Numbered from the stretch's first letter, positions 1-38,628 are shown. The stretch: 38,628 nucleotides of DNA from a bacterium (GCA_030426285.1 JAUHYX010000002.1:1-38628); one strand, 5' to 3'. Program-made: numbers and translations. The notes: generated from the letters alone by a model not told the origin.

Positions 1-2
1 TT

Positions 3-704
3 TGTGTTGAGATTGATTGCACCGCGGACATCCTCGTTGAGTTTGCCGTCGTCGTCGTCATCGTTCCCTTCAACAAACACGTCATATCGCGTCCCTTCTG
101 CTCCGGGCGTGTATGGCACCATAACCGTTGATTCAAGAGCATGCTCCACAAATGCACCAGAACTGTTGGCAACACGCAAGTATCCTACAATACCATCGTT
201 GTTCATGTCGTTACCCGGATCTTCGTCCATGCGACCGTCCTTATCGTCATCCTGTGGTGTTAGTGCTCCCTTGGCCATGCGGATAGGCGTATCGCGAACA
301 GTCTGCAAACTGCTTGCCGACAAGTACGGAACGACATATACAGTTACGGAATCGAGGATGTTGTCATTGTTGAGCGTTCGTTTTACTAAAAAAGAACTCA
401 CGATTCCGGCCATAACATCTGGGCCAGTTATATCCATGGGTTCGATGCCCGCGACAAGCAACAAGGCCGGACGAGAGTGAATATTCTCCCCTTTGCCCAA
501 TGTTACCCACACAAGAGCATTCTCGTCGTAATCGTATCCAAAAGTTTCTAAGTGAACTACATCAGAGTTAGCATCTGCTATTTCCTGTAGCGCTTCACGA
601 ACTACACTCGGAGTTCCCCGTGTATTGGCAACTTCGGCCTGTGCGTATTGAAGCGAGAAAAGCATCGTAGCCGCAATAAGCAAGCGGCACCAAGAGTGGT
701 ACAT
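3..704 (-). CDS. Secreted M14-like (zinc-carboxypeptidase family) protein, N-terminal part only; the gene runs off the left edge of the window
   Basis: This gene is absent from the supplied ORF track because it has no stop codon inside the window. Reading the reverse complement from the ATG at 704-702 gives MYHSWCRLLIAATMLFSLQYAQA (signal peptide), then RPALLLVAGIEPMDITGPDVMAGIV, then TPQDDDKDGRMDEDPGNDMNNDGIVGYLRV, then GNDDDDDGKLNEDVRGAINLN. The frame stays open down to position 3. The acidic DDDxDG..DED..D.NxDG insert is what I remember from FCB-group proteins annotated as M14 family metallopeptidases. The + strand ORF 4..480 (Ser/Pro-rich) is the antisense shadow of this gene. Confidence 0.5.
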   Translation of the reverse strand, partial: MYHSWCRLLIAATMLFSLQYAQAEVANTRGTPSVVREALQEIADANSDVVHLETFGYDYDENALVWVTLGKGENIHSRPALLLVAGIEPMDITGPDVMAGIVSSFLVKRTLNNDNILDSVTVYVVPYLSASSLQTVRDTPIRMAKGALTPQDDDKDGRMDEDPGNDMNNDGIVGYLRVANSSGAFVEHALESTVMVPYTPGAEGTRYDVFVEGNDDDDDGKLNEDVRGAINLNT

Positions 705-1118
705 AGTGCATTCCATGTCATTTGTAAAAACGCGAAAGCACAAAATACAAAGAAGGGTAGAAAAACAGAGGACGACAAGAACAATCGGGTTGTCGCAGGC
801 GACAATAATCGAGGGTGCGCAAAAATACGGTTTGGACCTCTGGGAAGCAGGAGCAGGAATTCTTCCCAGAATTCCAACGTTCTGCACAGCAAAGAAAACA
901 GCAAGTAATATCCACCCCCAACATTGAGCCCTGCGTCACACAATTCGTTACGTCTTCAACGCAACCCGATTGATTTGTCAATGAACGGTTGCAAATAAGA
1001 CAAGAACGTATGGCAAGACAATAGAAGAATCGCGAATGGGATCTATTGGGTTGTATTTGGCAGAATCTGGACTGTGAATGACGAGGTCACAAAACCTAAA
1101 AGGGCTGAATATTTCCTA

Positions 1119-1826
1119 CTACATATTCAAAAAGTTGAGCAGCTTTTCCCTATTTGCGCGAGAAACAGGTACAATTTCACCACCTTTCATGCGGACTTTT
1201 GTACCAGATTTCAATACGATATCGATGTTCTCAGTGTTCACTACATAGCTGCGGTGAATGCGAATAAATGACAGTCTGTTAACGGTCTCTTCGAAAGCAG
1301 ATAAGCTCATATTGGTATACACATCCTTGTTGTTGAGAACGCGAATTTGTAGCCAGTTGTCTTTTACAACGGCGTACTCAATATCGTCCAAAGCTAAAAA
1401 CACAGTCCCTTCAACGGTATCAACACTTATTTTTGAGCGCGCGGGTTCTTCTTGTTTCATGCTTGATTTCAGTTGCAGAAGGTTGTCTACAAGTCGCGTG
1501 AGTTTGCGTCTATCCACAGGCTTCAAGAGGTACTGACTCACTTCCATGTCAAACGCTTTCAGAGCATGATTGTCGTACGCAGTGACGAGAACATATGTGC
1601 AGCGATTATTGTGCAGCGACTCGATAATATCGAATCCAGTGCCATCTGCCATCTCGATGTCCAAAAACGCTATATCTGGCTGATGTTGTCGTATACTGCG
1701 AATACCTTCAGCCACACCTTCTGCCTCTGCGAGAATCTTCACATCGGGACAAAACATCTCAATTGCGCCGGCCAAAGCATCGCGACTTTGCGATTCGTCA
1801 TCGACTATAACACAGGTAAGTTCCAT
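1119..1826 (-). CDS. LytR/AlgR-family response regulator (receiver domain plus LytTR DNA-binding domain)
   Basis: The N-terminus VIVDDE...PDIAFLDIEMADGTGFD is a CheY-like receiver with the phospho-acceptor Asp. The C-terminus FIRIHRSYVVN is the LytTR signature. An AAAGGAG SD site lies upstream of the ATG, and the gene starts 6 nt after the kinase stop. Confidence 0.9.
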   Translation of the reverse strand: MELTCVIVDDESQSRDALAGAIEMFCPDVKILAEAEGVAEGIRSIRQHQPDIAFLDIEMADGTGFDIIESLHNNRCTYVLVTAYDNHALKAFDMEVSQYLLKPVDRRKLTRLVDNLLQLKSSMKQEEPARSKISVDTVEGTVFLALDDIEYAVVKDNWLQIRVLNNKDVYTNMSLSAFEETVNRLSFIRIHRSYVVNTENIDIVLKSGTKVRMKGGEIVPVSRANREKLLNFLNM

Positions 1827-1832
1827 AGGTTG

Positions 1833-4800
1833 CTAGCTCCTTTCTAACATTGGGAATGTGAGTTCCACGATAGTGCCAGGGAATGCTACGTCACCACTGT
1901 CTGAACCTTGCCTAACACTAATACTAAAGACTTCTCCGTACAATGCACGCAATGCTTCCACCCTTTCTCGATTGATTTCAAGTCCTCTAGAAGTATGAGT
2001 TTCAACTTTTTTGTTGGCTAGAGACCGTTCAATTCCAATTCCATTGTCTACGATTGTACAGCGCCACGACATCTCAGTTTCGAGTTGAAGAGTGATTTCT
2101 ACATGTCCGCCTGTTCGTCTTGAAACTCCGTGTTTCACAGAGTTCTCAACAAATGGTTGTATGAGCATTGACGGCATAAATGTCGTTGCTGGATCCAATC
2201 CTTTGCGACAAACTATTGAAAACGTAAAAGACCGATTGTGCCGCTGTGCCTCCAAATCCAAGTATTGTTGAAGAGCAGCCAACTCACTCTCTAGGGTGAT
2301 CAACGGCTTGCGAGAGTTGTCTAAGACAATTCTCATGAGCGTGGCAAAATCAGAGATATAATCGATTGCTTCTTCTTTTTTTCCTTTGACAATAAAACCA
2401 ACAATCGAATTCAATACATTGTACACAAAGTGAGGATTCATTTGCGAACGCAGAGCAGATAGCTGCATTTCAACAAGACGTTCTTGCAAGCGCTGTCGCT
2501 TTCTCGACGCACCAATCCAAACCACGAGTGGAGAGAGTACAAGTAAAATTGCTAGCGTTCCGATTGTGTATCGAAACCAAGTTGTTTGCCACATGGCAGG
2601 TACAACTTCGATGTACATGTTCCTCGCAATCGTTGCCTTTTGTCCGTTCTGAAGAAACGCATTCAGGCTTATCTGGTACACACCAGGGTTTACATTTGCA
2701 TAGTACATTGTAGGATCAGAGCTACGGCTCACCCTTGGAAACTTGTCAATGCCAATCAACTGCACATACCAATGCGCGATATCAGGACGCGTTGTTTTTA
2801 ATACACTCGGAGACAAACGAAACGAGTTTTGGTGATGTCCGATTCGAATCGTGTCGTGTTGTGGGCTCAGAAAAAGCCGCGCGGTATCCGAGGCATAAGA
2901 CTCAAACTCTGAGACGACAGTAAACACCTCTTTGCGCGGAATTTCTAGTGCTTCTACATTTAACTCAACAACGCCTCCATGACCGCCAAACAACACTGCA
3001 TTGTTTCTACTAGCAGACGACTTAAAATTAAATTCTGAGACTTGCATATCTTGATTTGCCAAGAATGCCACTACTGGTTCAAAGTCCAGATCAAATGCTG
3101 TAATACCTCTGTCGGTGCTGACATATAACATCCCATCTGAGCCTACTTCTAAGCATCGAACAATATTACTTGGCAAGCCCCTACCCTCAGAAGCTACGGT
3201 ACTTCTCTTCCAAGATCCTCTCTCTTTCTGCAGCCGCACTAAGCCCCCCCCCGCCGTTGCCAAAACGATACTTCCATTCCATTGCACAATATCCCATACG
3301 GGATACTCCGGGCCTTCACCATTTGCGCGTGACTGAATAATTTCAAACGAGTTGTCATCTAATCCGTAACGGCACACGCCGTTATCGGTACCGATCCATA
3401 GAGACGAGCCGAGCTTCTTGGCGCACACAACCACATCATTGGGCAATCTACTAGACTCTTGCTTGTGCAGGCTTTCGGGAAATGCACGTGTGTTTCCTGA
3501 AACTATATCGTACAAATACGCACCTTCTCCGAGCGTACCGACAAATAACGTTTGCTCATCGATAGCCTGGAGAGCCCATGTTCCGGTTCTGTAGACATAG
3601 GGAATATGCACGGCTTCAAAAGCAGAAAAATCGGGGCGGACAACAAAGAGTCCAGTATTCGTTCCCAAGTACAAGGCATTTCCCATCTCGCACTGCACAT
3701 TAACGATATTGCTTGGCCCCAGGCCAGTTAGAGTTGATTGAATTCGCTTGATACTCTTGCCATTAGAAACAATTATCAACCCTTCTTTTGTACCAACAAA
3801 CAAACTGGAATCTTTTCCAACTAACAACCCCCTAGTACTCACAAGTTGTCCTGTTGTTGGCACATTCATATTCTCTATAGAACCTGCTTTCAGAATGTGT
3901 TCCAAACCAGTAGCAACACGGTGCAACTCGATCAGACCACTTGACATACCGACATAAACAATTCCGGAAGAACACGCTAACAAACTTTGCATAGTTCCAC
4001 CTGTACCTGTTGCACGCAGCATTTCGTCAAAGCTCATCAACACTCGTGTACTACCAAAATGCGACACCCACACTAAGCCAACGTGTTCAACCAAACAAAG
4101 CCACTCTCCGCGCGAACTGCGACGAATCTCGCGTACGAGCGCTTTTTTCTTGCTCACACCAAAGGAAACGTCAATCACTGTCGTATCTGGGTTCCCTCTA
4201 TCGATGAATGCTACCTTCCCTTTGCCACCACATACAACAATAGAATCATACACTTGGACTGAATGTACGGAGGGTTCTGGCTCTCGCGAAAATGGGTTGG
4301 CAAAAAACTGAAATGCCTGTTGCGACTTATCGTATTTCCACACTCCAGCGCGGTCAGATGCGAGAAATACTTCTCCAGTACTATCTATACAAGCATCGTG
4401 TATTTTAGGTGGAAAGGTTGTCTCTGCTTGCAAGTCTGTAAATACTTTAGAGTCACCACTAGAGTAGCTGCGCCAAATGTTGAACGACCTATCAGCACTA
4501 AAAGCCCAAACAACGGTGTCAGCTGCAACGAGCTCTTTGTTCGCTTGGCCTTCTATGCCTGGAAACCTCTCATCTTGCAAAGAAACTCTTCCATAAACCC
4601 GGCCATCAACGGAAACGCCACACAAACCAAAGTTGGTAATACCGGCAACCACTCCACCGTTGGGATTGGCGGTGATTCGCGAAACTGAATTACCAGGCAA
4701 CGAAGAACTGTCACCGGGAATATGTCGCAAGGTTGCAAATCTGATCCCGTCAAACCGTGTTAGGCCGTTGGGAGTAGCGAGCCAAACATATCCATCGCGG

Positions 4801-4967
4801 TCTTCCGCCAAGTCACTGACATGAGCGCTCGGCAACCTGCTATCTTGTGGTCCGAACACGCGCGACACAACATACCCAGGTGAGTGCGTATCGCGGCCAA
4901 AGGCCACGGCACTAACTAAAAGAAACACACAGATATAGCTCTCAATAGTCTTCAAATCATATTGCAC
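1833..4967 (-). CDS. Sensor histidine kinase with a large periplasmic two-component-regulator propeller / Y_Y_Y region and a LytS/YehU-type His_kinase plus HATPase_c
   Basis: Product is 1044 aa. It has an N-terminal signal anchor, about 750 aa of repeated G-L/W...D..G..W.GT propeller-like units, one TM segment (WFRYTIGTLAILLVLSPLVVWIG), then MNPHFVYNVLNSI (PF06580-type H box), FVENSVKHG (N box) and DNGIGI (G1). It starts with GTG and sits in an operon with the LytTR regulator. Confidence 0.9.
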   Translation of the reverse strand: MQYDLKTIESYICVFLLVSAVAFGRDTHSPGYVVSRVFGPQDSRLPSAHVSDLAEDRDGYVWLATPNGLTRFDGIRFATLRHIPGDSSSLPGNSVSRITANPNGGVVAGITNFGLCGVSVDGRVYGRVSLQDERFPGIEGQANKELVAADTVVWAFSADRSFNIWRSYSSGDSKVFTDLQAETTFPPKIHDACIDSTGEVFLASDRAGVWKYDKSQQAFQFFANPFSREPEPSVHSVQVYDSIVVCGGKGKVAFIDRGNPDTTVIDVSFGVSKKKALVREIRRSSRGEWLCLVEHVGLVWVSHFGSTRVLMSFDEMLRATGTGGTMQSLLACSSGIVYVGMSSGLIELHRVATGLEHILKAGSIENMNVPTTGQLVSTRGLLVGKDSSLFVGTKEGLIIVSNGKSIKRIQSTLTGLGPSNIVNVQCEMGNALYLGTNTGLFVVRPDFSAFEAVHIPYVYRTGTWALQAIDEQTLFVGTLGEGAYLYDIVSGNTRAFPESLHKQESSRLPNDVVVCAKKLGSSLWIGTDNGVCRYGLDDNSFEIIQSRANGEGPEYPVWDIVQWNGSIVLATAGGGLVRLQKERGSWKRSTVASEGRGLPSNIVRCLEVGSDGMLYVSTDRGITAFDLDFEPVVAFLANQDMQVSEFNFKSSASRNNAVLFGGHGGVVELNVEALEIPRKEVFTVVSEFESYASDTARLFLSPQHDTIRIGHHQNSFRLSPSVLKTTRPDIAHWYVQLIGIDKFPRVSRSSDPTMYYANVNPGVYQISLNAFLQNGQKATIARNMYIEVVPAMWQTTWFRYTIGTLAILLVLSPLVVWIGASRKRQRLQERLVEMQLSALRSQMNPHFVYNVLNSIVGFIVKGKKEEAIDYISDFATLMRIVLDNSRKPLITLESELAALQQYLDLEAQRHNRSFTFSIVCRKGLDPATTFMPSMLIQPFVENSVKHGVSRRTGGHVEITLQLETEMSWRCTIVDNGIGIERSLANKKVETHTSRGLEINRERVEALRALYGEVFSISVRQGSDSGDVAFPGTIVELTFPMLERS

Positions 4968-5094
4968 AGTAGGGTTTGAGCATCACTTCTTGAGTTAAGA
5001 TAGTGAATAAAGTACTCACTTCTACGCTCCACTATGTCAAACAATAAATGTAAGTTTGCTGAACACAAAACAATGTTGAATTCCGGAGCATAGT

Positions 5095-6036
5095 ATGAAG
5101 CATGTTGTGATAACTGGTGGAGCAGGATTCTTGGGCTCTCATCTCTGTGAAAAATTCATTCGTGAAGGTTACAAAGTTACGTGTATCGACAACTTTGTAA
5201 CAGGCACTCCAGAGAATATCAGCCACCTTATCCCACTTGAACAGTTTCACCTGATTCGGCACGATGTGACCGAGTTCATCTATGTCAAAGGCGATGTTGA
5301 CTATGTCTTGCATTTTGCATCGCCTGCGTCTCCAATAGACTACTTGCGACTGCCAATTCAGACTTTAAAGGTTGGGTCTTTGGGAACTCACAAAGTCCTG
5401 GGTATGGCACTAGCTAAAAAAGCGCGTTTTTTGCTCGCTTCCACTTCTGAAGTGTACGGAGATCCACTCATTCACCCGCAGCCAGAATCGTATTGGGGAA
5501 ATGTGAATCCCATTGGGCAACGCGGAGTTTACGATGAAGCAAAACGCTTTTCCGAGGCAATGACCATGGCATACCACCAATACCATGGCCTTGAAACTCG
5601 TATTGTGAGAATATTCAATACATATGGTCCGCGCATGCGTATCAAAGATGGCCGCGCAATTCCTGCATTCGTAAGCCAAGCGCTGACACATGAACCAGTC
5701 ACTGTCTTTGGCGACGGCAGCCAAACACGTTCGGTTTGCTATGTTGACGATTTAGTTAACGGCATCTACTCACTGCTTCTCTCAAATGAATCAGAGCCTG
5801 TCAATATCGGCAACCCAGATGAGCTAAGTATGCTTCAACTCGCGCAGGAGATTATAGAATTGACAAAGTCGCGCAGTGAAATTGTGTTCAAGGACCTTCC
5901 GGCAGACGATCCCAAAGTTCGTCAACCTGATATATCCAAAGCCAGAGAAATTCTCAACTGGTCTCCGCAAGTAGATAGAAAACAAGGACTTGCCTCGACA
6001 ATTGAATACTTTAAGAAAGCACTAGAATTGGTATGA
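5095..6036 (+). CDS. UDP-glucuronate decarboxylase (UDP-xylose synthase), SDR epimerase/dehydratase family
   Basis: Contains the [12 protein letters not shown] Rossmann motif, STSEVYG and YDEAKR (YxxxK). Length and overall colinearity fit UXS-type enzymes. GGAG lies 7 nt upstream of the ATG. Confidence 0.85.
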
Positions 6037-7058
6037 TGGATAGAGATAGAGCAGATGAGAACACCACACCATTGCAACATGGTGAAGACGAATCAGATGC
6101 AGCCCTGCGGCCTAAGATATTTGATGAGTTTGTTGGCCAAGAGAAGATTGTAGAAAATCTGTTGGTTTTCGTTGAAGCTGCTCGAATGCGACATGAGGCA
6201 TTGGATCATGTTCTTCTCACGGGGCCGCCTGGACTAGGCAAAACTACATTGAGTCACATTGTGGCTCGAGAAATGGGCAGCAACATTAAGGTGACAAGTG
6301 GCCCAGTGTTGGAGAAACCTGGTGACCTCGCCGGCCTGCTGACGAATCTAGAAGAAGGCGACGTCTTGTTTATTGATGAGATTCACAGACTCTCTCCCGT
6401 GGTAGAAGAGTATCTTTACTCGGCGATGGAGGATTACTCACTCGATATCATGATCGACTCGGGTCCATCTGCCCGCAGCGTTCAGTTGCAGTTGCCAAGC
6501 TTTACATTGGTGGGAGCAACTACAAGAGCGGGACTTCTCACAGCGCCTCTACGCACGCGCTTTGGTGTGGTGTGTCGACTAGATTATTACGTTCCGGAGC
6601 AACTGCATCACATCGTTATGCGCTCAGCAAAACTCCTAGGCGTTCCCACCAAAGAGGAAGGAGCTTTTGAGATTGCACGCAGGTCACGCGGCACACCGAG
6701 AATTGCGAACAGACTTTTGCGAAGAACACGCGACTTCGCTCAAGTAAAGGGCGATGGAACCATTACGAAAGACATTGCCATGCTTGCACTCACCGCTCTA
6801 GAGGTAGATGAATACGGCTTTGATGAAATGGATGTTCGTATCATGAAAACGATTCTCGACAAGTACGCCGGAGGCCCAGTAGGGCTAAAAACGCTTGCAG
6901 TAGCAGTAGGCGAAGATGCCGGTACTTTGGAAGAGGTTTACGAACCTTTTCTCATCTTACAGGGATTTCTTAACCGCACTCCACGTGGGCGCGAGTTAAC
7001 TGCAACGGCTTACAAGCACTTTGGGGCTTCTCCTCCCGAAGAAGGCTTGTTCTCATAG
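6033..7058 (+). CDS. ruvB: Holliday junction branch migration DNA helicase RuvB
   Basis: Contains [15 protein letters not shown], Walker [10 protein letters not shown], Walker [10 protein letters not shown], and [13 protein letters not shown]. The start overlaps the stop of the upstream gene by 4 nt (ATGA). Confidence 0.97.
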
Positions 7059-7089
7059 TATTTACTACGGGCTCGACGACTTGTTGAAT

Positions 7090-9519
7090 TTAGAAATCTT
7101 GACCAAGTGAAATCAGCCAACGCGGCTTTCCGAAATGACCGAAAGCGTTTGGCCAAGCAACATCAATCTTCAATGGCAAACCAATTGGGAAAAGACGTAT
7201 TCCGACTCCTGTAGACCACACAAAATCTCGTGGAACCGGTTTAAAGTCTCGATCGGGCGTGGTTGCATCAATGTCAAACTCCTCATTCCAAGCAGCACCA
7301 GCATCAGCGAAAAGCAAGAAAAAGAGCGGCAATCGCAATTCAATATTGCCCGACACTACATTCTCCCCTCTCAGCTGATTAATATCCCATCCTCGCAAGG
7401 GGTGAACGGCTTTCATGAAGTACAACTCTGTGGCATTGTTGTAGGGTAGCTCATTGGCGAAGAATTCTCTATTCAACCAGCCCTGCTCACCTCCCAGGAA
7501 AAACACCGGTGGATTTGACCCAAATGTTGTTCCGCCAAACAAACGAGAAGCGACCACAAAACCACTGCCTAGGTGAAAGTACTTTCTTATGTCTGTGGAA
7601 AGCCTGCCAAAGCCAATATCTAGGTCACCATTGCCCAATCTCGGAGTGCCGTCAAACCGCACATACATTCGTGTTCCCTCAAATCCACCTGTCCACCCAA
7701 ACAACACGTCGTCATACACATATCCAATCGAAGGCGCAATATGGGTTGCAGATTCAGAAGGCAGATCGGGCGAATTGATGTCTTCCGACATCGTGTGTAC
7801 GAGAGACATGTTTAACTCAGCACGCGAGTATTTGCTAAATGGATAACGAGCCGAGGCTTCGCCACCTACATAACGATACTTCTTGCGCGGTCCAAATAGA
7901 GAGGTTCCTTCGGTGACATATGTTGCCGAGTGGAATGCAGCAAAACTATAATCTATTCTATTTGGCAGGTAATTGTAGGCCAAGTAAAAATTTGAGTTGT
8001 CAAGCGAGGTCAACATATATGCGCTGAAGTACATTTGGTGATCCCCTAGCATGTCTGAGAACAACATCTGAAACTGTCCCTGAACGCCCTGAACCCCATA
8101 GAACGTGTTCATCCCAACATTGCCGGTAATCAGATCTTGTGTAAAGTGGATCTTGTAATCGTACACTGGAAAGTCAGCGTCGGAAAATTCTGAATTCGCA
8201 ATTGATGTGCTGTTGTTGCTGTTTGTATTTGGAGTAACCGACAAACGCATGCCACCCAATTGAACATTGGAATTCGGCGTGGTAGCTGGAGTCGTATTTG
8301 CACTCGCATTACGCGTCTTCACAAATGTTGTTGGTACAGGAACCACATCGGTTAATGTCGTCAACGGTTGATCAATTCGATATAGATCAAAACCCATGTC
8401 GTCCTGTGAAGAAAACAACAGAATACTGCCGTCATTGCTGAGTTCAATTTGTTTTACCCCATTCAAGGCATTCGTTTTGCCGACAATACTTCCTGTGGAG
8501 AGAGTAAGCGAATAGATATTCGAAATCCCGCTCTCGTCTGAGCTAAACCATATTTCGTCTCCGCCAGGTACAATTGCGATAGAAGTTTCAACAGCTTCAG
8601 GACTATTGGTCAGTCGTTCCGCCTCAACCGCCCCTATTTCGAGAAAATAGATGTCGCTCACGTCAACATTGTAGTTCCACATATCAAAGTTTTCGGCGGT
8701 GGTTGTGGTAACCTGCAATTGATCCCCTCTATCCGACACAAAGTACAATCCGCTCGAAGCCTCATTCCATTTGGGTATTGTCTCAGAAAACACATCATTG
8801 GTCAGGCGCGTGACTCGTTCAGTTGCTACTTCAAACAAGAACAGGTCTGGTTGTTCATTCACGGTTGCCGAAAATGCTATATACCTACCATCTGGTGACC
8901 AAGACACAGAATTCATGAATCGAAATCCTAGGTCATACTTCTCTTCATCTCCTGACTCAACATCGACTATAAACAACGCATCGTTGCCGCCTGCTTTGGC
9001 GGAAACCGCGATTCTACGACTATCGGGAGCCCATGAAATTCCGGGTGTGAGGAAATTGAGCTCTTCAAAGTCATTCGCGCGTCCAGATGACAACACCTGC
9101 GTGATTTCTTCGGGATTGTCGAGATTCATAACAAACAATCCGAAAAACATTTCTCTGTCAGATATAAACACGGCCTTCTTTCCGTCTGGCGAAATCTCGG
9201 GAGACGTGTTGTAAAAAGCTCCATCTTCTTCGTGATTGGTCAGGCGCTGAGCGATATCTTTCAAGCGTGAGTATGTGTTGATATCTGGATAGTAGTACCG
9301 CTTGAGATCAGACTTAAACTCTTCGGTGAATTCATCTAATCCCATACCAAAAGTATTCTTAAATGCTGACTCCAAAGTTCCCGCTGCTAACACATTGTTA
9401 ATGAGTTCACCCACTTTGGATGGGCCGTATGTATCTGCTATGTACCAATACACAGTTTGACCACCGCGGTACGCTAAATACCCATTCATTTCTTCAGGCT
9501 CTGGAAGCTTTTCATTCAT
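7090..9519 (-). CDS. TolB-like PD40 beta-propeller plus Omp85/surface-antigen beta-barrel protein; it looks like the C-terminal 809 aa of a larger envelope protein
   Basis: Repeated SPDG/SWSPDG PD40 units (SPEISPDGKKAVFISD, ISWAPDSRRIAVSA, VSWSPDGRYIAFSA). The C-terminus is an Omp85-type barrel (GNIELRLPLF, STGVGIRL, PLKIDVAWP) ending in an aromatic residue (...SLGQDF). There is no signal peptide at its own N-terminus (MNEKLPEPEEMNGY...). Confidence 0.8.
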   Translation of the reverse strand: MNEKLPEPEEMNGYLAYRGGQTVYWYIADTYGPSKVGELINNVLAAGTLESAFKNTFGMGLDEFTEEFKSDLKRYYYPDINTYSRLKDIAQRLTNHEEDGAFYNTSPEISPDGKKAVFISDREMFFGLFVMNLDNPEEITQVLSSGRANDFEELNFLTPGISWAPDSRRIAVSAKAGGNDALFIVDVESGDEEKYDLGFRFMNSVSWSPDGRYIAFSATVNEQPDLFLFEVATERVTRLTNDVFSETIPKWNEASSGLYFVSDRGDQLQVTTTTAENFDMWNYNVDVSDIYFLEIGAVEAERLTNSPEAVETSIAIVPGGDEIWFSSDESGISNIYSLTLSTGSIVGKTNALNGVKQIELSNDGSILLFSSQDDMGFDLYRIDQPLTTLTDVVPVPTTFVKTRNASANTTPATTPNSNVQLGGMRLSVTPNTNSNNSTSIANSEFSDADFPVYDYKIHFTQDLITGNVGMNTFYGVQGVQGQFQMLFSDMLGDHQMYFSAYMLTSLDNSNFYLAYNYLPNRIDYSFAAFHSATYVTEGTSLFGPRKKYRYVGGEASARYPFSKYSRAELNMSLVHTMSEDINSPDLPSESATHIAPSIGYVYDDVLFGWTGGFEGTRMYVRFDGTPRLGNGDLDIGFGRLSTDIRKYFHLGSGFVVASRLFGGTTFGSNPPVFFLGGEQGWLNREFFANELPYNNATELYFMKAVHPLRGWDINQLRGENVVSGNIELRLPLFFLLFADAGAAWNEEFDIDATTPDRDFKPVPRDFVWSTGVGIRLFPIGLPLKIDVAWPNAFGHFGKPRWLISLGQDF

Positions 9520-10085
9520 GGCATATCTGTTTCAGTATCTAAACCTTCTGCAGACAGGTACTCAGCAAGCCCTTCATTCATCCATAGTGGCAAGGAAACA
9601 TCAACGCGATTAATGATTGCCTGTTGAATGCTGCCACCGTAAAACATGTCATTCAACACCGCGTGAACAAGTTCGTGCTCAACCACATGTTCAAACTGCG
9701 ACCAGTTGCCTTGGAAAGGCACCACAACTCTGTTCTTGAACAGCTCGGTAACTCCGCCAACACCTTCACTCAAAAAAGAATGTACAACATTCGTTTGTTC
9801 AAAACCATTGTGAGAGTTGTAGACGATGAATGTTATGCGTTCGGTAATCGAAAAGCGTAATTCACGTTGAAATTCCTGTAACGCACGTTCTGCTACGACA
9901 CCAGCATACCGGGCGAGATACTCGCCTCCTTGGTGAAAATAGACGTCAAAATGATCTGTTTTAAGGTACTGCCAATCGAAATCTTGGTATTGCATTTTGT
10001 TCTTACCGAACTGGCCATACGCAGTCGACATACCTGATGCAAACACCAATAGAAACAATGCAATGAGCTTGAAAGTGGGCTTCAT
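9516..10085 (-). CDS. Signal peptide plus peptidase-MA-like (HExxH...E) domain; it looks like the N-terminal 189 aa of the same envelope protein as 7090..9519
   Basis: MKPTFKLIALFLLVFASGMSTAYGQ is a signal peptide. VEHELVHAV is HExxH, and WMNEGLAEY supplies the third ligand Glu. The ORF ends at a TGA that overlaps the ATG of the next ORF (ATGA at 9516-9519). Confidence 0.8.
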   Translation of the reverse strand: MKPTFKLIALFLLVFASGMSTAYGQFGKNKMQYQDFDWQYLKTDHFDVYFHQGGEYLARYAGVVAERALQEFQRELRFSITERITFIVYNSHNGFEQTNVVHSFLSEGVGGVTELFKNRVVVPFQGNWSQFEHVVEHELVHAVLNDMFYGGSIQQAIINRVDVSLPLWMNEGLAEYLSAEGLDTETDMP

Positions 10086-10188
10086 AGTTTTGGAGTATTA
10101 TGTACAAGATCATGAGTGAGTTGACCAGTAGAGAGACGAGTAACGTCTCAATACAATGTACGACAAACCAAACTACAAAAAGGTTTCG

Positions 10189-11004
10189 TTACGAAGGTGA
10201 CTTGTGTTGTAAAAAGTGATAGGCTTCTCTGGCGGCATTTTGCTCAGCCGACTTTTTATTACTCCCTTTGCCGACGCCGTATGACTTGCCTTGCAAATGA
10301 GCTTCAATCGTGAAAATTCTATCGTGATCAGGTCCCTCAGTTTGGACAACCTCGTATGTTGGAATTCCCATACCAACAGATTGGGTTAGCTCTAGCAGAA
10401 GACTCTTGTAATTGGAGTCTTTCATCAATCGCTTTTCGTCCATTATGTTACTCAGAACAGACTCAACGATGAATTTCTTGCAGTACTCGATACCGTGATC
10501 GAGGAACACGGCCGCAATCACTGCTTCCATTGCATCTGCAACTATAGACTTGTTGCCAGACTTTAGGGATTTTCCGGCGCTAGCACTGACAACGATAAAT
10601 GGTTTGAGACCAAGCTTTTCGGCACAATATGCCAAGCTCTGCTTATTGACTAACCGCGATCGAAGTTTCGTCAACTCGCCCTCACTTACATCGGAATGCA
10701 AGTAGAACAAGTACTCTGCGACAATCATACCGAGAATGGCATCGCCTAGAAACTCCATGCGTTCATTGGATGAAATCTTGGTTTCTGTTTCGGCAATTTG
10801 AAGGTAACTGCGATGTGTTAATGCTTGTTCGTACAAGCTTTTGTTGCGGATGGAAATATTGAGTATGGACTCGAGGTCAGAAACCTTTTCGGAGGTTAAA
10901 AAGCCGACTTCGGGAAACATGGCCTCATCCCACAAACGAACACGCTTGTCAGATGAGGCCAGCTTTAGAATCTTATTTCTCAGGTTCTGGATGACACCCA
11001 GCAT
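10189..11004 (-). CDS. rnc: Ribonuclease III
   Basis: Contains ALTHRSY, the ERMEFLGDAILG catalytic signature, and a C-terminal dsRBD (GPDHDRIFTIEAHL...GKGSNKKSAEQNAA). The long N-terminal leader resembles FCB-type RNase III. An alternative ATG lies at 10920. Confidence 0.93.
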   Translation of the reverse strand: MLGVIQNLRNKILKLASSDKRVRLWDEAMFPEVGFLTSEKVSDLESILNISIRNKSLYEQALTHRSYLQIAETETKISSNERMEFLGDAILGMIVAEYLFYLHSDVSEGELTKLRSRLVNKQSLAYCAEKLGLKPFIVVSASAGKSLKSGNKSIVADAMEAVIAAVFLDHGIEYCKKFIVESVLSNIMDEKRLMKDSNYKSLLLELTQSVGMGIPTYEVVQTEGPDHDRIFTIEAHLQGKSYGVGKGSNKKSAEQNAAREAYHFLQHKSPS

Positions 11005-11034
11005 TATTGAGTTCCGATGCTCCTACGTCGATCG

Positions 11035-12294
11035 TCAGTCCGTGTACTTCTTAAAGACCAGAGAAGCATTGTGTCCACCAAATCCAAACGTATTTGACAA
11101 CACTGCATTCAACTCGCGTTTAACGGGTTTGTTTGGAACATAGTCCAAGTCGCAATCAGGATCAGCTGTGGTGTAGTTGATCGTTGGTGGCACCATTCCT
11201 TCCTCAATTGCTTTTACGCAGGCTATTGCTTCAACAGCGCCCGCTGCACCGAGAAGGTGTCCGGTCATACTCTTGGTAGAGCTCACAACCAGATTTTTTG
11301 CGTGATCACCGAACACTGTTTTAATGGCCGCACTTTCGTTTCTATCATTAAATGGTGTTGATGTTCCATGCGCATTGATATAGTCAATATCTTCAGGCTG
11401 CAACCCGGCATCTTTGATAGCAATCTGCATTGAACGAACCGCACCTTCACCACCTTCTGCAGGTTGGGTAATATGGTATGCATCGTCTGTGAGGCCCATT
11501 CCCGACACTTCACAGTAGATTTTCGCGCCGCGCGCTTTAGCATGTTCTAGCGTTTCCATCACTAGAATACCGCCGCCTTCACCCATGACAAATCCATCAC
11601 GGTCTTTGTCAAACGGTCTGCTCGCACCGGCCGGATCGTCATTGCGTGTGCTCAAAGCTTTCATTGAGTTAAAACCACCAATACCCATCGGGCAAATCAC
11701 GGCTTCTGAACCACCTGCTAGGATTACATCCGCGTCACCCCGTTCGAGCAACATCATTGCATCTGCAATTGCCATGTTCGAGGTTGCGCAGGCAGCAACA
11801 GTTCCGTAGTTAGGTCCTTTGAAACCGTACTTAATAGCTATTTGTCCCGGCGAAATATCCGAGATAAGCATAGGAACAAAGAAAGGACTAATGCGGTCTG
11901 GCTTGCCATCGCGTTCAAAAAGGTTGGATTGCTGATTGTGGTATGTCCACATCCCGCCAATACCTGAACCGCACACAACACCAACGCGTTCTAAATCCAA
12001 TGTATCAAAATCAAATTTCGCGTCTTCTACAGCCATAATTGCAGAAGCCATCGCAAAAATTGTAAATGGATCCATGCGTCGTTGATCGCGAACCGTGAGA
12101 TACTGCGTTGCGTCAAAATCTTTTACTTCGCAGGCAAACTGAGTTTTGAATTCTGTGGCATCAAATTGCTTAATCGGAGCACCGCCCGATTTGCCTTCCA
12201 TCATGCCTTGCCAAAATTCTTGTACTGAATTACCGATTGGCGTAACAGCCCCCAATCCGGTAACGACAATTCTTTTCCTCTTGCTGTCAGACAT
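11035..12294 (-). CDS. fabF: 3-oxoacyl-ACP synthase II
   Basis: Contains RIVVTGLGAVTPIGN, the active-site ACATS, HGTSTP and GFGGHN. It sits directly downstream of acpP. Confidence 0.95.
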   Translation of the reverse strand: MSDSKRKRIVVTGLGAVTPIGNSVQEFWQGMMEGKSGGAPIKQFDATEFKTQFACEVKDFDATQYLTVRDQRRMDPFTIFAMASAIMAVEDAKFDFDTLDLERVGVVCGSGIGGMWTYHNQQSNLFERDGKPDRISPFFVPMLISDISPGQIAIKYGFKGPNYGTVAACATSNMAIADAMMLLERGDADVILAGGSEAVICPMGIGGFNSMKALSTRNDDPAGASRPFDKDRDGFVMGEGGGILVMETLEHAKARGAKIYCEVSGMGLTDDAYHITQPAEGGEGAVRSMQIAIKDAGLQPEDIDYINAHGTSTPFNDRNESAAIKTVFGDHAKNLVVSSTKSMTGHLLGAAGAVEAIACVKAIEEGMVPPTINYTTADPDCDLDYVPNKPVKRELNAVLSNTFGFGGHNASLVFKKYTD

Positions 12295-12412
12295 CTTCTG
12301 TCCTGTATAATTCTGTTTTGGGATACAATCAACGAGTCTTCCAACTCTCTGGCTGAAAGACTCATCGAACGTTACGTCAGTATTATCCGACGCTATTCAT
12401 TTGCCGATATTA

Positions 12413-12649
12413 TTAACCGGCGTTCTTCTCAAGATAAGAAACAGCGTCGCCGACAGTCTGAATCTTCTCAGCGTCACTGTCCTCAATAGAGGTGTCAAAC
12501 TCGCGTTCGAAGTCCATGATAAGTTCTACTGTATCGAGTGAGTCAGCACCGAGATCATTTGTGAATGATGCTTCTGGCTTTACTTGTGACTCTTCTACAC
12601 CGAGTTTGTCTACGATAATCTGCGTTACGCGTTCTGCAACGGTTGACAT
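12413..12649 (-). CDS. acpP: Acyl carrier protein
   Basis: Product is 78 aa with the [14 protein letters not shown] phosphopantetheine attachment motif. Confidence 0.97.
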
Positions 12650-12720
12650 TGTATGCCTCTACAGGTTAATACGTTAATAAGGGTTTATACTACGTTTAAG
12701 TTTAAGTCTATTCTCTATGT

Positions 12721-13467
12721 TTAGGCGGCCAATCCACCATCAACATTCAACACTTGTCCGGTTACATAACCGGAGGCATCAGAAAGGAAAAATGCAACCA
12801 CGGTAGCTACCTCTTCAGGTGTTGCCGAGCGTTGCATTGGAATATTCTTTTCGAATGCTTGAGTCTGCTCTTCTGTTAATTTGTCCGTCATGTCTGTTGC
12901 GACATAGCCCGGAGCAACGCAATTTACTAAAATATTACGAGAAGCAAGCTCCTTGGCCAATGACTTGGTCAGACCAATGAGACCTGCCTTAGATGCACTG
13001 TAGTTCACTTGTCCTGCATTTCCAGTCTGCCCTACAATAGAACCGATATTGACAATACGGCCATTGCGCTGCTTCATCATTGGGCGAGCTACAGCTCTAC
13101 TGGCGGTAAATGCCGATTTGAGATTTGTGTCGATAACCGCATCCCAATCTTCGTCCTTCATGCGCATCACCAATCCGTCTCTTGTGATACCGGCATTGTT
13201 TACAAGACCGTGAATTGCACCTTCGGCCTTGACCACTGTCTCGATGAGTGCTTGCACGTCGTCAGGACTCGCAACATCACACTTGTGGGATACAGCGCTA
13301 AGGTTTTTTGCCGCAAGATTGGCGACGATAGTGTCCGCATTTGCAGATGACGATCTATATGTGAAATGTACTTTAGCTCCTGCTGCGGCGCAGTGACGCA
13401 CAATCGCTTCACCAATACCACGCGAACCGCCAGTTACAACAATCACTTTGTCTTGAAGTGAACTCAT
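12721..13467 (-). CDS. fabG: 3-oxoacyl-ACP reductase
   Basis: Contains VTGGSRGIG, NNAG and YSASKAG (SDR catalytic YxxxK). It occupies the fabG position in the fab operon. Confidence 0.95.
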   Translation of the reverse strand: MSSLQDKVIVVTGGSRGIGEAIVRHCAAAGAKVHFTYRSSSANADTIVANLAAKNLSAVSHKCDVASPDDVQALIETVVKAEGAIHGLVNNAGITRDGLVMRMKDEDWDAVIDTNLKSAFTASRAVARPMMKQRNGRIVNIGSIVGQTGNAGQVNYSASKAGLIGLTKSLAKELASRNILVNCVAPGYVATDMTDKLTEEQTQAFEKNIPMQRSATPEEVATVVAFFLSDASGYVTGQVLNVDGGLAA

Positions 13468-13492
13468 AGTGTGTTTATCCCGATTTCGCTGT

Positions 13493-14413
13493 TTAACTCA
13501 ACAATTCAGACACTTGCTCAGCAGTGTCAAAACCTGAAATTTGTTTAGATCGATCAATGCGTTTTACAAGTCCTTGCAACACTTTACCAGGACCGAGCTC
13601 AACAAAACTCTCAACCCCACTATCAATCATTGCTTTGATGCTCTGCGTCCAGCGAACCGGTGAAACCAATTGCTGAACCAAGGCCTGCTTCAGTGCATCA
13701 GCGTCTGTAAGAGGTTGTGCTAAAGAGTTGACATACACAGGACAAGAAGCATCGTTGAATGTAATGTCGTTTATTGCAGCTTCTAACTCCATTTTTGCTG
13801 GTTGCATGAGCGGAGAGTGGAAGGCACCACTTACATTGAGCTCGACAACTTTTCTGGCTCCTGCATCTTTGAAAGCATGAGCATTCTTGCGCAGATATTC
13901 TGCGGTACCACTGACAACTACCTGTCCCGGTGAGTTGAAATTGGCTGCTACAACAACTCCTTCGGCAGAAGTTAGATTGCGGCAGAGTTGCTCTACTTCA
14001 TCGTCGTCAATGCCTAACACTGCGAACATAGTACCGGGTACTTGTTCCCCTGCTTTGAACATAAGCTGTCCGCGGAGAGAAACGAGTTTCAAAGCTTCCT
14101 CAAAGCCGATGACTCCAGCAGCGTACAATGCACTGTACTCACCGAGTGAGTGACCTGCAACTGCATCGCGGTTGAGTTTGTCTTTCAATAAATCGAATAG
14201 AGCTGCTTCGTGTAAAAACAAGGCCGGTTGTGTATATCGAGTTTCAGTCAAGGACTCTGTGGGTCCTTCCATGGCTATTGTGCCAATGCTGTACTCTAAA
14301 ATGTCGTTTGCTTGTTCGACCATACTTGCCACGCTCGGATAGGCCGCAGCTAAGTCTTTGATCATACCAACATATTGGGAACCTTGCCCGGAAAAAAGTA
14401 ATGCTTGTTTCAT
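13493..14413 (-). CDS. fabD: Malonyl CoA-ACP transacylase
   Basis: Contains FSGQGSQ, the GHSLGEYSA active site, and GAFHSPLM. Confidence 0.95.
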   Translation of the reverse strand: MKQALLFSGQGSQYVGMIKDLAAAYPSVASMVEQANDILEYSIGTIAMEGPTESLTETRYTQPALFLHEAALFDLLKDKLNRDAVAGHSLGEYSALYAAGVIGFEEALKLVSLRGQLMFKAGEQVPGTMFAVLGIDDDEVEQLCRNLTSAEGVVVAANFNSPGQVVVSGTAEYLRKNAHAFKDAGARKVVELNVSGAFHSPLMQPAKMELEAAINDITFNDASCPVYVNSLAQPLTDADALKQALVQQLVSPVRWTQSIKAMIDSGVESFVELGPGKVLQGLVKRIDRSKQISGFDTAEQVSELLS

Positions 14414-15405
14414 TTAATTGCCCATTTCAAGTAAATAGCACCCCATGTAAATCCAGCACCAAATGCTGCTAAGATGACATTGTCACCGTACTTCAATTGC
14501 CCATTCTTTTGCAATTCACTCAAGCAAATTGGAATGGTTCCTGAAGTTGTGTTACCAAACCGGTCGATATTGACAATGACTTTGTCGTCAGTAACACCCA
14601 TACGGCGAGCTGTAGCATCGATTATGCGCTTGTTGGCTTGGTGTGGAACCAACCACGCAACGTCGTCACCAGTGAGATTGTTGCGCTCCATAACTTCAGC
14701 GCTTACTTCGGCCATGCCTATAACTGCTTTCTTGAATACTGCTTGACCATCCTGAAACACGTAATGCTCTTTGTTGTCAACAGTTTCATGGGAGGCTGGT
14801 TTCCTGCTTCCGCCTGCTTTCATATGCAAATACGGCTCGCCCGAACCATCGATGTGTGTGATGGCATCTATAATTCCAACGTTTTCATCTTCTGAACGCT
14901 CTACAATTGCAACACCGGCACCGTCACCAAACAAAATGCTTGTAGTGCGGTCATCGTAGTTAAGGATTGAAGACATTTTGTCAGCGCCGCATACCATTAC
15001 CGTTTTTGCAACACCAGACTCAACAAATGCTCGTGCGCTGTTTAGGCCAAACAAAAACCCCGAACACGCAGCTGAGAGATCGTACCCCCATGCATTCTTC
15101 GCGCCAAGTTCACGTTGAACAATAGCCGCTGTGGGCGGAAACATCATGTCCGGAGTCACAGTGGTGACAATGATGATGTCAATATCTGCGGCTGTTTTAC
15201 CACAATTTTCAAGGGCTTCGCGAGCAGCAGGTAGGATCATATCTGACGTTGCTCCGTCAGTCATGATACGGCGTTCTTTAATTCCTGTTCGAGAGGTTAT
15301 CCACTCATCATTTGTGTCCATGCGCTCTGCAAACCACTGGTTGTCGTACACAGTGTCTGGTACATAATGAGCTATTGCAGTAAGTGCGGATCTATACTGT
15401 GGCAT
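14410..15405 (-). CDS. fabH: 3-oxoacyl-ACP synthase III
   Basis: Contains DLSAACSGF (active-site Cys), PHQAN, GNTTSGT and FGAGFTWG. Its stop overlaps the fabD start (ATGA). Confidence 0.95.
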   Translation of the reverse strand: MPQYRSALTAIAHYVPDTVYDNQWFAERMDTNDEWITSRTGIKERRIMTDGATSDMILPAAREALENCGKTAADIDIIIVTTVTPDMMFPPTAAIVQRELGAKNAWGYDLSAACSGFLFGLNSARAFVESGVAKTVMVCGADKMSSILNYDDRTTSILFGDGAGVAIVERSEDENVGIIDAITHIDGSGEPYLHMKAGGSRKPASHETVDNKEHYVFQDGQAVFKKAVIGMAEVSAEVMERNNLTGDDVAWLVPHQANKRIIDATARRMGVTDDKVIVNIDRFGNTTSGTIPICLSELQKNGQLKYGDNVILAAFGAGFTWGAIYLKWAIK

Positions 15406-15417
15406 GTTTGCGGTCCT

Positions 15418-16452
15418 TTAGTGTTCGGTACTTGCGGAAGCATTTTGCAATGCCTCTTCGATAGCTGCGTTTAAGCGCTTTTCATACATGGTGTACGCTT
15501 GAGATATCATATTGCGTACTGCAAGCCCGGAAGAGCTGCCGTGACCTATTATCACGCAACCACGAACGCCCAACAAGGGCACACCGCCGTGTTCTTCGTA
15601 GTTAAAATCGCTGAGCATGTTCTTGAGAACAGGCGCAACAACCGCAGCTTTTAACGTGTTAAACAAATTTTTCTTTGCGTATGCTTTGAGGCGATTCTTA
15701 AACAGATTCAAGAAACTCTCGCCAAATTTCAAGACGATGTTGCCAACGAAACCATCACAAACCACTACGTCTACCGACCGGTTCATGATGTCGCGTCCTT
15801 CTACATTGCCTACATAATGCAGGCCAGCGCTCTGAGCTTTCAATTCGAGAAGTTCGTCAGCTTCCTGTACAACCTTCGTACCCTTGCCTTTTTCTTCTCC
15901 AATATTCAAGAGGCCAACACGCGGCCGCGGAACTCCGAGAACGTGTCGAACGTATTCTGAACCCATCACGGCAAATTCAAACAAGTGTTGGGGTTTGTTG
16001 TCTGCATTGGCTCCAACATCCACCACAACGGTGTTCTTTCCGAATTCATGTGTGGGAAACATCGCTCCAATTGTTGGCCTTCCTGCTCCGCGAATTCTAC
16101 CGAGCATTAGTGTACCAACAGCCATCATTGCACCAGTATTGCCAGCAGATACAAAGGCATCTACATCACCATTCTTGTGAAGCAACATCCCTTGATATAA
16201 ACTGGAATCCCGCCGATGTTTGTACACTTCGGCGGGATCGTCTTCCGTCGCAATCACGTCTGTTGCACCGTGAATTGAAATTTTGCTTGTGTCACCACCT
16301 TGCTTTGCGAGTTCATCTCGCAGAGCCTGTTCTGGCCCCACCAACACAATTTCGAGATTCATGTGCGGAAAGTCGCGCAGTGCTTGAATTGCACCCGCTA
16401 CTTCACTTTCAGGAGCGTGATCGCTTCCCATCGCGTCTACGGCTATGCGCAT
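15418..16452 (-). CDS. plsX: Phosphate acyltransferase PlsX
   Basis: Contains MRIAVDAMGSDHAP, VSAGNTGA and GHGSS. It lies between rpmF and fabH, as in the canonical operon. Confidence 0.95.
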   Translation of the reverse strand: MRIAVDAMGSDHAPESEVAGAIQALRDFPHMNLEIVLVGPEQALRDELAKQGGDTSKISIHGATDVIATEDDPAEVYKHRRDSSLYQGMLLHKNGDVDAFVSAGNTGAMMAVGTLMLGRIRGAGRPTIGAMFPTHEFGKNTVVVDVGANADNKPQHLFEFAVMGSEYVRHVLGVPRPRVGLLNIGEEKGKGTKVVQEADELLELKAQSAGLHYVGNVEGRDIMNRSVDVVVCDGFVGNIVLKFGESFLNLFKNRLKAYAKKNLFNTLKAAVVAPVLKNMLSDFNYEEHGGVPLLGVRGCVIIGHGSSSGLAVRNMISQAYTMYEKRLNAAIEEALQNASASTEH

Positions 16453-16477
16453 ACGAATACTGAGTTAGAAACTGCCC

Positions 16478-16660
16478 TTACGCGGCAAATGTTTCGACAA
16501 CCTTGCGACCGTTGTAATATCCGCACTCTGGACATGCTGCGTGAGCGAGCTTCACAGAGTTGCAGTTCGGACATGATGCTGTTGTCGGCGCAACGGCTTT
16601 GTAATGCGTACGGCGCTTGTCGCGGCGAGACTTCGATATCTTTCGCTTTGGATGTGCCAT
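16478..16660 (-). CDS. rpmF: 50S ribosomal protein L32
   Basis: Starts [17 protein letters not shown] and has a CPNC...CPEC zinc ribbon. A GAGGG SD site is present. Confidence 0.95.
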
Positions 16661-16678
16661 TGTTCCCTCTTTACACGT

Positions 16679-17233
16679 TCAATTATCGTTTGAATTAAAT
16701 TGAATCTTCTTTAATGCTTGCCATCGAGGATCAATTTCTTGATCTTCTTGTTCTTCGCTCTGAGGCGAGGATTGTGGCTTAGTTTGTTCTTCTTCTACGG
16801 TTATTCCAGGAATCACCTCTTCCAAAGGAAGATCGCGATACTCAGGTGCTATTCTGCGCATTGGCAGTTGCACAAGTAATTCTTGCCGAATTTCTTCTGT
16901 TATATCTATGTCTTCGTAATTGTTGAAGAGATACAACGGAGGTGGTGCGTCTGGCTCTTGTAATTCTGCCATTTCAGGGTTTACTTGATACACGAGCTTT
17001 ATTTCCGCTGTTATTGGCTCCTCAAATGAGTCTCCGCTGCGATCACAAATAAGTGTCGCATTACAACGCGCTGTACCCTGCACCACAAATGTGCTATTCT
17101 GCTTTGTCACGTCACCCTCAAACGAAATCAAGCCCGTAAACTCGTCCGTAATGAACGGTACTTTCTGCGCCTCTACATCAAGAGAATACGCCCTTGTACC
17201 GTTGGATAACCCGTGAATTTGAATTTTCAACAT
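16679..17233 (-). CDS. yceD: YceD/DUF177 family protein (large-subunit rRNA accumulation protein)
   Basis: It occupies the conserved position immediately upstream of rpmF, has an acidic C-terminal tail, and has DUF177-like length and pattern. I chose the ATG at 17233 over the TTG at 17248 used by the ORF track. Confidence 0.75.
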   Translation of the reverse strand: MLKIQIHGLSNGTRAYSLDVEAQKVPFITDEFTGLISFEGDVTKQNSTFVVQGTARCNATLICDRSGDSFEEPITAEIKLVYQVNPEMAELQEPDAPPPLYLFNNYEDIDITEEIRQELLVQLPMRRIAPEYRDLPLEEVIPGITVEEEQTKPQSSPQSEEQEDQEIDPRWQALKKIQFNSNDN

Positions 17234-17296
17234 GATTACAGCCCGCAAATATACAAAATTTTCGACTGTGTTACATAATAGAACCCAATGAGAGCT

Positions 17297-19036
17297 TTAT
17301 CCACCACAATTCTGCAGAGCCTCTTTGGCTGAGCTATTGTCTGGGTCCAATTTTACCGCTTTTCGGTATGCGGTACATGCTCCATCCATGTCGCCTGAAC
17401 TCTGTAGACCGATGCCTTTGTACAAAAAGGCTTGCGATTCTTCTGGATACTGAGCAATCCAGTTGTTGCAGAATTGCGTCAATCCACTCCAGTTTTCAGA
17501 CAGATAGTATCCGTTTGCTGCTAAGAGATGAAACTGAGGCACGACAACTTTGAGTCGCTCAACTTTCTGCAACCACGGCAATCCGATGGAAAACACGCGG
17601 GCAACCTCGTCGTATTGTTCAAGGGTTGTCAACACATTCATCATGTCCAAATACACTAAAGCGTTGGAGCTGTCGACGGCTGCTGCTTGGTTGAGAAAGA
17701 CCATAGCAGTATCAGGTTGTTCGAGCGATGTTGCACAGCGTCCCATGTAATACAACACGATGCTTTTTTCGTCTGCGTCCAAGTCGCAGTCTAATGCACG
17801 ACCATAGATTTCTAAGGCGTTTTTGTTGTCGTCTGTTTTGCGATACAAGTCTGCAAGAGCTCGTGTGAGTTTGCATTTGCGAGGTTGTGCATCTATTGTT
17901 TCTCGCATCAACACGATTGCGGATGTTGTGTCACCGGCATACAAGCTTGCACGAGAGTATCGCTCGAGATCATTGTTGTCAATGCTGCCGGCGTCGTACA
18001 TTACTTTGAATGCTGCAGCTGCTTCTTTGAAATTGTAAGAAGAATAGAGTGCACGTGCTTTCAGATTTTTAGCTTCATCGGCGCGCTCAGGGATATTGGC
18101 AATAACGTAGTCCATCTCCATTGCTGCGGTGTCAAAAAGTGCTTTGCGCAAGTCTTTGTCGGATCGCAAGCCACTTGCTGCATTGTACACACTTTCTGCC
18201 AAAAGCCAGCGAATGTCGTTGTCGTTCGGACGGAGCTCTAACACGCGTCTAAAAGCCGGTATGGCATTGTAATAACGCTTGGCCAAATACAGGATGCGTC
18301 CTTGCTCTTCAAATGCACGGCTGTTGTCTGGAGCTAGTACACCAACTTTACCCCATTGCAATAACTCGTCTTTGAAATACTGATTGCGGGTTTCTTGGTC
18401 CTGCCCTGGCTTCACGGCCATTTTGTGGTAACTACGAGCGAGTTTGATGCTCGGTTCCACAAGCGTTGAATCTCGCTTGAGGGCTTCTTCGTAGTTCTGA
18501 ATTGCCAATGCGAACACATTTTGCGAGTAGTAGAGGTCTCCCAAGGTCACATATGTGTCTGGTATCTTGTCATTGGTTTTGCGTGCTTGACGCAACGTTA
18601 AGTCGGCTTTTTGAAATTTTTGATCGATGATATACACTTGCGCCAAGGCCAATTGATTGTGTACGTCATCGGGGAAATCATAGATCAAATCTTCCAACAC
18701 TTCAACGGCTTCTTCCACATTGCCTGCATTTGCTAGTGCAATTGCGTATGGGCGGACTACACGCGGACTGTCGTCGATATCTTCTGCAATTGTATAAAAC
18801 AACAATGCTGAGTCATGGCGTTCAAGATCTGCAAATACAGCAGCGGTTTGCATCACGAGATCAAGATCTTTGCGATTCTCTTGAACAGCTTTCACCAACA
18901 GTGGTGCGGCCTTCTCATAGTCAAACACTTTGAGGTATTTTTCGGCTTCTTGACGTGCGTTCTGGGCAAACACGGTTGCACTGCTGAGAAGTGCGCACAA
19001 CACAATTGCAAATGTTGCTCCTTTCTTGCTACTCAT
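17297..19036 (-). CDS. Secreted tetratricopeptide-repeat protein
   Basis: Has a signal peptide (MSSKKGATFAIVLCALLSSATVFAQ) followed by many 34-aa TPR-like units (A..Y...L..P.N pattern). Confidence 0.85.
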   Translation of the reverse strand: MSSKKGATFAIVLCALLSSATVFAQNARQEAEKYLKVFDYEKAAPLLVKAVQENRKDLDLVMQTAAVFADLERHDSALLFYTIAEDIDDSPRVVRPYAIALANAGNVEEAVEVLEDLIYDFPDDVHNQLALAQVYIIDQKFQKADLTLRQARKTNDKIPDTYVTLGDLYYSQNVFALAIQNYEEALKRDSTLVEPSIKLARSYHKMAVKPGQDQETRNQYFKDELLQWGKVGVLAPDNSRAFEEQGRILYLAKRYYNAIPAFRRVLELRPNDNDIRWLLAESVYNAASGLRSDKDLRKALFDTAAMEMDYVIANIPERADEAKNLKARALYSSYNFKEAAAAFKVMYDAGSIDNNDLERYSRASLYAGDTTSAIVLMRETIDAQPRKCKLTRALADLYRKTDDNKNALEIYGRALDCDLDADEKSIVLYYMGRCATSLEQPDTAMVFLNQAAAVDSSNALVYLDMMNVLTTLEQYDEVARVFSIGLPWLQKVERLKVVVPQFHLLAANGYYLSENWSGLTQFCNNWIAQYPEESQAFLYKGIGLQSSGDMDGACTAYRKAVKLDPDNSSAKEALQNCGG

Positions 19037-19071
19037 AACTGGAATTTCTCTTGTAGTATGTTGTTAGTTTG

Positions 19072-20034
19072 TTATTCAGGTTTTAGTACAAAACGGGCAT
19101 GTTCTGGCACAAGTCCGAGATCCTTAATGAGATTCATTGCTTTTTCATCTCTGCTCATCCATACGCTATAACCATATGGCAGGAATTGTCCTTCATCGCG
19201 TATGTATGCCGACACAGTTACTGGCCACGGATATAGTTCTGTAACGATTGAAGACTGATGTACTTGTGCTGGAGGCAAAAAGTTGCCACTGGAATCATAC
19301 CATCCTATACGTGTTCCGTGTAATGTGGTGTCTTGCGCTATCCAGCTCAGATATCCAAATGCCAATGCTTTTGGGTTCTCGCGTACATAGTTCACCACGG
19401 AGTCTACTGTAGAGAACAAGCGCATGGGAATCTTCGGAGTAGCTCCGTCAAGCACCTGATAATACAGGTTCGCATACACTGAACTTTTTGTATTGAGAGA
19501 TACCAATTCAGGAGATGTAAATGAGGTGCTGTCGTACGAAGCGAGTGTAGGTCTTTCGCCTTTGATGTACGCCGATAGATTGTGGGCTTTCACATATGGA
19601 AGGGTTTGCCTATCCGATGAAAACAACACTAGTGCGTCTTTGAACAGCGGTACGATTTGATGTGGAGCAACATTGTGCTGCTCCATAACCTCGCGTTCTT
19701 GCGGCAAGTAGTCACGTGCGAGAATAACGATGCGAGTCGTGTCGTCACCGAGTAACTTCTGACTAGCCATCGTCGCGGTTTCTGGAATGAGCGTTATATG
19801 CGCTTGCGGATAGTCGCGCTCGTACAGTGGTAGAAGTTCGTCTACAATGGGAAAGACCGTGTTGTCAACCGAGACGGAAATTGTACCCTGTAAGGCTGTC
19901 TCACTTCGAGGAGCTTCGGCTTCTGCTGTATCTGCTTCACCATTATTATCACAGCCAATCAGAAGTGCACCGCACATGATTGAGCAAAGATACGCGAACA
20001 TAACGGTGTGTGGTATTGATTTGATCTTTCGCAT
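19072..20034 (-). CDS. PstS-family / PBP-like substrate-binding lipoprotein
   Basis: Has a lipobox (LLIGC). The GTISVSVDNTVFPIVDEL...ILARDYLPQE...LAFGYLSW...YPWPVTVSAYI pattern fits the PBP_like_2 (phosphate-binding protein) fold. The ATG at 20034 has a GGAGGT SD site 6 nt upstream, whereas the ORF track begins at a GTG at 20061. Confidence 0.7.
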   Translation of the reverse strand: MRKIKSIPHTVMFAYLCSIMCGALLIGCDNNGEADTAEAEAPRSETALQGTISVSVDNTVFPIVDELLPLYERDYPQAHITLIPETATMASQKLLGDDTTRIVILARDYLPQEREVMEQHNVAPHQIVPLFKDALVLFSSDRQTLPYVKAHNLSAYIKGERPTLASYDSTSFTSPELVSLNTKSSVYANLYYQVLDGATPKIPMRLFSTVDSVVNYVRENPKALAFGYLSWIAQDTTLHGTRIGWYDSSGNFLPPAQVHQSSIVTELYPWPVTVSAYIRDEGQFLPYGYSVWMSRDEKAMNLIKDLGLVPEHARFVLKPE

Positions 20035-20072
20035 AGGTCTACCTCCGTTGATAACTGTCACGTAATCGTTAC

Positions 20073-20294
20073 TTATTCTTCCTCATCGAGTAGGCGTTGA
20101 TTGTATTGGATCATTTTAGTGTGAAATGACACCATTCTGTACAGGCCAAACAAAATCATGATTACGCCCATGACCCATACAAATCGCACATCCGTGTGTG
20201 GAAACAACACATCTGCTAAAACGAGCACAATGAGTCCCATGAGCATCATGAGACCTCTAGCTACATAGTTTAGTATGACGAATACTTTGCTCAT
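20073..20294 (-). CDS. Small two-TM membrane protein, function unknown
   Basis: Product is 73 aa with two clear hydrophobic helices (GLMMLMGLIVLVLADVLF; FVWVMGVIMILFGLY) and an acidic tail (LLDEEE). It starts with ATG but has no obvious SD site. It is wedged between tonB and the PstS-like gene. Confidence 0.5.
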   Translation of the reverse strand: MSKVFVILNYVARGLMMLMGLIVLVLADVLFPHTDVRFVWVMGVIMILFGLYRMVSFHTKMIQYNQRLLDEEE

Positions 20295-20301
20295 AACAAA
20301 A

Positions 20302-20344
20302 GAGCAGGAGTGCAGACCACTATTGCAGCCTCACAATCCTGCTC
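20302..20344 (-). terminator. Stem-loop plus short U-tract between tonB and the small membrane ORF (possible terminator or attenuator)
   Basis: On the minus strand, GAGCAGGA (20344-20337) pairs with TCCTGCTC (20309-20302) across a 27-nt loop. The stem is followed directly by TTTTGTT and then the ATG of the 73-aa ORF. The loop is large, so the call is weak. Confidence 0.3.
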
Positions 20345-20360
20345 ACTATCATTTTCACGT

Positions 20361-21125
20361 TTAACGCAATTGGAAAACAACTGGTACAGAGAACCACGCA
20401 CCAACAGGTTCACCGTTCTGGATCCCTGGAGAATACGTTGCCTGCTTTACCGCTTTTAATGCCGCCTGTTTGAGCTGTTCATTATCCGAATGCTCAACAA
20501 CGGCTTCTTGCAATTTTCCGTCTTTCCCAACATATACACGAATGTACACTGTTCCTTCAATACCAGCGCGCTTGGCAATGTCCGGGTATTCCACAAGCTT
20601 CTGCAGCGCTGAAATATCAGTACTTGGCTGTACTTCAACTGGAATAAACTCGTACATGTCTGGAATTTCTTCTTCAACTTCTACTTCGATGTCAAGGTCT
20701 TCTACTTCAACATCAATTTCAGTTTCTTCAACCGAACCTTGCGCATCGGATGTTTCCATGTCCTCAACGCTTGCAAAAATTTCCATTTCTGGCGTCACAA
20801 GGGCATCAGGTACTGCAACTGGTTTACCTGCTCGCGCAACCTGCTTCAGAATCTGGTCTGTTGAAGGTGGCGGTGGCGGTGTTGCCTCACTTGGCGGTGG
20901 CGGTGGCAAATTGCGCAACGACACTCGTTTGGCTTTGAGTGGTGGACGCAAGTCCGCTGAAGTTTTCGGGCCAAAGGCTGAATACGCGTAATAACTTCCA
21001 AAGAAGAGCGCCATTCCTGCAAATGTGAACACTGTCGCACGCACGGTGTTCTTGCGAATCACTTCTTTCAGTTCTTTTGCGCCATAGCTGCCGCGTTTTA
21101 GGGGCTGTGTATTACTTTTTGTCAT
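20361..21125 (-). CDS. tonB: Energy transducer TonB
   Basis: Has an N-terminal TM anchor, a Pro-rich spacer (LPPPPPSEATPPPPPS), an acidic EV/DI repeat stretch, and a C-terminal TonB domain (YPDIAKRAGIEGTVYIRVYVGKDGK...PV). A GAGGAG SD site is present. Confidence 0.85.
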   Translation of the reverse strand: MTKSNTQPLKRGSYGAKELKEVIRKNTVRATVFTFAGMALFFGSYYAYSAFGPKTSADLRPPLKAKRVSLRNLPPPPPSEATPPPPPSTDQILKQVARAGKPVAVPDALVTPEMEIFASVEDMETSDAQGSVEETEIDVEVEDLDIEVEVEEEIPDMYEFIPVEVQPSTDISALQKLVEYPDIAKRAGIEGTVYIRVYVGKDGKLQEAVVEHSDNEQLKQAALKAVKQATYSPGIQNGEPVGAWFSVPVVFQLR

Positions 21126-21207
21126 TGTATTTACTCCTCGTGGGAGTGCAACATCATATGTGTATTACTGTAATCGTTGAAGAATCCAAACCAACTACAA
21201 AAGCCTA

Positions 21208-21777
21208 TTAGGGCAACTTGTCAATTTCTTCTTCTTCATCTTCGTCCATAGGCACAAGAGCGAACTTTCGTTTGCGTTCACTGATATTGACAGTATTGAG
21301 CATGTCGATAATATCGGTCTCAGACAATTCCAAGACATCGAGCACTTCAATCATGTCTGTGTAACTAGCCTTGCGAGAAATCGCGAGTGACATGATGAGT
21401 TCGTTGCGCATGGATTCTACCATATTAGCGTTGACAACCAACTTTTTCAAGTCCTCTATCTGTACCTTGGTGTAATCAGCGTTCTCTTTAAGCCCTTTAT
21501 ACCAGAACACATCTCCGTCACCACGTACTAGCAAACTGAACAGCTTGGATTCGGGAACATCAACCGGACTGTCATTGTCTGGTGGGATACTCATTTCCAT
21601 CACTTTTGGTTGGTTCATGGTCGTTGTGAACATGAAGAACGTCAAAAGTAGAAATGCAATATCCACGAGCGGCGTCATGTCAAGAACAAAGCTGACGCGT
21701 TTCGGTTTTTTGCGCTTACTGGCAAAGGAACCTCGTTTTTCGCGTTTTTCAACGCTTAAACTTCCACCACCTGCCAT
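21208..21777 (-). CDS. exbD: Biopolymer transport protein ExbD/TolR (long form)
   Basis: Contains the LDMTPLVDIAFLLLTFFM TM signature. A GAGGAG SD site is present. It has a basic N-terminal extension and an acidic C-terminus. Confidence 0.9.
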   Translation of the reverse strand: MAGGGSLSVEKREKRGSFASKRKKPKRVSFVLDMTPLVDIAFLLLTFFMFTTTMNQPKVMEMSIPPDNDSPVDVPESKLFSLLVRGDGDVFWYKGLKENADYTKVQIEDLKKLVVNANMVESMRNELIMSLAISRKASYTDMIEVLDVLELSETDIIDMLNTVNISERKRKFALVPMDEDEEEEIDKLP

Positions 21778-21843
21778 GTATATTCTCCTCGTTTACGAGT
21801 ACCAAACTGGCCTCGCAACGTTTTACAGTTTTCGTAAGTTCTG

Positions 21844-22362
21844 TTATTCGCCAGCTTTTTTATCAGTCACAAAGTTGAAGATAGTGGCATTGCGCTTACG
21901 CATAACATCCATCATATCTTCAATCCAGCTGTACTTTACTCTTCCGTCGGCTTCTACGACATAGCGAGTTGATCGCGGTGCTTGCACTCTTGTTTGGACA
22001 ATAAACTTATCCAATTCTTCTGGTGTACTGGCCTTTTGTAGCAACTTCGTAGCCAGCGTGTCGTGCACACCGGCGTCTCGATAAATGCTCTCTCTAACGT
22101 TTTCATTTGTCAACGTATAAAAGTATGCCGTATCACCAGTTTCATCTTCAATACCGATCTTAATAATTGCTGCATCTTTCTCAGGTATAGCAATTGATGC
22201 GGCCACAGATTTTGGACGCTCAATGGTAAACTTCTGTTCCGATTCGGCCTCACTCTTAAACTTGGCCGTGAACATAAAGAATGTCAGCAACAAGAATGCG
22301 ATATCCACCAGAGGTGTCATATCAAGCACGAATCCCTGTCGTCTCTGTTTTACTTTTGGCAT
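21844..22362 (-). CDS. exbD: Biopolymer transport protein ExbD/TolR
   Basis: Contains the same LDMTPLVDIAFLLLTFFMF signature. A GAGGT SD site is present. Confidence 0.9.
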   Translation of the reverse strand: MPKVKQRRQGFVLDMTPLVDIAFLLLTFFMFTAKFKSEAESEQKFTIERPKSVAASIAIPEKDAAIIKIGIEDETGDTAYFYTLTNENVRESIYRDAGVHDTLATKLLQKASTPEELDKFIVQTRVQAPRSTRYVVEADGRVKYSWIEDMMDVMRKRNATIFNFVTDKKAGE

Positions 22363-22389
22363 GTGTACCTCAACAGTATACGATTAGGA

Positions 22390-23130
22390 TTACTTCTTCA
22401 ACTTAACTGTCAAAATCTCAGTCATGCTCAAGATTGCTTCATCAATCATGTACACAAACTGGTCGATTTTTGTCGTAAAGAAGTTGAAGAACACAATACA
22501 GATAACAGCGCCGATCAAACCGCCGGCAGTGTTATAGAGTGCTTCAGAGATACCGATAGAGAGCTGTGTTGCAGATACAACAGTTGTTCCGAGGAGACCA
22601 ACCATGGTTGCAATAGAAGCAATTGTTGAGAGGATAACCATGTTCTTTTCGAGCAGTGGAGTTTCCAAGTTTGTGGCTTCATCAATAGCACGCTTTACTT
22701 CAAGCATCTTCTTCTCAGCGTTCTGAGCGTCATCACCCTTTACTTCGTTGTATTTATCTAAACCAGAACGAATGATATTTGCCAACGAGCCGCGCTGTGT
22801 GTCACAAGCTTTAATAGCTGCATCGATATCATTGTTTGCGAGATGTGTTTGCACAGCCTTAACAAACTGTGGCAACTGTCCTTTCCCTTGTGCTTTGGCG
22901 ATTGACAAGAATCGCTCTACAACGAATGTACAGGCAATGAGAATGAATGCAATCAACAGGGATACAAGAGGTCCACCTGTGTAGATGTAACCCAGTGTGT
23001 TACCAGATTTTGGTTGGTGGCGAATCTCTGGGTCCAAAAAGTTTGATGGGTCACCCAAAACATATTCAAAGAATAAGTATGCAACCACAATTGATGCAAC
23101 AATAGCAATAACATTGAAGAGGTTCTTCAT
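22390..23130 (-). CDS. exbB: MotA/TolQ/ExbB proton-channel protein
   Basis: Has three TM segments and the C-terminal conserved region LLGTTV...ISEALYNTAGGLIGA, typical of ExbB/TolQ. Confidence 0.9.
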   Translation of the reverse strand: MKNLFNVIAIVASIVVAYLFFEYVLGDPSNFLDPEIRHQPKSGNTLGYIYTGGPLVSLLIAFILIACTFVVERFLSIAKAQGKGQLPQFVKAVQTHLANNDIDAAIKACDTQRGSLANIIRSGLDKYNEVKGDDAQNAEKKMLEVKRAIDEATNLETPLLEKNMVILSTIASIATMVGLLGTTVVSATQLSIGISEALYNTAGGLIGAVICIVFFNFFTTKIDQFVYMIDEAILSMTEILTVKLKK

Positions 23131-23173
23131 GAGTTAACAACTCCAAAACACATTAAACAGTTTATATATTTTT

Positions 23174-23518
23174 TTAGATATACTTCTCGATTGCGTCTTC
23201 TACGCTGTCGCCAATTTCAAACACGAGTGTCAACTTTGTAATCACAAAGATGTTCTCGATGTTGTCACCAAGGCTACACAACACAAGCTTACCGCCGCCG
23301 GCCGTGAATTTGTGGTGTGCTGAGATCAGCGCTCCCAAGGCAGTTGAATTCAGATACGTTACCTTTTCCATGTTGAGAATCACCGTTTTACTGGGATCCT
23401 CTGACAGTACTTTGAGTTTGTCGCGCAGCGTATCCGTTTCGTCGCCACCTATAAATTGCCCACGCAAATCAACAACTACGTAGGTACCAAAATCTTCTAC
23501 TTTTACAGAATCAAACAT
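23174..23518 (-). CDS. STAS-domain protein (anti-sigma-factor antagonist, SpoIIAA-like)
   Basis: Product is about 114 aa. The VILNMEKVTYLNSTALGALIS segment matches the STAS core, including a Ser at the usual phosphorylation position. The ATG at 23518 has a GGAG SD site, whereas the ORF track begins at a GTG at 23524. Confidence 0.8.
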   Translation of the reverse strand: MFDSVKVEDFGTYVVVDLRGQFIGGDETDTLRDKLKVLSEDPSKTVILNMEKVTYLNSTALGALISAHHKFTAGGGKLVLCSLGDNIENIFVITKLTLVFEIGDSVEDAIEKYI

Positions 23519-23619
23519 TGTCACTCCGGACGTACATGTTTTAGCAAAGAAAGCAAGTTAACAAAGATTGTATTCTAATTGCAACCAGTGTTATGTGCTT
23601 GCGTAACGCGTTTATTGTT

Positions 23620-24486
23620 TCAGGAACGTTTTCCTACAACAATACGCTCGAGATTATTCAAGTCATTGATCACTTCGACGCGAAAAGGCTGTTGTGCAAA
23701 CAAGTCCTTGATGCTCTGTCCTTGGTTCCATCCACATTCGAATATGAATGCTCCGTCTTGGGAGACAATGCTATCCATGATTTCAGCAAAGCGCCGATAA
23801 AACAACAATCCATCTCCCTCATCAGTCAACGCTACCCGAGGTTCGTGTAACCGTACATTGTCCTCTAATTCACCGTATTCCGATAGCGGAATATATGGTG
23901 GGTTTGACAGTACAATGTCGTATTGCTTTGAAGGAACGATGGACAAAATGTCCGCAACAAAAAACTGACAGTTGCTCGCTCCCAGTTTTTCCTTGTTCTT
24001 CATTGCCATGTCCAACGCGTTTTCTGACACGTCAAGACCAACACACTGCACCCTGTCGCCGAATCGAGATGAAAGGCTAAGCGCTAACACACCCGACCCC
24101 GTACCGATATCCAACACAGAAATAGTGTCACTACGTTGCAGTTGTTCATCTACTATGCGTTTGGCAACCTGCAACACCTCTTCTGTTTCCGGACGAGGGA
24201 TCAACACGTCGGCATTAACATTGATTTCAATTTCGTCGAACGTCACTGCCCCAGTTACATGTTGCAAGGGTATACCCTTTGCGATTTGTCGAACAGCCGC
24301 GCGCAACCATTGTAATTCGGTTTCAACAAATGGTCGGTCAAACTTCATATAGAGTTCCAACCGGGTGCATTGCAACACATGGCAAATCAGGAGTTCTGCG
24401 ACTAGTCTAGGTGACTCAATGCCTTGATTTTCAAAGAATTCGGCCATCCATCGAATCATGCTGACAGATGTCCACTCAGAAAGCAC
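23620..24486 (-). CDS. prmC: Peptide chain release factor N5-glutamine methyltransferase
   Basis: Contains LIPRPETE, DIGTGSG (SAM binding) and the NPPY catalytic motif (VLSNPPYIP). It starts with GTG. Confidence 0.9.
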   Translation of the reverse strand: MLSEWTSVSMIRWMAEFFENQGIESPRLVAELLICHVLQCTRLELYMKFDRPFVETELQWLRAAVRQIAKGIPLQHVTGAVTFDEIEINVNADVLIPRPETEEVLQVAKRIVDEQLQRSDTISVLDIGTGSGVLALSLSSRFGDRVQCVGLDVSENALDMAMKNKEKLGASNCQFFVADILSIVPSKQYDIVLSNPPYIPLSEYGELEDNVRLHEPRVALTDEGDGLLFYRRFAEIMDSIVSQDGAFIFECGWNQGQSIKDLFAQQPFRVEVINDLNNLERIVVGKRS

Positions 24487-24581
24487 GTAAACCTAACATT
24501 TTAATGTAACGTGCATGTAAAATTGGCATGTGAAAACTCAACAATTCTACGCCTACAAAGATGCAATGAAACACAGTTTGG

Positions 24582-27500
24582 TTACACATCGGTTCGGTAG
24601 TAATCCTGCATGGAAGTAATGCTGACACCGCCTTCAACACGTGTGCGCACACCTTCGATACTTGCCGAAGCCGCAGCCAACGTACTCAAGAACGGAACTT
24701 TGTTTTCCATTGCGGTTCTACCCATGATGAATTCATCGTAGCGGGCACTCTCTCCTGTTGGAGTATTGATCACCAAATCAATCTCGCCATTCTTCAGTAA
24801 ATCGATTATCGATGGCCGCGACTGATAATGCTTGTTGATGGTTGTACTCTCAATACCGTTTTCATTCAAGAACTCTGCTGTACCGGTAGTTGCCCACAAT
24901 TCGAAGCCTAGCTCAGAATATCCTTTTGCCATTTCCACTGCGCGTTGAGTTTTGTCGTGGTTCGACAGACTAATAAACACGCGGCCCGCGAGGGGAAGTC
25001 TGTTGCCACTTGAGATTCGCGACTTGAAGATCGCACTGCCAAAATTGGAGTCGATTCCCATCACTTCGCCGGTACTGCGCATTTCTGGCCCGAGGAAGTG
25101 ATTGGATTTTGGAAATTTGTTGAATGGAAATACCGACTCTTTGATGGCGACACGTCCAGGATGCAGATTCATGTCGTGTACATCCATATCTGCCAGCTTT
25201 TCTCCCAGCATTACTCGTGTGGCAACCTGCGCTACCGGTACACCTGTGGCCTTGCTCACAAACGGAACGGTGCGCGAGGCGCGCGGATTCACTTCTAACA
25301 CGTAGAGCTTGTCGTCTTTCAGCGCAAATTGAATGTTGACGAGACCAATAGCTTTCAATGCATGTGCCAGTTGTGTTGTGTACTGGCGAATGCGCTCAAT
25401 CTGTTCATTGCTGATGTTGTATGGCGGCAACACACAGGAAGAGTCACCAGAGTGAATACCCGCTTCTTCGATGTGCTGCATGATGCCAGTTACGATCACT
25501 TTTTCGCCGTCAGAAACAGCGTCAACATCAAACTCGTACGCGTTCTCGAGAAACTGATCGATCAAGATCGGTCGGTCAGGTGATTCACTTAAGGCATAGC
25601 GCATGTATTCGCGGATAGCGTCGTCGCGATAGCAAATCTGCATGGCTCTTCCGCCCAACACATAACTCGGTCGCACCAGCACCGGATATCCAATTGAGTT
25701 TGCGATCTCAACCGCTTCTTCAACTGCCGTTGTTGTGCCATAAGCCGGACAAGGAATGTTCAACCCTTTGAGAACATCACTGAAGCGCTCGCGATCTTCT
25801 GCCAAATCAATTCCTTCTGGAGATGTACCGAGGATGGTAACGCCAGCTTCCTCGAGTTGATTTGCCAACTTCAACGGTGTCTGACCTCCAAAAGCGAGAA
25901 CAACTCCCTCTGGCTGTTCGAGATCAATAACATTCATCACATCTTCAAATGTGAGCGGCTCAAAGTAGAGTTTGTCAGTGGTGTCGTAGTCGGTCGACAC
26001 TGTTTCTGGATTACAGTTGATCATGATGGCTTCATAACCCATTTTGCGCAACGCGAACACGCCCTGGACGCAACAGTAATCAAACTCAATTCCCTGACCA
26101 ATTCTGTTGGGACCACCACCGAGAATGATCACTTTTTTGCGGTCCGAGATCACTGACTCATTTTCGGTTTCGTATGTGGAGTAGTGATACGGTGTGCTGG
26201 ACTCAAATTCTGCCGCGCATGTGTCGACAGACTTAAACACAGGTATGACGAGAAGTTCTAACCTGCGTTCTCTGGCCTCTGCCTGACTTACACCACAAAG
26301 CGATGCCAATTGCACATCACTGAAACCCATTCCTTTGAAATGTTTGAGTATTGGAGCTGTCCAACTCTTAACATCATTGAATTCATCGCGAATGGTATGG
26401 GCTGCATTCACAATCTCCCGACACTGGGCAATGAACCATCGATCATACCGCGTGATCGCATAAATTTCTTCGTCAGATATGCCAAATCGCATAGCGTCAC
26501 ACAAATCAAACAAACTTGTGGAACTGCGAATGGCAAGCCGTGTTTTGAGGTGTTCGAGTTCTGCATCTCCTATTTCTGTTTGTTCGAGATACAACGGTTT
26601 GTCAAACCCGAAGCCATGCCTGTTCTTCTCTAAACTGCGAATTGCTTTTTGGAATGATTCTTTGAATGTGCGGCCAAAAGACATCACCTCACCAACTGAC
26701 TTCATCTGAACGGTCAGCCTGTCCTCTACGCCTTTGAACTTCTCAAAGTCCCAGCGCGGGATCTTGGTTACTACGTAGTCGATTGTCGGCTCAAAACATG
26801 CAGGCGTTTTCTTGGTGATATCATTTGTGATTTCGTCGAGTGTATATCCAATTGCAAGTTTGGCTGCAATCTTTGCAATTGGAAATCCAGTAGCCTTCGA
26901 GGCGAGAGCGCTCGAACGGGAAACGCGCGGATTCATTTCGATGACAATCAAACGTCCAGTTTCCGGTTGCAGAGCAAATTGAATGTTGCTCCCTCCCGTT
27001 TCGACGCCAATTTCTCTGATAATCTTCAGAGAAGCATCTCGCATCATTTGGTATTCGCGATCGGTGAGAGTCTGCGCTGGCGCTACCGTGATGGAATCGC
27101 CAGTATGCACGCCCATTGGATCAAAATTCTCAATCGAGCAAATGATCACCACATTGTCTTTGGTGTCGCGCATCACTTCGAGTTCGTATTCCTTCCAACC
27201 GAGAATCGATTCCTCAATCAGCACCTGCGATGTTGGGCTAGATGTCAAACCATGGCGCAGTTTCTCTTCGAACTCCTCCATGTTGTACGCAACACCACCG
27301 CCAGAACCACCTAGAGTAAACGAAGGTCTGATAATTACAGGAAAGCCAATTTCCTTAACAAGATCCATGCCTTCGTCATAAGTGTGCACAAAACGCCCTT
27401 TGGCCATTTCGAGTCCACAGCGATCCATCGCATCCTTAAACAAGAGTCGATCTTCTGCTTTGTCAATGCTCTCCACCTTGGAGCCAATGAGTTCTACACC

Positions 27501-27833
27501 ATGTTTTTCCAAAATACCGTTGCGGTACAGATCCATGGCTGCATTGAGAGCTACCTGACCTCCCACCGTGGGGAGAATAGCATCGGGCTTTTCACGCTTT
27601 ATGATCTCTTCGATATAATCACTCTCAATCGGCTCAATATATGTGGCATCGGCAATCTCTGGGTCGGTCATGATTGTTGCCGGATTCGAGTTGATGAGAA
27701 TCACTCGAATTCCTTCTTCCCGTAAGGCTTTACATGCCTGAGTTCCGCTGTAATCAAACTCGCAAGCTTGACCAATTACGATCGGACCAGATCCGATTAC
27801 AAGCACTGAAGAAATATCATTGCGTTTTGGCAT
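24582..27833 (-). CDS. carB: Carbamoyl-phosphate synthase large subunit
   Basis: Product is 1083 aa with a duplicated ATP-grasp architecture and an MGS-like C-terminus. The N-terminus is [27 protein letters not shown], and the second half begins [20 protein letters not shown]. Confidence 0.97.
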
Positions 27834-27917
27834 AACGACTCTCGTTTATGGTGTTTGTGTTGTCTTCTTTGAACTTGTTAATCAAGCTGAACTTGGATTG
27901 AGACTGATACTGTTTCA

Positions 27918-28841
27918 CTAGTGCCATTCTCCCAAAAGGTTCAACAATGCCATACGAATGGCTACTCCATTGCGAACTTGCTCAAGTATAAGCGAGTTCG
28001 GTCCATCTGCAACGGCAGTTGCAATTTCAATTTCCCGGTTCATGGGACCAGGATGCAACACGTGCAAGTCGGGTTTGTGTTGCAGATGCTTTGGTTGCAG
28101 GCAGTAATGCTCAGCATACTCGCTGAGACTAGAAAGAACTGTTTCTTGCATCCGTTCTTTTTGTATGCGTAAAACAATCACGGCGTCCGTACACTCAACG
28201 AGTTCGTTTATTGACCCGACTTGCTGTACCGCCTTAAAAACATCGTCTTCCGGCATGAGCTCAGGAGGACCGTACATAAAACATTCGGCACCGAGTGTTT
28301 GCAGCAATTGCACATTGCTACGCGCTACCCTGCTGTGCTTTACGTCTCCGAGAATTCCGACTTTGAAGCCTCGGAAATCAACGCCAGCGCGATACAATGA
28401 AAATGCATCGAGCAACGCCTGAGTGGGATGATTGCTGCGACCGTCGCCAGCATTGATACACGATGCATTGACTGTATTGGCAATGTCGTGAATTACTCCG
28501 TCTTCACGGTGCCGGACAACAAACACGTCCGTGCCCATTGCTTCTAGCGTAAGCATAGTGTCAGTGAGTGATTCTCCCTTGCTAACACTGGACCCAGATG
28601 CCGAGAACACAACGCACTCCGCGCCAATGCGTTGGGCAGCTTTTTCAAAGGAAACACGTGTTCGTGTTGAATCTTCAAAAAATGCGAGCACCACTCGAAG
28701 ACCAGGTGTAGAAACTGGCGGATATTGTTTGGAGTCAATGGACTTACGTTGTTTTTCAGCGAGGGTAAAAATAACAGAAATGTCGTCAGCGGTGAGCTGA
28801 TCGGTTCCGAGGAGATGCGAATGGGGAAACCGAAATTGCAT
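27918..28841 (-). CDS. pyrB: Aspartate carbamoyltransferase catalytic subunit
   Basis: Contains STRTRVSFE, HPTQALLD and HPGP. The longest ORF starts at a TTG at 28877, inside the U-tract of the hup terminator. The ATG at 28841 (MQFRFPHSHLL...) gives the usual N-terminal length. An ATG at 28868 is also possible. Confidence 0.9.
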   Translation of the reverse strand: MQFRFPHSHLLGTDQLTADDISVIFTLAEKQRKSIDSKQYPPVSTPGLRVVLAFFEDSTRTRVSFEKAAQRIGAECVVFSASGSSVSKGESLTDTMLTLEAMGTDVFVVRHREDGVIHDIANTVNASCINAGDGRSNHPTQALLDAFSLYRAGVDFRGFKVGILGDVKHSRVARSNVQLLQTLGAECFMYGPPELMPEDDVFKAVQQVGSINELVECTDAVIVLRIQKERMQETVLSSLSEYAEHYCLQPKHLQHKPDLHVLHPGPMNREIEIATAVADGPNSLILEQVRNGVAIRMALLNLLGEWH

Positions 28842-28875
28842 AAAAGCAAAATTCGTGAATTTGTACATGGAAACC

Positions 28876-28905
28876 AAAAAAAAAGCCAGTGCAATACTGG
28901 CTTTT
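28876..28905 (-). terminator. Rho-independent terminator of hup
   Basis: The minus strand reads AAAAGCCAGT-ATTGC-ACTGGCTTTTTTTTT, a perfect GC-containing stem with a 5-nt loop and a 9-T run. It begins about 25 nt after the hup stop. Confidence 0.8.
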
Positions 28906-28930
28906 GAATTCTTCTATCAAAGGTGCGTAC

Positions 28931-29227
28931 TTACTTCTTCTTACCCGCAACAAGGTCTTTCAACCCTTTTCCGGCAGTAAATTTTGGAACCTTGCGAGCC
29001 GGTATCTTAATCGCTTCACCAGTACGTGGATTTTTTCCAGTACGGGCTGCTCGATCAGAAACAGAAAATGAGCCAAACCCAATCAAAGAGACAGAACCGC
29101 CTGTTTTGAGTGTAGTCTGAATTGCGTCAATCGTTGCGTTAAGTGCGCGTTCCGCCTGTGCCTTTGACAGGTCGGCTCCGCCGGCGATCGCTTCCACCAG
29201 GGAACCTTTATTCAGGTTTTCAGCCAT
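28931..29227 (-). CDS. hup: HU family DNA-binding protein
   Basis: Product is 98 aa and contains [38 protein letters not shown]. It has a strong SD site (GAGGTGA) and its own terminator. Confidence 0.95.
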
Positions 29228-29279
29228 CAGGAATCACCTCACGTTTGTTTTGTTGAAAGAATTGTTTGTTAGACGACCT

Positions 29280-29310
29280 GAATTTATATCCAGATTGTAC
29301 TTGGTGCAAG
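29280..29310 (-). promoter_or_regulatory. Candidate sigma70-type promoter for hup
   Basis: On the minus strand, TTGCAC (29309-29304) is followed by a 17-nt spacer and then TAAATT (29286-29281), about 55 nt upstream of the ATG. This rests on pattern match only. Confidence 0.3.
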
Positions 29311-29383
29311 AAGTTTTTATTAACAAATGTCCATTTTATGCGGATTCTGACACTTTTTCTACCGTTTTGTAACAAATAACCAC

Positions 29384-30427
29384 TTAAAAGTACTCCATAA
29401 GCAGCGGAAGGGCCTGTACACCACCTAGACATGCGTGGAAACACAATGCTGCTAAAACAACAGCCACAACATCGTCCGTCATTGTTGAAGCCGGTGAAGA
29501 CTTGTCGTCCGCAAGGTACACAGGCCATGGCTTTACGATGTCAAAAAGGCGAAAAAGACCGAATGCCAACCCGTACCACAACAATGTGTGCGGTATGAAC
29601 GGCGATGCAAACAGTAGCATCATTGCAGCAAATTCATCCAGCACAAAACTGGAATTATCGTGGCCAAAACTGCGTTCGTAAGATGCAGCTATAGCGTAGC
29701 CGACAATAAGTGCTGCAAGTCCGATTAATGCATTTATGAGCCAATCGTCAACAAACCATGCTACGCCCATCGCTGCTAGCGATGCAAATGTTCCAGGAGC
29801 TGGAGGCAAAAAGCCGACGCCACCCAATGAACCAGCAGAAAGCGTTGCCGGGGAAACTTTGGCCGAATCCGCGTGCGTGCTGTAGTGCTTGAGGAGTAAT
29901 CCACGATTTACGACAGTATAATGTACGCCGGATAAGAATGTATATGCTGCAACCCCGATGGTTCCATACCACACGGCGTCAATGAGGAACAATGATTTTC
30001 CCTGCCAACTAAGTACGGCGAGTGCAACAAAAATGAAGGTCATTTGTGTTGCAGTCTTCAGTTTAGCTACGCGGCTCGTTTCAAGTGGTTCATGTACCAA
30101 ATCAGCCCAATTTCTCAACCATGTCACATATATATCGCGAAACACGATAAGCAGTACCGCCCACCATGGCGCATAACCATCCCATGCGAGAGCGGCAAAA
30201 GACAATGTCGTCAAGACCTTGTCTGCCAATGGGTCAAACCATCTACCTGTATCCGACTCAGCATTTAAACGGCGTGCCAGCCAACCATCAAGCCAATCCG
30301 TCCACCCCGCCACAAAAAATGCTACCAAGGCCGCTTCGAATTCCTCAATAACAAAGAGGTACAAGAATAGCGGCGCAAGCACAATGCGCAAAGTTGAAAC
30401 AAGATTTGGCCAGATATTGTTGTCCAC
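29384..30427 (-). CDS. Fusion protein: CDP-alcohol phosphatidyltransferase (PgsA-like) joined to phosphatidylglycerophosphatase A (PgpA)
   Basis: The N-terminal half carries the full DwlDGwlAR-x8-G-x3-D-x3-D motif (TDWLDGWLARRLNAESDTGRWFDPLADK). The C-terminal half is colinear with PgpA: GGVGFLPPAPGTFASLAA, HDNSSFVLDEFAAMM, FRLFDIVKPWPV and TMTDDVVAVV. The GTG start directly abuts the tpiA stop (TAAGTG). Confidence 0.85.
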   Translation of the reverse strand: MDNNIWPNLVSTLRIVLAPLFLYLFVIEEFEAALVAFFVAGWTDWLDGWLARRLNAESDTGRWFDPLADKVLTTLSFAALAWDGYAPWWAVLLIVFRDIYVTWLRNWADLVHEPLETSRVAKLKTATQMTFIFVALAVLSWQGKSLFLIDAVWYGTIGVAAYTFLSGVHYTVVNRGLLLKHYSTHADSAKVSPATLSAGSLGGVGFLPPAPGTFASLAAMGVAWFVDDWLINALIGLAALIVGYAIAASYERSFGHDNSSFVLDEFAAMMLLFASPFIPHTLLWYGLAFGLFRLFDIVKPWPVYLADDKSSPASTMTDDVVAVVLAALCFHACLGGVQALPLLMEYF

Positions 30428-31192
30428 TTACTTCTGTAATTCCTTCGCAGTTCCGACAATTGATGCAAAGGCATCTGGTTTAAGGCTTGCACCACCTATG
30501 AGTCCACCATTGACATGTTCTACAGCCAATATCTTGGCAGCATTGTCTGCGTTCAAGCTTCCACCATACAGAATCTTTATCGTGTTGGCGGTCGCGCCGA
30601 ACATACCCACAAGCTCTGTGCGAACCACGGCGTGTGACTCTCTGATCTGTTCAGGTGTTGCGGCTTGCTGTCCAATTGCCCAGACTGGTTCATAGGCAAT
30701 GATGATATTGCCACAATCGGTCACACCGTGCAACCCCTGCTTTATTTGTTGCTGCAATGTCTCCTTCATCTCACCATTTGCACGTTGCTCTGCAGTTTCT
30801 CCTATACAGTACACAGCCGTCAATTTTTGGCGCAGCGCAGATAGTATTTTCGCATTGCACAATGCATTTGTCTCGCCTTGATACTGACGTCGTTCAGAAT
30901 GACCAACGAGTACATGTGAGCAGCCCGATTCCTGAATAGCTACTGCCGACACCTGTCCAGTAAATGCGCCGCTATCTTCGTGAGAACAGTCCTGAGCGCC
31001 ACACTGAATTCCCGACGTACCAATTCCAGAAACAACCGCTGGGATTGAGAGAAACGGCGGACATACGAGCACCTCAACGTCTTGTGTTGCTTGAATGCCT
31101 GACTCAATGAGGGTACTGATGAGGTTTGCAGCTTCTGAAGGAGTCGTATTCATCTTCCAGTTGCCGGCGATTACGTAAGGTGTCTTTTTCAT
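30428..31192 (-). CDS. tpiA: Triosephosphate isomerase
   Basis: Contains IAGNWKMN, VGHSERR, AYEPVWAIG and YGGS. Confidence 0.95.
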   Translation of the reverse strand: MKKTPYVIAGNWKMNTTPSEAANLISTLIESGIQATQDVEVLVCPPFLSIPAVVSGIGTSGIQCGAQDCSHEDSGAFTGQVSAVAIQESGCSHVLVGHSERRQYQGETNALCNAKILSALRQKLTAVYCIGETAEQRANGEMKETLQQQIKQGLHGVTDCGNIIIAYEPVWAIGQQAATPEQIRESHAVVRTELVGMFGATANTIKILYGGSLNADNAAKILAVEHVNGGLIGGASLKPDAFASIVGTAKELQK

Positions 31193-31216
31193 TGCGTATA
31201 CACGTTCTCTAGTTGT

Positions 31217-31741
31217 TCATTGTTGAATCGTATGGGTACCGGTAACTTTGTATACTGAATACTCAGTCAAGCGTTCGGTAGCTTGAAAGCCAACCCCTAC
31301 TATTCGTTGATGGGGTGTGCGTATTTCAACTGGTGCATCAGACGTAAACAATTTGTCTACGTTGGACCAGTGAATCTTGTCTGTAGAAATCTTTCGGTCT
31401 GTTCCTGTCACAACAACATCGCCAAATGCCGTCATGTCTTTTGTCTTGTCGTTGATAACTGCACTATCGGCAACCAACACGGTGGTGTCTCCTTCATTCG
31501 GAATCACAAGCCTAAATCCACCTGAGAGCAATGTACGGGCTTGCGGTTCGAAAATCTTAGCTTTCGTTGCCGTAAGCTGTGCGCGCAACGAACCCGAATC
31601 GCGAAATTCAGTATGAACTTCCCAGACCTCGTGTGTTGGCCATTCTTCTGCATCCTTCTCTATAACTGGTGAGTGCACTTGCGGTTCATTGTTGCTGCCA
31701 CACCCAATAAGAGCACAACCAAGTAATATGTATGCAAACAT
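31217..31741 (-). CDS. lptC: LPS export system protein LptC (lipoprotein form)
   Basis: Has a lipobox (ALIGC) and an OstA/LptC-like beta-jellyroll pattern (LTATKAKIFE...VVVTGTDRKISTDKIHWSNVDKLFTSDAPVEIRTP...GVGF). It lies directly downstream of kdsA. I preferred the ATG at 31741, though the ORF-track TTG at 31750 would overlap the kdsA stop as TTGA. Confidence 0.7.
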   Translation of the reverse strand: MFAYILLGCALIGCGSNNEPQVHSPVIEKDAEEWPTHEVWEVHTEFRDSGSLRAQLTATKAKIFEPQARTLLSGGFRLVIPNEGDTTVLVADSAVINDKTKDMTAFGDVVVTGTDRKISTDKIHWSNVDKLFTSDAPVEIRTPHQRIVGVGFQATERLTEYSVYKVTGTHTIQQ

Positions 31742-31746
31742 CAACT

Positions 31747-32304
31747 TCAAATAGTATCTCCACCCTGCACCGCATCTCGCACTCGCAGGAGGTCTTCTAC
31801 AAATCCGGTAAACTCGTGCAACGGAATTTGTGTTGCTTTGTCGCTCTTGGCATGTTTTGGATCTGGATGTGTTTCGGCAAAAACACCATCACAACCTGCT
31901 GCTACAGCTGCTCTTGCGAGCGGCAAACAGTATTGTCTATCGCCTCCAGATTCAGTCCCGATACTCGGACGCTGCAACGAATGCGTTGCGTCGTATACCA
32001 CCAGACAGCCAGTTTGAGACATAATTGGCAGTGAGCGCATGTCGACAACCAAATTGTGGTATCCAAAGAATGTACCTCGTTCTGTCAGCCACACGTCATT
32101 GTCACCTTGTGATCTAATTTTTTCCACAGCCTTTTGCATGTCTTCCGGTGCCATGAACTGGCCTTTTTTCACATTAATTGTCTTGCCTGTCGCGGCCGCA
32201 GCCAGCAGCAAATCTGTTTGCCGAGCCAAAAAGGCAGGAATCTGTAGGACGTCCACATATTGAGAGGCCATGTCTGCGTCGGCAACCTCGTGGATGTCAG
32301 ACAT
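31747..32304 (-). CDS. kdsA: 3-deoxy-8-phosphooctulonate synthase (KdsA), C-terminal fragment of 185 aa
   Basis: Contains [43 protein letters not shown] and [12 protein letters not shown], all canonical KdsA. It starts at an ATG created inside the 54-nt insert, and it is in the same reading frame as the N-terminal fragment. Confidence 0.85.
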
Positions 32305-32354
32305 GGCCTCTCAATATGAGGCCATGTCTGCGTCGGCAACCTCGTGGATGTCAG
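32257..32354. repeat. Duplication-inversion inside kdsA: a 37-nt direct repeat (32264-32300 = 32318-32354) separated by a 17-nt segment (32301-32317) that is the exact reverse complement of 32257-32273
   Basis: Read directly from the sequence. atattgagaggccatgt / ctgcgtcggcaacctcgtggatgtcag / acatggcctctcaatat / gaggccatgtctgcgtcggcaacctcgtggatgtcag. All matches are perfect. Confidence 0.95.
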
Positions 32355-32610
32355 TTAGCGTCGGCAGACCAAACTCTGCACCAACATCTCGAATAATTGT
32401 TAGAGCTTTTTCGGTGCCTATAGTGGTAAAGCTGTCTATCGAACTTCGGTTTGCCTTCTTAAAGCTACCTTTGAGATACACTGTTAGCTTGTGTTGCTGT
32501 TGTATGGTTGCTACCACTTCTGCCACTTGTTGCATTTGATCTTTTGATTCAATCAAACACGGTCCGGCAATAAGGAACAGCGCAGACTCAGGTATGTGTG
32601 TGTTTTTCAT
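32311..32610 (-). CDS. kdsA: 3-deoxy-8-phosphooctulonate synthase (KdsA), N-terminal fragment of 99 aa ending at an insert-borne TGA
   Basis: The sequence MKNTHIPESALFLIAGPCLIESKD...LKGSFKKANRSSIDSF...[16 protein letters not shown]-stop is colinear with the KdsA N-terminus. I chose the ATG at 32610. The Cys-rich 60-aa extension in the ORF track (up to 32790) has no KdsA counterpart and runs into the ftsK start. Confidence 0.85.
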   Translation of the reverse strand: MKNTHIPESALFLIAGPCLIESKDQMQQVAEVVATIQQQHKLTVYLKGSFKKANRSSIDSFTTIGTEKALTIIRDVGAEFGLPTLTDIHEVADADMASY

Positions 32611-32776
32611 GCTGCAAAAATACGAAAATGGACCTGTTTTCACGTGTGCTGCACACACTCTTTTTTGAGCTTCGTTTGCAACACTACAAGCATGCAATGT
32701 ATATTGAGGGTGCAGCATAGTGTCCACACAAGGACATCTCCAACAACAACCGAAGATTGCTTCAAAGGTGAAATTA

Positions 32777-35620
32777 ATGTCAGATTCCACCTCCCGCGAC
32801 GTGCGTATTCGCCGGGAAAAAATAGGCCAAAAACGTCGACGACCTCGTACACAACAGGGTGATGTCAGCTCTAAGTCTCCACGTGAACAACGCGAACAAG
32901 CACCACAATCTGATGCACAATTCTCGTCTGATTCAACGTCGACATCCTCAACGCATCATCATTCAACAAAAATAAAGGTTGCAGCATCCCTCTTTGGTGT
33001 GTTTTGTTTTCTTGTGTTACTCGCATTTGTGAGCTACACGCCATTTGACGAAGCTTCTGCCTCTGTGTCATTTTCTGACTTTTTAGGGTTGCTAACTGCA
33101 GACGAGTCGGTTCGTGCACGTGCCGATGTTACTCACAACTGGCTCGGTTTGCTCGGTGCTGTGATATCGCATTTCTTTTACAACAATACCGTTGGTTATA
33201 TATCACTTTGCTTCCCCATTGTTGGACTACTTTGGTCGTACCGTTTGTTCACAAGCGGTGTGTCGCGACGGTTGATTCGCAATACCGGTTATATGGTTGT
33301 AGGGTCGATTTTGTTAGCGGCTCTCATCGGGACAACACAACGCATAGATTGGCTGTTTGAGCTTGCGCCTGAATGGTCTGGTGCGATCGGACAATTTCTC
33401 AGCGAAGTTATCTCGGGACTGATAGGTACAATAGGCTCTTTTCTTTTGTTTTCTGCAGGCCTTGTTCTCATTGTGATGTACGGATTTGAGTACGACAAGC
33501 AACAGGTCATTGCTCGTGCTAGAATTGTACAAGCTCATATGCTGCAACTCTGGCGCAAGGTGATTGCTATGGTGCAAGACATCACACGCGAGACAAAACA
33601 GTCTATAAATGATAGTGAAGATGTGTCTGACGAGGATGCTTCGCAGGACGAAGAACGTCAATTTGCAGAACACCAAGCTGCGCCAGAACCGCCGATTTCG
33701 AGAAGACCGGTTGACGAGGATGAACCTGCGACGATGCTGAGGCAACATTCAACTCCTGTTGAAACGCAAGCTCAACCATCTGAAACTCAAGCTCCAGTAG
33801 CTCAGCCGGCACAACAACCCTCTTCTTCCATTGCTGCGCGGATTGTTCGTAGACAAGAAGAACAAGAAAAGACAGCCGCACCTCCGACAATTGAAAACAG
33901 TATTGCGCAGACACAAGGATTTGATGAACAAGAAGATACATCTTCGGAATCAGATTCACATTCATATACGCAAGCACCAACACCAAAGCCCAAGGTGAAT
34001 GAGCAGTCAACTTCTGACACTCAGTCAACTCCACAAGTAGAAGAACATGAAGAACCGGCACTGACTCTCACTGTGCAAGAACGCGACGAGGAAGAGAAGG
34101 TGCAGCATCGCCCAGACGCAGCCAATGCGGAGCTCGATGAAGAGATCATGTACACTCCGCCAACGCTGCAGTTGCTCAAACCAGATGAGCAGCTGAATGT
34201 TCTTTCGGATGAAGAGCTTGAACGCAATGCCACTATTCTGCAGGAAAAGTTGCGCACGTTTAAGATCGAAATCACGGATGTAACGGTAACACCTGGCCCT
34301 GTAGTTACGCAGTATGAATTCATTCCTGCAGCTGGAATCAAAGTAAGTCAAATCGAAAATTTAGCAGATGACATTGCCTTGGCTTTGAAAGCTCGTGGCA
34401 TAAGAATTATTGCTCCAGTGCCAGGCAAAGGAACTGTTGCAGTTGAGATACCGAATCACAAGCCGCAATTAGTGCGCTTTTCCGGAATACTGCAATCGCC
34501 GAAGTTTCAAGACAACAAACTCCATTTGCCAATAGCCCTGGGAAAGACTATCAATGGTGAAGTGTTTGTTGACGACTTAGCCAAGATGCCTCACTTGCTC
34601 ATTGCAGGTTCAACTGGTAGCGGTAAGTCTGTTGGTATCAATGCATTAGTGTGCTCGCTGTTGTACAAGATGCATCCGCGCAATATGAAAATGTTGATCA
34701 TTGACCCTAAAAAGGTTGAGATGACGCCATACCGTGCAATCTCTCACCACTTTTTAGCGGTATGCCCAGATATCGATGAAAACATCGTCACAGAGCCAGC
34801 AAATGCAGTCATTGCTCTCAAATCTGTTGAAGCAGAAATGGACCGTCGCTACACAATACTTGCCCATGTTGGTCAGCGCAATGTTGTAGACTACAACAGC
34901 AAGGTACGATCCGGCGCGTACAGAGATGACGACAAATTTGTGCATCAAGAATTACCATTTATTGTTGTTGTTATTGATGAATTGGCAGACTTGATGATGA
35001 CAGCATCAAAGGACGTTGAACCGCCAATTACCCGCCTAGCGCAATTGGCTCGCGCAATTGGCATTCACTTGGTTGTCGCAACACAGCGTCCATCCGTGAA
35101 TGTGATTACAGGACTAATTAAAGCCAACTTCCCAGCGCGGATTGCATACCAGGTTGCTTCAAAGATCGACTCTCGCACTATTTTGGATTCCAATGGCGCT
35201 GAACACTTGCTCGGCAACGGAGATATGCTGTATTTGCCTGGTGGCAGTCCAAAACCAACTCGCATTCAAAACAGTTTTCTCAGTACCGATGAAGTTGAAG
35301 CTATTTGTGACCATATCGGCAATCAAATTGGCTACAGCCAACCGTTTACATTGCCTTCGATAGAGGAAAAATCAGGTGGCGGAGCCGGCGCTATGGCGGC
35401 GGCTGAACGCGATGAGTACTTCGAAGAAGCCGCGCGCCTAGTGGTAGAGCATCAGCAGGGTTCGGTTTCTCTTGTTCAACGCCGACTAAAGGTGGGATAC
35501 TCGCGAGCTGCTCGCATTATCGACCAGCTGGAAGATGCCGGCGTTGTGGGGCCATTTGATGGTTCCAAAGCTCGTGTCGTGTACCCAGAAAGCGTAATGG
35601 AGCTCGAAGGCCTCATTTGA
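32777..35620 (+). CDS. ftsK: DNA translocase FtsK/SpoIIIE
   Basis: Has N-terminal TM helices, a long acidic/Gln-Pro-rich linker, a motor domain with Walker A GSTGSGKS, DELADLMM and ATQRPSV, and a C-terminal gamma winged helix (SVSLVQRRLKVGYSRAARIIDQLE). The ATG at 32777 has an AAGGTGA SD site, whereas the ORF track starts at a GTG at 32720. Confidence 0.93.
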   Translation: MSDSTSRDVRIRREKIGQKRRRPRTQQGDVSSKSPREQREQAPQSDAQFSSDSTSTSSTHHHSTKIKVAASLFGVFCFLVLLAFVSYTPFDEASASVSFSDFLGLLTADESVRARADVTHNWLGLLGAVISHFFYNNTVGYISLCFPIVGLLWSYRLFTSGVSRRLIRNTGYMVVGSILLAALIGTTQRIDWLFELAPEWSGAIGQFLSEVISGLIGTIGSFLLFSAGLVLIVMYGFEYDKQQVIARARIVQAHMLQLWRKVIAMVQDITRETKQSINDSEDVSDEDASQDEERQFAEHQAAPEPPISRRPVDEDEPATMLRQHSTPVETQAQPSETQAPVAQPAQQPSSSIAARIVRRQEEQEKTAAPPTIENSIAQTQGFDEQEDTSSESDSHSYTQAPTPKPKVNEQSTSDTQSTPQVEEHEEPALTLTVQERDEEEKVQHRPDAANAELDEEIMYTPPTLQLLKPDEQLNVLSDEELERNATILQEKLRTFKIEITDVTVTPGPVVTQYEFIPAAGIKVSQIENLADDIALALKARGIRIIAPVPGKGTVAVEIPNHKPQLVRFSGILQSPKFQDNKLHLPIALGKTINGEVFVDDLAKMPHLLIAGSTGSGKSVGINALVCSLLYKMHPRNMKMLIIDPKKVEMTPYRAISHHFLAVCPDIDENIVTEPANAVIALKSVEAEMDRRYTILAHVGQRNVVDYNSKVRSGAYRDDDKFVHQELPFIVVVIDELADLMMTASKDVEPPITRLAQLARAIGIHLVVATQRPSVNVITGLIKANFPARIAYQVASKIDSRTILDSNGAEHLLGNGDMLYLPGGSPKPTRIQNSFLSTDEVEAICDHIGNQIGYSQPFTLPSIEEKSGGGAGAMAAAERDEYFEEAARLVVEHQQGSVSLVQRRLKVGYSRAARIIDQLEDAGVVGPFDGSKARVVYPESVMELEGLI

Positions 35621-35677
35621 TTCCAATGAAGACATTCCAGTTGTAGTTCGAACTGAGATTTCTCTGTATCTTTGAAT

Positions 35678-37408
35678 ATGATAACCGCACTTGAAATTTC
35701 TGGCTTTGACATTGTACCGCACTTGTCGCTGACATTCCAACACGGCATGTATGCTATTACTGGAGAGACCGGATCCGGTAAGTCCGTTCTTATCGGTGCC
35801 TTGCAGAGCTTGCGCGACTCCTCAAAACGGCCAGGTAACGTTCTTGACACAGCCACAAAAGCCTTTGTTGAAGCACACTTCGAGATTGAAAAAGAACGCG
35901 TCCCTGCCTTCCTTCAGTCTGAACTCAGCTGGCAAGACAACCGCGAAGAGCACATCCAACCTCAACTTACATGCATTATTCGTCGAGAATTTTCAGCCTC
36001 AGGTCGTTCAAGAGTCTTCCTCAACGATTCTCCTAGTACAGCAGAAGTTGTAGCCGACTTGTGCTCCCTCCTGTTTGATATACACGGCCAACACGATACG
36101 CAAACGTTGGTTCGAGCCGACGAGCAATTGCGTGTTGTTGACTTGTTTGTGGATGAAGCATTAAAAACTGCATATAGTCGAGAATACAAGCAGTTGCTTG
36201 AAGAAAAAAAGACACTTGACAGCCTCCTAGAAAGACGGACACTTGTTGCTCGGGATCGTGAATTCAAGGAGTTTCAGCTTGCAGAAATTGAAAAAGTTCA
36301 ACCACAAGAAGGTGAACTCGAAGAACTCGAGGCGGAAATTCGAAAGTCAGAATCAATAGAGCGCATCCAAACTGCATTACATGCATCAATTGACCATGTA
36401 CAAGATTCAGACAGCAGCGCGCTGTATCATGTTTCAGAGACGCTGAAACACATTGGAGTGCTCCAGCAGTACTATCCAGAACTTGAGAGCACAAAAGAAG
36501 AACTCACGTCTGTAAATGTCATTTTACAAGAAGCTTCGCGCACGTTTATGTCAATCGATGTTGAGTCACTCAGCGAACAAGAGCTCGAGGAATCAAGAGG
36601 TAGGTTTGTAGAACTACGTGCGCTCTATAAAAAGTATGGCGGAGAACAAGCAACTCTTGAGTTGTATCAAGAATTGAAAGCCGAGATACTTGACAGTTCT
36701 TCAATAGACGAGCAAATACAAGCCACCGAAGAGCATTTTCGCAAACACCGCGATTCATGTCTACGCGTCGCAGAACAATTGCATATACAACGACAGCAGT
36801 GTGCAGTGGACCTCAGTGCAGATGTATCAGCAACACTGTCTGAACTCGGCATGCCAAATGCAACATTTACCGTCAACGTCGAGATGCGAACAGCAACACA
36901 GCACGACATTTCAGTAGAATCGAAAAACAACACTGTTGCACTTACTCCCACTGGTTGTTCGTTTGCCTCATTTCTTTTTGCGCCCTCAAAAGCAGCCACC
37001 CCAATGACGCTGAAAAGCGCTGCATCAGGTGGCGAAATTTCACGTATAATGTTGGCTATCAAGGCCAAGGAAGCGTCTTCACATGCTGTGCCATTGATGA
37101 TTTTTGACGAAATTGACACTGGAATTTCTGGAAAAGTTGCCGCACAAACAGGTCGAGTGCTTCGCCATGTTGCAACTCAAAATCAATTGTTGGTGATTAC
37201 TCATTTGCCACAAATTGCAGCTGCTGCACACCGCAGTATTTCCGTTGAAAAACAAGACCTCGACAATGGTTCTTTTGCAATTTCTGCATGTGAACTTGCG
37301 AGAAAGGATAGAATCTATGAAATTGCGAAATTGATGAGTGCAGAGCATGTCACGGAAGAAACTCTCGAAAGCGCTCAACAGCTCACAGAACAGTATGTAG
37401 AGCAATAG
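35678..37408 (+). CDS. recN: DNA repair protein RecN
   Basis: Contains ITGETGSGKS (Walker A), a long coiled-coil middle region, SGGEISRIMLAIK (signature) and LMIFDEIDTGISG (Walker B). I preferred the ATG at 35678 over the TTG at 35672. Confidence 0.93.
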   Translation: MITALEISGFDIVPHLSLTFQHGMYAITGETGSGKSVLIGALQSLRDSSKRPGNVLDTATKAFVEAHFEIEKERVPAFLQSELSWQDNREEHIQPQLTCIIRREFSASGRSRVFLNDSPSTAEVVADLCSLLFDIHGQHDTQTLVRADEQLRVVDLFVDEALKTAYSREYKQLLEEKKTLDSLLERRTLVARDREFKEFQLAEIEKVQPQEGELEELEAEIRKSESIERIQTALHASIDHVQDSDSSALYHVSETLKHIGVLQQYYPELESTKEELTSVNVILQEASRTFMSIDVESLSEQELEESRGRFVELRALYKKYGGEQATLELYQELKAEILDSSSIDEQIQATEEHFRKHRDSCLRVAEQLHIQRQQCAVDLSADVSATLSELGMPNATFTVNVEMRTATQHDISVESKNNTVALTPTGCSFASFLFAPSKAATPMTLKSAASGGEISRIMLAIKAKEASSHAVPLMIFDEIDTGISGKVAAQTGRVLRHVATQNQLLVITHLPQIAAAAHRSISVEKQDLDNGSFAISACELARKDRIYEIAKLMSAEHVTEETLESAQQLTEQYVEQ

Positions 37409-37432
37409 CGTGATTTTGAGTAGATTCGCACG

Positions 37433-38041
37433 ATGAATACACCGTATAACCACACATTTTTTACGCAAGCTGAACTCGAGGGTCTGCTGCGCGACAGAGT
37501 AGATCCTGTAGAACTCACTAGGGTCATTAGTGCCTATGAGTTGGCAGAAAGTGTGCATGAATCACAAGTACGGCTAGACGAAAGCCCGTACTTCTTCCAC
37601 AGCACACGTGTGTGTAAAATAGTGTTGAAAGAGTTGCATATCGACGACCCAGATGTCTTATGTGCCGCACTTTTACACGATGTTCTCGAGGACTCAGATA
37701 CTATTACTCGATCGGTTCTTGAGTTCAATTTTGGTGAATATGTCGCATACATTGTTGAGACACTAACGAAAGACTTTGTTCAACATCGGCTCGACCCCGA
37801 TCAAACCGATGCAGACCACGTAAATCTTCTCAAACATTCCAGTGAAGATTGTTTACTCATCAAACTAGCTGTGCGGTTAGATAATTTTCGTTGCCTGCAG
37901 TTCGATTTAAAACGAAATCCAATGAAGTACATTACAAATACCCTGAATAGCTATGTGCCGTTGGCGAAAGACTCATCAAATGAGGCTTTGCAGAAACTAA
38001 CGGCTGCACTGCAACAGGAAAGCAATAAGTTTTTGGGATAA
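37433..38041 (+). CDS. Stand-alone RelA/SpoT-type HD-domain protein (small-alarmone-hydrolase-like)
   Basis: [36 protein letters not shown]...[15 protein letters not shown] matches the (p)ppGpp hydrolase HD domain of SpoT/RelA. At 202 aa it has no synthetase, TGS or ACT parts. Confidence 0.75.
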
Positions 38042-38049
38042 TACACGCG

Positions 38050-38559
38050 ATGATGGATCAAACCTATTTCAACAAAGAAGATGTCTTAAAGTGTGCCAAC
38101 GGTGAACTCGATGGTTTCACAGGCAAGCTCCCCCTGCCCAACATGCTCATGATTGATAGAATCACGCATGTAGACAATGATGGTGGAGAATTTGGTAAGG
38201 GTCTTATAACAGCCGAGTTAGATATCAACCCGGATATGTGGTTTTTTGCCTGTCACTTTAAAGACGATCCGGTTATGCCAGGATGCCTCGGCCTAGACGC
38301 TTTGTGGCAGCTAACTGGTTTCCATTTGTGCTGGCAAGGATACCCTGGCATTGGGCGCGCACTTGGCGTGGGTGAAGTAAAGTTTGCCGGCCAGATACTT
38401 CCGACCGACAAACTTGTGAAGTTTCGCGTTGACATCAAGCGCGTAGTTGATAGAGGAATCACAATGATATTCGCCGATGGTTCTGTTGACCGCGACGGCG
38501 AGGTCATTTACACCGCCAAAAACATGCGCGTGTGCTTGATTGAGAACAATCAAGGTTGA
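38050..38559 (+). CDS. fabA: 3-hydroxyacyl-ACP dehydratase / trans-2-decenoyl-ACP isomerase FabA
   Basis: [12 protein letters not shown]...[37 protein letters not shown]...[13 protein letters not shown] is near-colinear with E. coli FabA, including the catalytic His (CHF) and Asp (GLDALWQ). Confidence 0.92.
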
Positions 38560-38628
38560 TTTTTTAGTAGAAACACTTCTTTGATGACCGCAGAATACGA
38601 GCACAATGCGCCGATGGCATTGCCCTCA

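Follow-up and report, generated by a model that had tools for sequence, protein, structure and literature searches.

The kdsA reading frame in the bacterial contig analysed here (a complete NCBI contig, 38,628 nt, hereafter the window) is broken by an in-frame insertion of 54 nt. This break is a real feature of the deposited contig and represents a private copying accident, not an evolved split enzyme or a switch. The rearrangement is established as the product of two template switches and is of an already known kind, namely a short-range template-switch insertion or an amplification chimera. The working gene of the organism is the uninterrupted allele, which is found elsewhere. On comparison of the available sequences, the insert allele may be taken as established to be derived, without evolutionary age and private to this record.

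Architecture of the rearranged region

The segment 32257-32354 reads exactly X Y Z Y' X' Y Z, in which X is ATATTGA (32257-32263, 7 nt), Y is GAGGCCATGT (32264-32273, 10 nt) and Z covers the 27 nt of 32274-32300. On one contiguous molecule X is present twice (once inverted), Y three times (the middle copy inverted) and Z twice. The elements are as follows.

32256-32276, unstranded: sequence from which the inverted segment was copied, made up of X, Y and 3 nt at the start of Z; its CTG (32274-32276) is a putative landing site for the CAG at 32298-32300
32264-32300, unstranded: direct repeat copy 1 (Y+Z, 37 nt), the original copy in the plus-strand fold-back model
32301-32317, unstranded: inverted segment Y'X' (17 nt unique; 21 nt when taken as 32298-32318), which supplies the TGA and the ATG
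32318-32354, unstranded: second copy of the direct repeat (Y+Z, 37 nt), the same as copy 1 in every base

The 37-mer at 32264-32300 recurs at 32318-32354 with a start-to-start spacing of 54 nt, as claimed in an earlier note on this DNA. The two copies show no divergence, and their identity stops dead at both ends without a single additional matching base. Equally correct was the description of the intervening 17 nt (32301-32317; ACATGGCCTCTCAATAT) as an inverted copy. They are the exact reverse complement of 32257-32273, and the full exact inverted match grows to 21 nt (32298-32318 against the reverse complement of 32256-32276) when the junction microhomology is counted. The extra inverted-match bases, CAG (3 nt) at the first junction and G (1 nt) at the second, are common to the flanking direct copies. 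Junction 1 (Z/Y') reads GGATGTCAG/ACATGGCC, or in its longer form GTGGATGTCAG/ACATGGCCTC, and offers a 3-nt microhomology between CAG and the CTG at 32274-32276, 21 nt away; junction 2 (X'/Y) reads CTCAATAT/GAGGCC, or CTCTCAATAT/GAGGCCATGT, and offers 1 nt.

Within a range of at most 100 nt, the longest exact direct and inverted repeats at the site measure 37 and 21 nt as deposited and drop to 14 and 11 nt when the 54 nt are left out; in 12 dinucleotide-preserving shuffles, both reach 10-12 nt. A 37-nt direct repeat accompanied by a 21-nt inverted repeat is far beyond chance. No second structure of the same sort is present in the 38.6-kb window. A mobile element or a member of another repeat family was discarded as the source of the insert, because the 54 nt consist wholly of local sequence and have no other copy in the window.

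The interrupted gene and its neighbours

The insert falls into the first gene of a same-strand string, whose members and fragments are listed here.

31747-32610, minus strand: kdsA as deposited, 864 nt with the 54-nt insert and the final stop codon counted (810 nt and 269 aa without the insert)
32314-32610, minus strand: N-terminal fragment, 99 aa, β1-α3 of the TIM barrel, ending in ...DADMASY (PF00793 profile positions 17-103; homologue secondary structure)
31747-32304, minus strand: C-terminal fragment ORF, 185 aa, α3 again and then β4 to α8 (PF00793 profile positions 92-258)
31217-31750, minus strand: lptC, directly downstream, overlapping or abutting the kdsA stop codon (TIGR04409, 69.1 bits against a cut-off of 38)
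30428-31192, minus strand: tpiA, in the same-strand gene string
29384-30427, minus strand: pgsA::pgpA fusion, in the same-strand gene string

Deletion of 32264-32317 produces an 810-nt ORF for a 269-aa protein, which bears out the claim that removal of the 54 nt restores KdsA. NCBIfam NF003543 gives 357.7 bits for this repaired product and TIGR01362 gives 354.9 bits, above their equivalog cut-offs of 242 and 314, and profile positions 15-272 of 273 are covered. Aligned to the KDO8P synthase of Aquifex aeolicus (1fwn; E = 3.7e-82), the product runs through the repaired junction without a gap. Its metal ligands C18, H192, E228 and D239 correspond to Aquifex C11, H185, E222 and D233, and these columns are invariant among 26-30 homologues. 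The repaired gene, identified as kdsA already in the earlier note, is accordingly annotated here as 3-deoxy-8-phosphooctulonate synthase of the predicted metal-dependent class. The repaired product is alike to the Aquifex enzyme in length, equivalog scores and metal ligands, whereas the gene as deposited differs from it in being cut by the insert.

The KdsA frame of this record is interrupted by the TGA at 32311-32313 and falls into ORFs of 99 and 185 aa. The new TGA and the new ATG (32302-32304) lie in one minus-strand frame with 6 nt between them, as had been stated from the sequence. Both codons derive from the inverted copy: the TGA is the reverse complement of a TCA that spans the Ser-Gln codons, and the ATG stems from inversion of the Met codon in DADMAS, which reappears as a start codon owing to the palindrome CATG. 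An overlap of 12 duplicated residues (D87-S98), equivalent to 12 PF00793 profile positions, is shared by the two ORFs; the claim that both carry this segment is confirmed by their profile ranges.

The order kdsA-lptC-tpiA-pgsA::pgpA, with kdsA in first position, was likewise proposed correctly; it is supported by profile matches and kept in the nearest relative (72 %). Upstream of kdsA lies ftsK in divergent orientation. By its position, lptC would be exposed to any polar effect of the kdsA break. The ~31 other genes checked in the window are intact and give full-length matches to housekeeping families, among them the fab cluster, plsX, carB, pyrB, ruvB, rnc, prmC and exbB-exbD-exbD-tonB, so that kdsA is the sole broken gene among ~32.

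The uninterrupted allele

The ancestral state of the locus can be read from other datasets. The 90 % protein cluster of the C-terminal fragment comprises three members. Two of them, P0002 (185 aa) and P0122 (138 aa), are the two fragments of this record, the latter consisting of the 99-aa N-terminal fragment and a 39-codon upstream extension. The third, P0121 (308 aa), comes from Logan assemblies and consists of the same 39-codon extension followed by the exact 269-aa repaired KdsA. Within this cluster the insert allele occurs only in the one record studied here.

Two contigs, each from a different sequencing run, encode P0121: L162 (SRR24442557, 2458 bp) and L163 (ERR3420974, 2440 bp). Each is contained letter for letter in the window minus 32264-32317 but not in the unaltered window. 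A further contig of the first run (L164, 3638 bp, carrying fabH-fabD-fabG-acpP) is 100 % identical to the window. Over the ~8.5 kb compared with these three contigs there are zero substitutions, and the window differs from them by the 54-nt block alone. SRR24442557 was generated from sample Bf03S1 of a metagenome of Korean shrimp biofloc aquaculture, sequenced on Illumina and assembled with metaSPAdes; from that project 444 MAGs were deposited, 86 of them Bacteroidota, and whole-genome amplification is not described.

The Logan contigs were built at k = 31, below the 37-nt repeat length, and L162 and L163 pass straight through the repeat site. Had the insert allele been well supported in those reads, a loop at the repeat would have interrupted the contigs; the unbroken contigs thus presumably argue against such support.

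The homologues point in the same direction. In the nearest relative (L161, 72 %) kdsA is intact in the same gene order, and none of the 29 nearest homologues (53-100 % identity), which are of Kapaibacteria/Chlorobi/Ignavibacteria type, has residues in the 18 columns that the insert adds to the alignment. The check proposed in the earlier note, whether kdsA of the closest relatives carries the insert, therefore turned out negative for the 72 % relative and the 28 other homologues aligned. A search of genome and metagenome contigs with the repaired KdsA gave 160 loci among the matches listed, all at 47-60 % identity and from Kapaibacteria/Chlorobi-type and Flavobacteriaceae MAGs; the junction k-mers are absent from all 164 loci compared. 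The existence of the uninterrupted allele, the 100 % identical flanks and the homologues lacking the insert together resolve the direction of change, with the insert as the derived state. Since the flanks are identical and the 37-mers undiverged, the event has no evolutionary age.

Mechanism of the rearrangement

The whole change is accounted for by a single path in the four-point template-switch model (Löytynoja & Goldman; Walker et al. 2021, PMC7954356), with point 1 at 32300, point 2 at 32273, point 3 at 32257 and point 4 at 32264. The event type is 3-4-2-1; had the minus strand been nascent, it would be the mirror type, 4-3-1-2. Because point 2 comes before point 1, a fold-back within one strand is possible. 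The event is one of the "4 before 1" class, whose members are visible as one large insertion (PMC7954356).

On this basis we propose the following scenario: One DNA molecule, or a small clone of molecules, would have been hit by a double switch during the copying of kdsA. Synthesis in the plus direction might have reached ...GGATGTCAG (32300), whereupon the 3' end CAG could pair with the CTG at 32274-32276, either in the nascent strand, by fold-back, or in the sister strand. Subsequently, 17 nt (Y'X') would be copied in reverse up to 32257, before a return to the original template at 32264, 37 nt behind the departure point, via the 1-nt microhomology. The outcome, X Y Z Y' X' Y Z, would be longer by 54 nt and still in frame, and the added sequence happens to carry a TGA and, 6 nt on, an ATG. 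We infer that the two switches took place in this order.

The earlier note had interpreted the pattern as the footprint of a template switch at a quasi-palindrome. The two-switch geometry is exact and this part of the interpretation stands; the quasi-palindrome as trigger does not. The reference allele contains no local inverted repeat longer than 11 nt, and its DNA fold is that of shuffled sequence (z = -0.08), compared with z = -5.6 after the event. Its sole pre-existing stem has one arm in the following position.

32248-32256, unstranded: left arm (GACGTCCAC) of the stem in the reference allele, pairing with GTGGATGTC at 32290-32298

This stem of 9 bp (32248-56/32290-98) is weak and imperfect, with 8 Watson-Crick pairs and one G-T pair, and it is not the pair that was perfected by the event. 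The inverted copy ends exactly at its edge. A quasi-palindrome hotspot was rejected on these grounds, and plain microhomology-primed switching is supported in its place.

In-vitro product or living allele

The two-switch geometry describes what was copied and leaves two settings in which the copying may have taken place. With slightly better than even confidence, we favour the reading that the insert allele is an in-vitro polymerase product, from amplification or library PCR, or a rare variant taken into the consensus, and not the majority allele. A caveat to this effect was already attached to the pattern when it was first noticed, and it is supported. Polymerases are documented to form such proximal inverted joins in vitro, as the commonest chimera in MDA (PMC1855051) and in the foldback or dual-strand artefacts of library preparation (PMC10908179, PMC7531576). 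The preference has two grounds: a stop in kdsA should not predominate in a living population of an LPS producer, and the only two independent observations of this strain show the intact gene. Loss of kdsA is normally not tolerated in LPS-producing bacteria, which, with kdsA being the only broken gene among the ~32, argues against a majority allele in a living population. The way into the consensus is conceivable. At k below 37 the de Bruijn graph of a duplication-like variant contains a loop, which assemblers tend to traverse and not to skip, and the variant could presumably enter the assembly in this manner. On balance we infer an artefactual or minority status of the insert allele.

Several points weigh against this preference. 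The clean 38.6-kb contig suggests decent coverage, in which a single chimeric molecule should not win. Sonication and enzymatic libraries do yield reads with nearby opposite-strand sequence, yet these known artefacts stay below 5 % allele frequency and typically possess one junction (PMC10908179, PMC7531576). If the contig stems from the biofloc project, which is plausible, no MDA was used. Finally, switches of the "4 before 1" class do take place in living cells (PMC7954356), and an origin in vivo fits the structure equally well.

We therefore also consider, as a less probable yet serious possibility, a genuine in-vivo mutation that is dominant in the sampled population or clone. It would have arisen by a template switch at replication, through an intra-strand fold-back or across the fork, and would represent a fresh null or strongly hypomorphic kdsA, possibly polar on lptC, that is as yet unpurged or tolerated. 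The four-point type (3-4-2-1 or 4-3-1-2) with its possible intra-strand switch and its place in the "4 before 1" class is compatible with such an origin. Moreover, junctions with only 3 nt and 1 nt of homology need real molecules instead of a graph artefact, and the otherwise clean contig (~31 intact genes), identical to independent contigs, indicates a sound assembly. However, a stop in kdsA would be expected to kill an LPS-producing bacterium or to burden it heavily, and a consensus assembly reflects the majority allele of many cells. Furthermore, both runs containing this strain assembled only the uninterrupted allele, and the insert allele occurs in no other record.

A pure assembly artefact without any supporting molecule, caused by mis-traversal of the graph or by a polishing error, appears very unlikely. 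It would explain why the insert is seen in this one assembly only, while the reference allele was assembled twice elsewhere. Its difficulty lies in the junctions, whose sequences are new relative to the reference allele and have only 3 nt and 1 nt in common with it. The reference lacks a local inverted repeat above 11 nt, and a k-mer overlap of at least 20 nt from which a false edge might arise is presumably missing. A de Bruijn graph with k of at least 21 could not invent such junctions from microhomologies of 3 nt and 1 nt, and both thus presumably stem from real molecules. On this reasoning, a pure graph misassembly was rejected.

Split, recoded or switching enzyme

The features at the break invite functional explanations, in which the insert allele is real and an active KdsA is still made; we regard such a case as highly improbable. 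Three routes can be envisaged. Translation might terminate at the TGA and re-initiate 6 nt further on, giving complementing fragments with (β-α)1-3 and α3+(β-α)4-8; the TGA might be read through, resulting in an 18-residue insertion; or the ribosome might hop from one copy of the ATG-GCC codons to the other across the 20-bp hairpin, bypassing 54 nt. In the AlphaFold model of a colinear 72 % homologue (pLDDT 90.7), β3 comprises residues 84-87, α3 91-98 and β4 103-106. According to this model, the duplicated segment D87-S98 is predicted to correspond to the end of β3 and helix α3, and the cut to lie in the α3-β4 surface loop, a site that is expected to be benign for a TIM barrel. The position of the break in this loop, the presence of an α3 copy in each fragment and the in-frame arrangement of stop and ATG, 6 nt apart, would suit an active split KdsA. 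Fragment complementation is known experimentally for other TIM barrels. The bypass route finds a superficial parallel in gene 60 of phage T4, where programmed bypassing operates with take-off and landing sites: in the deposited kdsA the codons are duplicated, the stop follows two codons past ...ATG GCC and the hairpin is strong.

The translational context shows no trace of adaptation. At the site the mRNA is predicted to form a perfect stem of ~20 bp (-52.3 kcal/mol, z = -5.4), whose 5' arm holds both the TGA and the ATG. The only Shine-Dalgarno-like sequence, GAGG, sits 2 nt upstream of the new ATG and is misplaced relative to the -14..-7 region, in which 7/21 genes of the window have an SD-like 4-mer. 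Independent initiation at the new ATG is therefore judged unlikely. An active split KdsA is further disfavoured by the 100 % identity of the flanks to those of the uninterrupted allele, which leaves no time for adaptation, and by the homologues, none of which (29 compared) is split or contains the insert. The bypass-like features (matched codons, stop and hairpin) are present here and not conserved in the 29 homologues. All suggestive features are automatic by-products of the duplication-inversion. The proposal of a naturally split enzyme is not supported, given the intact gene of the same strain in two runs, 29/29 intact homologues and the burial of the ATG in the ~20-bp stem. That the +54 allele is real, dominant in the source population and viable via a functional KdsA, be it by re-initiation, read-through or bypass, is hardly to be expected.

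The least probable of the readings is a reversible, phase-variation-like ON/OFF switch of Kdo/LPS synthesis, driven by recurrent template-switch insertion and precise removal between the 37-nt repeats. Precise reversion is mechanistically possible with 37-nt direct repeats 54 nt apart, and both alleles occur in public data for apparently one strain. Slippage between direct repeats is, however, generic to any tandem duplication, and reversion is thus not evidence for a switch. The forward step has no basis in the sequence (z = -0.08; 3-nt and 1-nt homology), a useful recurrence rate is not expected, and the two alleles are seen in separate records. Switching off an essential step is not known to serve as a strategy of phase variation. 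As the repeat or insert is found in no relative and the insert allele in this record only, the switch suggested earlier is not upheld. Even taken together, the switch and the split enzyme remain very improbable. With these two set aside, there is left either a newly arisen null allele or, as the preferred reading, a product made in vitro or a minority variant.

Implications for the record

The finding is primarily one of data quality, as a public record shows two CDSs in place of one essential LPS gene, whose intact allele is located elsewhere. Owing to the broken kdsA entry, pangenome and metabolic reconstructions would wrongly call Kdo synthesis lost or split. The practical outcome is an annotation caveat on this record. 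The locus also illustrates a double template switch cleanly, as a DUP-TRP/INV-DUP at nucleotide scale whose ancestral state is exactly known. If the +54 allele were real and dominant, it would constitute a natural experiment on the tolerance of KdsA to splitting, to which no finding points. If an active enzyme were in addition made from it, one spontaneous switch would have created a split or recoded essential enzyme, precisely revertible via the 37-nt repeats.

Comparison with known systems

The rearrangement shares its basic strategy with several described processes. Closest are the short-range template switches analysed with the four-point model (PMC7954356), which also copy a short reverse complement of adjacent sequence via two switches (1->2 and 3->4) and leave the descendant with a perfect inverted repeat and a far more stable hairpin. 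The 2->3 length of 17-21 nt found here lies inside the reported range (median 12, maximum 128; PMC7954356). These reported events are fixed differences between ape genomes, whereas the kdsA event is private to one bacterial assembly and breaks an essential gene. Ripley-type quasi-palindrome mutagenesis likewise generates a perfect inverted repeat by intra- or inter-strand template switching at replication. It converts an imperfect into a perfect palindrome with few substitutions, in contrast to the kdsA event, which involves no such conversion and adds 54 nt.

The copy-number architecture with two junctions in cis is that of DUP-TRP/INV-DUP rearrangements (Carvalho/Lupski, PMC11293582), which are ascribed to two template switches with a microhomology of 1-9 bp at the second junction. 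The difference is one of scale, with segments of 7, 10 and 27 nt here and of kilobases to megabases in the human genome. Furthermore, the first switch in DUP-TRP/INV-DUP is mediated by pre-existing inverted low-copy repeats, whereas only 3 nt (CAG/CTG) are available in kdsA.

The chimeras formed during MDA (Lasken & Stockwell 2007, PMC1855051) arise at one junction per 10-22 kb; 85 % of them are inverted, with priming at 2-21 nt of complementarity. The kdsA event resembles these and library chimeras in its proximal inverted join primed at a complementarity of at least 2 nt (here 3 nt, 21 nt away), and the published MDA example, which uses CGCAG/CTGCG (PMC1855051), is similar to the CAG/CTG pair at junction 1. 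The typical MDA or library chimera, however, has one junction and an intervening deletion, whereas the kdsA event has two junctions 17 nt apart, returns to the original strand and results in a net duplication.

Recurrence of the clone in separate datasets

Not one substitution separates window positions 11795-15432 and 30924-33435 from contigs of SRR24442557 (a biofloc sample from Korea) and ERR3420974, which are different sequencing runs, so that one and the same clone appears to be present in no fewer than two or three datasets. PRJNA967453, the biofloc project, may also be the origin of the deposited contig. The two Logan contigs carrying the uninterrupted kdsA, L162 (SRR24442557) and L163 (ERR3420974), end within tpiA and ftsK despite their origin from separate runs, and their ends map to window positions 30924 and 30941 (17 nt apart) and to 33435 and 33434 (1 nt apart), respectively. 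This near-coincidence suggests graph branch points common to both samples, arising either from co-occurring strain variants or from k-mers shared with another genome. No repeat was seen in the window at these end positions.

Start of kdsA

32611-32727, minus strand, upstream extension of kdsA as called (39 codons, MDTMLHPQ...)
32720-35620, plus strand, longest ftsK ORF (start codon GTG at 32720)

In both the NCBI N-fragment P0122 and the intact Logan protein P0121 the kdsA start is called 39 codons upstream of MKNTH, the start common to all homologues. The called extension, reaching 32727, runs into the longest ftsK ORF. The start calls for kdsA and ftsK are almost certainly not both right, and the ATG at 32610 is probably where kdsA truly begins.

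Other genes of the window

29384-30427, minus strand, pgsA::pgpA fusion (347 aa, one ORF)
4-480, plus strand, ORF of 158 aa
9516-10085, minus strand, ORF of 189 aa
21208-23130 and 20361-21125, minus strand, exbB-exbD-exbD-tonB cluster, followed by a PBP-like protein and by a TPR protein of 579 aa

The fusion joins two successive steps of phosphatidylglycerol synthesis within one polypeptide, with PgsA at residues 6-175 (TIGR00560) and PgpA at residues 203-331 (NF008288). An equivalent 347-aa fusion (CDP-OH_P_transf + PgpA) occupies the matching position in the 72 % relative. Neither the 158-aa nor the 189-aa ORF matched a Pfam family at E <= 1e-5; the latter adjoins the gene for a PD40/DPPIV_N beta-propeller protein (7090-9519), with which it may be co-transcribed. 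The exbB-exbD-exbD-tonB region, with its two ExbD paralogues in tandem, looks like an ordinary FCB-group arrangement.
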